Shown: in pieces, positions 1 through 64,000 of the stretch | Numbering within the stretch: the first letter of the stretch is position 1 | How the letters are laid out: every line of letters starts with the position of its first letter | From: Candidatus Poribacteria bacterium | Lineage (GTDB): Bacteria; Poribacteria; WGA-4E; WGA-3G | DNA length: 64,000 nt | Assembly: GCA_965205025.1 (NCBI GenBank) | Contig: CBDBFU010000007.1 | Coordinates: 32,001-96,000 of the forward strand | Direction of reading: 5' to 3' | Made by a program: the position numbers and the translations under genes | Notes under the pieces: model-generated | Seen by the model: only the letters and a program-made list of their open reading frames with translations | The model's database searches: none | What the model was told of the DNA's origin: nothing

Positions 1-1253
1 CGTGATTGCTCAGAGTGAAATTGTTGATTGTTTTTTTTCGCAATGATAGTACTATTCTTACCTTTTTTATTTATTAAGTCTATTCGAACAACATTTGTAA
101 AAACTCCATCAAACGGACGATTGAGATGTATGATTCTTTTTATAGTAGTTTGATTAAGGATTTTTTCTCTTATATCTTTATGGACTTTTATATTAAGAAT
201 TGATTCGGGTAAGATATAGGATAGTGTAGCACCATCTTTCAAATACTTGATACCTGCTTCAAGAAAATATGAAAATGCTTCGTTTGAATTAATATGTTGG
301 TATTTCTTTTTAAGCATTTCCTCTTCCTCTGTAGAAAAATGTGCTCCCCAAGGTGGATTTGTTATCACTAAATCAAAGTGTGGATAATCTTTAGTTTCTT
401 CAAGTAGTGAATTTATGCAATGAATATTTGGTTTAAATTTATGTTTAGGGAACTTTATTAACAGATTTATTTTTGCAAGCCTAACTGCATTCTTGTCAAT
501 TTCAAAACCCCATAGATTCGCAGGATTATCTATTTTTTCTGATGCTGATAGTAAAAACTGTCCGGTTCCACAACATGGATCAAGGACAGTGTGGTTCCTT
601 TTAATGTTTTGGTTAACTGCCTCCAAGACAATGTGCTTTGGTGTATAATAAGTGCCGGTTTTTGCTCGTTCTCCTACATTTAGTAGCGTTTGATATAGGA
701 ACCCTAAAAAATCACAATTTAATGGTATATTAGTATTAAGAATATCATTATAGTGTTCAGTGATCTGCACACCATCCATATTACCTAACCAGTCTTCAAT
801 TTCATCTTTTACAAAATCATTAGTATAACAAATTTGTCTATTTGGAAATTGGTCTATATCTATAATTAACCCGACCTGTTTTAGCAGATTCAGTGCAGTT
901 ACAAGTAATACTATGTCTCTATCAAGACTATTGTACTTAAAGAGTTCAGTAATTCTTTGAATTGACTCAAAAACATCTTGATTATCCGCATATTCTATAG
1001 GGATAATGTTAGAGTGAGATCTTCTTTTATTAGCTCGTTTATTGAGTTTTGCTAAAGAACCGTTAGCGAGATTATTTTTTATCTCTTCTATATGAGAGAT
1101 TAAAAATCTATTATTTAGGTGTGTTGAGGCGGGTTTAATATGTCCAAGTTTTACCCAATTTCTAACAGTTGCATTAGAAACACCTAATAACTCTGCAACT
1201 TCTTTATATGTGAGGAAGTCTTCGTTGGGATGGTCAAATAATTCAATAGACAT
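1..1253 (-). CDS. N6-adenine DNA methyltransferase (gamma-type order) with N-terminal HTH; runs off the window start
   Basis: Read manually from ATG at 1253: MSIELFDHPNEDFLTYKEVAELLGVSNATVRNWVKLG (HTH), then in the same frame GTYYTPKH, motif I VLDPCCGTGQFL and motif IV DLVITNPPWG. Confidence 0.85.
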   Translation of the reverse strand, partial: MSIELFDHPNEDFLTYKEVAELLGVSNATVRNWVKLGHIKPASTHLNNRFLISHIEEIKNNLANGSLAKLNKRANKRRSHSNIIPIEYADNQDVFESIQRITELFKYNSLDRDIVLLVTALNLLKQVGLIIDIDQFPNRQICYTNDFVKDEIEDWLGNMDGVQITEHYNDILNTNIPLNCDFLGFLYQTLLNVGERAKTGTYYTPKHIVLEAVNQNIKRNHTVLDPCCGTGQFLLSASEKIDNPANLWGFEIDKNAVRLAKINLLIKFPKHKFKPNIHCINSLLEETKDYPHFDLVITNPPWGAHFSTEEEEMLKKKYQHINSNEAFSYFLEAGIKYLKDGATLSYILPESILNIKVHKDIREKILNQTTIKRIIHLNRPFDGVFTNVVRIDLINKKGKNSTIIAKKNNQQFHSEQS

Positions 1254-1314
1254 ACTTACATTGTATTTTAATTTTGGTCTATCAATTCATTTTAGAAAAT
1301 TGTAATTACGACAT

Positions 1315-2482
1315 CTAAGCTCTAATTTCCCAATCCTCATTACCAGCATAACGTTTCTGGTATACATCTTGATTGAGTTCTAAACCGAGTCCTGGGTTTT
1401 CAGGTACAGTAAATGTGCCATTAGTAAAACCATAGGCAGAAGTATCAATGACATCACTGGTAAGGGTTGCGACTTCACCGTAGAGAAAATGTGGAATAGT
1501 CTTTGCAAATTGTAGGGCTAAGGAAAAATCCGAGGAGTGACCCCCAATTATGTGGTGCACATTTTACATCATGCTCTGATGCCATTTTTGAAAGTTTTTT
1601 CCAACCGGTAGCACCTAATCCTTTCATATCGTGTTGGATAACATCAATTACACCAGCCTCAAAGAAGGGGTCATAAAATTCGAGTGGCTCTCGTGTACGG
1701 GTTTCACCATCAGCAATTAAGGTATTTAATCCTTTATCTTTAATATATTTCTTTAGGTTGCGGTATAATTCAACGTCCTCTTCAAACATCTCCTCAATCC
1801 AGAATACATCACAATTGCTTGTCTCATTTAGAAACGTTATTACTTCATCATAGGTGTATGCGTTGTTTGCATCAACAAGTATGTTGAATCCTTCCCCAGC
1901 GGTTGCCCGTGCAATTTGTACGACTTCAATATCCCGTTGTAGTCCGGCATTCCGTTCCATGAGATGATTGCCGCGTCCCATTTTCATTTTACAGGCGGTA
2001 AAACCATCAGCTAAACTTTTCTTGATATCATCCTCAATCCGTTTAATTCCTTCTGTTTTTGTATCATATAAAAGATCGTTAAAGTATATAGTGCTATCAT
2101 AAGCAGGTAGACCATTCCCATAGGATTCAGTGCCCATGAGTTGATATGCAGGCTTGTTTAGGATTTTCCCAATGGTGTCCCATAAAGCGTTTTCAAGTCC
2201 ACGGAATTGTTCAACGACACCATCTTCTGGACTCAGTAGATCGAAAGGATTCTTATCTAATGCCTCTTTAGCTTCATCCTGTGTAGTTCCCCAACTGATA
2301 ACTCCCCAACCGAGTATACCATTATTCGTATGAATTCGTGCAATCCGTTCATGCCACTTTCCGTTTGGATCAGGTTGTTTAATCTCTTTGGCACCAGAGT
2401 TACAACCGATGGCTGGTTGATCAATTTCAATGGTTACTTGCTCAATCTTAGTTATGGTGATATCAGATGGATATTTAAACAT
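1315..2482 (-). CDS. Mandelate racemase/muconate lactonizing enzyme (enolase superfamily) protein, one frameshift near 1500-1530
   Basis: KMKMG, VDANNAY, WIEE and ADGE motifs; the C-terminal FTVPENPGLGLEL lies in the adjacent ORF 1315-1560. Confidence 0.8.
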
Positions 2483-2600
2483 GTCAATCTTTCTATAATG
2501 AAACGAACATATTCATTGGAGGTATATATAATAATTTCTTGACATTCTACCGGTGGAGATCATTTTAGTTTATCTGGAATTATTATAAAGACTTTGATTA

Positions 2601-3800
2601 CTATTCAAGTTTACGTAGTATTTTGCTAAGCTCTGCTTTTACTAAATTATTATGTTCTTTAGTATTAAAGTAATCATAGATTTTTGATGGTAGATTATCA
2701 TAAGGATCGGCATCAGCTATTTGCTTTATGAGTGAGGGTTTTCCCAGAAGTTGTGTTATACGTATTCTGTCTCTGTGGTTCGCAACTTTTGTTTTTGTCA
2801 AGAGGGTGATTAAACGATGAGCTAATCCAGAAGCTAAGCCGTTCTTTGCATAATGATCCAGTGTATTTACAGTAGCTTGTTTGGTGTGATTGCTTGAATC
2901 ATTTGTAAGAATATCAAACAAATTGTCAACCGCGTTAGCGTCTATGTGCTTTTGTAATGCGATAACAACGTGCTTCCGAACAGTATCATCAGTATCCTTG
3001 AGTGCTGTTACCAATTCTGAGGTAGATGGTTTGTTAAGTAGTTTTATTGATCTTGCAGCGGCTTGTCGTACACCCACATGTTTATCCCTTAATCCCGCTT
3101 CAATTTGTGTGCTGTATTCATTTTTTCCAAGCCGGTAAAGGGCAGTCTTTATCTCCATTTTCAACCCTTTATCATCAACGTTCTTCAGGAGAGATTCTAA
3201 ACGTCCGTGAGTAGATGTGTCTCCTTTTTCGCCGATAATTTGGATTAAATTTACCTTTGCCGAGATAGGAATATCTGGATTTTCGATAGCCGGGAACAGT
3301 TTATCAAAACCCTTCATACCGATTTTTCTTAAAACACTGAGAAAGTCTCCATGTGCTTGACTATATTTATTTTCAGTAAAATCTTGTAATATTAGGGGTA
3401 TGACATCTAAACCTTTATCAGCGAGAATTTGTATAGCATCATTTTGAACGCGATGTTTTTCCCTTAGGATTAAGAAGATCTTTTTTATATGAGAACTATT
3501 TAGTTCGGCAAGTCGTCGGGCGCGCTCACTCTGATATTCTGTCTCCAAATTACGATTTTTTAATAAAGTAGCTTCTTGTGAAAGTGCGTAACTATACGCA
3601 ATGAGCAATAGTGATTGGGCTTCAACTTTGTTTTCTTCTTCGATCTCTGCACGTTTGAGGTGTTCAACAGCTTCTACAGCAAGACCAGCTCCTAATAACT
3701 TAGTTCTACCTGGTGAGATTTCAGGAATGATCTGTTCTTGTTTACAGCCAAACGACACAACCCATGCTAAGATAAGGCATATCGTTAAAAATTTTTTCAT
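2601..3800 (-). CDS. HEAT-repeat lipoprotein
   Basis: Likely start MKKFLTICLILAWVVSFGC (lipobox Cys) after AGGAG; HEAT-like repeats such as LRDKHVGVRQAAARSI and LKDTDDTVRKHVVIAL. Confidence 0.7.
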   Translation of the reverse strand: MKKFLTICLILAWVVSFGCKQEQIIPEISPGRTKLLGAGLAVEAVEHLKRAEIEEENKVEAQSLLLIAYSYALSQEATLLKNRNLETEYQSERARRLAELNSSHIKKIFLILREKHRVQNDAIQILADKGLDVIPLILQDFTENKYSQAHGDFLSVLRKIGMKGFDKLFPAIENPDIPISAKVNLIQIIGEKGDTSTHGRLESLLKNVDDKGLKMEIKTALYRLGKNEYSTQIEAGLRDKHVGVRQAAARSIKLLNKPSTSELVTALKDTDDTVRKHVVIALQKHIDANAVDNLFDILTNDSSNHTKQATVNTLDHYAKNGLASGLAHRLITLLTKTKVANHRDRIRITQLLGKPSLIKQIADADPYDNLPSKIYDYFNTKEHNNLVKAELSKILRKLE

Positions 3801-4033
3801 GTTACGTTCGTTTTCTCCTTCTAACATCAGCGTAAGAGCAATAAAATAGGGATTGTTAATAATGAGACCTTTATGTTTAAACAAAGTAAATCCCAATTTT
3901 ACTATAGTAAATCAGACACACATTTGTGTCAAGTATTTTTTTAAAGGTATATAGATTCTCCCATGTTATACTTGTTATAGTTGAAACTAAAATGAGGTAT
4001 ATTGAAATGACTTAGACTATACAATTTACTCGT

Positions 4034-5240
4034 CTATTTTCTTATTCGTTCAAACAGATCATTCAGTTCAGTCTTAACGAATGAACTATCCTCATATTTT
4101 TGAGAGTAATCATAGAGTTTACTGTCTATATCATCAACAAGTCTGAGTGCATTTAGTTGTTTTACCAATGCGTCATTCTTGAGGAGCTGCACTACTCGTA
4201 CACGATCATCAGCACTTTTTACTTCTTGATTTATTAACATTTCAGCGAGATGTTTTGCTAATCCTTTTGAAAGACCTGTCCCAGTTTTCGTATAATCAGT
4301 AAGGGTATCAATTACAGCTTGTTTTGTTGCCTTTTCATGTTGGCTCTTAAGGATATCTACCAAAGGTTTTACTGCATTTTTTGTCTTATGAATAGATAAT
4401 GCTTTTGCAATATTAGAAACCACCAATGTATCACTATCATTTAATGAGGATATTAATATATTCTCATTAACATTAGTGATATCTTTCATTGCTTTCGCAG
4501 AAGCACGTCGAACTCCTACGTCATCTGATGTAAGTCCTTTTGTAATCTCAGCCTTGTGTTTTTTATCTCCAAGTTTGTATAGTGTTGTTAGGATTTCCAT
4601 TCTGATTGGGGAATCCATACTCTCTCTATCAATACCATTTAATTTTTCAAGAGCTTTTTTATCACCGATATCACCGATCACTCTAATGAGTTTTTATTTT
4701 TGCTGACGAATTTACATCGGAATCATTTAGTCTATTTAGAATAGGATCAACTGCATCGGACCCAATCTGAACTAAGACAGATAAGAAGGTTGCGTGTGCA
4801 TCTGGATATGAGTTTTTTGCTATGTTATCAACAATAAGAACTGCAGCATCGGTTCCCTTTTCAGCTAAAGCATTTAATCCATTTTTTTGTATCTGTGATT
4901 GTACACTAAGAATTTCAATTAATTTGCTTATTTCTGCCTCATTCATTGCAGCAATTCTTTTCGCTCTTTCTCGTTTAAATTCTGCTTCGCGCTTAAAACT
5001 TTGTGCTGCTTTTGTAGCAAGACCATGAGAATATGCAATCACTAATAGTGCGCGGGCTTCTGACTGATCCTCATCAATTTTCTCTGCTTCTATGAGATGG
5101 TTAATTGAATCTAATGCGAGACCACTATTAATAAGTTTACTTTTTCCTACTGATAAATGACTGGGGCCTTTTGGTTTTGTATCGCAACCAACGATGATAA
5201 TTAGGATAAGAATCAATGAAAGAATTCTAAAGTTCTTCAT
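4034..5240 (-). CDS. HEAT-repeat lipoprotein, paralog of 2601-3800, frameshift near 4690
   Basis: ORFs 4683-5240 and 4034-4681 together align end to end with the neighbouring gene; lipobox IIIVGC. Confidence 0.7.
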
Positions 5241-5375
5241 AATGCCCTATATTTCTCCCTTAACATAAAATTAGACCGTATTTACAAAATGCGGTCTCTC
5301 GCTGCAACTGATGTAGAGATGTATTATTACTAACCAAATCCATACCAGTCACTATTTTAAACATATTCATTATAA

Positions 5376-6835
5376 CAATACCTTCGCCAAAAACACTTGA
5401 ATAAAAAGGGTGTTTGTCCTAAAGTTTTAAAATATCATTTTAACTTAGAAAGGACACACACCCATGCCAGAAATTATAGCATTATTTACTGTATTTAATC
5501 TATGTTTATCCACTACTATGATCCGCCAGTTATGTCAAGTTGTATTTGCCCTGCTTGCGATGACAGGTCAGGTCACAATGTTAAATATCTCCCGTTGGAC
5601 ATCAAAAGGAGGGAGTTATCGTACGATACAACGCTTCTTTAGCACAGATCTCCCTTGGCCAAAGATGTGTTGGCTCTTTTTCAAAAAATATCTGTTTGAT
5701 CCTAAAAGTTTGTATATCCTTGTAGCAGATGAAGTCACGGTGTCAAAAACTGGGAAAAAAACTTATGGTATAGATCGCTTCTTCTCCTCATTACATGGAA
5801 AACCGATTTCCGGTTTGTCATTTTTAGCGGTGTCCTTAGTAAGCGTCAAAGACAGGTGTTCTTACCCAATGATGATGGAACAAATCGTGCGTAGCAACGC
5901 ATCAGCCAATATGGATGTGTCTGCAATCGAAGATCAGGAGAATACACAGAAAGCCATAACAAAACGAGGGCGTGGTCGCCCCAAAGGGAGCCGGAATCGA
6001 AACAAAAAGGATGTTGTGTTCAGCAATACTTTGAAACAACTTCAAACTATGGTGAAATCATTTCTCAAACAGATGGGAGATTGTATCAAACTCCGTTATT
6101 TTGTGCTTGATGGATATTTCGGACACAATAATGCGCTACAAATGGTATCACAATGTGGTCTCCATCTCATTTCAAAACTTCGCACAGATGCTGCGCTCTA
6201 TTATCCACCAACGACACCGTATAAAGGTCGTGGACGCCGCGCCCCTCTATGGGGATCGTTTCAATCCACAACAAATGGATAACAAATGGCGTGTCTCTGT
6301 TGAAACAACCGATAACATCAGAACCGAAGTGTATCAAGTACACTTGCGTCATAAGCAGTTTGCGGATCCTCTCAATATTGTTTGTCTTCTCAAGACGCAT
6401 CTGCTGACAGGACAAAAATCACACGTGTTATTGTTTAGTTCTGACCTAAAACTGAGTGCTCTAAAGATGATTGATTATTACTCCCTTCGTTTTCAAATAG
6501 AGTTTAACTTCAGAGACGCAAAACAGTATTGGGGGTTGGAAGATTTTATGAATGTCAAAAAAACACCTGTGAACAATGCAGCAAACTTATCCTTGTTTAT
6601 GGTAAATGTGAGTGCGAAAATGGCAAACACATTTCGGTCTAATAACACGGCGTGTAGCGTATTAGATTTGAAAGCAAAATACCGAGCTATGAAGTATTTA
6701 GAGGAAACATTAAAAATACTTCCGCAAAAACCTGAACCTATTGTTATTGAGCAAATCACACAGCACCTTAGTTCTATCGGTGCTATTCATCACACACAGT
6801 TAGAACTAAGCACAGGATAATTGGCGAAGGTATTG
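5376..6835 (+). mobile_element. IS4-like DDE insertion sequence, 1460 bp
   Basis: Perfect 15-bp terminal inverted repeats CAATACCTTCGCCAA (5376-5390 and 6821-6835); 6-bp direct repeat TTATAA on both flanks (5370-5375, 6836-6841). Confidence 0.9.
5464..6820 (+). CDS. DDE transposase split across two frames near 6230-6250
   Basis: VADE and VLDGYF acidic residues plus the IS4-type YREK signature YSLRFQIEFNFRDAKQYWGL. Confidence 0.85.
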
Positions 6836-7058
6836 TTATAATTGTGGGTTATATAAATTCAATTAAAAATACCACAAATTAGAGTAAAAGTCAAAATGTT
6901 TCTTACTGAATGGGATTGTTATCTAATTTTACGGATTTGGGAGAGTTTTGAAAGGTGGTTTTGAACGGGAAGAGTATAACATGTAAACTAACAGGATGCG
7001 GTACATATATTAGGGACTTTGGAAGCGAGTTTCATTAATAGGAATGTACCTTCTGCTG

Positions 7059-8645
7059 TTAGTTGGTTTCTATAGAAACTTTGGCATTAAAAGCGTTTAT
7101 AGTATCTAATCCTCCCCATTGATCTCCAGTTGCACACAATTTGAAATGTTGTCCTTGATCAAACTTGTACTTAAGTTGAGCGGAGTTCCCTGGGAATATG
7201 CCCCAATATTTAGTTAGTGCGTCAATGGCATTTTTGTATTCATCACTTTGTTGGTCATTCCAAACGTCAGGATCTATTCCGTCTGGAGGTGTTTCCGATG
7301 GTAGTATTTTATCTCCATCAAGTAGATAGAATATTCCAATACCTTTGTCTTTACCGACTTGGATATCGATCGTGAGTGTGCCACCAGTTTCAAATGCTGT
7401 AGTATCTATACCGATAATAGTGTAATCCTGATGTGCGACTTTTAGAGTGCGAAAAGTGTTTAAGATTGTTTGTGATGGTTGTTCATGAGTCAGGATTAGA
7501 TCTCCTAAACCGGGACGTTTTCCCTTTAATGATTCTTTAATGAATGATAGATATAGTTCTTCCTCATTATCGTATTCATCTAAATCGTCCAAGAATTGAT
7601 TATAGTCAAGACTTCCCATCAATTCAAAATCATGTGAGATGACGAAACAGTCTACTGGTGATCCCTGTTTACATCCCTTTAGAATTGTTTTTGCTAAAGG
7701 ATGGTTTGTGTCGAAGGTTGTACCTTCACGTTTTCGTCTATTTGCAATTGGTTCTCTTAAACTGGTCATTCTCCCTAAATCTGCATTTGGCACCCAAGTA
7801 TTGATCAGGTATTCGTTTAAGAAATCAATAATATGATCTTTTGAGAGAGCACCTGCTCTCAGGATTTTTCCACTCCCTCAGCATGATTCGTCAGCGAGGG
7901 GACCGTCAATTGCTATAGCATGTATCGGTTTCTGTAAAGTAGGTGCTAATTCCAAAGCCTCTTCTAATGACACCCAGTTAATTTGTTGGGATTTATAATA
8001 TCGCAGCAACAGCAGACGTTCTGCTTTTTCTTGTATGATTGACTCAATGAATTCTACGTCTTCAAGTTTTGTATCAGTCCATAATTCCATGCGTGGACAG
8101 AAACCGATATCCGCATAGGTGCTTTCTTCTTGTGTCCAACCGATATCGAAGTTTACTGTAGTCGGTGGAACATACATGTTGAAGGAGACTACCTTTTTTT
8201 CTATGTGGTTAATTGTGAGATGTCCAGTAAATTGTGAGGGTGTAAGCCAGCCACTCTCCATCTTGAATTGTGCATGGATACGGAAATGTATTTGAGCGAT
8301 TTCATTATTGTATGCACGCAGGCATGCCCACAATCCGCGTGAATCTCCTGAATCAATATGGAGTTGCAGATGTGGTCGGGGATAGAGTTGTTTCAATAGG
8401 GTTAACACTGCATCTTCTTGGATCTGCCAACAATCTCCTACTACGACTGGATCTGATGAAAGGAATGCCTGAAAGACAGAATTAGTGTACTGTTTCACGG
8501 GTTCAGCAACCTGAATATTTGCCAATTCCTCCCATTCTTTATAATACCCGTAAGAGGAATACTCAAATGGAGCGATATAACCATTTATGGACACATTTGC
8601 GTTCGAATCAAGGTTGAGTATGATTTTGTTAGTTGGATCATTCAT
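7059..8645 (-). CDS. Selenoprotein N-like protein, copy 1 (528 aa with Sec)
   Basis: ORF 7878-8645 continues in frame through TGA 7878-7880 into ORF 7059-7793: DGPLADESC-U-GSGKILRAGALSKDHIIDFLNEYLINTW. Shares WACLRAY, FRIHAxF and TPSQFTGH motifs with SELENON; hairpin downstream of the UGA. Confidence 0.88.
7845..7860 (-). promoter_or_regulatory. Candidate bacterial SECIS apical hairpin, copy 1
   Basis: GAGAGC-AGGU-GCUCUC starting 17 nt after the UGA. Confidence 0.75.
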
Positions 8646-8646
8646 T

Positions 8647-10185
8647 TTACTTTTCCTCTACAGTAATTTTTGCCAGAAATGCATTGATACTTCCTTTCTC
8701 GTCAGATGTCCACCCCATAGCAACCAATTTAAATATCTGTCCCTGTTCAAAACGGTGTGTCATTTGTCCAATTTCACAAGGATCATACCAACCTATATCG
8801 TGTGCATCATCAAACATTATTACTTCCGGACGTTTATGAATTGGATCAAAGGTAAGTTTATGGTCGGCATTGAGCAAAAAGAACGTGCCATAAGCCTTTT
8901 CGTCCCCTACTTCCAAATCAATGGTAAGAGTTCCTCCTTTTTCAAAGTTTGTGGCATCAATTACGATAACTTTGTAGTCTTGGTGTCCATATTCTGGTTT
9001 TCGAAAAACGTCCAGTATCTGTTGTGAAGGCTGGTCAGGGGTGAGAATAGTGTTACCGAATCCCGGGAGTTTTCCATCTAAAGCATCCTTGAGAAACAGG
9101 AGGTAATTCTGGCTTTCCAAAGTGCCGTCTTCACGTCGATTTTCCCCAAGGTAATCATTGACGGCTACATGTCCTATTGCTTCCAGGATAGGAGATATGA
9201 CCCATGTATCCACTGGACCTCTTCGCCATTTGTGCCCAATGATTGTGCGTGCCAATGGAGGCATTTTCTCAAATCCTTGGGAATCCCGCATGTGTTTAAG
9301 GTCAGTATTACGTACCCACATATTGATAAAATTTTCGTTCAGGAATTCGATGATTCGTTCGTCGGAGAGGACACCTGCCCTCAAGTTTTTGCCACTTCCT
9401 CAGCATGCTTCGTCTGCGAGGGGACCATCGATTGAAATGGCATGGATCGGTTTCTGTTGCTCTTGTGATATTTTTAATGCTTCATCAAATGGCACCCAGT
9501 TGATTTGCTGCGACTTATAAAAACGTTGTATTAGCGTATTTTCGACCTCTTCACAGGTGATTGAAGTTATGAATGCAGTTTCCTGATGGACATAATGCTT
9601 TTCTGCCCGAAGTTCAATATGCGGACAAATCCCACCACCAGTACTATAATAATAGTCAGGTTCGTCTTTATATTTTTTCCAATTAACATCGAACAATGTC
9701 CCTTCAGGAACCCGCATCTGGAAAAACGCCACACTCTTATTAATACGATCGATCACCAGATGTCCGGCAAACTGTGAAGGGGTGAACCAACCGTCTTCTA
9801 ATGCGAATTCTGCATGGATACGGAACGTAATATCGGCGAGTTCATCGCTATAAGCGCGGAGACATGCCCATAAACCACATGAATCACCCCTGTTAATGTG
9901 CATATCCAGATTCGGTTTGGCATGAAACTGCCTCAACAAGGTAAGAGCCCCTTGGTCATCAATCTCCCAGTAGTCTCCAACGGAGACAGGTTTATCTGGA
10001 AGGAACGCCTGGAAAACCGTAGTAGGATACGTCTTTTCTGGTTCAGCAACGCAGAAATTTGCCAATGCATCCCATTCTTCATGGAAGTTGGGGTTCATGT
10101 GCTCAATCGGTGCGATAACACCTGTGAGGGAGACTTCTGCATCATTGATAAGTTTAAGTGTTATTTTATTTTCCGTTTTTTTCAA
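8647..10185 (-). CDS. Selenoprotein N-like protein, copy 2 (512 aa with Sec)
   Basis: In-frame TGA 9400-9402: DGPLADEAC-U-GSGKNLRAGVLSDERIIEFLNENFINMW. Confidence 0.88.
9367..9382 (-). promoter_or_regulatory. Candidate bacterial SECIS apical hairpin, copy 2
   Basis: GAGGGC-AGGU-GUCCUC starting 17 nt after the UGA. Confidence 0.75.
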
Positions 10186-11719
10186 TTTTATTTTCCTTTA
10201 CAGAAATTTTTGCGAGAAAGGCGTTAGTACAGAATTCTCCTTCGTACCAATAGCCTGAAGCCCCTAACCTAAAGATCTGACCCTGGTCAAATTGGTGTTT
10301 AATCTGTAATTCATCATCTGGTTCACCCCAGGTTTCAGCGAGTGCATCACTCGGTTCTTCTTCATCAGTAGATAGTTCACCTTTTTCAGCAAATAGATAA
10401 AACTCACCATCCCCTTTTTCTCTACCGATTTTAATATCAATTGTAAGTGTGCCTCCATTCTCAAAAGATGTTACGTCAATTACGATTACAGTATAATCTA
10501 AATAACCTACAGTAGGTGTTCTAATAACATCCAACACCTCCTCTGAAGAATTCTCAGGAGTAAGTACAATATTTCCCAATCCGGGTTCTTTTCCCTCCAA
10601 CGCATCCTTTAGAAACATTTTGTAATTTTCAGCACTGGTAGGTATACCCGGTCCTGCGTTGACTTCAAGTTCCCTTATCTGTTTTTTACCTAATAAAACA
10701 AGTTCAGAGGATAGAATGTATGAATCTACTGGAGATCCTTTTCTTGATCCAGTTTTAGTGCCTTTAAGGATAGCTTGTGCTAATGGAAGTGTTGCGTCAA
10801 ACGGATTTCCTTCCCGTTCGCGTTTTTTGGCAATCGGTGCTTGTAATCTACGTACACGTCCTAATTCAGAGTTGGATACCCATGTATTGATAAAGTTATT
10901 ATTTAGAAATTCAATAATTGTGTTTTTTGAGAGGACACCTGCCCTCAATCCTTTACCACTCGCTCAGCATGATTCATCGAAAAGCGGTCCATCTAATATG
11001 ACAGCATGGATGGGTTTCTGTTGTGCCAGTGCCATTTCATGTGCTTCCTGCAGCGATACCCAGTTGATTTTTACTAAATTGTAGAAACGTAATATCAATA
11101 TGCGTTCGGCTTCCTCTTGTGTGATTGAGGTAGCGTATTCAACGTTCTGAAATGTTATGTCAGAACGGAGTTCTATTTTTGGACAATATCCAATTTCGCT
11201 TCCAACTTTATCCTGATAAGCATCAAAGTTTATTGTACCATTTGGCACATACATATTAAAGAATGCGACGTTTTCTGTGGACCGGTTAATTACGATGTGA
11301 CCAGTAAATTGCGAGGGTGTAAATCTACCTCCAATAAGTGTGAATTCTGCATGAATTCGAAACACGATGTCAGCATAATCATCATTATATGCGCGTAGGC
11401 ATGCCCACAGACCGAGTGAATCCCCATTATTGCAGTCCAAATTCAAGTTAGGGTTGGTATGAAGTTGGCTTAGTATTTCTAACACACCGTCCCTGATTTG
11501 CCAACATTCACCAACCGAAACGGAATCCGAAGGTAGAAATGCATTAAACACAGAAGTTGGATGTTGTTTTTCCGGTTCCGAGACTCGTAGATTTGCTAAG
11601 ACATCCCATTCTTCATGGAAGTTGAATTGTGTGTATTCTATTGGAGCAATATAACCTTTTAAGGCTACTTTCGTATCGCTATTAAGTGTGAGTGTAATTT
11701 TCTCAGATATTGTGTTCAT
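10166..11719 (-). CDS. Selenoprotein N-like protein, copy 3 (517 aa with Sec)
   Basis: In-frame TGA 10964-10966: DGPLFDESC-U-ASGKGLRAGVLSKNTIIEFLNNNFINTW. Confidence 0.88.
10931..10946 (-). promoter_or_regulatory. Candidate bacterial SECIS apical hairpin, copy 3
   Basis: GAGGGC-AGGU-GUCCUC starting 17 nt after the UGA. Confidence 0.75.
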
Positions 11720-11778
11720 TGGTCTTCTCTATTTTTAAAATCAGTTTAAATTATTACTAAACTTTTGACAATTTTATG

Positions 11779-11910
11779 TTATACCATTTCTATAAATGAT
11801 TCTCCCATGATTAGGTGATATTTATGTCTTGAAATACTGCACAAACTGGAAGTTTGTGCTACATTAAAGAGATTTTATTAATGGGACTTTAATTACCAGA
11901 AATGGTATAA
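11779..11910. mobile_element. MITE-like element, family A, with internal GTAG-type REP hairpin
   Basis: Terminal inverted repeat TTATACCATTTCT...AGAAATGGTATAA; internal GCACAAACTGGAAGTTTGTGCTAC; related copies at 17149-17267 and 18351-18464. Confidence 0.7.
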
Positions 11911-11911
11911 T

Positions 11912-13228
11912 TTATAATTCAGACTCTATAAAAATATTTGCAAAAAAAGAATTAGTGCTTCCTTTTTCATTAATGAAAGTGTTGCCAATTGCTCTCAACT
12001 GAAATATTGTGCCTTTGTCAAAATAGTGTGTTATTCTTCCAGTTTTACCACTCGGAATGCCTGATGCGGTAGCAACTATGCTACTTTGTACTCCTTCCTT
12101 AGAGCGTTCGGCTTTGCCATCAAATAGGGAAAATGATCCAGAAGCATTTGCGCTACCTACCCAGATTTCAATGGTAAGGGTGCCACCATCCTTGTAGGCT
12201 GTCGTATCAATTTGAACAATAGTGTAATCATTAGAATCTGCGTTTGGCGTTCGGAATATTCCTAAAACATTTTTTGACGACTCCTCGCTGTTGAGTACTA
12301 CATTTTCAATTGGATCAATGGACGATATGCTATCTGATTCTGTAGTAGCCCCATTGCTCTTACCAGTGACATCAGAATGTCCTACTCGCTTTCTCACATC
12401 CATTTTTGATGGCACATTCAGAACTGCGGGTACATCAACAATAGCAACAGTCTTTTCTGATATTGCATCATAATCATACGGTTCTTGGAAATGGGTTAAG
12501 TATTGATTACCTATCCCATACATCAAGGTCATAACAACAAAGATTGAAGCGGCGATTATCCACGGAACAATAGGTTTATTTTCAGGGGTAATAGAAGGTT
12601 TTATTCGACAAACCTCTTGGAGAATATTCTTTGTTAGATTTGGCGAGATTTTAAAATGTTCTAATGCTTCCCTAATTATTAATTCATTTTTCTTTAAACG
12701 TTGTCGACCACGTCGGAGACGACTCTTAACAGTGCTTAGTGATACACCTAACATTTTACTAATTTCTGCACATGTCATTTCTCCTAAATAATGAAGCGTC
12801 ATCACAGTCCGTTCACTCTCCTGCAACTTTGATAGTAGTGTCTTTACTACTTCACGTTGAGAGTTGACAGTAGCTTTTTCCTTATCCTCTGCTACATATC
12901 TGGAATAAGCATCATTTTCTATCAAGTCATTGACCTTGTCATCTAACACCTCGGTTTGTAGATGGTTTTTTCGTAACCAGGCAAGACAACACCGTGAAGT
13001 AACAACATAAAGCCATCCAAGAAACTGTTTTGGATCTTTAAGAGTTGACAACTTCTGATATACTCTCAAAAATGTATCTTGAGTAATATCCTCAGCAATA
13101 TGGAAGTCCCCTATTTTCCGCCATGCAATTGCATGAACATGCTTTTGATATCTTTCAACTAAGGTGGAAAAAGCAGTGTCATCACCTTCAAGGATACGGT
13201 GAATTAATACTACATCGTCGTTTTCCAT
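11912..13228 (-). CDS. ECF sigma-70 factor with transmembrane helix and a C-terminal domain shared with the SelN-like proteins
   Basis: Region 2 AEDITQDTFLRVY..FLGWLY; region 4 EISKMLGVSLSTVKSRLRRGR; hydrophobic WIIAASIFVVMTLMYGI; C-terminal FRTP..DYT..IDTT..GGTLTI domain; start at ATG 13228 after GAGG. Confidence 0.88.
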   Translation of the reverse strand: MENDDVVLIHRILEGDDTAFSTLVERYQKHVHAIAWRKIGDFHIAEDITQDTFLRVYQKLSTLKDPKQFLGWLYVVTSRCCLAWLRKNHLQTEVLDDKVNDLIENDAYSRYVAEDKEKATVNSQREVVKTLLSKLQESERTVMTLHYLGEMTCAEISKMLGVSLSTVKSRLRRGRQRLKKNELIIREALEHFKISPNLTKNILQEVCRIKPSITPENKPIVPWIIAASIFVVMTLMYGIGNQYLTHFQEPYDYDAISEKTVAIVDVPAVLNVPSKMDVRKRVGHSDVTGKSNGATTESDSISSIDPIENVVLNSEESSKNVLGIFRTPNADSNDYTIVQIDTTAYKDGGTLTIEIWVGSANASGSFSLFDGKAERSKEGVQSSIVATASGIPSGKTGRITHYFDKGTIFQLRAIGNTFINEKGSTNSFFANIFIESEL

Positions 13229-13314
13229 TAGATACCTCAATGAAGACTTCCCATTACTCATGCAAGTCAGATACATTTTGTATGAAAGAACATGCTAACA
13301 ACCTGAACCTTTCT

Positions 13315-14964
13315 CTATCTACTTTGTTCTATTGATATTGTTAGTAGAAATGCATTCATGCTTCCTTCATCACTAAACCAATTACCCGTAGCCCCGAGTT
13401 TAAAGACTTGACCTTTCTTAAATTTATACCTGATGATTTTACTATTACCGGGTGATATGTCCCATGCGTTGACGAGTGCGTCTCTTGGAACCCCTTCCGT
13501 GGGAATCTTTGTCTGATTATCAAACAGATCAAATGAACCACTTGCTTCAGCACTCCCGACCGAGATATCAATAGAAAGTATACCGCCGTTAATAAAGGCA
13601 GTGGTGTCCAATTTCAATGACAGTATAATCTTGATGACCCCTTTTTGGTGTTCGAAAAACGTTGAGGATTTGTTGTTGAGATTTCTCTGCAGTGAGTTTA
13701 ACTTTTTGCCCTTTCACTATTGCAGGATCTAAGTTATCTATCACTTCAACATCTAACCCTGGGTATTCCCCTGCTAATGCCTCTTGTAAAAACACGAAGT
13801 AATCCCGTCCCCAGTTTGATGATGGAAATTCATTGACCGGTTGTCTCCCCATAACTTCAAGATCTGTTGAGATTACTAAAGAGTCTGCTGGTGAACGCTC
13901 TTTCCAACCTTTGATGACGGCTTGAATTAATGGGTCATTTTTGTCTAATTTACGAAATCCCTCTTCCTGTCTTTTCGTGATATAAGCGTGCATTACTGAT
14001 GTGCGTCCTAATTCTATATTTGATACCCAAGTATTAATAAACTTATCGTTCAATAATTGTATATTCCGTTTATTAGAGAGGGCAACTGGCCCTCAAGGCT
14101 TTGCCACTTCCTCAGCAGGCTTCGTCATTCATCGGACCATCTATTGAGATAACATGGATCGGTTTATCTTGTTTCTTGTGCCAACCTTAACGCATCATCA
14201 AGAGGAACCCAATTAATTTGGTAAAAACTATAAAAACGATGTGCAAGAGTCATCTCTGCTGCCTGTTGTGTAATGGATTCTTCGAATTGGATATTCTCCA
14301 AAATATATCTTGTGTCCCACTACGGAGTTCCATTTGTGTACAGACACCAGAATCTATTATACTATAATCCCTATCTTTATATTTTTTCCATCCAACATCA
14401 AAGTTAATTACCCCATCAGGGACATACATATTGAAGAACACTACCTTTTTTTCCATGCGATCAAGTATGAGATGTCCCTTAAACTGTGATGGCGTGAACC
14501 GACCGTCTTTTAACTCAAACTCTGCATGAATTCGAAACACGATGTCAGCATATTTATCGTTATAGGCACGTAGACATGCCAACAATCCATAGGAATCTCC
14601 GGAGTCAATGTGCATAGAATACTTTGGTTTTTGGGAGGAGTTGTTGCAATAATGGGAGTATTCCTTCCGCATTTATTTTCCACAGTTCACCAACTGAAAC
14701 CGGTTTGTCTGGCAGAAAAGCCTGAAAAACCGTTGTTGGATGCTGTTTTTCCGGTTCGTTTTCCCGTAGATTTGCTAATGCATCCCACTCCAAATGGAAA
14801 TTGTTTATAGTTATCTCAATCGGAGCAATGAATGCGTTGACTGATATCTGTGATGTATCTTCAATAGTAAGCAATACTTTTTCTCCGTTCACTAAACTGT
14901 CATCTGCGAAAATATGGCAGTTGATTAAAATCAAAATAGAACAATACAAAATTACGATTTTCAT
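13315..14964 (-). CDS. Selenoprotein N-like protein, copy 4, with signal peptide; about five frameshifts (errors or pseudogene)
   Basis: Fragments 14605-14964, 14250-14672, 13589-14053 and 13315-13617 tile a full copy; DGPMNDEAC-TGA(14112-14114)-GSGKALRA read directly; N-terminus MKIVILYCSILILINCHIFA. Confidence 0.75.
14078..14094 (-). promoter_or_regulatory. Candidate bacterial SECIS apical hairpin, copy 4
   Basis: GAGGGC-CAGUU-GCCCUC starting 17 nt after the UGA; the loop carries the extra base that shifts the frame. Confidence 0.6.
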
Positions 14965-15026
14965 TTCAAGAATCCTTTCTATTTGTGTATTTATAGTAAA
15001 CTTTAGATTTAATTAGACACTTTACT

Positions 15027-15070
15027 TGTAGGAGCGACCTCCTGGTCGCGACCGGGAGGTCGCTCCTACA
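15027..15070. repeat. GTAG-type REP palindrome (44 bp)
   Basis: TGTAGGAGCGACCTCCTGGTC-GC-GACCGGGAGGTCGCTCCTACA, near-perfect inverted repeat. Confidence 0.75.
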
Positions 15071-15463
15071 GAAGAGGTGTGGGACGCGAACGTAAGTTGA
15101 TCCAATAGAAAATGTAGTATTCATTTTATTGTTTACTATAATACACAATGAATTTACTGCTATCAACAGTATTTCTACACATAGAAACTCGGACATTATT
15201 GTTATGGCAAATATTTTTGTATACTTTTATTTAGGTCATACGATCACTCACAAGTTAGTCAACGAGAAATAAAAAATGACAACCTAAAAGAAATCATGCA
15301 ACATTTCCTAATTGAACAATATAGTGACGCGTGTAATGTATAAAACGGTTGCGTAATTCTGCATATTCTTGATGAAATAATCGAGATATAATCATTAAAA
15401 TAACATACTCAGATATAGTAATTATGATTTTACCTGTCTAAAATATGTAGGTGACAACTTGGT

Positions 15464-17126
15464 TTATTCTACAGATATTCTTGCTTGAAATGCATTGACA
15501 GAATCTTTACTATCCTTTATTTCCGAGGCTGCTAATGCAAACCTGAAATGTTGGCTACGGTAGAATGGGTACGAAATTTTCGCTGTTCCATTTTGAGGGA
15601 CATCTGTTGCATTTGCAATGGATTGATCGTATCGTTGTCCTCGTTTTTGTGGGAATTGAATGTCTCCTTCGTATAAATAGCAGGAAGTAATGAATTCTGC
15701 ACTTCCAAACCGTATATCAATGTTAAGTGTGCCACCATTTTCGAATGCGGTGGCATCAATATTTACAATAGTGGACTCCTGAAAACCTGCCTTGGGAGTT
15801 CTTACAACATCTACCACTTCTAATGTGGATTGTTCGGAATTGAGAACTACATCTAAACCAGTTATGTAAGGTATTAATGGATTTTTTTGTTCATTTGTAT
15901 CTTCCACATCTTCTAACAGATAAGCGAATGAATTGTCAGTATTGAATCCAGGTAATTTTCTTTCTAATGACTCAATGAGAAAGAGACGGTAGTTTTCTGC
16001 TCTTGTTCTACCCCCATCCCAATCGTGTCCATCGTAAAGATATTTGTTCAAGGGTAGTTTACCTATCACTTCAAAATCAGGTGATATAACAAGGCAATCA
16101 ACAGGAGATCTCTCATGCCAACCCTCTTTAATTGCTTGTGCTAAAGCATGATTCGTATCAAACGTTTTTTCCTTGTCCGCATATCTTTTAGCGATGTATT
16201 CCCGGGAACTCGGTTTCCGTCCTGCTTCAAAATTGGATACCCATGTGTTGATGAAGTTATCGTTTAGAAATTTAATGACACGTTCATTTCCGAGGACACC
16301 TGCCCTCAAGTCTTTTCCGCTCCCTCAGCAGGCTTCATCAGTAAGTGGTCCATCAAGTGAAATAGCATGAACAGGTTTCTGTTGCTTTGGTGCTAATTCA
16401 AGTGCTTCTTCTAACGAAACCCAGTTAATCTGTTGTGAATCATAGAATTTCAGAATTAGGTTGTGTTCTGCTTCCTCTTGACTAATGGCTTGTGTGTATT
16501 TGACACCATTTAAGACCTCTTCTGAACCTGTCCATAGTTCCATTCTTGAGCAGTAACCACAGTCAGTGATCCACCGTGGTTTATCCCAGTCATCTAATAT
16601 AGTTTCCCAATGTACATCGAAGTTTAATGTGCCTTCCGGTACACCCATTTGAAAGTATGATACAGATTCTTGTGTGCGGTCAATTACAAGGAGTCCAGCA
16701 AACTGTGAAGGTGTAAACCAACCATCAGTGAGTGCGAATTCAGCATGAATCCGGAATACAATATGAGCGAGTTGATTGTTGTATGCCCGTAAACATGCGC
16801 GGAGACCTTTTGCTTCCTCTATACCGTACATTTCTACACGCATTTCTAAAGATGGATTAGGATGGAGTTGTTTTAACAGTCTTGTTGCCGTGCCTTGTTT
16901 TATGTCCCAGCATTCACCCACTGCGACAGATTCAGGTGGGAGAAAGTCATGAAAATCGGAATGAGAATACTGACTTTCTGGTTCTGCGGTTTGCCAATTT
17001 GCTAATGCATCCCATTTTTTCGTGAAAGTTTCCAGCAGTATGTTGGATTGGTGCTATTGTTGCATTTACGGTGATTTCTGTTTTACTGTTTATGTTTAAG
17101 TTAATTTTATCTGTATGTGTATTCAT
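15464..17126 (-). CDS. Selenoprotein N-like protein, copy 5 (about 553 aa with Sec); +1 homopolymer frameshift at 17015-17020
   Basis: In-frame TGA 16325-16327: DGPLTDEAC-U-GSGKDLRAGVLGNERVIKFLNDNFINTW; N-terminus MNTHTDKINLN..TIAPI..NFHEKWDALAN restored by removing one base. Confidence 0.85.
16292..16307 (-). promoter_or_regulatory. Candidate bacterial SECIS apical hairpin, copy 5
   Basis: GAGGGC-AGGU-GUCCUC starting 17 nt after the UGA. Confidence 0.75.
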
Positions 17127-17148
17127 CTGATTTCTCTAATTTATCTAA

Positions 17149-17267
17149 TTATACCATTTCTATAAATTATTGTCTCATTAGGCGGTGATTATGGTAGTCA
17201 TTTTTCAGGTCACAAACTGGAAGTTTGTGGTACAAAAAAGAGACATTTTCAATTAGAAATGGTTTAA
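17149..17267. mobile_element. MITE-like element, family A
   Basis: TTATACCATTTCT...AGAAATGGTTTAA ends and internal CACAAACTGGAAGTTTGTG hairpin. Confidence 0.65.
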
Positions 17268-17452
17268 GTACGTGTGATTGGGTTTCTTCAACAGAGAGAA
17301 AAAATTATAATCCTCTTATACACATTTATGGATGCACTTTGGTGTTCTTATGGGTGTAAAATGCAATAAGATAATAGTCTAAAAATTGGTATATCTGTAA
17401 GAAGGAAGAGTTTCAGGTTTGTGACCTGTATGTCGCTCCTACAGAAAGCTGG

Positions 17453-18160
17453 TTACGATTCAGATTCAACCAAATCAGGTAAAATGTTGGATAGTTCTGA
17501 GATTTCATCGATTGTAGTACCGTTCCAATTTTCAACATCTGATCGATGTGGGTCATAGGCATCTGATAAGTCTGTGCGTTTTAAAATTGGAAGCATTCCA
17601 ACGTTTGATGCGCCAGTAAGTTCTTCACTACTTCCATCACCGACATAGATACATTCTTCTGGTTTCACGTTTAGTCGCTCACATGTTATTTCGTATATGC
17701 GGGGTGATGGTTTCTTTATGTGTTCATCACAAGAGAAGACTGGAATGTCGATGTATTTTGCTAAAGGGGAATCCATATAAAGCATGGGGACAGATTTGTT
17801 ACAGTTTGTAATTAATCCGAGAAGAAAACCCTTACATTTTAGTTGATCTAACCCTTGTAACACTTCAGATTTAGGGATTAGGGAATTCCTTGTAAATTCA
17901 TTATTGATTGCAAATATTTCTTCAATTTGGGTTTTATTGACTGAGACATTTAAGCGACGACCAATCTCTTTGATGTGGTCTTCCGCAGAGAGATTTCCTA
18001 AAGATCTGTCATTGATGGTTTCTGCCTTTATCTTCCAAAATTTCTGATATGGAACATTAAGTATTTTTGCCATTTTAACTAATACGGGGTCATATACTTT
18101 TCTACTGAAGATTGGGACTAAAGTGCCGTATAGATCGAATATGATGGCTTTGTATTTCAT
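17453..18160 (-). CDS. HAD-superfamily hydrolase
   Basis: FDLYGTL motif I, KKP motif and YVGDGSSEEL motif IV. Confidence 0.85.
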   Translation of the reverse strand: MKYKAIIFDLYGTLVPIFSRKVYDPVLVKMAKILNVPYQKFWKIKAETINDRSLGNLSAEDHIKEIGRRLNVSVNKTQIEEIFAINNEFTRNSLIPKSEVLQGLDQLKCKGFLLGLITNCNKSVPMLYMDSPLAKYIDIPVFSCDEHIKKPSPRIYEITCERLNVKPEECIYVGDGSSEELTGASNVGMLPILKRTDLSDAYDPHRSDVENWNGTTIDEISELSNILPDLVESES

Positions 18161-18350
18161 TAATGTAGAATAGTGTTAATATTTATTGTTCTGAGATGAT
18201 TGTACTTTCACGGAAACCTTCACGGAGCAATTTTACGAACCCTTATTCTATCAGGGTTTATAATTTTAAGTATACCTATTTTCCGTGAATCACACACGTT
18301 AATATGAATATAACTTAAGTGTGAATGAGATGCATCTTTGGTTTCATCTG

Positions 18351-18464
18351 ATACCATTTCTATAAATGTCTGTTCCATGAACAGTTGTTATACGGTGCTT
18401 GAAATACTGCACAAACTGGAAGTTTGTGCTACATTTAAGAGACCTTAATTATAAGAAATAGTAT
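18351..18464. mobile_element. MITE-like element, family A
   Basis: ATACCATTTCT...AGAAATAGTAT ends, same internal REP hairpin. Confidence 0.65.
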
Positions 18465-19146
18465 GACTCTGAAGTCTGAATGTTTTCAAGTTTTTCAAGT
18501 TTTTTTTAGTTTTTCAAGTTTTTTTAGTCGCTTTTTCAGAATTTTCTTTCTAAACAGTGCCTAAACCCTGTGGTAGACAGGGAGTATAAAGAATTCGATT
18601 GATCGGTGAAAAATTTCAAAATTTGAAAAACTTGAAAAATTTGCTGTGTAATTCACTTTATATTCCTCTATATTCCTTTCTTGAACTTTGTCTGTATATG
18701 TATTGATAACATTCTTCAATAACTGATAATTCTGAAGGTTGAAAGTGGAATAAAAACATGGGGTTTATCTTAATTTTCAGCGGTTGAATCAAGTTAATGT
18801 TGGAAACAATCTTAGAATAGAAAATATGAAAAAAGTTACACTTTTTGTCACATGGTGTGACATTGAAATTGGGGTAAAAAACGGCTATAAACCCTGTTAT
18901 AGACTGATACCACGGCAATTTAAAAAAGTAATTAAGAATTTCTAAAAATGTCATTTTTTCTCTTGTTTGCTTTATTTCATTTGGAGACTCCATGTTCGCA
19001 AATAGCGGTATATTCTTAGATGTATTTGTTGTTTGGTTATGGTAATAAATTCTATGTAATGTTTGTGTTTTAGTTTTTAAACTATTCATACGAAATTCCT
19101 ATTATACTCTTTTTAGTGTGGGTATACCTTAAATGAACGATGTAGT

Positions 19147-19175
19147 ATTATACGATATTTTTCTTATTTTGGCAA
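19147..19175 (-). promoter_or_regulatory. Sigma70-type promoter
   Basis: TTGCCA-17 bp-TATAAT on the minus strand; conserved in the related element at 35665-35693. Confidence 0.55.
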
Positions 19176-19288
19176 CCTTTTTTGTGTTAATTCTATATGT
19201 GAGTATGATTTATGTATGTTAGTTGATTAATACTTGTTAATTCTTCAATTTATTTTTTCTATCGGTTGGTGGTTTTTAGTTAATTTTT

Positions 19289-19597
19289 CTGAATCGCAGA
19301 TTACACGGATTGGGTGGTGAAGAGGATTTTGATAGGAGACATTTTTCTTTTTCTGAATCGCGGATTACACGGATTACGCGGATTTCACGGAAGGGGTTAC
19401 TGTGTATTCTGAATGTTTGTGTAGTATATGTGTTCTTGTCTGAACCGCGGATTACGTGGATTTTTGTCTGAATCGCGGATTACACGGATTACGCGGATTT
19501 CACGGAAGGGGTTACTGTGTATACTGAATGTTTTGGGAAGTATAGGTGTTCTTGTTTGAAACGCGGATTACACGGATTGTTGTCTGAATCGCGGATT
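19289..19597. repeat. Tandem repeat (about 115-bp period) built from CTGAATCGCGGATTACACGGATT units
   Basis: Units start at 19352, 19467 and 19583; 9-mer ACACGGATT/ACGCGGATT subrepeats; another copy near 31731-31761. Confidence 0.75.
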
Positions 19598-19732
19598 GTT
19601 GACAATACCGTATATTTTCACTCAATAAAATCGTTTTTTCTCTGGAACGTCGCTTTCAACCATTTTAAAATGTTCTACAGTATAGTCAGTATAAATCGTT
19701 AATGTGTTCGTCAAAGAAGTTGCGGTTAATGT

Positions 19733-22306
19733 TTAAATGGTTGTTAATACGGCACTGAGAGCATCCCAGAAAGGATTTTCATTTGTTTCATTATAGAATG
19801 GTAAACCAATCAAACGGAAATCTTTGCTATCAATAGTTAAAAGTTTGTCTTTAAATTCGGCAGTTATCTCTTTCATGAATCTTTCTTTCCATCTGTCAGT
19901 CGGTTGAAGAAATTTACCTTTAGGTTCAACGAAAAATTGAAAACAGACTAATTCTCCTTTTTTCTGTTGAAGGAACAAAGCGAAATCAGGATAAAACGCC
20001 TGCCCATCGGAGAAGTTATAGATTGCAAAGTGCTTCTCGTTGCGAAGAAGATAGATCTCGTTATGATTTACACCTAAGTCCTTAACCTTTCTGATTAATA
20101 GATCAACAAAGGCTTTTTCTTCACTTGTGCCGTAGAGCGCATTAAAGGCATACCAGTTTTCATTTTCAAATTGCCGATCAATAGTTGCGCGTGGGTTACG
20201 TTCGTCAAACTTCAAGAGTTTATCTTTAAAAATATTGTGGATTTGTTTCGGGCGGAAGTGTTTTGTTCCCTGGAATTCAGTTGCTTGTTCTCGAATTTCG
20301 GATTCGATTTGACTTAACAGCCCCTTACATGCTGACAGTTTTACTGAACGATTTTCATCCAAATCGGAGATATTTCCCTTGAAAGTGATTGCCAAACCAC
20401 CCAATAAGTTCTCCGATGTCATAAATTCACGGATAGATGTTAAATGTGGGAAATAGTGTTTGAGCGATGCAAACGTGAAAAACGGATTGTACGCAATTGC
20501 TGTTCTCAGAATATTCTGTTCAATATCACAAATAGGTATGTCCTGTGCATCTTCGTGCTGTTCCGAAGTTGGTGCCTCATTCTCCATAACGGTAGTTTGA
20601 CCTACGAAACCTGTATGCATGATATGCTCGTAGTTTTTCTGTTTCACACTTAGACTTGCCAAGTCGTTAAAGGAGTTAACATGCTGATAATCTGTTGGGG
20701 CCTGATCATTAAGCCAGATAACACCGTATTTATAAAAATTGGTTCTCTTGAATTTATCCTTCAACTTTAGCTTGCGAGTTACAAGGCGTTCGTCCATCAT
20801 GCCTTGTTGAATTAGGGCAGTGCTGATTTCAGAGATGTAGCGCGAATCGTTAATACTATGGTAATGGAGTTCTTCCAACACACGGAGTTCATGGTTTCGT
20901 TCCTCATCAAACTTACGGAGAAACCGATCTGGATAGTCTGGCAGCACAAAAGGAAAATAACGTGCACCGCGTCCAATAAGTTGTGCTTCGGAAATTGTTG
21001 TCTTACCGATTTTACCTTGTCCTGAGTCTCGGGTTTCGTAGCAACGGACAATATCAAATAGGTTCAGTACATCCCAACCTTCATTGAGTTTTTGCACGGC
21101 AAAGATAGCACGGATCGGATTGTTTTTGTCTTCAAGTGTGTTTACCTGTATCTGATAATTTTTCTTTTCATCTTCATCGTTAACTGAGAGGCAGTATGCT
21201 TCCTGAAATTCGTGCTTCAGACGTTGTATCAGTTGTTCAGTGTTTATTCCGTTTTCATTAAAAAAGCGGAATGCCTGTTGAATAATCTCAGACTTTGATT
21301 TCCGAATGACTTGGATTTGGGCATCGGTTAGTCCTTCAATCAGTTTGTGAAAGTTATCCTTGTTTTCTTCTGATTGCGCGATTGTCTTTTGTGCCTTGAA
21401 CAGAATAACTGGTTTTAGGTTAATACCGTTTTTCTCAGCAACCTCCTGCTTATAGTAATTGAGTATGAGTGCTTGCAAGATACGGGAGTCCTGATCTAAA
21501 TCGGAATGCACAAGTTCCACTTCTTTTGAATACTTGTCATTCCGATAATTTATTAGGTCATACTGATAGATAATTTTATTCCGATATTTTTGGACCATCG
21601 CTGGTGTTTCATAATCGTGTGTAGCGGTGAATTCCAACAATAGATTAGCGTCATTGGACGTAAAGATGCGCTGCACCGTGTTTTCCCAACTTTCAAATAA
21701 CTCCATTCCTATTTGTGTCTTTGTGCTAACGTTCATGTGATGTGCTTCATCTGCCAATAACACAATTTGCTGTTCAGCGAAATTCTCATAGGTTAAAGTA
21801 TTTTCTTTTTCCGTTGTCATGTCGGTGTGGAGTTGCTGTATCGTTGTAAAGCAGATATTGATGTCATTTTCGTTGACTCCTTCAAAATTCTCTACTTGCG
21901 TCACTGCTATCGGTTTCCCTTCAAAACGGATGTCTTGACTGAAAAGGTATTTCGCTGTGCGCGGGTTAAGGAAGTTGTCCTTTGTCTTTTCAATGATATT
22001 GGTAGAGTTGACGAAAAAGAGGAAGTTACGATACCCTTTTTCATAGAGGTAGAGAATCAAACCTGCCATGATGAGCGTTTTGCCACTACCAGTTGCCATG
22101 TTGAACAGTAGATGTAGAGGTATTTCCTTCTCCTCAAAATCGTTTTCAAAACAGAGAATAAACCGTGTGAATGCTTCCTCTTGGTAAGGACGGAGTGGGA
22201 AGGTAGGGTTTAGGTTATCTCTTATGTATGCGGGAATTTCGGTGTCTCGAAGGGTTTTCCGTCCGAATTCCTCTAATACTGTTTCGTGTAAGAATTTATT
22301 CTGCAT
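19733..22306 (-). CDS. res: Type III restriction enzyme, Res subunit
   Basis: FNMATGSGKT, LADEAHH, EFTAT and LNEGWDV helicase motifs; C-terminal FYPDF..VEPKG nuclease motif. Confidence 0.9.
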   Translation of the reverse strand: MQNKFLHETVLEEFGRKTLRDTEIPAYIRDNLNPTFPLRPYQEEAFTRFILCFENDFEEKEIPLHLLFNMATGSGKTLIMAGLILYLYEKGYRNFLFFVNSTNIIEKTKDNFLNPRTAKYLFSQDIRFEGKPIAVTQVENFEGVNENDINICFTTIQQLHTDMTTEKENTLTYENFAEQQIVLLADEAHHMNVSTKTQIGMELFESWENTVQRIFTSNDANLLLEFTATHDYETPAMVQKYRNKIIYQYDLINYRNDKYSKEVELVHSDLDQDSRILQALILNYYKQEVAEKNGINLKPVILFKAQKTIAQSEENKDNFHKLIEGLTDAQIQVIRKSKSEIIQQAFRFFNENGINTEQLIQRLKHEFQEAYCLSVNDEDEKKNYQIQVNTLEDKNNPIRAIFAVQKLNEGWDVLNLFDIVRCYETRDSGQGKIGKTTISEAQLIGRGARYFPFVLPDYPDRFLRKFDEERNHELRVLEELHYHSINDSRYISEISTALIQQGMMDERLVTRKLKLKDKFKRTNFYKYGVIWLNDQAPTDYQHVNSFNDLASLSVKQKNYEHIMHTGFVGQTTVMENEAPTSEQHEDAQDIPICDIEQNILRTAIAYNPFFTFASLKHYFPHLTSIREFMTSENLLGGLAITFKGNISDLDENRSVKLSACKGLLSQIESEIREQATEFQGTKHFRPKQIHNIFKDKLLKFDERNPRATIDRQFENENWYAFNALYGTSEEKAFVDLLIRKVKDLGVNHNEIYLLRNEKHFAIYNFSDGQAFYPDFALFLQQKKGELVCFQFFVEPKGKFLQPTDRWKERFMKEITAEFKDKLLTIDSKDFRLIGLPFYNETNENPFWDALSAVLTTI

Positions 22307-22336
22307 TCTCCTGATTTCTTTTAAGAATGATAGGAA

Positions 22337-22827
22337 TTATATAACCCATTTTTCTTTTTTTATTAAATCCACAACTTTGATACATTCAATTTTAAAGTGC
22401 ATGCAAACATCAGGTATTTTTGGTCTTTTTACACTACCCGTAAGGTTTTCCTCGGTTACAACAGTACAATTTTCTGTGATTAGTGCGTAAGCAATACACC
22501 AAGGGTCTGCTCCTGATTTTCCAGACCGACTGTCTACAAGACGCGGGAATTCTGCTAATATCTCACGGACTTTTTCTTGAACAGGTATATCAATTCCTCA
22601 TATAGGTATTGTCTGAATTGATTTTGGTTACACCACTGTTTTATTTCAGGATCTTTCATAGTTTCTTCAAAAACAACTTGTGACATTTTCAACCTATGAC
22701 TTCGAATCAGTTGTTCAATCTTATTCCATAAAGTAGGAAAGGAATTGATTGGATAGTGTTCATGAAATGCAGCGATTGTGGAACTGGTGTCTATGCTATA
22801 GATGTTAACTTCAGACTGATTATTCAT
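22337..22827 (-). CDS. DUF4411-like PIN-fold protein, frameshift near 22580-22600
   Basis: N-terminal YSIDTSS; in the shifted frame ADPWCIAYA..TVVTEE..KIPDVCMHFKIECI; directly downstream of an ImmA/IrrE gene. Confidence 0.75.
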
Positions 22828-23996
22828 TTAAAAATAGAACTTTCAATTTTAGAAAGATGTTTTGTGGCACAATTGGAAAAAACAGATGTTAAATCTGCAA
22901 GTGTAATTTTGTCTTCATAATACGCGCTGAAAGCAGTGCGCGCAAAATACTCTCCAGTAGCGTTAAGTAACCGCGTATGATAATGTGGAAAACCTTTAGG
23001 ATTTTGATCGGTCTCGTTATACTTATTTTGTTGTTCAATTCTAAATGTTTGGTACATTTGTCGTGTGATCTTTTTGAGTGTTAACAACCGTCGCATGATA
23101 ACTTCAATACTAACCCCAAAGTGTTGACATGCTTCGGTTAATAATTTTAAACTGAAGGGAGGTTCTACTATTGTTAGTAGTTCTTTTTCAGGAACTAACA
23201 CTTCTGCTGCAACTTGATTACAGAAGACTTCCACCGGGTCTACATTTTGAAAACTGACATCTTCGTATTTCATATTCTGAATGATACTTTCCCCAAGAGC
23301 AATATGTACTAATTCGTGTAAAATCGTAAAAATTCGTCCATTAGGACTGTCTTGAGAATTTAAAACGATAACGGGAAAAGGTTTTTGTGCAATACAGAAT
23401 CCGCGGAAAGTTTTCAATTCAACAGAAAGGTGTGTGTTAGCAGAAGTTTGACAAACGAGAATCCCTTTTGACTCCACAGTCCGTTTCCAAAACTTCAATA
23501 CTTTATAACGATCCTTGGTTCGTGGGAGTATTTCAGTATTAGTGTTTAGAAATTTCCTTATTTTCTCGGCAGCGCGGATGTATGTTTCATTACGATTGAC
23601 CTTTATTGAGACTTCAGGAAAAGGCATATCTAACAATTCATAAAAGTCAATCAATGTTTCCCGTCTATCAAAAACTTCAAGAATATTCGCTTTCAATCTA
23701 TAGGTCTGCTCATTATCGGGAGCGGTAGTCTGTGGCAATACACGATAGTCTGTAAGTGGGTGAAAATCGGTAGGTGGTTTCGGCAAGTAGAAAATAGAGA
23801 CATGCGTCTTATAGATATTGGCAATCTTCTTTAATTGCGCGAAGGTCGGTTGTTCTTTACCGTCTTCCCAGTCAGTAAGACGTTCTGGGTCAATTTTTAG
23901 TTTTTCTGCCGCCAAATCAAGATCTAAGTTGATACGCCTTTCCCGCGCCCACTTTAGAACTTCTGGCGTAATGAGTGCTTTTACAGATTTAGCCAT
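22824..23996 (-). CDS. XRE-family HTH plus ImmA/IrrE (M78) metallopeptidase
   Basis: N-terminal LKWARE..WEDGKEQPTFAQLKKIA; FTILHELVH zinc motif; EVFCNQVAAEVLVP. Confidence 0.88.
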   Translation of the reverse strand: MAKSVKALITPEVLKWARERRINLDLDLAAEKLKIDPERLTDWEDGKEQPTFAQLKKIANIYKTHVSIFYLPKPPTDFHPLTDYRVLPQTTAPDNEQTYRLKANILEVFDRRETLIDFYELLDMPFPEVSIKVNRNETYIRAAEKIRKFLNTNTEILPRTKDRYKVLKFWKRTVESKGILVCQTSANTHLSVELKTFRGFCIAQKPFPVIVLNSQDSPNGRIFTILHELVHIALGESIIQNMKYEDVSFQNVDPVEVFCNQVAAEVLVPEKELLTIVEPPFSLKLLTEACQHFGVSIEVIMRRLLTLKKITRQMYQTFRIEQQNKYNETDQNPKGFPHYHTRLLNATGEYFARTAFSAYYEDKITLADLTSVFSNCATKHLSKIESSIFK

Positions 23997-24108
23997 AGTA
24001 TTTATTCCTACTAAATTTGAAGAGGGTAAATCAATCACAACTACAACTTAATACTTGATGTGGTGTGTCGTTATGTTATCCGCTAAACGAAACAGAGTCA
24101 GTATAGGG

Positions 24109-24453
24109 TTAATTCCCTTTTGTTATCAGAGCAACGGTAATTGAAACAATACTAAGAATACTGATGCCTGCAATCCACCACAAGCGTTTTACTAACCCTT
24201 TGTGGCAATCCAAAACTCTCTGAATATCTTTTTTCAGGTCAGTCTCAACTTTGAGAATGCTTTCTTTTAGGTCAGTCTCAACTTTGAGAATGCTTTCTTT
24301 TAGGTCAGTCTCAACTTTGAGAATATCTTTTTTCAGGTCAGTCTCAACTTTTTGAATACTATAATTAAGGCGCGCTTCAGCATCTGTCTCCCCCAGAAAT
24401 CGTTTCTTTTTTAAACTCTCAAGTTCTTCATCATTATAATCGTTTTGATTCAA
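24109..24453 (-). CDS. Small coiled-coil protein with 11-aa repeats and C-terminal membrane anchor
   Basis: Four KVETDLK[K/E][D/S]I repeats followed by LWWIAGISILSIVSITVALI. Confidence 0.65.
   Translation of the reverse strand: MNQNDYNDEELESLKKKRFLGETDAEARLNYSIQKVETDLKKDILKVETDLKESILKVETDLKESILKVETDLKKDIQRVLDCHKGLVKRLWWIAGISILSIVSITVALITKGN
24222..24352. repeat. 33-bp coding tandem repeat, about four units
   Basis: AGGTCAGTCTCAACTTT recurs every 33 bp. Confidence 0.85.
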
Positions 24454-24464
24454 CTATGTTCTCC

Positions 24465-25343
24465 TTACGAAATGTAATCCTGGCTATACTTTTCGTCTAA
24501 ATATTGGGCAATACTTTCCAATTCCTTTACTTGTCGGCGTGCAAAGTATCCGAAAATGTAAAGATCTTTTTCTTTGAGGTGAGTATCTATATTGTTGTCA
24601 AAATATGCCTTAATGTGTTTCAGAGAGTAGTCAAGATTTTCGTATATGTCAGATATATTATCATCAGGCTCTCCCCTCTCTTTGAGATCAGATTTAAACT
24701 CATTAACTGAACTTAAGATTGAATCGACATGACCGCCTACCATAAAGGTATGTGGTGATTCTTCGAAAAAGATAGCGTCATATATTTTTTCAAACCAGTA
24801 AGATGTAATGTGAAAGGTATTTGACAGTTTTTTATTTTTAAATTTCCTTCGATGCTTTAATTCTTCATCACGTAAGGTGTTAATTACTCTGTTTAAGATT
24901 TTCCTGAAAATATATTTTTGGTTTGCTATCAAGTCAGGAACTTTAGTGGAGATTGGTACTTTACCGATTTCTTTATTTTTTAAGTGTTCCTTAGTGTCAA
25001 TGCAAATCTGTAGGATATTTTCTAATGATGAATCTTTAGTATATGGAATTTTGAGAGATTCATGGAGTTTTTCAATTGATGTTTGCTGCGCAATAAGAGA
25101 GTCAAGAACATCATAAGCAGGCAAAAACTCTATACCTTTATCAGAACTATCAACGTCTTCATTAAGGAAATCTTCTAAGACTCTTTCTGTATCTTCAATA
25201 TCATCCATGGCATTACATAGTATATGCCACATTGCACGATCTTGTAACAAGATGTGCTGTTTTCGGGGCATATTGATTAAATCTCGGATTTCACTCATTC
25301 GTTCATAGAGAGTATTCTTAATCATTTTATACCTTTCTATCAT
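24465..25343 (-). CDS. Hypothetical protein
   Basis: 292-aa ORF in the same orientation as its neighbours; no motif recognised. Confidence 0.55.
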   Translation of the reverse strand: MIERYKMIKNTLYERMSEIRDLINMPRKQHILLQDRAMWHILCNAMDDIEDTERVLEDFLNEDVDSSDKGIEFLPAYDVLDSLIAQQTSIEKLHESLKIPYTKDSSLENILQICIDTKEHLKNKEIGKVPISTKVPDLIANQKYIFRKILNRVINTLRDEELKHRRKFKNKKLSNTFHITSYWFEKIYDAIFFEESPHTFMVGGHVDSILSSVNEFKSDLKERGEPDDNISDIYENLDYSLKHIKAYFDNNIDTHLKEKDLYIFGYFARRQVKELESIAQYLDEKYSQDYIS

Positions 25344-25755
25344 TGCTTAATGAATTCTTATTTAATGATCCACTAAAAGTTGGTGCTGTAGCATCATGGA
25401 ACAGTCAGAATAGTGAGAGTTAACGTGTGTCGGTTCCACCTAAACCGATTTGAATTAGTATAACATAAGAATTAAAAATTACCAATTCCACCTTAGACTT
25501 AAAATAATACCATCTTTTCATAACATCAGCTAACAATTTCATAAATTTTTCTTTCATTCATCAGTCATTTCCCAATTTCAAACCGTGCAACTATAACCTA
25601 TCATGTTAATATTGAAATTTCACAATTTCTGTGGTGTAATATTATCAATTGCCACGGGCGAAACGCTGCTCCAGGCCGCGTGATTAACGTGCTGCGGTTC
25701 GTACATTCCTATATCTTTGGTAATGGTAACAATGGTAGAATGCAGGCATCAACCG

Positions 25756-28665
25756 TCAATTTTCCAGATCCAACAAATCAAATCTTCCCTCTTGTAGCAA
25801 ATTATCACGCGCTTGGACTGCTTGCTGACATACGCGTTCATCAGTGCTATTGAGTCCCGCATTTAGGATGGTTTTTGCTTCTTCGATCAGAATATAGACA
25901 TTGTCTTTTTTCCCTTTGGTCAACTTAAAGAAGCATTCAACTACTTTTTCGGTATGTTCGGGCAGCATTTCACACAACGTTTTAAAATGTAAACCACAAT
26001 CTTCTACTTGACAAACATCGAGTACTTTTGAATAAGCTTGCAATCTCCATTTAGCCTCTAAACACTTAGCTTGTAACCAAATAGTAAAATATCGGAGTTC
26101 TGTCGATTCTTTCTGTTCAAAACGCCAATTAAAGAATTTTTTTACTCTGGCTTTCATACTTGGATCTAAGTGTTTTCCGGTGTTCCGCAATCGGTGCCCG
26201 ATATCGTTGAACAAATTTGCCCAATGTTCTGGTTTTTTCTCAGTTTGCTGGTAAAATTGTTCAAGTAAACTTTCTTGACCTTTAAGTGGAAACATTTCCC
26301 ACAGATAATAGGTGAAGATATGCTCCCCGAAGACATCAATTGGTTGTCGTGCAAAGTGATCATGCTTTTTGAACTCAGATAAATGCTGTAAGGCAAAATT
26401 GAAATCGTCTTTAAGAATCTCAAATAGTGGCTTAACTGCACCATTACAGAGAACAAAGCTACTAAATGCCGCGTACCACTCTTGGCGTTTACTTTGTGTT
26501 TTCGGAAAAAAATCGGATTTATGTTTAATTGTCCATTTCTCATTGAAACTATAAATTGAACCATAATTCTTACCCAAAATAGCATACTCAGGCGGCGTTA
26601 AGGGATAATCGGTTTCTGATGTAAACCGTTTTTCAAGAATCGTTATTATTTCGGGAACTTCACATTCAGGTTCATGTCTCTGCACCCAGAAACCGAATTT
26701 AATAAGGTCATCTAATGCTCGACTTCGTGTATTATTGACACCTTCCGTTAGTGGATCATTCTTATATAAATTCTGCAGGTGTCTTTTATCCAAGTTCCAA
26801 TCATATTGTGTGCAAAGTATGCCCAAAATCTTAGCAAGTTTTTTTCGGACAGTAATGGGGACATCTGTCTCCTTTTCAAGACATACACCGATAAAGTCCC
26901 CGACTGCTCGTCTTGCAATGGTCCAGCTCTGATTCTCGCGGGATTCATCGCCTTGTGTATAGTCTGAACCGTGCTCACGATCAGGATGTGAAAGCACCCA
27001 TTCGCTGAATGCTAACCATTCGTTGAGTTGGTCAAAGTTCCTTTCCTTTACATGTGCTTGCATTGCATAAATCATTACACGTACATAAATGGGTCTCTCA
27101 ATCTGATGACGATTTTTCATCCAAAACTTTAGTCTGTTAGGATCGGGAATGATTGATTTCCTAAAAATGGTTTGAAATGTGTTGGCAAGTGCTTCAATAT
27201 TAATTTCTACATATTTTTCATTTTCGTAGAATTTATCTTCATCATCCCAAACATTTATGACGTTGAGAAGATTATCATCAGTTAACATTGCAAGTTCTTG
27301 GTGTGAATAAGGGCTACGTTTAGATACAGCAACTGATCGAACCTCTGCTTTAGTAGGGATACAATCCTCATCAAAAATTCGGGAAGTGCCTTCAGTCTCT
27401 AACTCTTGGAGATAGGTTTCATATTTTCCAAATAGTACAGGTGCAAAAGGAGTAAACTGTATTCGATGGCGACGACGTTTATACTGCAGGAAATCCTCAT
27501 CATTAGATTCAATACCAAAAAATTCCACCATCCTCTTTTGGTAATCTATTTTTGATGTTCCTGCAAGAATAGCATCAAAGATTTGTGTTCGTTCTTCTTT
27601 CGTGAGTAAAGTCTCCCCAAAATGCTCGCAAGCACCCCGTATCATCAGTTGGAATTCATAGGAATGATACCATCGATTGTAATATTCAGGAGTTAGAATC
27701 AATTCCAGAATCCACGGTTTGGTTTGTTCACTTGGGTATTTGGCATAAAGATGGTGGCGAAGGCGTTTGAAAATATTCCAATGTTGATTTCGTAAAATTT
27801 TGTTTAATTCCACTATTTCATTTGGTAATTTTTCAAACACTTTTTCGCACGCATAGGTCAGCGTGTGTACAAGTGATTCCTCGGAAGTTCCACCGTCTTT
27901 ACCTGATTTGTAAAGGCAAGGACACCAGGACCAGGAAGCGTCTTTCTCTATATTAAAATCTTGTTTATGTTTTCGTAAATAGATCATATTTGCTGTAGCA
28001 TCAATCAATATACAAGCAACTTTGTAAGGATCCCTTTCGGTTATAGGTCGGATACCTTTCATCATTATATCACGGTATTCCCCAGGGAACATGCGGGGTG
28101 AAGGTACAAGCATAGCATTACTGTCACTTGGATTTTCTATTCTGAGTTTCTGTTTACTCTCTGACTGGGGGTCGGGTGCAAATTTAACCAATATTTTTGC
28201 GAGTTCCAATGCTGCAGATGTCTGATTTTCCTCTGCCCATTGTGCCAATATTTTCCCGAATTTGTGTGTTTGGAGTTGATGTTCCATACCAGCATACTCA
28301 AGTATTTTATCTTTTAGTTTCACCGATTGTTTTCCGGTAAGCTGCAATGCGATATCTAAAATTCCATCATAGACAACTGGGTTATCAACTGTTGGCAGAT
28401 TCACTACTAAATTGATAACTTCATTTGGGAAATCGGTACATACGTTTTTGAGGTATCGAATTTCGGGCCAGTATGGGTATATAACGGTTCCATCATCAAA
28501 TCGTTGGATTTTTGGAGGGTATTTAAAACAGTCCCGTTCGACAAGCGGTTTGAGCCATAATGGATTTTCCAAGCGTGAGAAAAAATACTGGCGCGCAGTT
28601 ATCTTGTTGATTGAGGCAAGTGCCTTATCTATAAGCTCATCGGTTGGCTTCGTCCAAGATTTCAT
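25756..28665 (-). CDS. Large alpha-helical hypothetical protein (969 aa)
   Basis: Long uninterrupted ORF; N-terminal YFFSRLENPLWLKPL..PP..WP..YL; overlaps the upstream gene by 29 nt. Confidence 0.7.
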   Translation of the reverse strand: MKSWTKPTDELIDKALASINKITARQYFFSRLENPLWLKPLVERDCFKYPPKIQRFDDGTVIYPYWPEIRYLKNVCTDFPNEVINLVVNLPTVDNPVVYDGILDIALQLTGKQSVKLKDKILEYAGMEHQLQTHKFGKILAQWAEENQTSAALELAKILVKFAPDPQSESKQKLRIENPSDSNAMLVPSPRMFPGEYRDIMMKGIRPITERDPYKVACILIDATANMIYLRKHKQDFNIEKDASWSWCPCLYKSGKDGGTSEESLVHTLTYACEKVFEKLPNEIVELNKILRNQHWNIFKRLRHHLYAKYPSEQTKPWILELILTPEYYNRWYHSYEFQLMIRGACEHFGETLLTKEERTQIFDAILAGTSKIDYQKRMVEFFGIESNDEDFLQYKRRRHRIQFTPFAPVLFGKYETYLQELETEGTSRIFDEDCIPTKAEVRSVAVSKRSPYSHQELAMLTDDNLLNVINVWDDEDKFYENEKYVEINIEALANTFQTIFRKSIIPDPNRLKFWMKNRHQIERPIYVRVMIYAMQAHVKERNFDQLNEWLAFSEWVLSHPDREHGSDYTQGDESRENQSWTIARRAVGDFIGVCLEKETDVPITVRKKLAKILGILCTQYDWNLDKRHLQNLYKNDPLTEGVNNTRSRALDDLIKFGFWVQRHEPECEVPEIITILEKRFTSETDYPLTPPEYAILGKNYGSIYSFNEKWTIKHKSDFFPKTQSKRQEWYAAFSSFVLCNGAVKPLFEILKDDFNFALQHLSEFKKHDHFARQPIDVFGEHIFTYYLWEMFPLKGQESLLEQFYQQTEKKPEHWANLFNDIGHRLRNTGKHLDPSMKARVKKFFNWRFEQKESTELRYFTIWLQAKCLEAKWRLQAYSKVLDVCQVEDCGLHFKTLCEMLPEHTEKVVECFFKLTKGKKDNVYILIEEAKTILNAGLNSTDERVCQQAVQARDNLLQEGRFDLLDLEN

Positions 28666-29278
28666 TGATACTCCTCATTCTTCCAAATTCGCTTGTTGCA
28701 GCATCGTATAAGAATTGCTCTAATATCTGGAAGTGTTTTTTCACTTCAGAGACCTCAATCTCACTAAAATCACCTTTCTGCAGATGAGCATGTTCATTAA
28801 ACCATCGTCTTGCTTTCTGCCATTCTTGAAAAAAATTCTTACCAATCTTTACTCCATCTTTGTAACCTAAAAAATCACTAAAAAAGAGGCTATTAATAGT
28901 TGCGTCTCTAAGATTGCCTTTTTTGTGTTCATCAATCAGATCTTTTACCTTTTTGCAAATTTCAGTAGGGATTAAATGTTCTTTCGGAGCGTCATCATCT
29001 GAATGAAATCCTTCTTCTCCCCATTCATCTTCCCACTCGTCTTTGAAATCAGCTACAAGTTCTTTATAGTCGACCCATCCCTTATCAATTTCTCTATTAA
29101 CAACTACCTTAACAAGTATGGTCATCAAATCTCTACCTACATGGGATACAAGTGTAATATAACCTGATGATTTTCTGTTGAGTAGATCTACCGCGCCTTT
29201 GTAAGCTTTAGCAAACAACGGTAACTGGAGATTATCGTTTAGCCAGTCATAGATAGTTTGTTGGTTTGATGTTAGCAT
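28637..29278 (-). CDS. Hypothetical protein, possibly HEPN-like
   Basis: SHVGRDL and WFNEHAH segments resemble HEPN/Abi-type domains; weak assignment. Confidence 0.5.
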   Translation of the reverse strand: MLTSNQQTIYDWLNDNLQLPLFAKAYKGAVDLLNRKSSGYITLVSHVGRDLMTILVKVVVNREIDKGWVDYKELVADFKDEWEDEWGEEGFHSDDDAPKEHLIPTEICKKVKDLIDEHKKGNLRDATINSLFFSDFLGYKDGVKIGKNFFQEWQKARRWFNEHAHLQKGDFSEIEVSEVKKHFQILEQFLYDAATSEFGRMRSINEILDEANR

Positions 29279-29314
29279 TATTATACTTCAAAAAACTCTA
29301 TTAATTAAGATGAT

Positions 29315-31264
29315 TTATTCTCCATAAAACTTTTTATTCAAATCTCTATCTTCCTCACTCACCTCAAAATCCGCGTCTTCTATTTCGGAGAGGTTAACAT
29401 AGAGTTGGTTTTTATCCAATAGTTCTACCAAGCAATGTTTCTGTGCATCAAGGTTATCAATAGCGATGAAATCTTGGACTGCTTCTTGCGGCATTTCAGC
29501 GTTGACATACCAGTTTAGGAATGAGTTTTCGGCAATCTCTTTCCAGAGTGCTACAAGTTCATCAGAGGATTGTGCGGCTTGGATTTTTTCCATATAAACT
29601 TGGTTGTATTCCATTAGTTCGCAATAGATAAAATCACCGATGTTTTCTTTTTCCATCACTTTTTCTACGCGTGGAACGGTAACGCTTTCAACATAATCCA
29701 TCTGTTCGACTAAAATGAATTTACGATTTCCATTATCTTGTTTGTTCAATTCTAAAATAGCATGAGCAGTTGTTCCGCTTCCCGCAAAGAAATCAAGAAT
29801 TATGTCGTCCCCACTTCTTTCCGTTAATATTTCAAGGACATCTTTGACAGCATGTATAGATTTTGGATAACTAAAAACTTTCTGCCCTTCAAATAGGTTC
29901 TTTAATAGTTTTGTCCCATGTGAAGATGCGTCATATCTACTGTCAGTCCAGACACTTTTGGGCCGTGTCCCTTCCTTTATCTTGTCAATAATCTTAACCT
30001 TCCATTGACCTGATTTATTCTGCTCAATTTTTATTTCGTTACTATTGACATGTTTTGCAAAGGAAGAACGTGTTTTTCGCCAAACTCTTTTATTACCTTT
30101 ACTATCTAATGGCAAGATTTCAATTTGTTCATCAGAAGTCCTTTCTAAAGAAATATGTTCTCCCTGTGGCAGAAAGTAAATTGGGTAATACGAGTTCGGT
30201 CTTTCTTCAGGAGTTGATAGTCCACCCGTTCTTAAAAAATCACGCCATCTGAAAAGGTTTTTCCCTGTGCCTTCAGTGTATTGTTTCTTTTGTTCATCAG
30301 TTAACTCAAGAAAATTTATTTCTGGCAAACCTGCCTGTTTAGAATAAATGTGTAAGTATTCATGGCATGTGGCAAAATAAGAATCGGTTGTCCTGCCACT
30401 CGGTTTACTCTGAACTATGACCGTGCCCATGTGATTTACTCTACCAAAGACTTCATCACACAAAACAGCAAGATAAGCTTGTTCTTCATCATCAATTGCG
30501 ATTATAATCAAGCCGTCGTCTCGTAATAAGTCTTTAGCTAATTCAAGCCTATTTCTCATAAAAGTGAGCCAGCTTGAATGGTTAAAAGCGTTGTTATATC
30601 CAAAAGTAGTACTTTCACCTTTCGTGTTATATGGCGGGTCAATGTAAATCAATTTAACCTGTCCACGGAATTGCTGTTTGAGGGTGTAGAGAGCGATTAG
30701 GTTATTGCCTTTAATGATTAGGTTTTCACGTATCGTGCCGTTCTCGTCCCGTTGGATTTTTTCTACGTCTTGTTCACCTGCAGCGGTGTGGCGTTTCCAG
30801 TTGGTAAGCACCTTCGGATCAAACATCCGATTGATTTCGTCTTGTGCAAGGATTTCGTTGAAGAATATCTCTTTGCGTTTTTCCTCCTCTTTTGTTTGTC
30901 CGCCTTCAAGAACACAATCTTTGTAGGGCCAAACAAGTGAGACTTCGCCGCGTTCACGAAGGAATTTTCCGTCAATGTTCAATCCAATTTTGTTACGGAA
31001 TTGTGTGTAAGAATTGGAGAGGAAGTTTTTAGCGGTGATGTAGTCAATAAAGGTGTTGTAGTTAAAAATCCAGTGTCCGTCAATTTCGTCAAAGAAGGTT
31101 GTTTTTATGTCAGGGTCGGTCAGCAGTAACTTGATAAGGTTGTGTTCAAGCTTCCATGCGTGGTCTTTGACTGCTGCGGGGAGGAGTTCGCCTGATTCGT
31201 CTGTAAAATCGGGGTTGGTTTTGAGGAGTGCGATAAGTTTTTCGTTGAAGTTTTGTTTTGGCAT
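29315..31264 (-). CDS. mod: Type III restriction-modification methyltransferase, Mod subunit
   Basis: NLIIKGNNL, IYIDPPYN, YPKS and ILDFFAGSGTTAHA in beta-class order. Confidence 0.92.
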   Translation of the reverse strand: MPKQNFNEKLIALLKTNPDFTDESGELLPAAVKDHAWKLEHNLIKLLLTDPDIKTTFFDEIDGHWIFNYNTFIDYITAKNFLSNSYTQFRNKIGLNIDGKFLRERGEVSLVWPYKDCVLEGGQTKEEEKRKEIFFNEILAQDEINRMFDPKVLTNWKRHTAAGEQDVEKIQRDENGTIRENLIIKGNNLIALYTLKQQFRGQVKLIYIDPPYNTKGESTTFGYNNAFNHSSWLTFMRNRLELAKDLLRDDGLIIIAIDDEEQAYLAVLCDEVFGRVNHMGTVIVQSKPSGRTTDSYFATCHEYLHIYSKQAGLPEINFLELTDEQKKQYTEGTGKNLFRWRDFLRTGGLSTPEERPNSYYPIYFLPQGEHISLERTSDEQIEILPLDSKGNKRVWRKTRSSFAKHVNSNEIKIEQNKSGQWKVKIIDKIKEGTRPKSVWTDSRYDASSHGTKLLKNLFEGQKVFSYPKSIHAVKDVLEILTERSGDDIILDFFAGSGTTAHAILELNKQDNGNRKFILVEQMDYVESVTVPRVEKVMEKENIGDFIYCELMEYNQVYMEKIQAAQSSDELVALWKEIAENSFLNWYVNAEMPQEAVQDFIAIDNLDAQKHCLVELLDKNQLYVNLSEIEDADFEVSEEDRDLNKKFYGE

Positions 31265-31563
31265 AAAACAACTATCTCCAAATGCTGTTGGGGTATAAGG
31301 TATTTACGGTATCTTAATAAAATTAATGCGTTACTTTATTTTCGTATCTGTAAGCGAAATTGTCGTCTGGTTCATCACGTTCCTTTATTCCAGTTCTAAA
31401 CGTCTCAACGGATGCTAAAATCCTCTCAACATGATTACCAACAAGATCGGCATGCGGGGAAAGTAAGCAGAAATTATACTATTCCTCCATCGGATGTAAC
31501 CACGTAATTATATCATGCTTGGGTTAAAACGACAAACAAAGTCAGATGGAATCGGTATTGACC

Positions 31564-31671
31564 GACTGTTAAGCCACCATCAATCACAAAGATTGTTCCT
31601 GTTGCGAAACTTGCTTCATTATAGATAAAGAATAAGGCAGCATTTGCTATATCCACAGGTTTTCCAATACG
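31564..31671 (-). pseudogene. C-terminal fragment of a short-chain dehydrogenase/reductase
   Basis: Translates RIGKPVDIANAALFFIYNEASFATGTIFVIDGGLTV with no upstream body. Confidence 0.65.
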
Positions 31672-31928
31672 ATATAACCCGAAGCGTCAATTTAATGAGA
31701 TTCGTATTTTTTAGGTTTGTTTTGAGTTGTCTGAATCGCGGATTACACGGATTACGCGGATAAGAGTGTTTGGAGAGGGTAAGGAGCAAGAACACAAACT
31801 GAATGAAGAGTACTTTATTAATACGGTAATTTTGGAGAAAGATCCAGTGCGGTGAATCAAGGAATCAACGGTATGAATGACATTTAGACATTCACCGGGA
31901 CTTGGTATATTGGTGATAACGACTTCTC

Positions 31929-32205
31929 TAAACATTCCGTCCCTACGGGACTCAATTATGGGATATACACCTTTACTATAAACATTCCGTCCCTACGGGA
32001 CTCAATTATGGGATATACACCTTTACTATAAACATTCCGTCCCTACGGGACTCAAGAATGTGAAACAACTCCCTTTGCTATAGACATTTCGTCCCTACGG
32101 GACTCAGTTTAGGTTTTACATGTTTTTCTATAAACATTCCGTCCCTACGGGACTCAGTATATGTAAAGTCGTATATTCAATAGACATACCGTTTCTACGA
32201 CACTC
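31929..32205. repeat. Array of five to six REP-like palindromic repeats, period about 51 bp
   Basis: AAACATTCCGTCCCTACGGGACTCA repeated, with core palindrome GTCCC-TAC-GGGAC; first two intervening segments identical. Confidence 0.8.
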
Positions 32206-32347
32206 CAATTTTTACAGCTAATTAGTCCTATTTAGATGAAAAATCGTAATGTAGATATTTTAATTGAAAATGGTATAATTTGTATATGATAATCCTTGTA
32301 TCCCGCAAGTCATAATATAAATCTATCAATTGAAAGTGGTATAACTA

Positions 32348-32935
32348 TCAACGAGTTTGATTTTCAAATGTTGTGATGTCTGCTTCATATTGAAGTGTCC
32401 ACCCGATTTCGTCAAGTCCGTTTAGTAGGCAGTATTTCTCAAAGTCGCCTATCTCAAATGTGTGGGTAGTGCCATCAGGACATATAACCGATTGTACTTC
32501 CAAGTCAATCATCAATTGATAGCCTTCTGTGTCTTGTGCTGCTTTGCTTAGTTCTGTGATGACATCTGCAGGTAATGAGACAGGTAGGATTCCATTTTTA
32601 TAGCAGTTGTTACGGAAGATGTCTGCAAAGGAGGGTGCGAGAATGGCTTTAAATCCGTATTGCTGAAGTGCCCAGGGTGCATGTTCACGTGAACTGCCGC
32701 AACCGAAGTTTATTCCTGCAATGAGAATACTTGCGTCAGCATACTGGGGTTGGTTTAAGATAAAATCTGGATTTGGATCACCGTTTTCAAGGTACCGCCA
32801 GTCGTAAAATAGGAATTCACCGAATCCTGTGCGTTCAATTCGTTTTAGAAATTGTTTTGGTATTATCTGGTCGGTATCAACATTAATTCGGTCAAGTGGT
32901 ACGACGAATCCAACGTGTTCTTTAAATGCTTCCAT
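32348..32935 (-). CDS. leuD: 3-isopropylmalate dehydratase small subunit
   Basis: [39 protein letters not shown]. Confidence 0.96.
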
Positions 32936-33120
32936 TTCAATTAACTCCTTAGCTGCCAATCCAATGTTTTATTTTTCGAGTACACTAACCCCTCCAATCA
33001 GAAACTTTTTTCTGAAGTTCAAGGGAAGTATACTGGTCTCGGTATGCTTTTAATCCACCAATCCATTCTAAGTTTGGTTTTTTTCTATTTTGAACTTCTC
33101 CCGCATTTAGAGAATCAATC

Positions 33121-33235
33121 ATGAAAATTAATTTTTTAAATCGGTAATTTTAAAGAAAGATCCAGTGCGGTTAGCAAACCGCACCTACCGGGTTTGGGAA
33201 AATTAGAATTACCGAAAGATTTATTTAAACTTCAT
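33121..33235. mobile_element. MITE-like element, family B (115 bp), with internal GTAG-type REP
   Basis: ATGAAAATTAA...TTAAACTTCAT ends; internal GTGCGGTTAGCAAACCGCACCTAC; near-identical copy at 45588-45702. Confidence 0.7.
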
Positions 33236-33374
33236 AAATTGATTACTTCTTCTTGAAGTTGGGGAGGGAATTTTCTAATTTTTTCAATGATTATAGATTC
33301 CATTTTATACCTGTATTGCTGATTAGAGGATGTTAATCATATACACTTGGCATCTTGTGTATACCTATTTCTGT

Positions 33375-34775
33375 TTATTCAAATGATCGAATATCAACAA
33401 AATGACCTGTTACAGCAGTTGCTGCAGCCATTTGGGGACTTACAAGGTGTGTGCGTCCACCTTTACCTTGTCTGCCTTCAAAGTTTCTGTTAGATGTACT
33501 GGCACACCTTTGACCTGGTGTTAGCGTGTCTGGATTCATTCCAAGACACATACTGCATCCTGCTTCTCGCCATTCGAAACCTGCTGATTGGAAGATTTCA
33601 TCAAGTCCTTCAGCTTCGGCTTGCCGTTTGACGGCTTGTGAACCAGGGACAACCATTGCGCTGACGGTGTCTGCAACCTTTCTGCCTTTTGCCACTTCTG
33701 CTGCTGCACGGAGATCACTAATCCGGGAATTGGTACAACTGCCAATAAAAACCCTTTCTACAGGGATGTCAGTCATTGGCGTACCGGGTTTTAGTCCCAT
33801 ATATTCTAATGCGTGTTCTGTAGCACGTTTTTCATCTTGTGATGACATGTTAGCGGGATCTGGCACCTGTCCAGTAACATCGGTGACCATTCCAGGGTTT
33901 GTACCCCAGGTGACTTGGGGTGCTATATCGGCAGCGTCAAGTGTGAGTGTTTTATCATAGGATGCCCCGTCATCTGTTGGAAGTTGTTTCCAACGTTTAA
34001 CTGCAGCATCAAATTCTTCGTCTTTCGGAGTGAAACGTCTTCCAGCAAGATATTCATAGGTTGTATCATCAGGGGCAATCATACCTGCCCTTGCACCTGC
34101 TTCAATTGACATATTACATACTGTCATCCGTTCTTCAATACTAAGGGCTCGGATAGTGGAACCGGTGTATTCTACTACTGCCCCGTTGCCACCATCAATG
34201 CCGATATGTCCGATAATGGAGAGGATGATGTCTTTTGCTGTTACCCCATAAGGGAGTGTGCCGTCAACACGGATTTCAAAGGTTTCGGATTTATGTTGTA
34301 GTAAGCATTGTGTAGCAAGGACATGTTCAATTTCACTTGTTCCGATACCAAAAGCGAGTGCTCCTAATGCACCATGTGTTGAAGTGTGGCTATCACCACA
34401 TACTATGGTCATGCCGGGTTGTGTGATACCGAGTTCAGGTCCGATGACATGGACGATTCCTTGATCGGGACTGTTGATGTCGTAGAGTGGAATGTCAAAT
34501 TCTTCACAGTTCTGTGATAGTGTCTCCATTTGCTTCGCAGCTATCTGGTCTTTGATGGGTAGACTTCGATCCGTTGTTGGCACGTTATGATCCATCGTTG
34601 CGAAGGTCAATTCGGGACGGCGTACTTTTCTGTTGTTGAGTCGTAACCCTTCAAATGCTTGTGGGGATGTGACTTCGTGTACAAGGTGTGTGTCGATATA
34701 TAGTATGGGAACTTCGTCTTCGGATGCCCGGACGAGATGTGTGTCCCATATCTTTTCGTACATTGTTTTCTTCAT
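33375..34775 (-). CDS. leuC: 3-isopropylmalate dehydratase large subunit
   Basis: [47 protein letters not shown]. Confidence 0.97.
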
Positions 34776-34850
34776 ATCTATTCCATTACCTCTGTTCTGT
34801 TTGTCCATAAAAAAATAAAAGTTGTCAATAGGAATTCGCCAACCGGAGTA

Positions 34851-35246
34851 TTAGGGTTGGATGATCCGCTGTTGTTTGAGGGTTTCGATTTCCTGTGTGA
34901 GTGTTTCAATCTGCTCTTCAAGGGTGTGATCTTTTCTGCTTCGCCTATGTGCTAATATGCCCCACACAGTTGCACCGAGCGCGAGAACCGCCCAAGGGAT
35001 ACCGATACAGGCAATGATGATGTTATTCTGTCTGTCAAAACCCTTCTGAACATTGTCAAATCTCTTATCAAGATTGTCAATATCCTGTTGAACATTTTCA
35101 AATCCCTTGTTCATAATTTCTTTTAGATTCTTGATTTCAGTCTTAATTACTGCGATGTCAGTCTCTACAGTATTCTGTGGTATTTGACAGAAAGCAGGTA
35201 GCACAAACACTGAAAGAAATATTGAGAGGGCAAGTATCGTTTTCAT
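34851..35246 (-). CDS. Small exported coiled-coil/membrane protein
   Basis: Signal-like MKTILALSIFLSVFVLPAFC, coiled coil, TM IIIACIGIPWAVLALGATVWGIL. Confidence 0.6.
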   Translation of the reverse strand: MKTILALSIFLSVFVLPAFCQIPQNTVETDIAVIKTEIKNLKEIMNKGFENVQQDIDNLDKRFDNVQKGFDRQNNIIIACIGIPWAVLALGATVWGILAHRRSRKDHTLEEQIETLTQEIETLKQQRIIQP

Positions 35247-35664
35247 AAAGTATTCCAGTACCAGTTTCATTTATCCCCTACAAAGGTGAAAGGATGGCAG
35301 ACACGTCTGGTTCCCAGAATGCTGCACAATGCCACCCAAAACTGTACAACTTAATTATGTGTCTTTTCGTAGACCCGTTGATCAATATATCACCAAGAGC
35401 TATTAACAACAGTATCATATCCTAAACAACAGTATCATACTATAAAAACACCCTAAAATCAAACAAAAGTCGCATTCTGGGTGTGTAAAGTTTATGGCAT
35501 TAATTTTACGTAATAGAAACGGATCAAATACATTTTTTAGTATAAACTATATCAAAATCTAATTTTACACTTTTCCATAAGACTATAAAATTAATTGAAG
35601 AAAACACAAATATCTAACAACTAACACACATATATCACAATAATATAAAATAAATTAAAAATAT

Positions 35665-35693
35665 TTGTCAAAATGCAAATAAAATGATACAAT
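35665..35693 (+). promoter_or_regulatory. Sigma70-type promoter
   Basis: TTGTCA-17 bp-TACAAT with extended -10 TG; homologous to 19147-19175. Confidence 0.55.
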
Positions 35694-36894
35694 ACTATAT
35701 CGTTCAATAATTGCAAACTAAGGCTAACACATTTATCTGTAGAATAGGAATATCCATGTTAGAATTACAACTAAAACATTCAGAATTATCACCTTTTGAG
35801 AATCGTTCTCAAAACATATATAGTCAAAATCTAAAAAAGGGGTTACAGAGGAATATCAATGCGAATTCAACCGAATATTTTTTTAGTTTTTCAAATTTTA
35901 AAATTTTACACCTATTAATCAAATCCTTTGTTATCCCAACCCACAACAGGGTTTTCGGCTCATTAAAAAATCATTTCTTAAAAACAGACTCAAAAAACTT
36001 GAAAAACTCAAAAAACTTAAAATTAGACCGACTTCAAACAGAACAGACTATCATACACACCAGAAATCTACAGTGTACCTCATTACTACGAATCGTCCAT
36101 ACATATATAATTCTCTTCATAGAATTCGGATTTCCCTGTCCGTTGGTTCAAAATATTGTAAATGGTAAGACCAATGAATCCTCCAAATCTATGATTTATC
36201 GGATATTTTCTAATATCTTGTCAAAATGGACGGTTAGGATATTTCACATTCAAACGATTCCAAATCAATGGATTAAAAGAAAAGTAAAAGACACAAGTTC
36301 CGTCATTTTTGCAAATTCTTGTAACCTTAAAAAAGTGTCTCTAAACCCAGTGTAGTACTGACGGGAGAGGGGTTTTATCAATGTCACACCATGTGACAAA
36401 AAGTGTAACTTTTTTCAACATATTGGAAATATAAATATAACGATTGTGAATTGCTAAAAACAGTAAATTTACACAAGAATTACCCTTGGTTCAATATAAT
36501 ACATGGAAAAAAGAACCCTATGATTCCGTAATATTCATGCCAAAAACTTTACACACCCTCAACGGTATGAATGCTATTTAGCATTCACCGGGTATGAATC
36601 CTTATGCCATTCCCCGGGGTTTGTACGTTTTCTACACACCTTTCGTCCCGCTGGGGCTGTTATGAGTAAGGGACGAACCTAAAAATAAAACATCATTTCA
36701 GGAGTAATTCGGGTTTCGCTTCGCTCTACCCAACCTACAAGTTGAGTAAGGAGAGACCACTTTTAACAGATTAATTCTAAATAGACTATTCCCAACAATT
36801 ATTAACCATTACCTAACAACCATAAATCAATAAAAATGGCTTGAACCCATTAAATTACTGTGTTCAAGCCAATCTATACTAAGAAATATCTTTA

Positions 36895-37804
36895 CTAACG
36901 AGTTTTTATATCTCCCCAAGTTGTTGTCAACTTATCTTCAGGTTCTACAGACAGAAATTCTCCATCCATAACTTGTTTAATTTCGTCAACTGACAAGGCA
37001 CGACCAAATAGATAATACTCATCCAGTAGTCCTGCATACCATCGACCATTCTTATGGTGACCGATTCCTGCAGTCACACCCCAATCATCTGAGAGTTTAC
37101 CATTCCCTTTAGCATTATGTGTCATTTCACCATCAATATAGGTTATGGCATCCCCGCTATCGCTGTCGTATGTTCCAGCAAAATGTACCCATTTATCTGC
37201 TTCAATCACTGGACCTGGGTTGATATTGAAAACCTGTGCATTGGCATTATTTCGATGGAAGAATCTAAATCCACCTGGACGAATCTCCATATGGTAGAGT
37301 CCGCTTTCATGACCCGTGCCAATTGCATCAAGCAACGTCTGAGGATCTCCAGAACCGGTATGGTTGACCCAAACAGCGATGGTGAAACCATCCAATGGTG
37401 CGTTCACAAATTCAGGACCGTTCATATCGATCCATACGTTAGTTTCCAATGCGATAGCCTTCCCTATTACACCTTTTTCCCATTTTGCATTTCCTTCTAC
37501 TGTACCATCGTTACCATTAACAGATCCATCCTTAACAGTTTCCCCTTCTTTATCAAAACTATAGTAAACCGATAAAGTTGGATCGCTAAGATCTGCATTT
37601 GCGGGGTGTAAACACACTCCTACAAAAAACAATATTGAAAAACAGACAGGACTTACGCAACTTAAGCAGAAAAAGGTAAAATTTGACTTAAAAAGCCGTC
37701 ATTTCAGTGTTTTAACCCCCTAAATCCCCCTTATCAGGGGGACTTTAAGATGAAATGCGTAAGTCCTGACAGATATATATCTGTCTCGTCCTACTCTTAC
37801 ACAT
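36895..37804 (-). pseudogene. LamG-like jellyroll protein with poribacterial C-terminal motif; signal peptide interrupted by a MITE
   Basis: YYSFD, KWVHFAGTYD, GLLDEYYLFGRALS; C-terminal SVEPEDKLTTTWGDIK; removing 37647-37768 plus one target duplication restores a 260-aa frame from ATG 37804. Confidence 0.8.
37647..37768. mobile_element. MITE, family C (122 bp)
   Basis: 13-bp terminal inverted repeat CAGGACTTACGCA/TGCGTAAGTCCTG; 5-bp target duplication ACAGA (37642-37646, 37769-37773). Confidence 0.9.
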
Positions 37805-38034
37805 TGATTTTTTCCTTTCTAAACTTGTAAATAAAGTTTACATTGCCTAATTACCTGTAATATTACAAATAACCTGCAATCAAATTTATCTCATTTTTCA
37901 TATATCTCTTGATCTAAGTCAAGAAAAATCAGAGGTGAAAACGATACCGTTCACCATTAACAACTACAAATGAAATTGGCTTGAATCAGTGATAGACCGA
38001 ATCCAAGCCAATTTGGAATATTTGAGACTCTACG

Positions 38035-38851
38035 CTATCGATGAGACTTAATGTCTCCCCAAGTTGTTGCCAACTTATCTGAAGGTTCAACCGCTAAAAG
38101 TGCTCCATTCATTACTTCCGATATTTCATCTTCTGGTAGAGCGCGACCAAAAATGTAATACTCATCCAAACGTCCATCGAACCATCGACCATTCTTATGA
38201 TGACCAATTCCTGCAGACACACCCCAGTTATCGGAACATTTTCCAGATCCAGCACCTGTGTGAGTTTCTTCTCCATTAATATAAGTTCTAATATCTCCTG
38301 AATCACTATCATAAGTTCCGGCAAAGTGAACCCACTTATTCGCTTCTATGACTGGACCTGGATTAATATTGAAGACAGTTGTGTTTGATCCATCCGATGA
38401 AAGAATCTGAAACCACCTGTACGAATTTCCATATGGAATAGACCACTTCCATGATCTGTACCAATGGCATCAAGTAATGTTTGTGGATCACTTGAACCTG
38501 AATGATTGACCAAACAGCGATGGTGAAGCCATCAACTGGTCCACCCTCAAATTCTGGACCATTCATATCAATCCAAGACTGGTTTTCCAAAACAATAGCA
38601 TTTCCATAAACGCCTTCTTCCCGATTGACATCCCCAACAATTGTACCATGGTTTCCGTTAAGTGAATTGTCTTTCACTGTATCACCATCTTCATCGAAAT
38701 TATAATACACTGAAAGTGTTGGATCATTCACTTGCGCTTCAGTATAGATCATACCAGTTACCATAAACACGATTATAGCAGTGCTGATACAGTAATATCT
38801 TATCAATTTTCTATACATATTGCTCCTTAATATTGTGAATAATTTCATCAA
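38035..38851 (-). CDS. LamG-like protein, paralog of 36895-37804, frameshifted
   Basis: DPTLSVYYNFD..WIDMNGPEF; C-terminal AGIGHHKNGRW..AVEPSDKLATTWGDIK in another frame. Confidence 0.75.
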
Positions 38852-38939
38852 TAAATGAGAATTAATAGTTTTAAATTGACTCTATTCATAAAGATCTCGG
38901 TATATAAACCCAAGAACCGATACAAATTGAACCTCTTTA

Positions 38940-38999
38940 TCTTCAATATGATAACACATTAACATATTTTCTTCAATATGATAACACATTAACATATTT
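38940..38999. repeat. 30-bp tandem duplication
   Basis: TCTTCAATATGATAACACATTAACATATTT occurs twice back to back. Confidence 0.8.
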
Positions 39000-39254
39000 T
39001 GTCAACTAACTTTGATAGATTGAAATGTCTGTATTCAAATTGATATTCTTAATATACTATGTTAATATAAGGTGAGTTTGATAAGACACATTGTAACCCG
39101 AACTTTTAGTTAACACCAGAGTGCACAAACTGGAAAGTTTGTGCTACAAAGACTATCTTCAGGACAAAATTCTGTTTATCGAACTGACATTTTTTAGTAT
39201 CAAACTGATGTTAATATAATATAATATATAGAAAACTTTTAGGAGAATAGTACT

Positions 39255-40117
39255 ATGAGATCTATAATAATATGTCAATGTATGATTATAAAGATATTAT
39301 TATCCGTAATATTCGCTCTTCCAGTATATTCATCTGATATCACTGTTGGTTTTATAACATCCGGTGATGAACCGCATGAAGTTGAAGAAGCAGCTTACAA
39401 TTGGGTAGATGAGAATTATCAAACGGCAAGGTTAATTGCAAATGATAATGGTACATTTAAGAATAACGCTGGAGTTGCATTGAAATTAGATCAATACGCC
39501 GTTCTATGGCTCTTACATACAAAAACAAATAAATTACCTGATGCATTTCTATCGGATGGAACTAAGAAAGCAGTTCTCGACTATATAGAATCAGGTGGGA
39601 GCATCTTCCTTTCTGCTGTAGGACTCCGATACGTCGTAGATCTTGGTGTGGAAAAAGGTGGGAATCCGCGGGTGTTTCAACCCCCTTGGCAAGGGACCTC
39701 CACCAATTGGAGTAAAACCGACAGCTGAGGCTAAAAACCATCCCATCTTCAAAGGTTTTGATACAAATGGACCTATATTCCTTACAAGTATGGACCAGGG
39801 TGGATTCACTTCAGACTTTCATAACTTTGCAGCTAAAGAATCCCACAGGAACAATACTTGGTACAAAAACACGTGGTGGAGGAGCAGGCGGAGGTGAACG
39901 TCCTTTAGTTGAGTATGATGTTCAGGATGGAAAAATTATCACCCTTGGTCACCACAATGGTGTCTATACTGATAATAAGTCAGAAGAAAGTGATAACCTT
40001 AGAATGCTCACTAAGAATATACTGAATTACCTTGCGGATAATTCTGCTTTTCTATCTGTTCAACCGAAAGGGAAATTGACGACCAAGTGGGGTAGATTAA
40101 AGTCTACATTTGAATAA
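39255..40117 (+). CDS. Secreted glutamine-amidotransferase-like/ThuA-like protein with poribacterial C-terminal motif; two frameshifts
   Basis: Signal peptide, AVLDYIESGGSIFL, HPIFKG; ends SVQPKGKLTTKWGRLK. Confidence 0.6.
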
Positions 40118-40139
40118 TAAGTCTGGATTTTTTACTTTA

Positions 40140-40172
40140 AAGAACCCGTAGCTATTGATATTACGGGTTCTT
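40140..40172 (+). terminator. Intrinsic terminator
   Basis: AAGAACCCGTA/TACGGGTTCTT stem followed by a T-rich tract, between convergent genes. Confidence 0.65.
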
Positions 40173-40209
40173 CTTGTTTTTCTATAGATTTTACTTCTAT
40201 TTGATTGTC

Positions 40210-40519
40210 TTATTCATCATTTTGAATTTGTTGTAATTCAATTGATGGATTTAGGCGGGAATGATGTAAGACCCAATAGATTCCTGCGACAAATACACCG
40301 CCAATGAGTGTGGCGAAGAACCATATACTGGTATGGACAAAGAAGATTCTGCGTCCTTCTTTACGTAATCGTAATACATCCAGATATACACCAAACCCAA
40401 AAAACGATGTGCACTATAACTGATAAAACTACAAATACAGTTGTCCAAAATACTATTGCAGATGGTGGTATTATATTAAATATATTAATAAGATTTGTAA
40501 TGAAACTTTGTCTATCCAT
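40210..40519 (-). CDS. Small membrane protein (about 102 aa), frameshift in a homopolymer near 40400
   Basis: ATG after GGAG; MDRQSF..VFWTTVFVVLSVIVHIVF continues as GFGVYLD..IWFFATLIGGVFVAGIYWVLH after removing one base. Confidence 0.55.
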
Positions 40520-40714
40520 TGGTATTCTCCTACAATATGTACTTTTATTTTTTGAAAATCGGAAAGAACATATAAACTCATCCTATTCACATCATATCAA
40601 CACTATGAACACAGCAGCTGGATTCCTTATCATTGTCAATATTTTGACACAATCTAACCATGCTGCTATTATGATAACTATAATATCATAAAGATAGTCT
40701 TGTAATACCAAAAA

Positions 40715-41897
40715 ATGAACATATCAGAAATACAATCCGCATTATCCGAATTGAAAATTGAAGCATGGCTTCTCTATGACTTCCCGGGGTATCAACCCTA
40801 TATCACAAAATGCAGCTGGTTTAACAGAAAAAAACATTACGCGACGGTGGTACTGTCTTATTACCCCGCAAGACGAACCACACTGGTTAATCCATAAAAT
40901 CGAAACATCAAATTTTACAGACGTGCCGGGAAAAGTCTCTCTATATGCTGGATGGCAAGAACTCAATGAAGAAATGCAATCCCTTCTTAGAGGTGTCAAA
41001 TCTGTTGTGATGGAGTATTCACCAAATGCTGCAATCCCTTACATATCACGTGTAGATGCAGGAACATTGGAATGGGTTCGCAGTCTTGGTGTTGAAATTT
41101 ACTCATCTGCAGAACTTGCACAATATATAGAAGCACGACTGAGTGAAGAACAATTTCTCGGACATCAAAAATCCGCACATTTAGTTCTTCAAGCAAAGGA
41201 TTACGCATTTAAGTGGATTGGGGAGCAACTGAAAGCAGGAAATAATATAACCGAATATGATGTTCAGCAACAGATTATGCACCAGTTTGATGAAATGGAG
41301 TTGGTTACCAACCATCCTCCCATAGTTGCTGTCAATGCCAACAGTGCTGATCCACATTACGCACCTTCCGCTACAATCTCCGAACGAATAGAGGTTAATG
41401 ATTTTATTCTAATTGATCTATGGGCAAAACAGAAAGATCCTGATGCAGTTTTCGCTGATACCACTTGGGTTGCTTATGCGGGAATTACTGTACCTGATAA
41501 GTATGTTAATATTTTTGAAATCGTTCGGGAAGCAAGGGATAGGGCTGTGGCATTTATACAGAAAAAGTGGGAAGCCAACGAACCAATTCCTGGATATACT
41601 GTTGATGATTGTGTTCGAGGTTATATTAGAGAAAAAGGGTATGGAGAATACTTTATTCACAGAACTGGACACAACATAGGAACAGTCATTCATGGGAATG
41701 GAGCGAATTTAGACAACTTGGAAACCCGAGATGAACGGCTTCTTATCCAAGGTTTGTGTTTCTCTATCGAACCCGGTATATACCTGCCCGATTTCGGCGT
41801 CCGGACAGAAATTGACGTCTTCTTAGCTGAACAAGGGAAAGCCGGCGTAAAATTGACAACCGCTCCCGTTCAAAATCAGGTATTGCCTGTGCTGTAA
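40715..41897 (+). CDS. M24 (Xaa-Pro aminopeptidase-like) peptidase, frameshift near 40785
   Basis: ADPHY, LIDLW, ADTT, FIHRTGH, FSIEPGIY, GVRTEID. Confidence 0.88.
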
Positions 41898-42636
41898 CTT
41901 TGTAATTTCGCTTCTTCAAATCTTTCAGGATATGGCTAAAATAGATTCGAACATTAAGTATCCACTGTTCAGCATAAGCCGTTGCTAAAAGCGGTAGTGC
42001 AACAGCTAAGCGTGGCATATTTAGGAGCCACTGTTCAGCATACTCAGCAAAATCTGTTTCTACAAGTCCAGTGCAACCCAAGGTATAAATGACGTATCGT
42101 TTATCATCACGTTGTGCTTCTCGGACATCAAGCGCAGTTTTTAAAGACATCCTTCTATTATTATCAATTTCGAATACCCAGAAAAAGTAGTCTTCATTGT
42201 GTCCAAGATAACCTATCTCAACTTCTAAACGATGTGGTGTATCTGTAAGAATTGGAATCGCTGCAAAATCACGTTTTATTAAGATTGGGTACAATGAGGA
42301 GAAGAATATTTGTTCTAACCCAAGGGGTTGTTCAACATTGTTGAGAATCTCCAGCAAAATCTCTTGATCTTCAAATTTTTGTACTTCTAAGCAACTCTTT
42401 AAAAAAACTTCATCCCGTAGTGCATGGGTTTCAGGTGCTGCATTTTCAGAAAGCGGTTTCAGTTCACGTTTCAACTTCATTATTCGACGGCGTTTTGGTA
42501 AAACACGCCAAGAGATCCAACGCGTCAATGCCTGCCATGTCTCTTTTTCACGGAGCTGCAACACAAAAGCTACAACCAAAGTCGTGATGCGTTGCAGTGT
42601 ACTTTCTGATCCAAGACCTTTCTTTCTGTTTGCCAT
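41764..42636 (-). CDS. Hypothetical protein
   Basis: 290-aa ORF; 3' end overlaps the convergent peptidase gene, so the true stop is uncertain. Confidence 0.5.
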   Translation of the reverse strand: MANRKKGLGSESTLQRITTLVVAFVLQLREKETWQALTRWISWRVLPKRRRIMKLKRELKPLSENAAPETHALRDEVFLKSCLEVQKFEDQEILLEILNNVEQPLGLEQIFFSSLYPILIKRDFAAIPILTDTPHRLEVEIGYLGHNEDYFFWVFEIDNNRRMSLKTALDVREAQRDDKRYVIYTLGCTGLVETDFAEYAEQWLLNMPRLAVALPLLATAYAEQWILNVRIYFSHILKDLKKRNYKVTAQAIPDFERERLSILRRLSLVQLRRRQFLSGRRNRAGIYRVR

Positions 42637-42806
42637 AATTTATTGACTTTTCTTTGATAATATAGTATTATTTAAAGGCTGAAATCTTAGCAATTCAGCA
42701 GAATTTCAGACTTAACTGACGGTGTTCTTGTAGAACAAACAATGTCTTATACAAAACTTTAGCCGTTCTGAAATGTGCTATATGTTATTAAAGTATTCTT
42801 AAAACA

Positions 42807-42891
42807 GCCGGAGTGGTGAAACTGGTAGACGCACTGGATTCAAAATCCAGCGGACCTTAGGTCCATGTCGGTTCGAGTCCGACCTCCGGCA
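42807..42891 (+). tRNA. tRNA-Leu (anticodon CAA)
   Basis: Acceptor GCCGGAG/CTCCGGC-A, anticodon arm CTGGA-TTCAAAA-TCCAG, long variable arm GGACC-TTA-GGTCC, T-loop GGTTCGAGTCC; CCA not encoded. Confidence 0.95.
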
Positions 42892-42894
42892 TCT

Positions 42895-42916
42895 GGCGAT
42901 GGTATGAACCATCGCC
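42895..42916. terminator. Hairpin between the tRNA and the convergent gene
   Basis: GGCGATGGT-ATGA-ACCATCGCC. Confidence 0.6.
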
Positions 42917-42931
42917 TTCTCATTAAAATCC

Positions 42932-43723
42932 TTACATCGCCACTATCTTACGCATCCGTTCGGCAAGATCAATTTGTGCGTCTCTATCCCCACCTACTTC
43001 ATGAATCACATAACCATCATATCCGATAGCACGGAAGGCTTCCATTACTGCTGCCCAATCTGTATCTCCATCTAATAGGTTGGTAAATTGATGTGAACCT
43101 CGAGAAAAATCTTTGAAGTGGACACGCTTAATACGAGAACCAAGTTCACGAATCCAATGTTCAGGATAACCGTATGCCATCATATTAGCCGTATCAAGAT
43201 AAGTACCAACCCAGTCGCTACCCACTTCATCGACAATATCCCGCATTTCCTTTGGACTCAATAAGAATTTGTTCCATACATTTTCTAAACCAATTGCGAC
43301 TTTGTGAGATTCTGCAGCTGGGGCAAGATCTTTTAGATGTCCAACAAGGTTATCCCATACCTCTTGATATGTTCCTTCAACAGATAGTTGCCCTGGATGA
43401 AGTAAAATCCCACCAACACCGAGTGCTCCAGCTACTTCTAAACCACGAGCCAAAGAACGTACACCACTTTGACGGGTTTCAGCATCAAGACTTAACAAAC
43501 TCCCACGATCCTTATAGCCGGCAGTGATACTACTAATCTCAACTCCTGCGTCTGCACATTTTGATGCGATACCTTGCAGTTCATCATCACTCATGTTAAT
43601 GTCCGTGTCCTGATCTTCCCCGAAAGTAAGCTCAACTGCATCATAACCCGCATCTTGGCACAATGAAAGTGTATCGTCTAAGGACATTCCACCGAGTATT
43701 ATTTGGGTAACACCTATTTTCAT
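42932..43723 (-). CDS. Sugar phosphate isomerase/epimerase (xylose isomerase-like TIM barrel)
   Basis: GYDAVEL, GLENVWNKFLLSP, YLDTAN, VHFKD, IHE. Confidence 0.85.
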   Translation of the reverse strand: MKIGVTQIILGGMSLDDTLSLCQDAGYDAVELTFGEDQDTDINMSDDELQGIASKCADAGVEISSITAGYKDRGSLLSLDAETRQSGVRSLARGLEVAGALGVGGILLHPGQLSVEGTYQEVWDNLVGHLKDLAPAAESHKVAIGLENVWNKFLLSPKEMRDIVDEVGSDWVGTYLDTANMMAYGYPEHWIRELGSRIKRVHFKDFSRGSHQFTNLLDGDTDWAAVMEAFRAIGYDGYVIHEVGGDRDAQIDLAERMRKIVAM

Positions 43724-43974
43724 TTTCTCTCTACTTTCTCCTTTTCATTATAGAACTGGTTTGGTGTCAACGACTTTATAGCCAAGTAACGTGTTTCAAG
43801 ACATTGCGGACACCGGAACTCAATATAATAGGTATCGTTAAATACCATATCGATCAATTCAAGAGGATTCTCTTTTTCTTCTCCCAAGAACTGTTTAAGC
43901 ACTTCATACTCACGATCACAATCCGGACACATCTGAAGGTCATGTGCAATATCAATCTTATCTAACCAACCCAT
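43720..43974 (-). CDS. Small putative zinc-binding protein
   Basis: Two CxxC pairs (CPDC, CPQC); ATGA overlap with the downstream gene. Confidence 0.6.
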   Translation of the reverse strand: MGWLDKIDIAHDLQMCPDCDREYEVLKQFLGEEKENPLELIDMVFNDTYYIEFRCPQCLETRYLAIKSLTPNQFYNEKEKVERK

Positions 43975-44105
43975 TATATGTTGTCCTTAAAACAATCATT
44001 CTATTCCAAGGTAACGCGATTTCAAGATTGTTTTATATCCTACTTCTGATTTCTCTTCTGCATCTACAAAGAGAAGTCGTTTCTACTACAAAGGGTATTT
44101 TTCTG

Positions 44106-45422
44106 TTATCCACATTGTACAAGATCAGGGGATATTGAATACTGAGATACTGATTTTACATACCGGGTGGGTAACCGTGCCTTCACATGGACGCCATCCT
44201 CAGCATAATCCGTACCCAACACCGTCCCATGTTTATACAACATATCAAGCTTTTTGCCATCTGTATAAGGAATATTCAGATATAATGTAGCACCACTGGA
44301 ACAAAAACGTTCTGCTAACGAATCCAATAACTCTTCCAGACCGTCTCCACGTTGTGCTGAAATAGGCAACGCATCTGAATAACGACTCTTTAGAATATAT
44401 AATGTATCTTCGTTCTCCAACTGATCAATCTTATTCAATACTACCACCATCGGAATATCAGATGCTTCTAATTCTGTTAATACCGTATCCACGGCAGCGA
44501 TCTGTGCTTCTGCCTCTGGATGGCTTACATCAACAACATGCAACAAGAGATCTGCCTCTGTAACTTCCTCCAAAGTAGCTTTAAAAGCGGCTACAAGTTG
44601 GTGGGGTAATTTCTTGATAAAACCGACTGTATCACTCAGGAGAATATCTTGATTTCCTTCAGGTAGACTGACTCGGCGCGTCGTCGAATCCAATGTAGCA
44701 AACAGTTTGTCTTCCGCTAATACTTTTTCTCCTGTGAGTGTATTGAAAAGTGTTGATTTCCCTGCGTTCGTATAGCCAACAAGAGACACGTTGATTTTAT
44801 CTGAACGATTTTGTCGTTGGACTTGCCTTCGTCTTTCCACTGTTTCTAACGCTTTTTTCACCTGAGAAATCTGCTTTCGGATCCAGCGTCTGTCCATTTC
44901 CAACTGTGTTTCACCCGGTCCACGTAGGGATCCAGCCCCACCGCCTCCACCGCCAGTTGCCATACGGGAAAGGTGTGTCCACATCCGTGTAAGCCGTGGT
45001 AATGCATACTCAAGTTGTGCCAGACTTACTTGTAATCGCGCTTCACTCGTCGATGCACGTTGTGCAAACACTTGTAGAATCAAACCTGTTCTATCAAGTG
45101 TTGCCACATCAATCTCATTTTCAATATTGCGGGTTTGAGCGGGAGACAGTTCATCATCAAAAATAATCACATCGGCTTCGAGTTCCTTTACCACCCCTTT
45201 TAATTCTTCAACCTTACCTTCACCGATGTAATATCTGGGATTCGGTGTATTTCGTGGCTGAATTGTTTCACATACAACTTCAATCCCCGCAGTTTCGGTT
45301 AACTGCTGCAATTCCTGAAGGGATTCCTCAGTTTCATGCATCAAGGTATTTCGCAATTTTACACCTACAAGTATAGCTCGTGAAGGAGGAACTGGAGGTT
45401 GTGTATCATAAAGTTCTTGCAT
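44106..45422 (-). CDS. hflX: GTPase HflX
   Basis: LRGPGETQLEMDRR, VGYTNAGKSTL, LFATLD, SDTVGFI, NKID. Confidence 0.96.
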   Translation of the reverse strand: MQELYDTQPPVPPSRAILVGVKLRNTLMHETEESLQELQQLTETAGIEVVCETIQPRNTPNPRYYIGEGKVEELKGVVKELEADVIIFDDELSPAQTRNIENEIDVATLDRTGLILQVFAQRASTSEARLQVSLAQLEYALPRLTRMWTHLSRMATGGGGGGAGSLRGPGETQLEMDRRWIRKQISQVKKALETVERRRQVQRQNRSDKINVSLVGYTNAGKSTLFNTLTGEKVLAEDKLFATLDSTTRRVSLPEGNQDILLSDTVGFIKKLPHQLVAAFKATLEEVTEADLLLHVVDVSHPEAEAQIAAVDTVLTELEASDIPMVVVLNKIDQLENEDTLYILKSRYSDALPISAQRGDGLEELLDSLAERFCSSGATLYLNIPYTDGKKLDMLYKHGTVLGTDYAEDGVHVKARLPTRYVKSVSQYSISPDLVQCG

Positions 45423-45587
45423 AGTGATCCTTTTGAGAAGATTCTTTAATTGGTATTACGAACCCACATTCTTCTAAGATATAGTTTATCAGATTCCAAG
45501 CTATATTTCAACCTTATCTTCCAGATACTTTTATTTCATCATCTTGACATTTCTCATTATATGACGTATCCTATATCTCAGTTTCTT

Positions 45588-45702
45588 ATGAAGATTAATT
45601 TTTAAATTCGGCAATTTTGAAGAAAGGTCCAGTGCGGTTAGGAAACCGCACCTACCGGGTTTGGGAAAATTAGAATTACCGAAATATTTTCTTAATCTTC
45701 AT
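45588..45702. mobile_element. MITE-like element, family B
   Basis: ATGAAGATTAA...TTAATCTTCAT inverted ends; matches 33121-33235. Confidence 0.72.
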
Positions 45703-45774
45703 TTGAAAAGAATATTTGATATTGCCACAATCTGATTTGAAGTTTAAAAACATAGTATGTTATAATATATCGGA

Positions 45775-46221
45775 GTGTTAATAGGTTCACACTCGGTAAT
45801 CAATGGCATGCAGAATGGAAGGAATACCGAGTTGAAATGGCCTGACTATTATCCAGAGGACTGTCCGCCTGAGGATGCTAAACCCACTTCAGGCATTGTT
45901 TATCGTCTTGTGAAGCAAGATCCTGTTCAGCAGGAGGAATTCATTCCACTAATTATTGAAAATTCCAAGCGGTTTGAGAATAAACCAAACGCACAAATAT
46001 GTATAGGGTGTGGAATTTCTGTATGTAAAGGCATGCAGGACATACTGAAACTACAACGCAGTAGTGGAAAAATGAGAAAAAGACAAATTGCGGAAGGTGA
46101 GTTGAATTCAACGTTAGGTGTAATTAAACATACACCATCACGAAACTATAAGACTCACCATACATGGTGGGTAGATCCTAATGCAAAACCTTGGCACGTA
46201 TTTAAAGTAATAGACGAATAA
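45775..46221 (+). CDS. Hypothetical protein
   Basis: YPEDCPP..VYRLV..CGISV..HHTWW; start codon uncertain. Confidence 0.6.
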   Translation: MLIGSHSVINGMQNGRNTELKWPDYYPEDCPPEDAKPTSGIVYRLVKQDPVQQEEFIPLIIENSKRFENKPNAQICIGCGISVCKGMQDILKLQRSSGKMRKRQIAEGELNSTLGVIKHTPSRNYKTHHTWWVDPNAKPWHVFKVIDE

Positions 46222-46253
46222 AGTGCTGACAATCATTTAAGAAGGATACAAAG

Positions 46254-47432
46254 ATGGTTGATACACTCAATGTCCCAGGTTTAGGTAATTTTGAACTTAT
46301 AGAAACCTACGCATACTATGATGAACCGATTCTTTTCTCCTGCAAAAACGCCGCAGGACATTTATATCTCGTTGTAGCAGCTGATGAAAACGAACAATAT
46401 GAAACATGGCTCTATGCTGCTGTCTCAATTGGACGTCTTAATCTGATTCGTTCAGGAAAAATTGATCTCCATGATGCATTTGCTGATACAGAAGTTGGAA
46501 ATGTTCTTCAAGTAAGATTTCCATACAACGATTCCTTACCTATGATTGATTCCTTACAACGAGATCAGATATCAAAGGATATGCTTCCAGTTGTTGGTGA
46601 GAGACTTGATCTTGATACAGATATTCTCAATATACAAACTGATGGTGGAATAATAGCAAAATCAAGAAGACAAGAAATATTGAACCTATCTCTAAACCTT
46701 TCAGATGGTCTTAAAGCAGAAGCACCAATTAACTTAATTAGTGATATTTTAGAGAGTTTCCAGAACGTAATTTACACAATTGGAATGATAGTTGATAACT
46801 CCAATACAATCACTGAGGAAATAAGAAACAGTATGCAATTTTCATTATTAGAAGTTGGTACTGGTTCATTTGATATTCGACTCGCTTCTAAAAAACAGAC
46901 TCAACTTGAACTGTTCGAAGATTCTAAATGTGGAGATGCGATAGAAACATTTCTTAAACTTCTTAATGCCGAAAGCAATAAAGTTGAACTAAAAAAACAT
47001 CTGTCACAACTGAGAATAGCAAAGAAATATACAAAATTCCTGAAGTCATTTCATGAATCTGTAGTAGATACAAAATTCACATGGAAATCACCAAACCCAA
47101 ATCGTGGCGGAACAGCATATCTAACAAACTCTAAGATTCAAGAAGTAATTCAAATTCTTGAGACCTACCATGATGAAACTCCATCTTGGCACACTGTCAC
47201 CGGAATTTTAATTGGAGCTTCCCTTAAAACAAATAGATTTGAGATAAAGACCAAGGACAAAACTTTTACTGGACATCTTACAGAGGAAGCTTTTGATACC
47301 GTTGAAAACGTTACATTGAGACGGGTATACATCGCTGAAATTGAAGAAGTTACAGAAAGAAGTGAGACCACAAAAGAGCTAACTACCCCAAAATATCTTC
47401 TCCATAGCCTCAGAGATACAATAATTGAATGA
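46254..47432 (+). CDS. Hypothetical protein with DUF6575-like N-terminus
   Basis: ETYAYYDEPILFSCKN..YL..WLY recalled as DUF6575-like; downstream GSFDI motif. Confidence 0.55.
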   Translation: MVDTLNVPGLGNFELIETYAYYDEPILFSCKNAAGHLYLVVAADENEQYETWLYAAVSIGRLNLIRSGKIDLHDAFADTEVGNVLQVRFPYNDSLPMIDSLQRDQISKDMLPVVGERLDLDTDILNIQTDGGIIAKSRRQEILNLSLNLSDGLKAEAPINLISDILESFQNVIYTIGMIVDNSNTITEEIRNSMQFSLLEVGTGSFDIRLASKKQTQLELFEDSKCGDAIETFLKLLNAESNKVELKKHLSQLRIAKKYTKFLKSFHESVVDTKFTWKSPNPNRGGTAYLTNSKIQEVIQILETYHDETPSWHTVTGILIGASLKTNRFEIKTKDKTFTGHLTEEAFDTVENVTLRRVYIAEIEEVTERSETTKELTTPKYLLHSLRDTIIE

Positions 47433-48239
47433 TGGTATGAATAGCATGGGTTTCTTTACATCAAAATCTGTAATCAAGATCAACTTTTAAATTCGGCAAT
47501 ATACGGACAGGTAACCCCGGTCCCTACGATCATTTTGTGAAATGGATTACCGAAATATTTATTTAATCTTTAATTACAGATTTCACATTATATAATACAC
47601 ACTTCAAAACTCTCATTATATTATCGTGTTGTGCAAGTGGACAGTCCAACCTAAGATTGATTATATCAATATATCATGCCACCACCATAAGGTCGCTTCT
47701 CGAGAAGAAACATAGGTAAAATTAGTGTGGTTGGACGTTAGTTAACATAACAATTGACTCTTATCGAATAGTTTATGTATACCATTTAATCCTTCCTACT
47801 GCTTATCCACATACATTAACACCAACAATCTGAGCTAAATCCAATGGTATACTCCTGTTATCAGGACATATAACAGTAAGACTTCCGATTACCAAGATTA
47901 ACTGAGAACTCCAACGTAATAAATGGTAAATCTAAACATAATTGATTGCCATACTGTATTTACCAAAAGAGTGAATTTTTTATCAGTAATCAAAGATGAG
48001 ATAGTGAACAGTTAATATATTCATTGATCATTGGATCAGACAGGGTTATTTCCAGACGGTATAGCAAAGGAATTCTTTCAAGTTATACAACAACGTGGTA
48101 TAGGAAACACTTTGAATAGAATTGGAAGCAATATATTATATACAAATATATGTCATACTTGAGTTGGTTTTTATTTCGTTTTTAAATTACCTTGATATAT
48201 GGCAATCTATCTGCTAAAATGACACAATTCATTTGAAAT

Positions 48240-49112
48240 ATGGAGAGACTTATGATTTTTGGACAAGGAACACATCAGTATAGGGTGCATGAGAATTGGT
48301 GGTCATTGCCGGAAGGCTGGGAATTTGGATGGATTCCTGCAGTTGCTGTTGATTCTCAAGATCGTGTCTATGTTTACAGTCGTAGCGAACATCCAATGGT
48401 AGTATTTGACAGAGATGGTGATTTTTTAACATCATGGGGTGATGATATCCTTAAGGATGCACACGGAATTTATATAGATGAAAACGATCATATCTATTGT
48501 ACTGAACGTGAAACCCATGTAGTACAAAAGTTTACAACAGATGGTGAGTTACTCATGACTTTGGGTACAATGGATGAACCTGGTGCGGAAGGTGAACCAT
48601 TCAATTTACCTACTGATTTTGCGCTCGGACCAGATGGTGAGATGTATGTTAGTGATGGATACGGCAATTCTCGGATACATAAGTATTCCGCTGATGGAGA
48701 GTTGATTAAATCCTGGGGAAAACCCGGTTCAGGTCCAGGAGAGTTTGACTTACCCCATTGTGTTAGAGTTGATCCTCGCAATCGTCTTATGGTTGCTGAT
48801 CGTGAAAATAATCGTATACAGTTTTTTACATTGGATGGTGAATATATAGAGGAATGGGTTGATCTATTGCAACCTGATACGATATATATTGATGAAGATG
48901 ATTTAGTATATATAGCTGAACTTGGTCAACGTATCTCAATTATGACTCTGGATGGTGAGGTTATTTCGAGATGGGGAAGTGAACGTGGTAGTGAAGTTCC
49001 CGGCGAATTTATGGCATGTCCCCACGGCATTTGGTTAGATTCCCATGGTGATATATATGTGGGTGAAGTACAAGCCGATGCAAGATTACAAAAATACATA
49101 CGGCAAAGTTAA
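48240..49112 (+). CDS. NHL-repeat beta-propeller (peptidylamidoglycolate lyase-like)
   Basis: VAVDSQDRVYV, FNLPTD, YVSDGYGNSRI, FDLPH, VADRENNRIQ. Confidence 0.85.
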   Translation: MERLMIFGQGTHQYRVHENWWSLPEGWEFGWIPAVAVDSQDRVYVYSRSEHPMVVFDRDGDFLTSWGDDILKDAHGIYIDENDHIYCTERETHVVQKFTTDGELLMTLGTMDEPGAEGEPFNLPTDFALGPDGEMYVSDGYGNSRIHKYSADGELIKSWGKPGSGPGEFDLPHCVRVDPRNRLMVADRENNRIQFFTLDGEYIEEWVDLLQPDTIYIDEDDLVYIAELGQRISIMTLDGEVISRWGSERGSEVPGEFMACPHGIWLDSHGDIYVGEVQADARLQKYIRQS

Positions 49113-49210
49113 TGACATTTTCTATACATATCCTATGTTCACCTTATCATAAGATAATCCAAATTCATTCAGTCTCAACAATTATATTTAAATAGTTTTA
49201 AGGTGAAGAG

Positions 49211-50626
49211 ATGGCAGAAAACCTATCTTTTTTTCAGAAAGTCAATGAGAATTTTGACTATGCTGCCCAATTCACAGATCATCCTGCCGGACTCTTGGAT
49301 CAGATCAAAATATGTAACAGTTCTTGTCATTTCACCTTTCCCATCAAACGTGACAATGGAGATATTGAGACCTTACACGGATGGCGTGCTGAACATAGTC
49401 ACCATAAATTACCGACAAAAGGGGGAATTCGCTATAGTACTCTTGTAAATGAAGATGAAATCATGGCACTTGCCGCTTTAATGACCTATAAATGTGCCCT
49501 TGTAGACCTACCATTTGGTGGTGCGAAAGGGGGTATACAACTCGATAGAAACGAGTATTCAGACAGTGAATTGGAACGAATCACCCGTCGTTATACCTAC
49601 GAATTGATTCAGAAGAACTATATAGGTCCAGGGGTAGATGTTCCAGCCCCAGACTTCGGAACAAGTGAAGACGAAATGGCGTGGATATTTGATACATATA
49701 TCACAATGTCCCCTGATAAACTGGATGCTATGGCATGTGTTACAGGGAAACCTATAGATCAAAATGGAATTGAAGGTAGAAAAGAAGCTACTGGTCGTGG
49801 TGTTGTTTTCGGATTGGAAGAGGTATGCAACTATGCTGAAGATCTGAAACAGATCGGTTTGGAACCAGGTATACAAGGAAAGACTGTAGCAATTCAAGGT
49901 TTTGGAAATGTAGGTTACCATGCAGCGAAATTTCTGTTTGAAAAGGATGCGGTCGTTGTCGGAATTTCCGAAATTGATGGAGTTGTCTATAACCCAAAAG
50001 GCATTGATATTGAGAAACTCTCTGATTACCGCTCAGAAAATGGCACTATCTGTAACTTTCCAGACGCAATATATATTGAGAATCCAGACGAATGTTTAGA
50101 ATTAGAATGTGATATATTAATCCCTGCAGCCTTAGAAAATCAGATAACCGAAGAGAATGCCTCCCGTATTAAGGCGCGTATCATTGGAGAAGCAGCAAAT
50201 GGACCAACAACCTTTAAAGCCCATACCATTCTAAAAGAAAAGGGAGCATTAATCATCCCAGATACCTATCTAAACGCTGGAGGTGTAACAGTATCCTATT
50301 TCGAATGGCTCAGAAATCTTTCTCATGTCCGATTCGGCAGAATTGGTAAACGTTTTGAAGAGGGGACATACAATGCTATGTTACGTGCTGTTGAAAATGC
50401 AACAGGCTATCAATTTTCCGATAACGAAAGGAAGTCAGTACACGGAGCAGATGAAACAGATTTAGTGAATTCTGGACTTCAAGATACTATGATAAATGCA
50501 TATCAAGAGATACGAGAAATCCGGTTACAATATGGAATACCTGAAGTTGACTGTAGAGCAGCAGCTTTTATCAATGCTATTGACAAAATTGCTCATTCCT
50601 ACTTGCAGTTAGGTATATTTCCATAG
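49211..50626 (+). CDS. gdhA: Glu/Leu/Phe/Val dehydrogenase (glutamate dehydrogenase)
   Basis: [47 protein letters not shown]. Confidence 0.92.
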
Positions 50627-50811
50627 GTGTGATTATCTTAAAAACAGTCAATTTCTATCAACATTATTAGTCAATCTATTTTGAATTTTAGAAATACTCA
50701 ATACTCCGTTGAACCTATTTTGCAAATCCACTCTATGCAGATACAGTTCCCTAATCGTACCGTTTGACAAACTCACTGTCACATTCAATAATATAATAGA
50801 AGAGAGGTAGA

Positions 50812-51561
50812 ATGATTGCTTTAAGTGTCAATGTAAATAAGGTGGCTACATTGCGTAATTCAAGAGGTGGTGATATACCAAAAGTCTTAACTGCCGTGGA
50901 CACCTGTATTGAAGCAGGGGCACAAGGTATCACTGTACACCCTCGCGAGGACCAAAGACACATTACACCAACTGATGTGTATGAAATCGCACATCACCTA
51001 AAAGAGATAAATGACCAAAATGGTAGAAATATAGAATATAATATTGAAGGAGATCCGCGTGCGGAACTGATTGATATGGTTCTGGATGTTAAACCGACCC
51101 AGTGTACCCTCGTGCCAGTTGTCAGTGGTGAAATAACAAGTCACACGGTTTGGGATATAAAGAAAGATGGTGAGATGTTAAAACCTATAATATCATCACT
51201 AAAGAGTGCTGGAATTAGAGTCAGTTTGTTTAGTGGAACCGATTTTGATCAAATATCAAGATCATTAGACATCGGGGCGGATAGAATTGAACTATATACA
51301 GCACCTTATGCTGAAGCACAGACAGAAATGCATATCTCCCGTGAATTTGTCTTCTTAAGGAACGCATCCGAAAAGGCACTCAACATAGGTCTCGGTGTCA
51401 ATGCGGGGCATGATCTTAATCTTGATAATCTTCCCCGACTGCAGCAATTACCTTGTTTACAAGAAGTTTCTATTGGACATCATTTGATGGCAGACGCTCT
51501 CTATATTGGGATGGAAGCAGCTGTAAAAGCTTATCGTTTAGCGTTAGGACAGGAGATATAA
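50812..51561 (+). CDS. pdxJ: Pyridoxine 5'-phosphate synthase
   Basis: LSVNVNKVATLRNSR, GITVHPREDQRHI, IELYT, NAGHDL, EVSIGH. Confidence 0.95.
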   Translation: MIALSVNVNKVATLRNSRGGDIPKVLTAVDTCIEAGAQGITVHPREDQRHITPTDVYEIAHHLKEINDQNGRNIEYNIEGDPRAELIDMVLDVKPTQCTLVPVVSGEITSHTVWDIKKDGEMLKPIISSLKSAGIRVSLFSGTDFDQISRSLDIGADRIELYTAPYAEAQTEMHISREFVFLRNASEKALNIGLGVNAGHDLNLDNLPRLQQLPCLQEVSIGHHLMADALYIGMEAAVKAYRLALGQEI

Positions 51562-52196
51562 TGAAAAAGACATGTGCAATTTTCGATCTTGATGGTACAC
51601 TCATACGGAAATCTTCAGAGAAAGTCTTTCTAAACTATTTGCTAAATCAAGGAGAAATTCCACTACCAAATCTCCTTGCTTGGGTTTCACATCTCTTTAA
51701 AGTAAGATCTTATACAAAAGCAAAATCCTGCAGAGTGCATCTACGAGGTTTAGATGAACACCGTCTTTCTAAATTGGCTCAAGATTGCTTTGTAAATTCA
51801 CTACGAGGTAGTATAACCCCTCACATATCATCCCTCATAGATACTCATCGTAATGAAGGACGAACAGTAATCCTTATGTCAGGTTCATTGTGGTTTATAG
51901 TTGAGCTATTTCATGAACATTTTCAGACTGACATTATGGTTGCGCACAAGCTTGAAGTATCAGAAGGAAAATTCACTGGTAACCGAGTTGGTCTACATCC
52001 TTATGCTGAAAACAAAGCAGCACTTGCTCAAGAGCTTGCTTCCGTCCATGGATTTGATCTAAGTTCCTCATACGCTTACGGTAATCATCATTCTGATGTA
52101 CATAAATTGGAATTATTCGGCAATCCAGTTGCAGTGAATCCGGATAGGGAACTTCGAAGAATAGCAACTGAAAGAAATTGGCAGATTGAATCGTAG
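51561..52196 (+). CDS. HAD-IB family hydrolase
   Basis: AIFDLDGTL, SYAYGNHHSD, PVAVNPD; start ATG 51561 after AGGAG. Confidence 0.85.
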   Translation: MKKTCAIFDLDGTLIRKSSEKVFLNYLLNQGEIPLPNLLAWVSHLFKVRSYTKAKSCRVHLRGLDEHRLSKLAQDCFVNSLRGSITPHISSLIDTHRNEGRTVILMSGSLWFIVELFHEHFQTDIMVAHKLEVSEGKFTGNRVGLHPYAENKAALAQELASVHGFDLSSSYAYGNHHSDVHKLELFGNPVAVNPDRELRRIATERNWQIES

Positions 52197-52211
52197 TTTT
52201 GGCAGGTAAAA

Positions 52212-52958
52212 GTGCGATTAGAAAAATTTATAGCTACTTCAGGTGTTGCTTCTCGACGTGCAGTAAAACGTTCTATACGTGAAGGACGTGTGACAGTCAA
52301 CGGCACGACGGTATTCATACCGGGGCATCCGATAGATGTGCAGACAGATACTATAGAATATGAAGGCGAACTGGTAGAGCCATTAACACACCGAATTTAT
52401 CTCATGTTGAACAAACCTGCTGGATATATCACCACTCGACATGATGAACGGGGACGTCAAACAGTAATGGATCTACTAACCGACTTACCTAAGTCTATAT
52501 ATCCAGTGGGTCGTTTAGATTTGGAGACTGAAGGACTTTTACTATTTACGAATGATGGACAATTTGCAAATCGTCTGATGCATCCGAGTCATGAAATTGA
52601 AAAGACTTATCTTGCATGGGTGAATGGTGTTCCGACCAACCGTTCTCTCAATCGCCTTCGTAAAGGTGTTAAAATCCCAAAAAGTATAACATCACCAGCA
52701 AAGATTGAATTATTAGATACGAATTTATCGACTTCAGCAACTATATCTGATAGGAGAAATAGAAGCGGAATGATAGCAAAGTTGAGGGTAATTATACATG
52801 AAGGGAAAAAACGGCAAGTTAGGTTAATGTTTAAGGCAGTAGGTCACAGGGTGATACGTTTGAAAAGGACACAAGTTGGCAGGTTATCGTTAGGAAATCT
52901 TCCGCAGGGGCAATATAGATATCTCACCCCCGCAGAAGTAAAAGACTTAACAGACTAA
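52212..52958 (+). CDS. rRNA pseudouridine synthase (RsuA/RluB family) with S4 domain
   Basis: MRLEKFIA..SRR, LNKPAGY, PVGRLDLETEGLLLFTNDG, EGKKRQVR. Confidence 0.92.
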   Translation: MRLEKFIATSGVASRRAVKRSIREGRVTVNGTTVFIPGHPIDVQTDTIEYEGELVEPLTHRIYLMLNKPAGYITTRHDERGRQTVMDLLTDLPKSIYPVGRLDLETEGLLLFTNDGQFANRLMHPSHEIEKTYLAWVNGVPTNRSLNRLRKGVKIPKSITSPAKIELLDTNLSTSATISDRRNRSGMIAKLRVIIHEGKKRQVRLMFKAVGHRVIRLKRTQVGRLSLGNLPQGQYRYLTPAEVKDLTD

Positions 52959-54070
52959 TTATCATTTCCAGCAGCATCTGCAGCCGATTGCTTAACACGA
53001 TTTAAGTTCGCTTCAGCCTGTTTTTTTATATTTTCATCAGATGAATGATTAATTAGTTTTTCAAGAACTTCAATAGATGTATGGTATTTACCTACAAGTG
53101 AATATGTTACGCCAAGATAGAGTTGGGAAATCTCATTCCGTACACTATCTGGATATTTATCTATGACGATTTGGAAGTGTTCCACAGCAGTATCGAAAAA
53201 TCCTTGTTTAAGTTCTTCCGGACTATTCTGTATCCTGCGAGCATGACCTAAAGCGATTTCATAGTGCATATCAGGAAGTATACCAGAGTCATTTTTAGGG
53301 TCTAATGCAAGAATCGTATCACTAATGATTAAAGCCTCTCCAAATTGTCTCTGGCTTAGATATGCTTTGACGAATTCGAAATTCAACTTGAGATCGTCAG
53401 GCATCTTTTCTCTTATCAAGAGAGCTTTATCAATCTCATTTTTGCTCAGATAGTAAATTGCAAATTCTCGGTTAAGATCAACATCATTCGGCCATTTCTT
53501 CAGGATTGGTTCAGCCTTTTCAATTTGATGACGTTGGAGATAAAGTTTTACCATTTCTCGATTAAGTGATAAGTCATCTGGCATTTTCTGAAACTTTGCC
53601 AACTTCTCTTTAAAATCTTCTTCTAATTTTATCGCCTCTTTCATGACAGGTAAAAATTGTTCAGGTAGTGCAAAACCTATATGATGTTTAATTAATCCTC
53701 CATCCGAACTGACGAACAAGATTGTAGGATAACCAGTTACACCAAATTTATTTCCTGTTTCTCTATTGATTGGTTTATCATCATCTTGGGGATTTACCTT
53801 AACAGGAATGAACTTCTCTGTAAGAGCGATAACTTCTGTATTTGTAAATGTTTCGGCATCCAGCCGCTTACAGAAACCTCACGAATCCGTATAGAAGTCC
53901 ATCATAATCGGCTTTCCACTCTTAGCTGCTTGAACTTGGGCTTCTTCAATGGATGTTCCCCACTCCACAATATTTCCTTCAGCATAAACTTGCATTGAAA
54001 CAACAAGTAGTAAGATTATGCCAAATGCAGATAGTAGAGTAATTTTATTTTCTAAAACAGAATTACACAT
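52955..54070 (-). CDS. Exported thioredoxin-fold selenoprotein (UGFC) with TPR-like C-terminus, 371 aa
   Basis: ORF 53879-54070 reads in frame through TGA 53879-53881 into ORF 52955-53719: KPIMMDFYTDS-U-GFCKRLDAETF..FGVTGYPTILF. Confidence 0.88.
53850..53877 (-). promoter_or_regulatory. Candidate bacterial SECIS
   Basis: CGGC-UGGAU-GCCG hairpin with loop starting 17 nt after the UGA and a possible lower GUUU/AAAC stem. Confidence 0.5.
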
Positions 54071-54478
54071 TAATTCTCTCCTTTTAATAAACTGTCAGGG
54101 ATATTCCCCGATTAATGGTTAAACAATATCAACCATTTAAATATCACCAGTTCAATAAGTGTTATATATTACCATATTCTGACTTGAACTGTCCAATAAA
54201 ACACTTGTAATACCAATGTTTGAGTCATATTGAACTTGTTCTTTAGAAGTCATTGCTTGAGAAGTCATCCTCAAATACAGGACTCTACAGCATATATAAA
54301 ATATAAGAGTATAACTCAAAAATAAAACAATTGTTTACTAAAGATAAACAACAAATATACAATATCTATTTATCCATGCACCCAGAATCGCAAATATAGT
54401 TCCCACGGAATCTACCTGGGATTCATATCGGTTTGTGTCTTAGAGACTTAATCTCTTGGTAAATATAGAATTCTACTT

Positions 54479-55867
54479 CTACTTTCCAACACAGAATTGT
54501 GAAAAAATACGATCCAGGATGTCTTCGGTAGTTGTTTTCCCAACAATATTACCTATGGCATCAAGACATATACGCAGGTCAACGGAAACGAGGTCTGGTG
54601 GCATCTTATTTTTTAAACTCTCTATAACATGATCAATAGCAGTTTTTGCATGACGTAGCGCCTCTTGATGACGTGCATTGCTAATTATAGAGGATTCACC
54701 AAAAGTGAAATCCTTACCGAGTAATTCTTCTTGTATGGCAGTTTTCAACTGTTCAACTCCTTTTTCTTGAATAATAGCAGTTTGGACCACCCTTCTATCT
54801 GGACAGTGATTAATTAAATCTTCAGGTTTGATTACGTTATTTAGATCCATCTTATTCAAGATTAGAATAGCAGGATGTGAATTAGCTATCTGTAATAGTT
54901 GAATATCGTCATCATTTAAGGATTCAGAAGCATCAAACATTACAAGCAGAAATTCTGCTTTAGTACTGATGTCTCTACTTCTTTGAACCCCCTCTTTTTC
55001 AACAGGATCATCAGTCTGTCGAATTCCTGCTGTATCCACAAGATTAATCGGGATGCCTGCTATACTAATGAATTCATCAATTGTATCGCGTGTTGTTCCC
55101 GGTATATCCGTAACAATTGCCCGTGCTGTGTTAATAAGTACATTAAAAAGGCTGGATTTACCGACATTTGGCTTCCCCAAAATTGCAACATTAATCCCCT
55201 CTTTGATAATACGACCTTCTGAAGCGGACTTGAGTAAGTCTACCATATCAGTCTTAATATTACGGGTATTAGTTAATTGCGTCTCAATCTTCATGAAATC
55301 CAAGTCCTCTTCTGGAAAATCAATTGATGCCTCAATTTCAGCAAGAAGGGACGCAACTCTATCACTAAGCATGTTTATGCTCTCCGAGAGTTTACCCTCA
55401 AGAGCTTTAATCGCAATCTTACGACTTAAGTCTGTTTTAGAACCGATAAGTTCAGCGACTGCTTCCGCCTGTGCGAGGTCTAACCTACCATTTAAGAATG
55501 CCCTTTTTGTGAATTCACCCGGTTCAGCCGTTCTTGCCCCTGCTTTTACAACTAAATCCAAGACAATGGACAACGTCACTACACCGCCGTGGCAATTAAA
55601 TTCAACAATATCTTCAGTTGTATAGGTTTGGGGGGCACGCATAATACCGAGTAGAACTTCATCAATAACCTCTTCTGATGTTGACCTATCAACGATATGT
55701 CCGTGTGTAAGTGAATGAGAAGGAAGTTGTTCGGTCTGGACCTTACGAGATGGACGAAATAGTTCACTTGCAATAGGAAGGGCGAGTGGACCACTGACAC
55801 GTACAATACCGATGCCACCCTCCCCTTTCGGTGTTGCTATGGCAGCGATGGTATCGTCAATGTTCAT
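54479..55867 (-). CDS. mnmE: tRNA modification GTPase MnmE
   Basis: DTIAAIATP, AEPGEFTKRAFLNG, GKPNVGKSSL, GTTRD, C-terminal FCVGK. Confidence 0.97.
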   Translation of the reverse strand: MNIDDTIAAIATPKGEGGIGIVRVSGPLALPIASELFRPSRKVQTEQLPSHSLTHGHIVDRSTSEEVIDEVLLGIMRAPQTYTTEDIVEFNCHGGVVTLSIVLDLVVKAGARTAEPGEFTKRAFLNGRLDLAQAEAVAELIGSKTDLSRKIAIKALEGKLSESINMLSDRVASLLAEIEASIDFPEEDLDFMKIETQLTNTRNIKTDMVDLLKSASEGRIIKEGINVAILGKPNVGKSSLFNVLINTARAIVTDIPGTTRDTIDEFISIAGIPINLVDTAGIRQTDDPVEKEGVQRSRDISTKAEFLLVMFDASESLNDDDIQLLQIANSHPAILILNKMDLNNVIKPEDLINHCPDRRVVQTAIIQEKGVEQLKTAIQEELLGKDFTFGESSIISNARHQEALRHAKTAIDHVIESLKNKMPPDLVSVDLRICLDAIGNIVGKTTTEDILDRIFSQFCVGK

Positions 55868-55924
55868 ATTTTAAACCTAATTTATAAGGAATAATGGAAC
55901 CATAAATTGAAGTAATATTCAGGA

Positions 55925-56551
55925 TCAATTTTCGTTCTGTATTGTAACTACAACACGTCGGAAATCACCTTCGCCTTGACTAAAAGTGGAAACAGTATCA
56001 TCAGATTGTAGGGTAAGATGGATTACTCGACGATCTTTGGCAGACATAGGTGTCATGACAGCATCTTGACGAGTGCGTTTTACTTTACTCGCAATTTGAT
56101 GTGCAAGTTCAGATAGTGATTCCTCCCGTCGTTCTCTGTATCCTTCTGTGTCAACAAAGACCTTTTTCTTTACGAGTGCATTCTTATTTACAATACAATT
56201 GAGAATCCGTTCAATGGAGTCAAGTGTCTGTCCGTGTCTACCAATTAGTAGGGCGGGAGAATCCGTGATCATATTTAGGTGTTGACTCCCTTCAGTCTGT
56301 GAAGATTCGACTTCAGCATCAATTCCAATTCGAGATATGATTTCTTTCAGGATAGATTCAGGAGAAGAACTGGTATTTTTCTTTAGGGCAGCACGAATTT
56401 TAGCTGGTTTTGCCCCGAAACTCAGTATGCCTTTTGTCGGTTCATTTAGTACGATGATGTTTACGTCTTCTCTCGTAGCTTGTAGTTCCGATAGTGCGAG
56501 ATCAATTGCTTCTTCTACAGTTTCAGCTTCAGTCTCAATGAAATTTTGCAT
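55925..56551 (-). CDS. jag: Jag/KhpB (EloR) RNA-binding protein
   Basis: Jag_N TVEEAI, KH LLIGRHGQTLD, R3H DRRVIH; position between yidC and mnmE. Confidence 0.93.
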   Translation of the reverse strand: MQNFIETEAETVEEAIDLALSELQATREDVNIIVLNEPTKGILSFGAKPAKIRAALKKNTSSSPESILKEIISRIGIDAEVESSQTEGSQHLNMITDSPALLIGRHGQTLDSIERILNCIVNKNALVKKKVFVDTEGYRERREESLSELAHQIASKVKRTRQDAVMTPMSAKDRRVIHLTLQSDDTVSTFSQGEGDFRRVVVTIQNEN

Positions 56552-56661
56552 ATTGTTGTAATCCTATGTGTGTTGAAAATTCAGATATTCAAGTTGCGAT
56601 TTCCTCAATATGAACTGTCGAAGGTTAACTTATACTCTTGAAACACAAACTCATTAATTGG

Positions 56662-58494
56662 TCATTTTGATGGTTTCACTTCATTTTGTGATTCACCATC
56701 ATGGAAATATCTGGTTTGTATCTGCTGTTGAGCAACGGTAAGTACATTATTGCACAACCAGTATAACACAAATCCAGAAGCCCAGTTATAAAAAAGGAAT
56801 ACGAAAATAAGAGGCATAAATTGCATAATTTTTGCTTGAGTATTACTAGTAGCAGGTGTTGCTGACATTCCCCCTACGAATTTCTGTTGTAGCCATGTTG
56901 TAAGTCCATTTAATATAGGTAAAAAACGAATGGCATCTATATCTAAAAATAATAAAGGTATTGTAAAAGGTAGTCTTATCAGAACATCTGGAGCAGAAAG
57001 ATCATCAATCCAGAAGAGGAAAGAAGCCCCCCGGAATTCGACGGCACTTCCCAACAATGAGAAAAGTGCATAAAAGATAGGTAGTTGTGGTAACCATGGA
57101 ATACAACCACCTAATGGATTTACACCGTTCTCTTTGTAGATTCGCATTGTGGCTCTGTTTAGTTTTTGTGGATCATCCCGAAATTTCTCCCGTAATTCGG
57201 TTAATTGAGGCTGTAAGTCCTGCATTTTCTTCATAGAAACATGCGCCTTACGTGTAAGTGGAAAAGAAACAATCTTCACTAAAGCAGTTAATAGTATAAT
57301 TGCGACACCATAGTTCCCAAAGAACTTATATAATTGCCTAACAAACCAGAGCATTCCCCAAGACAAGGGACCAAAAAAACCAAAATTTATTACTTTAGAT
57401 AAATTAATTGGTGTTTCTGTATCATTAGGTGCTGTAATTTGTTTCAGGAGTGTTTCATCATTTGGTCCGATATATAGACGAAATGTATGTGATTTATCCT
57501 GATTGGCTTGAAGTAAGAAGGTTGGTATATTTAAGACAGCGGTTTGATCAGGTGCAGCGACAAGGGGATCAGGAGTTTGATTTGTTATTGAGGAATCAAG
57601 TGTATAAGTTGCCTGAAGGTTTGGATCAGGAATCATTAATGCACTAAAGTATTGACTATTTAGCCCTGCCCAAAGTACAGTGGCTGATGCCACTTCTTGT
57701 TTTAATTCGTGTGTAGGTTTTCCGGTTCCAATATATGTTTTTGCTCCTTCTTTGGTGCTGCGTCTTCCGGGTTTTCCTGCCTTTTTTTCGTGAACAAGTA
57801 GATCCGCATTAATTCCTCGACCCCATCGCAATTCATACCCATTGACTGGTGAATTTGAGCCGATTTGTACTGTTTGAGAATCAACAGTGACATTCTCGAA
57901 TTTTAACATCAAATCAACTATATAACCATTCGGATAAAATTTGAATATCTTTTCAACTTTTAGTTGTTTACCAATTGTTGTGGTGAATGTAAGGGTTTCT
58001 GATCCTTCTGTGTTTTGAAGTTGTATATCCTTCTTATCTGCTTCCCACTTTGCACGCTGTAAATCATCCTGTAGATTTTGATTTCCAAATCGGATTGCGA
58101 GACAGTCCAATGCATTTTCTGGAATTAGGTTAAGAGCAAGATTCTTGGTGGTGATTGATCTGTCAGGAAATCGTAATTCTCCGTTTTTATTTTTTTCTAC
58201 CAAATCCCATCTTTTTGCGATTGCGAGTTTTTCGTTAAATGTAATATCGTATGTATTTGTTTGGATATGAACAGTCGGATCATCAGGTTTTTCCTGTGAT
58301 ACGAAGGAATCTTCAGTAGTACTTATGCCATTTTCTATTTCCCCTGGTTGTACATCAGGTGTGCCGTTTGACGGAGTCTGTTCGCTTAATTCGGATTCGT
58401 TCTGATCAGGGGTAAAACGATTACCAAATATGAGACTCCAGGCAATCATTACAACCACCATTAGAACGAGTGCGAGAATATAACGTGATCCCAT
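56662..58494 (-). CDS. yidC: Membrane protein insertase YidC
   Basis: GNYGVAIILLT, NPLGGC.P..Q.PIF, WIDDLSAPD, LYW..NN. Confidence 0.96.
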   Translation of the reverse strand: MGSRYILALVLMVVVMIAWSLIFGNRFTPDQNESELSEQTPSNGTPDVQPGEIENGISTTEDSFVSQEKPDDPTVHIQTNTYDITFNEKLAIAKRWDLVEKNKNGELRFPDRSITTKNLALNLIPENALDCLAIRFGNQNLQDDLQRAKWEADKKDIQLQNTEGSETLTFTTTIGKQLKVEKIFKFYPNGYIVDLMLKFENVTVDSQTVQIGSNSPVNGYELRWGRGINADLLVHEKKAGKPGRRSTKEGAKTYIGTGKPTHELKQEVASATVLWAGLNSQYFSALMIPDPNLQATYTLDSSITNQTPDPLVAAPDQTAVLNIPTFLLQANQDKSHTFRLYIGPNDETLLKQITAPNDTETPINLSKVINFGFFGPLSWGMLWFVRQLYKFFGNYGVAIILLTALVKIVSFPLTRKAHVSMKKMQDLQPQLTELREKFRDDPQKLNRATMRIYKENGVNPLGGCIPWLPQLPIFYALFSLLGSAVEFRGASFLFWIDDLSAPDVLIRLPFTIPLLFLDIDAIRFLPILNGLTTWLQQKFVGGMSATPATSNTQAKIMQFMPLIFVFLFYNWASGFVLYWLCNNVLTVAQQQIQTRYFHDGESQNEVKPSK

Positions 58495-58575
58495 TTACTA
58501 TTAGGTGCTCCTCAATTATCTATAGTGTCATTCTAATATAAATACACTATGATTCATTACTGTTTGTATTATTAA

Positions 58576-58785
58576 TTATTTAAGTGGGTCAAAACCCCCA
58601 GGATGATATGGATGGCATTTTACCAACCGTCTTATGGTTAACCATATTCCCTTTAATGTTCCATATTTTTCAAAGGCTTGTTGTGCATACTGTGAACAAG
58701 TCGGATGGAAGCGACATGTTGGAGGCAAGAGTGGGGAAATAAAACGTCGATAACCGCGGATAGCGTACAAAAATAATCGCTTCAT
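58576..58785 (-). CDS. yidD: Membrane protein insertion efficiency factor YidD
   Basis: [31 protein letters not shown]. Confidence 0.96.
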
Positions 58786-58919
58786 TTTACATAAATCGTA
58801 TTCAGATGTATATTAGGGTTAGGTTTAAGCAAGCCATTAAATCCGACTTACCTATTATGTAGGGAGTAATTTTTGACTACAAATAGTCGGTAAGTTTTGG
58901 TAAGACATGTAACTTATAC

Positions 58920-59267
58920 TTAAGTAGACAATATCTTAGCCTTACGGAAGAGTTTATATAGACTTTCCTCTACCTGCGATGCAGTAAGTTCACATGCTGC
59001 TGATCTACCTACAACAACAATGTCATAGTTGGGAAGTAGATCAGATCTTAATAAACGGAACACCTCACGAATTAGTCTTTTAACTCTATTCCTCTGGACA
59101 CTTTTACCCACTTTCTTACTAACAGTAATTCCTAAGCGTGCATGACCTAACTGGGTAGAGTATATATATATAACAAAATAACCATCCCAGTATTTTTTTC
59201 CGGACTTATAGACTCTCTGGAATTCCCAATGTTTTTTCAACCTATCTGGATGTGCTTGGTAAGGCAT
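58920..59267 (-). CDS. rnpA: Ribonuclease P protein component
   Basis: RLGITVSKKVGKSVQRNRVKRLIRE. Confidence 0.95.
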   Translation of the reverse strand: MPYQAHPDRLKKHWEFQRVYKSGKKYWDGYFVIYIYSTQLGHARLGITVSKKVGKSVQRNRVKRLIREVFRLLRSDLLPNYDIVVVGRSAACELTASQVEESLYKLFRKAKILST

Positions 59268-59370
59268 ACTGTCAGGTTAATTCAGATTAATACCACCCTT
59301 TCATCTGCACAATATTTATTGGACTTGTCATTATTACAGACAAGGGTACAGAGGATATATGGGATACAAT

Positions 59371-59883
59371 TCAGTTAATATAGAGATACTTTTTCCATGA
59401 TGGATGGTAGCCACGAAAATGCCGATTAAGCTGCAAATACGTTAGAATTGAAGGAGTTTTCGGTAAGCGTCTCAACTTGAACTGTGTTTCATGAAGCATA
59501 TGATTACCTTTTTTATTATTGCATCGTTTACAGGCAGTCACAACATTTTCCCAGGTGGTTTTGCCACCTTTTGAAAGAGGAATAACATGGTCAAGTGTTA
59601 ACAAAGACCCTGAATATTCTTTGTTGCAATACTGACATATGTGCTGGTCCCTTGCGAGTACGTTTTTACGAGAAAACTTCACTACGCTGCGCGGAACATG
59701 TACATAGTTTACCAAACGAATTACATGCGGGACTTTAACAACAGCTGATGGTGACTGTATTTCTGAATCAGACACTTCCTCAGTTTGAGCAGTTCCTTTA
59801 AAAACCATCTTCAATGCACGTCTGAGATTGCAAACATTAATTGCTTCATAACTGGCATTTAGTACCAGAACGGTTACTTCCAC
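59371..59883 (-). CDS. HNH endonuclease (HNH_5-like)
   Basis: VLVLNASYE, NVLARDQHICQYC, TLDHVIPLSKGG..WENVVTACKRCNNKKG. Confidence 0.9.
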   Translation of the reverse strand: MEVTVLVLNASYEAINVCNLRRALKMVFKGTAQTEEVSDSEIQSPSAVVKVPHVIRLVNYVHVPRSVVKFSRKNVLARDQHICQYCNKEYSGSLLTLDHVIPLSKGGKTTWENVVTACKRCNNKKGNHMLHETQFKLRRLPKTPSILTYLQLNRHFRGYHPSWKKYLYIN

Positions 59884-60211
59884 TCGCCTGTCCTCCTACA
59901 AGCAAGGCATTTAGACATAACCTTATATAATAATAACATATCTAACTACAAATTGCAACTAAAATGTAATGTAAAGAAACCTATTCAGTTTCGATTCATG
60001 GGTACAAAATAGGTAGACAAGGTGTCAGATTTGAGTAAGATGCATCTATATCTGTTACGGAAAATGCTGTAAGAGGATACGCAGATCTTATCAAAATAAC
60101 ATCTCTTCAGTAGATGGACAGTCTGTAATATCCATGTTAAGTAGATTAACAAAGACAATAATACAAAAATCTGTTAGAATAATCATAGAATACGTACAAG
60201 AAAGATGTAAT

Positions 60212-61630
60212 ATGTCCTTATGTAATAATCATCCAAATCTTATATATGTTTTTGCCGACCAGCTTCGTTATCAATCCTGCGGTTATGCCGGAGATAACAA
60301 TGCCCTAACACCTAATATCGACCGTCTGGCTACTGAAGGTGTAAACTTTTACAATGCTGTGTCTGGCAGTCCGATGTGTGCACCTTATCGTGCATCCCTC
60401 TTCACAGGTAAATATGCCAGCAGTACTGGTATGGCGATTAATGAACTCCGTATGAATCCAAATCATGACTGTTTCGGACATGTTCTACATCGTAACGGAT
60501 ATCAGACCAGCTATATTGGCAAATGGCATCTATGGGCAAATCAATTGGGTAAACATCATGATTCTCAAAATTCCTATATCCCTCCTGGCTCCTACAGACT
60601 CGGTTTTGATGGGGAATGGTCGGCATATAATTTTCATCATACATATTTTGACACATATTATCATAGAGACAGTCCAGAGAAGATTACAATTCAAGGGTAT
60701 GAACCTGATGGACAGACGGATTTAGCAATAGAATACCTTGAACGTGCTTCAAAAGTAGCCGATCCCTTTGCTCTCTTCCTATCTATTGGCACCCCACACG
60801 ATCCATGGAATGAAAATAATGTGCCTACTGAATATTATGATATGTTCCGTGATGTTGAGTTTAGGTTACCACCCAATTATAGAGATGTAAACGATCCGTA
60901 TGGTGATACCTGGGCAATGATGTCTGATGCTGAACGTACTAAGATACCTGAATGGATGCGTGTCTATTATGCTATGACTACCAATCTTGATTGGAATTTG
61001 GGTAGGTTGTTGAAGGCGGTTGAGAATCTGGGACTCAGCGATAATACGATTTTTGTCTTTACCTCTGATCATGGTGAAATGTTTGGAGCACAAGGACGCA
61101 AAGCAAAGAATATCTTTTATGAAGAATCTGTACGTATTCCGTTTCTTATCCGATGGGACAATCGAATTTCGAACGGACATACCACTGATGTATGTCTGAA
61201 TACTCCGGATATCATGCCGACTCTTTTATCTATGATGGACCTACCTATTCCAGATGATGTTGAAGGTACAGATCTGAGTCCTACATGCATCAACGAAAGT
61301 TTCGATGAACCGGACGCAGCGTTTATGCAAGGGATGGGATGTACAGCAAAATGGGAAGACGGTCATGAGTGGCGAGCATTACGGACAAAACAACATACAT
61401 ACGCAGTTCATCGTCCTGATGGATGCGAGAAACTATTTGATAATTTGTCAGATCCGTATCAGAAGATTAATCTGATTGATAAGCCTCATGCTGCATCTAT
61501 CCAAGATGAACTTCGTGAGATGTTAATACAGAGAATGGAATCTCTCAATGATACCTTTGAAGCATGTACTTGGTATCGTGATAATTGGACAGAGGATAGA
61601 ATTATATTGAAAACAGCGACCTTAGGTTGA
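60212..61630 (+). CDS. Cys-type sulfatase
   Basis: PNLIYVFADQLR, CAPYRASLFTG (CxPxR), GKWHL, FTSDHG. Confidence 0.92.
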   Translation: MSLCNNHPNLIYVFADQLRYQSCGYAGDNNALTPNIDRLATEGVNFYNAVSGSPMCAPYRASLFTGKYASSTGMAINELRMNPNHDCFGHVLHRNGYQTSYIGKWHLWANQLGKHHDSQNSYIPPGSYRLGFDGEWSAYNFHHTYFDTYYHRDSPEKITIQGYEPDGQTDLAIEYLERASKVADPFALFLSIGTPHDPWNENNVPTEYYDMFRDVEFRLPPNYRDVNDPYGDTWAMMSDAERTKIPEWMRVYYAMTTNLDWNLGRLLKAVENLGLSDNTIFVFTSDHGEMFGAQGRKAKNIFYEESVRIPFLIRWDNRISNGHTTDVCLNTPDIMPTLLSMMDLPIPDDVEGTDLSPTCINESFDEPDAAFMQGMGCTAKWEDGHEWRALRTKQHTYAVHRPDGCEKLFDNLSDPYQKINLIDKPHAASIQDELREMLIQRMESLNDTFEACTWYRDNWTEDRIILKTATLG

Positions 61631-61694
61631 GTATTTCGATTGCAACAAAACCTACTTTTTTCAAAATAACAAATAAATACTTGAACTCATTTAT

Positions 61695-62660
61695 TTAATA
61701 CCACATTGCTTTATCCACTACATTCTTTAATGGCTTCCCTTCAGCAAATAGACGTGCATTTTCTAAAAACACTTCAAAATGGCGTTCAGATATATTCTTC
61801 GCATCCTTAACAGCAATATGGGGTGTTATCAAAACATTAGACATTTTCCATAATGGACTGTCGACAGGTAAAGGCTCAACTTCAAACACATCTAATCCAC
61901 ATCCAGCAATAGTTCGATTTTCAAGGGCATCAACAAGATCATCAAGTTTCGTCGTTTTACCGCGTCCGATATTGATGAAATACGCGGTTTCTTTCATCAT
62001 TTTAAACCGATTTCTGTTCCACATTCCCTCTGTTTCTGGTGTGTGAGGAGTCGTCACTATTACAAAGTCAGCCAAAGGTAAAAGTGTGTCCAATTCTTCT
62101 GGTTCATGTTTTTCTATATCAGGTATGGTATATTCCCATCTCTGATCTACTCCTATAACTCTCATTCCAAATGTCGCACATAATTTTGCAGTTTCATGAC
62201 CTATACCACCCACACCAACAATCAAAGCAGTAGCTTCTGCGAGGTCTATATATTCACTTTTTCGGGCATTACTATCCCAAATACCAGCACGTTGCGCGTC
62301 CAGATAAGACGGTAAACCCCGTGCAAGTGCGAGTACAAACATGAGGATATGTTGGGCAATATGATCATTGTATATACCGCGTGGATTGCACACAACCACA
62401 GGATGCTCAATCAGTTCTGGATAATAGAAACCGGCAGCTGGTCCAGCAGCGGGACTTTGTAGCCATCGCATATTCTTAGCTAATGGTAACTTTTCTGGAG
62501 AGACCCAACCATAAACAGCATCTGTCTCAGGAAGATGCAGGTCGACCTCATCATCTGTTTCTGGGAAGAGAATAATATAATCGGGTATTTCCTTTTTTAT
62601 AGTCTCCGACCAGGTTTGTAATTGGGAATTCTGTGGTGGCATCATCACGAGTTTCGGCAC
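61695..62660 (-). CDS. D-2-hydroxyacid dehydrogenase
   Basis: GVGGIG, FINIGRG, GLDVFEVEPL, ITPH. Confidence 0.9.
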   Translation of the reverse strand: MPKLVMMPPQNSQLQTWSETIKKEIPDYIILFPETDDEVDLHLPETDAVYGWVSPEKLPLAKNMRWLQSPAAGPAAGFYYPELIEHPVVVCNPRGIYNDHIAQHILMFVLALARGLPSYLDAQRAGIWDSNARKSEYIDLAEATALIVGVGGIGHETAKLCATFGMRVIGVDQRWEYTIPDIEKHEPEELDTLLPLADFVIVTTPHTPETEGMWNRNRFKMMKETAYFINIGRGKTTKLDDLVDALENRTIAGCGLDVFEVEPLPVDSPLWKMSNVLITPHIAVKDAKNISERHFEVFLENARLFAEGKPLKNVVDKAMWY

Positions 62661-62891
62661 TGATTATTACCTCATTCAATTGATTCTACAAGATAGCATA
62701 ATCTTATCACGCTAATGCATCGAAAGCAAGTGATATGAAAATGGATTGCATTCCCCATGGTTCCAAACCGAACCTACCAAGGGTTGAGAATTTAATTTTA
62801 GCGATAAAATAGTTGAATTCTCTTACTTCGATTTCACGTTATACTATAAAATGTGAATCAGTTTATAAACGACATTCTTACATTCAGTCTT

Positions 62892-64000
62892 ATGGAACAG
62901 ATAACAATTGACTTTGATAAAGGCACCCTTATCCTACAAAACGTCCCAGAGGAAATCCAGTCACAGTTACCAGATATCCGTTGGGATGAACGCACTCTTA
63001 CATACCGTGCCCCTGCTTACCGTTATCGTCATATAGTAACGCATCTTCGTGCTCATAACACGCCATATAATGATTCTGCCCGTCAATTCACCGTAAAAAA
63101 CTTCTCAAGTCAGAAATCCTTATCACCCTATCCGTACCAGTCTGAAGCCATTGATGCGTGGCTTGCCAACAACAAACGTGGCGTTATTAGTCTTCCTACA
63201 GGTGCGGGTAAAACCTTCATTGCGATTCTTCTGATTGAAGATACGCAACGACCTACACTTGTCCATGTCCCAACAATAGATCTGATGCATCAATGGTACG
63301 ACGTACTAAAAGAACACTTCGGACAAGAAGTTGGCTTATATGGGGGTGGACATCACGACTTGAGTGATCTCACTGTTACAACATATCAATCTGCAGTAAT
63401 GCATGCCCCACATTACGGTAATCGGTTCGGTTTTGCTATCTACGATGAATGTCATCATCTTCCAGGTGATCAGTATCAATATGCAGCAATTAGCAGTATT
63501 GCGCCTTTTCGTTTAGGTTTATCGGCAACACCTGATCGTGTGGATGGTAAGGAGAATAGGCTGTATGAATTTGTCGGTGAATGTTGTTATGAAGCAAAGG
63601 TACAGGATCTATCTGGAGACACACTTGCCCCTTATCGTGTTGTGACTATGGCTATAGATATGGAAGACACAGAACGGATACAATATCTTGATGCCCGAAA
63701 GACATATTTAGACTTTCTTAGGAAAGCAAATATCAATATGGGAACATCAAGTGGATGGAGGAATTTTCTGTGGAAATCCTCACAATCCGATGAAGGACGT
63801 GTTGCATTCAAAGCGTATCTAACACAAAAACAACTTAGTTTTGCATCAAAAGCAAAACAGGAATGGGTGTGGAAATTGATACAAAGACATCGTGGTGATA
63901 GGATTATTATCTTCACACAGGATAACGATACTGCTTATGACATTGGAACTCAGTTTTTTTTACCTGTTCTAACACATCAGACAAAACAGAAAGAACGAGC
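62892..64000 (+). CDS. Superfamily 2 helicase (XPB/Rad25-like), runs off the window end
   Basis: Read manually from ATG 62892: PYPYQ, SLPTGAGKT, YDECHHL, GLSATP. Confidence 0.88.
   Translation, partial: MEQITIDFDKGTLILQNVPEEIQSQLPDIRWDERTLTYRAPAYRYRHIVTHLRAHNTPYNDSARQFTVKNFSSQKSLSPYPYQSEAIDAWLANNKRGVISLPTGAGKTFIAILLIEDTQRPTLVHVPTIDLMHQWYDVLKEHFGQEVGLYGGGHHDLSDLTVTTYQSAVMHAPHYGNRFGFAIYDECHHLPGDQYQYAAISSIAPFRLGLSATPDRVDGKENRLYEFVGECCYEAKVQDLSGDTLAPYRVVTMAIDMEDTERIQYLDARKTYLDFLRKANINMGTSSGWRNFLWKSSQSDEGRVAFKAYLTQKQLSFASKAKQEWVWKLIQRHRGDRIIIFTQDNDTAYDIGTQFFLPVLTHQTKQKER

Follow-up and report, generated by a model that had tools for sequence, protein, structure and literature searches.

We describe here a bacterial array of genes related to animal selenoprotein N (SELENON), each interrupted by an in-frame TGA, in a 64,000-nucleotide stretch of a Candidatus Poribacteria genome (the window; contig CBDBFU010000007.1 of assembly GCA_965205025.1, positions 32,001 to 96,000). 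We consider it highly likely that these are SELENON-family genes that each yield one polypeptide, with the UGA probably read as selenocysteine (Sec) at the direction of a hairpin, and that they represent an old bacterial family amplified in Poribacteria. SELENON (SEPN1) is a eukaryotic ER-membrane glycoprotein that is mutated in the SEPN1-related myopathies.

The array and its relationship to SELENON

The array (window positions 7059-17126) holds five SELENON-related paralogs in tandem, all on the minus strand (Table 1), and two more lie on another contig. The stop codon of copy 2 directly adjoins the ATG of copy 1, and copies 3 and 2 overlap by 20 nt at the start of the latter. As the earlier sequence-only reading had expected, annotation knows these genes as hypothetical proteins, present only in split form. 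The host bacterium is sponge-associated.

Table 1. Features of the SelN-like array and their coordinates in the window.
Feature	Position	Strand	Remarks
SelN-like copy 1	7059..8645	-	528 aa with TGA read as Sec; no signal peptide
SECIS-like hairpin, copy 1	7845..7860	-	GAGAGC-AGGU-GCUCUC; stem 18 nt after TGA
In-frame TGA, copy 1 (proposed Sec codon)	7878..7880	-	DGPLADESC-U-GSGKILRAG
SelN-like copy 2	8647..10185	-	512 aa with TGA read as U; no signal peptide
SECIS-like hairpin, copy 2	9367..9382	-	GAGGGC-AGGU-GUCCUC
In-frame TGA, copy 2	9400..9402	-	DGPLADEAC-U-GSGKNLRAG
SelN-like copy 3	10166..11719	-	517 aa with TGA read as U; no signal peptide
SECIS-like hairpin, copy 3	10931..10946	-	6-bp stem
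In-frame TGA, copy 3	10964..10966	-	DGPLFDESC-U-ASGKGLRAG
ECF sigma factor fusion gene	11912..13276	-	inside array; Pfam and NCBIfam matches
SelN-like copy 4	13315..14964	-	frameshifted in assembly, whole in read-derived contigs; N-terminal signal peptide (MKIVILYCSILILINCHIFADD...)
SECIS-like hairpin, copy 4	14078..14094	-	one extra loop letter in assembly (place 14088)
In-frame TGA, copy 4	14112..14114	-	DGPMNDEAC-TGA-GSGKALRA
SelN-like copy 5	15464..17126	-	485 aa as joined in assembly with TGA read as U; no signal peptide
SECIS-like hairpin, copy 5	16292..16307	-	6-bp stem
In-frame TGA, copy 5	16325..16327	-	DGPLTDEAC-U-GSGKDLRAG

Judged by sequence similarity, the window genes appear to be bacterial members of the SELENON family. 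In a database of 5.8 billion proteins, the N-terminal half of copy 1 (as translated with table 11) matched four Sarcophilus proteins named 'selenoprotein N-like' or EF-hand at E = 2.8e-10 to 5.1e-10, the marsupial match at 2.8e-10 covering 80% of the query at 25% identity. The full-length bacterial relative P0001 aligns with the animal protein P0123 at a BLASTP E-value of 2e-31 and across the Sec site. These two results bear out the earlier claim of homology on both sides of the TGA; the C-terminal half of copy 1 itself matches P0123 at E = 3e-4 and over no more than 36 residues, since the P0123 gene model is erroneous past the site. P0121, one of the marsupial models, stops at ...GALDDQSC, the same column at which the window ORF ends in ...DGPLADESC, and 93 of the 116 database relatives with coverage here terminate right after this Cys. 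The ACL, FRIHAEF, SQFTGH, DxGxxPxMEL and terminal xFLxEGL segments occur in the order first proposed, and all are present in wombat SELENON (P0254). No Pfam or NCBIfam model matched the SelN-like genes to confirm their membership independently.

The window proteins gave no Pfam match to an EF-hand, and they start at the conserved N-domain. The suggestion that they lack the animal transmembrane anchor thus stands, while the companion suggestion that they are leaderless fails for copy 4, which has a signal peptide. Anchor and EF-hand define the animal ER protein rather than the core that the two groups share.

Copy 1 consists of an N-domain, a thioredoxin-like domain and a C-terminal beta-sandwich. 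The AF2 model of P0001, which is 46% identical to copy 1, has a pLDDT of 86.7 and contains a thioredoxin-like unit (beta-alpha-beta-alpha-beta-beta-alpha) whose strand 294-299 and helix 310-317 flank the site; its Foldseek matches include the Thioredox_DsbH-type domains 3ira and 7tkv. Bacteria and animals share a conserved P-V-[DE] motif ahead of strand 3. The model thus predicts that a thioredoxin-like fold surrounds the redox motif in the SelN-like family, a fold which in SELENON we take to be of the UAS type. Counting against our explanation, the modelled protein is not one from the window but a relative in which Gly occupies the site.

The C-terminal beta-sandwich, of about 125 aa and sometimes present twice, occurs on most Poribacteria forms. 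It is also found on the ECF gene of the array, which combines a sigma factor (Pfam Sigma70_r2, r4_2 and ECF: PF04542, 5.9e-14; PF08281, 2.4e-15; PF07638, 9.4e-8; NCBIfam TIGR02937, 100 bits, cut-off 42.9), a membrane helix and a C-terminal domain of the same family, which matches its counterpart in copy 1 (BLASTP 2e-21, 32% identity). A one-letter discrepancy in the assembly at 13250 makes the 5' end of this gene uncertain. Elsewhere the C-terminal domain is seen on exported or membrane proteins, but four of the five window copies that bear it lack a signal peptide, an odd combination that weighs against our explanation.

The in-frame UGA, its hairpin and the selenocysteine machinery

All five TGA positions named in the sequence-only reading proved exact. 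The table-11 ORFs of copies 1, 2, 3 and 5 terminate at these TGAs, and reading TGA as U joins them to the downstream frames, as had been claimed for the same four copies. The whole genome has seven SelN-like loci with exactly one TGA in each full-length match, a pattern beyond chance. Elsewhere in the genome 211 of 1262 long ORFs terminate at TGA, which serves there as a normal stop and has not been reassigned genome-wide. Beyond Poribacteria the frame after the TGA is open in 23 of 23 loci, and a TGA occupies the site in all of 80 further loci from three phyla, accompanied by a hairpin that is either that of the window genes or an alternative. Sec commonly stands where relatives of a selenoprotein have Cys, and Cys at the U position, which the earlier reading had proposed to look for, was indeed found in other bacteria: homologs P0133, P0137, P0152, P0183 and P0144 read ...ESCCGSGK or ...EACCATGK.

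The Sec machinery, also on that list, is present in full. The genome has selA (599 bits), selB (366 bits) and selD (364 bits) and a tRNA-Sec gene that adjoins selB (78.5 bits; called by ARAGORN as tRNA-SeC with anticodon TCA), all of them above the curated cut-offs; selD itself contains one TGA. Across the phylum selA occurs in 163 of 176 genomes.

A 6-bp stem starts 18 nt past every TGA (nt 21-36 counted from the U of UGA) and closes on a loop of AGGU or AGUU. Pairing is complete in 150 of 150 cells across 25 sequences, with double-sided changes at three of the six pairs, and the covariation score was reached by none of 500 shuffles; in copy 1 a compensatory A-U pair replaces the G-C of the other copies. 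When the same peptide was recoded synonymously only 4-5% of recodings had all six pairs, compared with six out of six of the genome's own copies, five of which use AGG, the rarest Arg codon of the genome. A bacterial SECIS is characterized by a stem-loop shortly downstream of the UGA and a G within the first two loop positions, and the window hairpins have both. Rfam contained no family that matched the hairpin.

Alternative readings and the origin of the family

The UGA might instead be a genuine stop, each locus then making an N-terminal protein and a separately initiated C-terminal one. Gene callers read the loci in just this way, and database entries are N-terminal fragments that run to the Cys or C-terminal fragments that begin at a downstream Met. 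The runs listed as carrying the locus include none of RNA, a result that favours neither view. We nevertheless judge a genuine stop extremely improbable: in copy 1 the first start codon comes 28 codons past the TGA and the intervening codons show conservation as far as animal SELENON, full-length relatives occur naturally with a codon for Gly, Trp or Cys in place of the TGA, and the break would cut the thioredoxin-like unit between its first strand and the active-site helix. Nucleotide-level selection on a hairpin after the TGA, and a genome equipped for Sec, also speak against it. Alternatively, a standard tRNA (Trp, Cys or Gly) might read through the UGA, or it might be recoded locally without selenium. 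Close orthologs alternate between TGA and the Gly codons GGA and GGC, and one subfamily has TGG (Trp), so other residues are tolerated; moreover, the hairpin is retained in nine of nine Gly-form orthologs and in one Cys-form locus, the only one whose DNA was obtained. It may therefore have another purpose, or may persist after a recent loss of Sec, and its failure to separate Sec from non-Sec forms counts against our own explanation, as does the fact that the stem encodes a conserved peptide, LRAGxL, common to Cys forms. Even so, decoding without selenium seems to us very unlikely, given that animal SELENON has its Sec in this column and distant bacterial relatives have Cys there, that tRNA-Sec, selA, selB and selD occur together in a genome from a phylum where selA is general, and that TGA retains its normal role as a stop in other genes.

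Two further alternatives concern the history of the array. Copies 4 and 5 might be decaying pseudogenes left behind by amplification, since this assembly shows at least four frame changes in copy 4 and one in copy 5 near its 5' end, where a one-letter discrepancy near 17015 detaches the first ~40 codons. We find this unlikely. Contigs of four public runs from four studies have one letter fewer at 13250, 13608, 14088, 14172 and 14628 and two fewer at 14303, and one letter is absent at 17015 in run X1 and at 17018 in run X4. Each frame change coincides with such a missing letter, and most of the letters lie in homopolymer runs; the frame problem of copy 4 is an artefact of the assembly. One of the four runs has no other difference from the window over 2.7 kb, and the X1 contig equals window 7000-9176 with 0 differences. 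Deleting eight letters by script gave open frames of 556 aa (one TGA), 563 aa (one TGA) and 446 aa (no TGA), and with the extra letters removed copies 4 and 5 are whole with a single TGA each; copy 4 is not a broken gene. The other alternative is a recent acquisition from the sponge host followed by amplification, a transfer that the sequence-only reading had also raised. In its favour, the available text of PMC3473315 and PMC7539508 places the SelN family in animals and a few algae, DNA of the locus is found in sponge metagenomes among others, and on a 194-column alignment an AU test does not reject a joint clade of animals and the window sequences (p = 0.293). Such a transfer is nonetheless highly improbable and did not find support: on a 297-column alignment the same grouping is rejected (AU p = 0.0015), and both trees place the window clade within bacterial sequences as sister to the Cys forms, with the animals apart in a long-stemmed clade of their own. 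These are quick trees that include no sponge sequence, and the tested group was chosen once the first of them had been seen. The genes also have the bacterial in-ORF hairpin, and neither EF-hand nor membrane anchor. Furthermore, the family was found in single copy in one Myxococcales genome and in 13 of 301 sampled Planctomycetota, with lake and soil among the sources of the latter. The amplification had been proposed as specific to one lineage, a view that gives way to the finding that 131 of the phylum's 176 genomes have the family, mostly in several copies.

We therefore return to our preferred explanation of a bacterial selenoprotein family. Each SelN-like gene would give rise to a single polypeptide, its in-frame UGA most likely being decoded as Sec by the SelA, SelB, SelD and tRNA-Sec of the genome, with the hairpin inside the coding sequence acting as a bacterial-type SECIS. 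The Cys-Sec pair would cap the N-terminus of the first thioredoxin-like helix, where thioredoxins have CxxC. We consider it likely that a reversible selenenylsulfide there takes part in thiol/disulfide exchange, which would make the protein a reductase or a redox sensor. The family would be old in bacteria, with Sec and Cys forms in Poribacteria, Planctomycetota and Myxococcota, and would have expanded into tandem arrays in Poribacteria, where most copies appear to have gained the C-terminal beta-sandwich, probably for partner binding or targeting.

Comparison with known systems

The central domain of the P0001 model resembles Thioredox_DsbH/DUF255 (3ira, 7tkv; Foldseek E = 3.3e-4), with TM-scores that are low because a single domain aligns; at the sequence level there was no Pfam match to this family, and a PDB profile search gave 0 hits at E <= 1. 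Its C-terminal domain matches, at the level of fold, the collagen-binding ColH CBD 3jqw, the pre-peptidase C-terminal (PPC) domain 5sv5 and PliG (E = 4.5e-5, with a target TM of 0.64 over 115 columns at 18% identity). As is usual for PPC domains, it is appended to the C-termini of varied exported proteins (S9 peptidase, BlaR1-type M56, ECF sigma/anti-sigma fusions); unlike PPC, CBD and PliG, to which identity is 8-18% with no Pfam match, it is here also on leaderless proteins.

Our literature search found no description of a bacterial SelN. The main text of a marine selenoproteome survey (PMC2398784) has no occurrence of 'SelN' or 'selenoprotein N', and that of a 2026 prokaryotic selenoproteome review none of 'SelN', 'Planctomycet' or 'Poribacteria'; the lone 'selenoprotein N' match in the review seems to come from a reference titled 'Novel selenoprotein neighborhoods'. 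With the SelB-dependent bacterial selenoproteins covered in the main text of the survey (Prx-like, DsbA-like, Trx-like; PMC2398784) the window genes share a UGA followed by a hairpin, a thioredoxin-like fold, Cys homologs at the same column and an organism with selA, selB, selC and selD, but their Cys and Sec are adjacent (C-U) and not spaced as CxxU or UxxC.

The closest comparison is with SELENON itself. Both the beta-rich N-domain and the thioredoxin-like domain show significant sequence similarity, the FRIHAEF, SQFTGH, NxFINTW and P-V-[DE] segments are conserved, a common final helix, xFLxE[GS]L, closes the protein or its shared part, and the Cys-Sec pair is at the identical position, in copy 1 even as SCUG. 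An adjacent C-U pair also resembles the GCUG terminus of animal thioredoxin reductase. Unlike SELENON, the window proteins have no N-terminal anchor or EF-hand, being leaderless or bearing a cleavable signal peptide, and they add one or sometimes two beta-sandwich domains; their putative Sec signal is an in-ORF hairpin as compared to a 3'-UTR SECIS, and multi-copy tandem arrays take the place of one gene. A five-gene bacterial array could offer an easily studied model of this human muscle-disease protein, which is still poorly understood.

Five selenoprotein N-like genes, each split at a TGA

Under the standard bacterial code each of the five paralogous genes (copies 1 to 5) appears as a pair of ORFs, and reading TGA as a residue (U) fuses the pairs of copies 1, 2, 3 and 5 into single frames (528, 512, 517 and 485 aa respectively) that share DGPxxDE[S/A]C-U-[G/A]SGKxLRAG as the motif at the TGA. 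The sequence-only reading had located all five TGAs exactly, as ORF and motif reading found one in each gene at the expected place (Table), and its expectation that annotation would return hypothetical proteins also held: each gene is split into two of these, which makes the family invisible to standard annotation. No Pfam or NCBIfam family matched the SelN-like proteins, and the same was true of wombat SELENON (P0254), so the SELENON identity was tested by direct search. The N-terminal half of copy 1, translated with the standard code and compared with longer proteins among 5.8 billion sequences, matched 13 full-length Poribacteria-type relatives and four Tasmanian-devil proteins named “selenoprotein N-like” or “EF-hand domain-containing protein” (E = 2.8e-10 to 5.1e-10). 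The Tasmanian-devil model P0121 stops at ...GALDDQSC, which is the animal Sec codon, and the window ORFs stop at ...DGPLADESC. P0001, a full-length relative with Gly at the site, aligned with the animal protein across the site (BLASTP 2e-31). The SELENON segments listed in the sequence-only reading were all found in P0254 in the same order (VACL...FRIHAEF, CPSQFTGH, DLGYLPQMEL, SGRTLRE...LLNEKFISTW, FPVES and the terminal EEFLREGL). Taken together, the database matches, the end of P0121, the P0001 alignment and the P0254 segments establish the proposed homology to SELENON on both sides of the UGA and an identical Sec column. No structure of a relative has been solved: a sequence search of the PDB gave no match with the protein, nor with the family profile at E <= 1. 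The best Protein Atlas cluster for P0001 (0.78) consisted of Poribacteria proteins and is a lead only.

Copies 3, 2 and 1 lie head to tail and closely packed: copy 2 starts 20 nt before copy 3 ends, and the ATG of copy 1 directly follows the stop of copy 2. Homology to the C-terminal domain of the paralogs is seen in the C-terminal domain of the ECF sigma gene between copies 4 and 3 (BLASTP 2e-21). Two further tandem copies, with one TGA each at the same site, lie on contig C4 of the same genome among unrelated neighbours (TruD, Laminin_G_3, WD40, AIM24 and an enolase-family gene). One of them, copy 7, carries its C-terminal beta-sandwich as a tandem pair of domains, and 11 codons ahead of the end of its TGA=U frame there is a second TGA, probably its true stop, since its relatives terminate at ...ISVEEN. 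Two other C4 genes each have one TGA listed within the TGA=U frame (Table), which may stem from read-through upstream of the true start, from errors in the assembly or from additional recoding. Scans for promoters (31 versus 34.8 from shuffles) and terminators (10 versus 7.2) did not exceed expectation, and the sole Rfam match on 6800-17400 was a miRNA-like chance hit (E = 0.072) far under the gathering score.

Coordinates of the features discussed in the text
Feature	Position	Strand	Basis or remarks
Five-gene array	7059-17126	-	five paralogous genes
Upstream-ORF ends (TGA)	7878, 9400, 10964, 16325	-	standard-code ORFs
TGA of copy 4	14112	-	same motif as other copies
ECF sigma factor, membrane helix and C-terminal domain fusion	11912-13276		between copies 4 and 3; Pfam and NCBIfam
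IS-type transposase adjoining copy 1	5464-6820	+	two overlapping ORFs (DDE_5 1.4e-34; DDE_Tnp_1 4.5e-5)
Intergenic element upstream of copy 3	11770-11919		44-nt inverted arms
Intergenic element upstream of copy 5	17147-17253		44-nt inverted arms
Intergenic element upstream of copy 4	~14991-15141		44-nt inverted arms
Copy 7	L002 1489-3474, G000:C4		two C-terminal domains
selD	G000:C4:104148-105074 (L017)		one in-frame TGA
UvrD-type helicase and RNase T-like exonuclease fusion	L157 95-3361, G000:C4	-	one TGA within TGA=U frame
Enolase-superfamily gene	L157 17401-18552, G000:C4	+	one TGA within TGA=U frame
Beta-rich N-domain	P0001 residues ~28-245		AlphaFold2 model, part 1
Thioredoxin-like beta-alpha-beta-alpha-beta-beta-alpha unit	P0001 residues ~255-412		AlphaFold2 model, part 2
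C-terminal beta-sandwich	P0001 residues ~430-556		AlphaFold2 model, part 3

As assembled, the window has at least four frame changes in copy 4 and one in copy 5. We aligned Logan contigs from four public runs, belonging to four studies, on this region: in all four runs one letter is absent at each of 13250, 13608, 14088, 14172 and 14628 and two at 14303-14304, and a further letter is absent at 17015 in run X1 and at 17018 in run X4. Apart from the extra letters, an X1 contig is identical to 11879-14550. Most places of the eight extra letters are homopolymer runs, and removal of the eight by script yields open frames of 556 aa and 563 aa, with one TGA each, and of 446 aa for the sigma gene. Given that the letters are missing from the four runs and that the frames open once these are removed, the five SelN-like genes are most likely all intact, and the damage to copy 4 and to the 5' end of copy 5 is confined to this assembly. 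The frameshifts that the extra letters introduce into two genes are false, and the start of the ECF sigma gene may be affected as well; further split genes in the genome may be due to such letters, and the split in the adjoining transposase could be a real frameshift or a further assembly indel. The short intergenic element looks like a very abundant MITE-like repeat: its summed contig depth exceeds 1000 in three runs, compared with tens elsewhere, and does so in all four runs for two of its three bins, and contigs connect its three places to one another.

Probable Sec decoding of the UGA and the downstream hairpin

We consider it very probable that the UGA of these genes is decoded as selenocysteine. 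The sequence-only reading had suggested looking for the Sec machinery elsewhere in the genome, and all four genes are present: selA (599 bits), selB (366 bits), selD (364 bits) and, directly adjoining selB, selC (78.5 bits), which ARAGORN calls as tRNA-SeC with anticodon TCA. TGA is also an ordinary stop in this genome, ending 211 of 1262 long ORFs. The peptide pattern LFGxL[DL]DESC led to 80 further loci (57 in Poribacteria, 18 in Planctomycetota, one in Myxococcales and four unclassified), in all of which the next codon is TGA, and the frame stays open past it at all 23 loci outside the Poribacteria. Cys at the U position had been proposed as a further thing to search for, and five representatives from other bacteria do carry Cys-Cys there; some Poribacteria forms carry Gly, Ser-Gly or Trp. 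The co-occurrence of selA is uninformative on this question because almost every genome of the phylum has the gene (163 of 176); the seven SelN-positive genomes with no selA match are all draft assemblies (140-720 contigs), and completeness does not exceed 86% in six of the seven. Since selD itself contains one in-frame TGA, the selenophosphate synthetase here is probably also a selenoprotein. Among the public runs listed as containing the array, none is RNA.

A separate observation concerns one exported Poribacteria subfamily (P0001, P0023 and P0047; loci L032-L040), in which Sec is replaced by Gly (GGA/GGC) or Trp, but not by Cys, or the Cys-Sec pair by Ser-Gly, and in which orthologs 81-87% identical differ at the Sec site. 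It looks as though proteins that are otherwise conserved have lost the redox site several times.

A hairpin that might act as a bSECIS follows every TGA, its stem beginning 18 nt downstream (GAGGGC-AGGU-GUCCUC; GAGAGC-AGGU-GCUCUC in copy 1). Across 25 sequences from this genome and its relatives all 150 pair cells are standard and three of the six pairs are changed on both sides, and none of 500 shuffles attains the covariation score. The stem coincides with the codons of the conserved peptide LRAGxL, and random recoding of that peptide with the genome's codon usage gives the six pairs in 4-5% of cases only, compared with six of the six own copies, five of which use AGG, the genome's rarest Arg codon; this argues that the pairing is under selection at the nucleotide level. 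The 80 further loci mostly have a GAGAGCG-GGUC-CGCUCUC hairpin after the TGA, and several Planctomycetota loci have a different one of the CCCUC-CGUGC-GAGGG type. We also considered the hairpin as a means of telling Sec from non-Sec genes and rejected it: all nine Gly-form orthologs and the single Cys-form locus with DNA keep the hairpin, so that its presence alone is no proof of SECIS function. Of the 18 matches from a metagenome pattern search, 17 were unrelated Cys-rich sequences.

Domain architecture and proposed chemistry

P0001 shares 46% identity with copy 1; its AlphaFold2 model, built from an alignment of 149 sequences (mean pLDDT 86.7, pTM 0.74), has three parts (Table). The redox site falls in a loop preceded by strand 294-299 and followed by helix 310-317, the place at which thioredoxins carry CxxC, and a P-V-[DE] motif common to bacteria and animals stands ahead of the third strand, where thioredoxin folds have their cis-proline loop. 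Most likely the vicinal Cys-Sec pair would form a selenenylsulfide that cycles in thiol-disulfide exchange.

The sequence-only reading had pictured soluble proteins without the animal anchor. Copies 1, 2, 3 and 5, like both C4 copies, have no leader and start directly at the conserved domain. Copy 4 has at its N-terminus a signal peptide of typical form (MKIVILYCSILILINCHIFADD), and among the bacterial relatives the majority likewise carry a signal peptide or a lipoprotein leader.

A C-terminal beta-sandwich of the same kind closes ECF sigma/anti-sigma fusions and, as a side observation, an S9 prolyl oligopeptidase-type and a BlaR1-type M56 protein (P0170, P0218), a distribution that marks it as a mobile module of these bacteria. 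ECF sigma factors are also fused directly to SelN in P0137, a Cys form, and P0217, which is cut at the Sec codon. These fusions, together with the window sigma factor that shares the beta-sandwich of the paralogs, hint that SelN and beta-sandwich modules may in rare cases act as extracytoplasmic sensor domains. We do not claim a general link between ECF sigma factors and SelN, the association being only occasional: none of the 80 genome loci has an ECF-like match within 3 kb. The 23 loci outside the Poribacteria have no conserved neighbour genes.

Distribution, origin and relation to known selenoprotein N

The array had been put down to an expansion specific to its lineage, a reading that does not fit the wider distribution. 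The family occurs in 131 of 176 genomes of the phylum (109/111 in family f1, 10/11 in f2, 11/29 in f3 and 0/24 in the other eight families), with up to 17-18 matched stretches in one genome, and f2 has tandem triplets of shorter forms (~370 aa) that lack the C-terminal domain. Among the best matches listed, all but nine have exactly one TGA, and one of these also has a TAA; the nine without TGA are orthologs of P0001, in which TGA alternates with GGA/GGC. Of the 301 Planctomycetota genomes sampled, 13 matched, each in one or two stretches and nine at E <= 1e-40, and the five genomes of phyla other than Poribacteria that were checked directly had a single match each. When 1.84 billion representatives were searched with a profile, 755 matched at E <= 0.001, and 93 of 116 database proteins spanning the N-domain terminate exactly after the Cys.

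Transfer between sponge host and symbiont had also been raised as a possibility. We built trees from the N-domain (78 rows) and from both domains (46 rows), in which the animals are cnidarian, mussel and marsupials. In both, the window clade is nested among bacterial sequences beside Cys forms, with SH-aLRT values of 98-100% in the tree of both domains, and the animals form a separate long-stemmed clade; a second Poribacteria clade, with the LFG motif, is placed among Planctomycetota. Grouping the animals with the window clade was not rejected by the AU test on 194 columns (p = 0.293), and on 297 columns the same grouping gave p = 0.0015. On these trees and tests, which contain no sponge sequence, a recent transfer from the sponge host appears unlikely. 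The clades nearest to the animals are of the DDQSC type, several with bacterial lipoprotein-type leaders; cluster look-ups put names to 4 of 20 representatives and yielded no taxon for these clades.

We speculate, with more doubt than confidence, that SelN was originally a bacterial extracytoplasmic redox protein, with Sec and Cys forms in Planctomycetota, Myxococcota and Poribacteria, which eukaryotes took from bacteria, adding the anchor and EF-hand. In sponge-associated Poribacteria it would have radiated into many copies, some exported and others leaderless, some bearing one or two beta-sandwiches that bind a target, and a few fused to ECF sigma factors. These would constitute a major unannotated part of the symbiont selenoproteome that is tied to host life.

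SELENON is a human disease protein (SEPN1-related myopathies) whose biochemistry is only partly understood, and its soluble bacterial relatives would lend themselves to structure determination, redox-potential measurements and the trapping of substrates, the natural Cys-Cys forms needing no Sec machinery. The bacterial selenoproteome gains a large family, often present in many copies in a phylum of sponge symbionts, and the origin of an “animal” selenoprotein is reopened as a question. A poribacterial homolog may once have been mentioned by SelN researchers. Literature searches, and passages from PMC10298544, PMC7474598, PMC13188914, PMC4807772 and PMC2398784, gave no description of a bacterial or poribacterial SelN, and SelN is absent from the main text of a 2008 marine survey and of a 2026 review of prokaryotic selenoproteomes. 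In passages from two further papers SELENON is reported only from animals and a few algae (PMC3473315, PMC7539508). The bacterial family thus joins the known SELENON core to a Sec signal of bacterial type and to domain architectures that are new, and it includes Cys forms that occur naturally and extensive tandem arrays; the ER-lumen location of animal SELENON agrees with the leaders found on most of its bacterial relatives.

Follow-up and report, generated by a model that had tools for sequence, protein, structure and literature searches.

Putative in-frame bacterial SECIS hairpins in selenoprotein N-like genes of Candidatus Poribacteria

Selenoprotein N is an animal muscle-disease protein with a transmembrane segment at its N-terminus and an EF-hand, and in eukaryotes its gene (SELENON, or SEPN1) carries a SECIS in the 3'UTR, together with which the SRE works, without SelB. 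The SCUG motif of selenoprotein N is described in part of PMC12839072, and passages of PMC8584023 and PMC4561486 present SRE elements as hairpins beside the UGA that promote recoding. For the bacterial SECIS (bSECIS), the Zhang and Gladyshev consensus, as a passage of PMC13188914 sums it up, gives a loop of 3-9 nt with a G at position 1 or 2, a stem of 4-16 bp, 16-37 nt from UGA to loop and an MFE <= -7.5 kcal/mol. Here we describe a set of hairpins in a poribacterial genome, found in a window of 64,000 nucleotides (the whole stretch of DNA that was analysed) and in relatives of the genes that lie in it. Judged from sequence, and with a probability that we put at roughly 85%, these hairpins are bSECIS elements within the coding sequence (CDS) of bacterial selenoprotein N-like oxidoreductase genes. 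They would then represent a known kind of element in a selenoprotein family for which a search found no published description.

The gene family and its in-frame UGA codons

The window contains five paralogs on the minus strand (Table 1), and all five have a single in-frame TGA within the motif D-E-[AS]-C-U-[GA]-S-G-K. Copies 1 to 3 are intact, whereas copies 4 and 5 have frame defects. The extra C in the hairpin loop of copy 4 is a 1-nt insertion at which the frame is lost, and this copy is also broken in several other places; the frame change in copy 5 suggests either a frameshift or a fault in the assembly.

Table 1. Features of the selenoprotein N-like gene copies in the window (positions are those of the window)
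Feature	Position	Strand	Description
Copy 1, SelenoN-like selenoprotein gene	7059..8645	-	Intact; 528 aa, counting TGA as Sec; a single in-frame TGA; starts with ATG, ends with TAA; family homologue
Sec codon UGA of copy 1	7878..7880	-	In frame; motif ADESC-U-GSGK
Hairpin of copy 1	7845..7860	-	GAGAGC-AGGU-GCUCUC; nt 21-36 (U of UGA = 1); dG -9.5
Copy 2, SelenoN-like selenoprotein gene	8647..10185	-	512 aa; intact
Sec codon UGA of copy 2	9400..9402	-	In frame
Hairpin of copy 2	9367..9382	-	GAGGGC-AGGU-GUCCUC; dG -8.9
Copy 3, SelenoN-like selenoprotein gene	10166..11719	-	517 aa; intact
Sec codon UGA of copy 3	10964..10966	-	In frame
Hairpin of copy 3	10931..10946	-	GAGGGC-AGGU-GUCCUC
Copy 4, broken copy (pseudogene)	13315..14964	-	Fragments in several frames and extra stops; tblastn pieces with stops
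Former Sec codon UGA of copy 4	14112..14114	-	
Hairpin of copy 4 (pseudogene)	14078..14094	-	GAGGGC-CAGUU-GCCCUC; 5-nt loop
Copy 5	15464..17126	-	Main frame 15464-16921 (485 aa); N-terminal ~60 codons in other frame (16857-17126)
Sec codon UGA of copy 5	16325..16327	-	In frame
Hairpin of copy 5	16290..16309	-	Core GAGGGC-AGGU-GUCCUC (16292-16307), lengthened to 8 bp by two U-G pairs (UUGAGGGC/GUCCUCGG); dG -10.1

Protein comparisons identify the window proteins as bacterial homologues of eukaryotic selenoprotein N. The family profile matches three eukaryote-type proteins (P0232, P0241 and P0262) at E values of 1e-33 to 1e-36, and copy 2 aligns with the eukaryote-type SelenoN P0262 over 295 columns, the Sec motif included (BLASTP E 2e-24), the alignment beginning at residues 259 (P0262) and 83 (copy 2). 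The Atlas cluster nearest to P0262 is named "Selenoprotein N", and a second Atlas name, "Putative selenoprotein n 1 (Fragment)", comes most often from Candidatus Poribacteria; Pfam and NCBIfam held no model matching the family proteins. The bacterial and eukaryotic proteins share the C-U-G-S-G motif followed by x-L-R, and the family TGA aligns with the Sec position of eukaryotic SelenoN. Unlike the eukaryotic protein, the bacterial ones have no region aligning to the first ~258 residues of P0262, many of them have an extra C-terminal beta-rich domain, and their genes occur in multi-copy tandem arrays in these genomes. The family was found in 131 of the 176 genomes of the phylum, and among 401 sampled genomes of the Planctomycetota there were 10 matches, nine with one TGA and a tenth that ends short of the site. 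Where the site could be read in DNA (n=138), the aligned column holds TGA in 132 cases and a Gly codon in six.

Public gene calls truncate the family proteins at the TGA codon, and the database members are mostly pieces of ~282 aa ending ...DE[SA]C or pieces that begin just past the codon. These calls, along with the defects in two of the five window copies, would be expected if the UGAs were real stops, either between two adjacent genes (for an N-terminal protein of ~260 aa and a C-terminal protein) or within a dead gene, and if the hairpin were unrelated to recoding, for example a pause or processing site. We consider this highly improbable, since the frame runs through exactly one in-frame TGA in every match listed for the phylum, since conservation extends to both sides of the UGA and is strong at the protein level in the residues directly after it, and since the TGA is aligned not only with the eukaryotic Sec but with a Cys of the Cys-Cys pair that stands at the Sec site in homologues P0124, P0127, P0138 and P0170 (a Sec/Cys pair). 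The genome also encodes a complete Sec machinery, which likewise argues against real stops: a tRNA-Sec (78.5 bits, cut-off 47) adjoining selB, selB itself (366 bits, cut-off 242; a full-length match, model positions 1-579 of 581), selA (599 bits) and selD (364 bits, itself with one TGA), the last two above their curated cut-offs. Across the phylum, selB exceeds its cut-off in 167 of the 176 genomes. TGA terminates 240 of the 1385 long open frames of the genome and so has not been reassigned. One Cys locus was seen in DNA (L074), which matches the family at the motif level only.

Hairpins beside the UGA and the bSECIS consensus

A preliminary description of this DNA had reported a 6-bp stem that begins exactly 17 nt past the UGA in all five copies, and on re-reading the sequence we saw the same start and identical hairpin sequences. 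The swaps that it had pointed out in copy 1 were also recovered: G-C becomes A-U at pair 24-33, where both nucleotides are third codon positions, and G-U becomes G-C at pair 25-32. As it had stated, the surrounding sequence is more diverged; the paralogous proteins are just 44-51% identical to copy 2, and thus the hairpin is far better conserved than its surroundings. The window contains the pattern TGA-N17-GAGRGC six times, where shuffling leads one to expect 0.54 and none of 100 shuffles attained six. Five of these sites coincide with the in-frame TGAs of the paralogs; the remaining one (1687-1712), which lies in no open frame, was set aside as a chance match. A different contig of this genome carries two further family copies, which likewise have a UGA, 17 nt and then a hairpin of 6-8 bp.

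Relatives of these genes, from Poribacteria-type genomes, Planctomycetota and metagenomes, provided 111 unique UGA contexts, of which 110 were taken as bacterial. In 111/111 there is a perfect hairpin with no fewer than 6 bp whose start falls within nt 15-22; 40 distinct variants, belonging to three designs, are represented. The hairpins thereby resemble the bSECIS as summarised in the cited part of PMC13188914, being stem-loops within the CDS just 3' of the Sec-UGA, in the five window copies as in all 111 contexts. Loops are of 4-6 nt, stems are of 6-8 bp, and a G that comes first or second in the loop is followed by G or U. Taken together, all features of that summarised consensus are present in 109/110 bacterial contexts when the MFE is computed over 60 nt from the UGA, and in 98/110 if the dG of the hairpin alone is counted. 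Loop size and stem length agree in 110/110 (in the window, stems of 6-8 bp and loops of 4 nt, or 5 nt in the pseudogene), as does the distance from UGA to loop, which is 23 nt in the window copies and, among the relatives, 23 nt in 89 contexts, 24 nt in 15 and 18 nt in 6. The MFE is <= -7.5 in 110/110 over 60 nt and in 98/110 for the bare hairpin, and the window hairpins range from -8.9 to -10.1. A G sits at loop position 1 or 2 in 109/110, the exception being L089, whose domain of origin is uncertain. The loop reads AGGU in copies 1, 2, 3 and 5 and CAGUU, with the G third, in the pseudogene copy 4; AGUU replaces AGGU in about half of the relatives, and all 110 bacterial contexts have GU in the apical loop. 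The differences from the summarised bSECIS are the new host gene family, the lack of a lower stem and of a bulge, and the presence of three interchangeable designs in one protein family, in which the 3' arm slides with the encoded residues. A search of positions 7000-17200 against Rfam gave nine weak matches at E <= 10, with no SECIS family among them.

The hexamer GCAGGU, which the preliminary description had placed at the apex of the fdhF SECIS, is indeed found in E. coli K-12 fdhF, at nt 19-24 after the U of the UGA (NC_000913.3), and in both systems it lies at the top of the stem and in a small apical loop containing G-U. In the poribacterial copies it lies at nt 25-30, and the loop is 23 nt from the UGA as compared with 18 nt in fdhF (RNAfold structure), where the stem has an unpaired U and a long lower helix leads back to the UGA. 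An fdhF-type SECIS was therefore rejected for these hairpins, whose stems are short and perfect, whose distance to the UGA is greater by 5-6 nt, and which have only GCAGGU in common with it.

Codon choice and covariation

The peptide L-R-x-x-x-L is conserved in Cys-containing and eukaryotic homologues as well, so part of the conservation must be at the protein level. One might accordingly regard the hairpin as a by-product of the L-R-A-G-[VA]-L peptide and of local codon bias, with no RNA function, a reading to which the modest covariation among close relatives also lends itself. The codons argue otherwise. In 98 low-GC contexts, with family codon usage as the reference, Arg +7 is AGG in 88, AGA in 9 and CGG in 1 (family usage 10% for AGG and 18% for AGA), Leu +11 is CTC in 90, CTT in 5 and CTG in 2 (CTC makes up 17% in the family), Gly +9 is GGT in 55/56 and Val +9 is GTT in 42/42. 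Observed over expected synonymous diversity is 0.03-0.36 exactly at the stem and loop codons (+6 to +11) and 0.45-1.15 elsewhere, except at -1 (0.17) and +4 (0.18); at the invariant Leu +20 it is 0.95. Genomes of 69-74% GC build the hairpin from rare codons, against their own composition (AGG or AGA in 7/7 and GGT in 7/7, or CGT plus AGG in 5/5), and L-R-A is encoded by two codon sets, each with its own hairpin. With the peptide fixed, the codons redrawn from family usage and the stability of a hairpin at the same place taken as the score, the median p is 0.015 and p <= 0.05 is reached in 104/111 contexts (mean dG -9.3 observed vs -2.1 in the null); a control region under the same null gives no such signal (3/111 at p <= 0.05). 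Over the full 45 nt that follow the UGA, the MFE is lower than under codon resampling by only about one SD (mean z -1.07), and the folding signal is confined to the local hairpin. The by-product reading is thus largely refuted, and we give it very little credence. Amino-acid constraint as the full explanation, the outcome named beforehand as counting against an RNA element, is not upheld in view of the lost diversity at +6 to +11, the rare codons and the resampling null, and these indicate that the hairpin is maintained by selection on synonymous sites.

The hairpin had also been described as covarying, which stands in part. In register A (71 rows), 99.3% of 426 cells pair, vs 49-76% with the 3' arm slid, and RNAalifold predicts exactly the 6-bp hairpin. 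Double changes occur at two pairs; of the six pairs one is invariant and only these two have two-sided changes (5 cells), and the sequences comprise paralogues and orthologues, so the counts are not independent. Covariation among the closest relatives is therefore modest, and the signal there is mostly plain conservation. Distant lineages form the hairpin anew from different nucleotides, and in registers that are shifted. Where residue +10 is Pro or Glu, the 3' arm is shifted by 2 nt (GAGRGCG-GGUC-CGCUCUC); the first pair, G-C, is reversed to C-G, a Leu being replaced by Phe on one arm and, together with it, a Ser by Cys or a CTC codon by CTG on the other; and a second design, GACCCUC-CGUGC-GAGGGUC, uses different codons for the same L-R-A, with two pairs flipped from C-G to G-C in L098. 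Over nt 1-48, RNAalifold found no conserved structure besides the hairpin.

A possible route to Sec insertion

The SRE of SEPN1 is, like these hairpins, a coding-sequence hairpin near the Sec-UGA. In the one eukaryotic exon compared (L090, n=1), the apical helix of an SRE-type hairpin (CUCCGGG-AAGGACC-CCUGGAG, nt 19-39) coincides with the bacterial hairpin (nt 21-38) in lying over the L-R-x-G-P-L codons, but in L090 the UGA and the start of the element are 6 nt apart, a lower helix of 8 bp is added (MFE -33), the loop lacks G-U, and the base pairs are displaced by 1 nt relative to the bacterial registers. A eukaryotic-type SRE was rejected for the bacterial contexts, whose stems are separated from the UGA by 17 nt (or 11 nt). 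The shared codons and the shortness of the hairpin could nevertheless suit a SelB-independent helper resembling the UGA-adjacent recoding hairpins of the cited passages (PMC8584023, PMC4561486), one that slows the ribosome or disfavours the release factor, with the SelB-binding element elsewhere or wider than the 6-bp stem. The persistence of the hairpin after the UGA is lost would also suit such a helper: all six orthologues with GGA or GGC for UGA still carry it. The pseudogene copy 4 has kept it too, and such persistence reflects either recent Sec loss or some other role. We nonetheless think a helper of this kind unlikely, in view of the agreement with the bSECIS consensus, loop G and spacing included, in 109/110 contexts, the G-U in all loops, the lack of any other conserved structure in the RNAalifold prediction, and the summary in PMC13188914, which, in the part cited, places no known bacterial SECIS anywhere but directly 3' of the UGA.

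The proposal that a family using a 3'UTR SECIS in eukaryotes carries an in-CDS bacterial SECIS here thus draws support from protein homology, the fit to the bSECIS consensus, selection on synonymous sites and the Sec machinery. By analogy with the established bacterial pathway, SelB would bind these hairpins and Sec would actually be inserted at these UGAs. With the ribosome at the UGA, the stem base, 17 nt downstream, and the apical loop, 23 nt downstream, would place the hairpin immediately beyond the mRNA channel; SelB, loaded with GTP and Sec-tRNA(Sec), would use its C-terminal domain to bind the apical loop with its constant G-U; and delivery of the tRNA to the A site would lead to insertion of Sec instead of termination, beside the Cys of a C-U redox pair. 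The codons under the bacterial hairpin are also those under the apex of the SRE hairpin of eukaryotic SelenoN, which offers a testable evolutionary lead.

A tandem array of SelenoN-like genes

At positions 7059-17126 of the window the minus strand carries five tandem paralogs, copies 1 to 5, each with exactly one in-frame TGA, which is set in the Sec motif D-E-[AS]-C-U-[GA]-S-G-K-x-L-R-A-G-[VA]-L. Copies 1 to 3 are tightly spaced and overlap in part. Copies 4 and 5, though defective, retain the UGA and the hairpin that follows it, and an extra C in the hairpin loop of copy 4 is one of its frameshifts; the genome has two further intact copies on a different contig. Copies 1 to 3 begin at ...NKITL..., without the hydrophobic N-terminal leader that is common in relatives (e.g., the library proteins P0017 and P0040), and may be cytoplasmic or may have mis-set starts. 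The 454-aa gene that separates copies 3 and 4 has an N-terminus of the ECF sigma-70 type, and its last ~130 residues are homologous to the beta-rich domain at the C-terminus of the SelenoN-like family; in two distant relatives (P0127 and P0201) an ECF-sigma-like N-terminus is fused straight to the SelenoN-like domain.

Table. Genes of the SelenoN-like array and the intervening gene
Feature	Position	Strand	State or content
Copy 1	7059-8645	-	intact, TAA stop
Copy 2	8647-10185	-	intact, TAA stop
Copy 3	10166-11719	-	intact, TAA stop
454-aa gene between copies 3 and 4	11912-13276	-	Sigma70_r2 + r4 (Pfam), no TGA
Copy 4	about 13315-14964	-	multiply broken pseudogene, several frames, extra stops
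Copy 5	15464-17126	-	frameshifted near codon 60; first ~60 codons in another frame

Neither Pfam nor NCBIfam assigned a family to the SelenoN-like proteins, giving just a noise match (E 0.14), and a PDB sequence search returned no relative at E <= 1; neither that search nor the accessible part of PMC7474598, which makes no mention of bacteria, supports the existence of a solved bacterial SelenoN structure. A search of 5.8 billion proteins yielded 312 relatives, of which the named ones are all from Candidatus Poribacteria, and most of the 312 are 282-aa pieces ending ...DE[SA]C, which indicates that the gene calls were cut at the UGA. Likewise, most of the 823 relatives found by a profile search of 1.84 billion representatives end at the position before the UGA or begin right after it. 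Among the profile matches, P0232, P0241 and P0262 (E 1e-33 to 1e-36) are of eukaryote type, with ...LWGALDDQSC..SGRTLRE..., and the Atlas cluster nearest to P0262 is named "Selenoprotein N" (Chordata); a 283-aa Atlas cluster, commonest in Candidatus Poribacteria, carries the automatic name "Putative selenoprotein n 1 (Fragment)". Copy 2 aligns with P0262 over 295 columns, Sec site included (E 2e-24), and four bacterial relatives have Cys-Cys at that site. Taken together, the profile matches, the Atlas name, the P0262 alignment and the Cys-Cys relatives identify the proteins of the window as SelenoN-like proteins of bacteria, with C-U as their redox pair. In an AlphaFold model of copy 2 (mean pLDDT 77.6, built on a 10-row alignment), the C-U pair is placed right after a beta-strand and right before the next helix of an alpha/beta middle domain. 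A Foldseek search of the PDB with the whole model gave weak generic beta-sandwich matches and one match to a Thioredox_DsbH domain (7tkv_B, 159 columns), a single weak match that hints at a thioredoxin-like middle domain. Some relatives ending at the UGA (P0183, P0204 and P0219) have varied long N-terminal extensions, of up to 850 residues in P0183, which indicates that the SelenoN-like module has been joined to other domains in uncultured bacteria.

A conserved hairpin downstream of the UGA

Counting the U of the UGA as nt 1 and codons as + after and - before it, the string TGA-N17-GAGRGC occurs six times in the window as compared to 0.54 matches expected by chance, and five of these are the paralog UGAs; the sixth (1687-1712, minus strand) is in no open frame and was rejected as a chance match. 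The stems and loops at the five UGAs, which the preliminary description had placed at a fixed distance of 17 nt, are as it gave them, and the paralog surroundings are, as it also held, far more diverged than the hairpin, the proteins being only 44-51% identical to copy 2. Family-wide, the UGA is followed in 111/111 unique UGA contexts by a perfect hairpin that has 6 bp or more and its first base at nt 15-22, in 40 distinct variants and three designs. Design A is GAGGGC-AG[GU]U-GUCCUC on the codons L-R-A-[GV]-[VA]-L. Design B goes with Pro, Glu or Gln at position +10: its 3' arm has slid by 2 nt to give GAGRGCG-GGUC-CGCUCUC, or else the loop has 6 nt. What we call the second design, [GA][GA]CCCUC-CGUGC-GAGGG[UC][UC] on x-L-R-A-R-[VA], begins 11 nt downstream of the UGA, and its L-R-A is that of design A written in different codons (CTC CGT GCG versus TTG AGG GCA).

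The base pairs of these hairpins vary in ways that preserve the structure. Pair 24-33 changes from G-C to A-U and pair 25-32 from G-U to G-C or A-U; the first pair is flipped from G-C to C-G where Leu becomes Phe in combination with a change of Ser to Cys or of CTC to CTG, and in a Planctomycetota locus of the second design (L098) two pairs are flipped from C-G to G-C. Across the 71 rows of register A, 423 of 426 cells pair (99.3%, versus 49-76% in slid controls), with two-sided changes at two pairs (5 cells) and one-sided changes only at two more (4 and 22 cells). RNAalifold, one of the checks that the preliminary description had called for, predicts this very helix as the sole structure in nt 1-48. 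In the mixed alignment A7 (23 register-B rows and 5 second-design rows), 84.5% of cells pair in register B and 52% in the register of the second design, percentages that are diluted by the mixing and of little use alone.

The L-R-x-x-x-L peptide is also conserved in Cys-containing and eukaryotic homologues, which cuts against a bacterial SECIS (bSECIS) and speaks for the hairpin as a by-product of the peptide motif. Amino-acid constraint was the objection that the preliminary description had raised against itself, and codon choice, synonymous diversity and resampling each indicate that conservation of the hairpin exceeds it. At codons +6 to +11 of 98 low-GC contexts, the choices are AGG/AGA (97/98), CTC (90/97), GGT (55/56), GTT (42/42) and GTC (59/63), codons whose usage elsewhere in the family is 10-37%; high-GC genomes build the stem with AGG or AGA (usage 5% and 3%) plus GGT (17%), or with CGT plus AGG. 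The ratio of observed to expected synonymous diversity is 0.03-0.36 at +6 to +11 and 0.45-1.15 elsewhere, except at Cys -1 (0.17) and Lys +4 (0.18), with the invariant Leu +20 at 0.95. For the 45-nt segment as a whole, the MFE lies only about 1 SD below its codon-resampled null (z = -1.07), and this statistic was replaced by a position-specific hairpin statistic: when codons are redrawn and the peptide is kept, an equally stable hairpin arises at the same place with a median p of 0.015, and p <= 0.05 is reached in 104/111 contexts as compared to 3/111 in a control region, counts that overstate independence because the hairpin sequences are related. Selection thus acts on the RNA, and we consider it very improbable that the hairpin is a by-product of the peptide.

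Outside the hairpin, low-GC relatives favor TGC for Cys -1 (93/97), AAA for Lys +4 (89/92) and GGG for Gly +1 (60/87), and high-GC relatives are without the bias at -1 and +4 (TGT 7, TGC 6; AAG 8, AAA 3). On these codon counts, the synonymous bias at -1, +1 and +4 may represent recoding context.

Selenocysteine machinery and the reading of the UGA

The source genome encodes tRNA-Sec (78.5 bits), selB (366), selA (599) and selD (364), all scoring over curated cut-offs, and to judge by this gene content it is equipped to make selenoproteins. The tRNA-Sec gene adjoins selB at a distance of 57 nt and shares its strand (contig C20:46321-48363). The selD gene (C4:104148-105074) is a selenoprotein gene itself with one TGA, and a possible small hairpin downstream, GCUC-CGGGU-GAGC, whose loop is 16 nt away from that UGA, is not chosen by RNAfold.

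The family is found in 131 of 176 genomes of the phylum. An in-frame TGA is present in every match among the phylum matches listed, beyond which 762 further matches exist, and among those listed several copies stand side by side on one contig; many Poribacteria-type genomes give several matches each, which are not to be taken as copy numbers. TGA-bearing relatives also occur in Planctomycetota (66-73% GC) and on 16 metagenome contigs, among them L089 and L090, which are taken up below. When genome contigs were scanned for Cys homologues, the yield was two Planctomycetota loci with Sec and a single Cys match at the level of the motif only (L074); with the Cys homologue P0124 as query, 401 Planctomycetota genomes likewise gave TGA forms only. 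Two library proteins (P0014 and P0015) have Trp at the Sec site.

Of 1385 long open frames in the source genome, 240 end in TGA, so the genetic code is standard. That the UGA of the family is a true stop is very improbable. Of the 138 family sites in the DNA retrieved, 132 read TGA and the other six a Gly codon (GGA or GGC). Gly and TGA forms are closely orthologous, the former accounting for 6/12 species loci in one orthologue group; at these loci (L062-L067, orthologues of P0001) the Sec codon has become Gly, not Cys, with the hairpin stem kept. Retention of the hairpin in pseudogene copy 4 and in 6/6 orthologues without a UGA cuts against the bSECIS reading; the loop is AACU, without G-U, in three of the six Gly loci.

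Set against a published bSECIS model (the accessible part of PMC13188914), loop and stem sizes fit in 110/110 contexts, as does the spacing between UGA and loop (23, 24 or 18 nt); the first or second loop base is G in 109/110, and the MFE agrees in 110/110 over 60 nt and in 98/110 for the bare hairpin. The loop contains G-U in 110/110. What was said earlier of E. coli fdhF holds: in NC_000913.3, GCAGGU occupies nt 19-24 counted from a UGA at codon 140. The apex hexamer is common to fdhF and the family hairpins, but in the latter the apex is more distant from the UGA by 5-6 nt, and both the unpaired U and the long lower helix are absent. No SECIS model in Rfam matches. A rival reading is a helper resembling the selenocysteine redefinition element (SRE) of eukaryotic SEPN1 (SELENON) and acting without dependence on SelB. 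Co-occurrence of the family with selB does not discriminate, since selB is above cut-off in 167/176 phylum genomes (the four family-bearing genomes without a selB match have a completeness of 81-83%). Beside the agreement with the bSECIS model, we think a helper of this kind improbable. With the observed anatomy of the hairpin, selection on its RNA and the Sec machinery of the genome, the best-supported reading, to which we assign a probability of roughly 0.85, is that the hairpin is a functional bSECIS. By analogy with the established bacterial pathway, SelB would bind the hairpin and selenocysteine would be inserted at the C-U site.

Possible relation to the eukaryotic SRE, and significance

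The SEPN1 SRE is a UGA-adjacent hairpin that promotes recoding and carries disease variants (as described in the accessible parts of PMC8584023 and PMC4561486), and SRE elements have been proposed to descend from bSECIS elements, at least in SPS/SelD genes, in the part of Mariotti et al. 2015 available to us. The metagenome scan for bacterial relatives also recovered a locus (L090) which, because its gene is interrupted by introns, is a eukaryotic SELENON exon, and it has a hairpin of the SRE type, 39 nt long (MFE -33.3), which is separated from the UGA by 6 nt. The L-R-x-G-P-L codons underlie both the apical helix of this element, CUCCGGG-AAGGACC-CCUGGAG (nt 19-39), and the bacterial hairpin (nt 21-38), with base-pair registers 1 nt apart, in a comparison that rests on one eukaryotic DNA sequence. 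In a quick tree with SH-aLRT supports only, unrooted apart from a midpoint root, P0232, P0241 and P0262 form one clade (98) beside L089 (97), a metagenome contig locus whose domain of origin is uncertain, nested in a bacterial group (86-89). The same-codon helices and the tree are compatible with shared ancestry of SRE and bSECIS, and it is possible that a shared peptide motif gave rise to convergent hairpins. We tentatively suggest, as a lead that is rather doubtful at present, that the two are homologous, a single element on L-R-x-G-[VP]-L codons inherited with the gene across domains, which would be a SelB-binding SECIS in bacteria and would have survived as an aid to read-through when eukaryotes came to use a 3'UTR SECIS; alternatively, the course would have been the opposite one, following transfer from a eukaryote to a bacterium. 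If true, this would be the cleanest test case for the hypothesis of Mariotti et al. 2015, in the sole gene with a characterized, disease-mutated SRE.

We found no description of a bacterial SelenoN family or its SECIS in the literature, including the accessible parts of the selenoproteome papers PMC13326102, PMC13188914 and PMC2398784, and the automatic database name already hints at the homology to SelenoN. The bacterial selenoproteome gains a large family that is mostly mis-annotated, public gene calls being cut at the UGA. For SELENON, a human disease gene with a poorly understood biochemistry, bacterial, genetically tractable relatives are now to hand. Within one family, it can be seen how a SECIS is kept up while the protein changes, through sliding arms, flipped pairs and a second design, and the question of whether eukaryotic SRE hairpins have their origin in bacterial SECIS elements can be put to a concrete test in this family.
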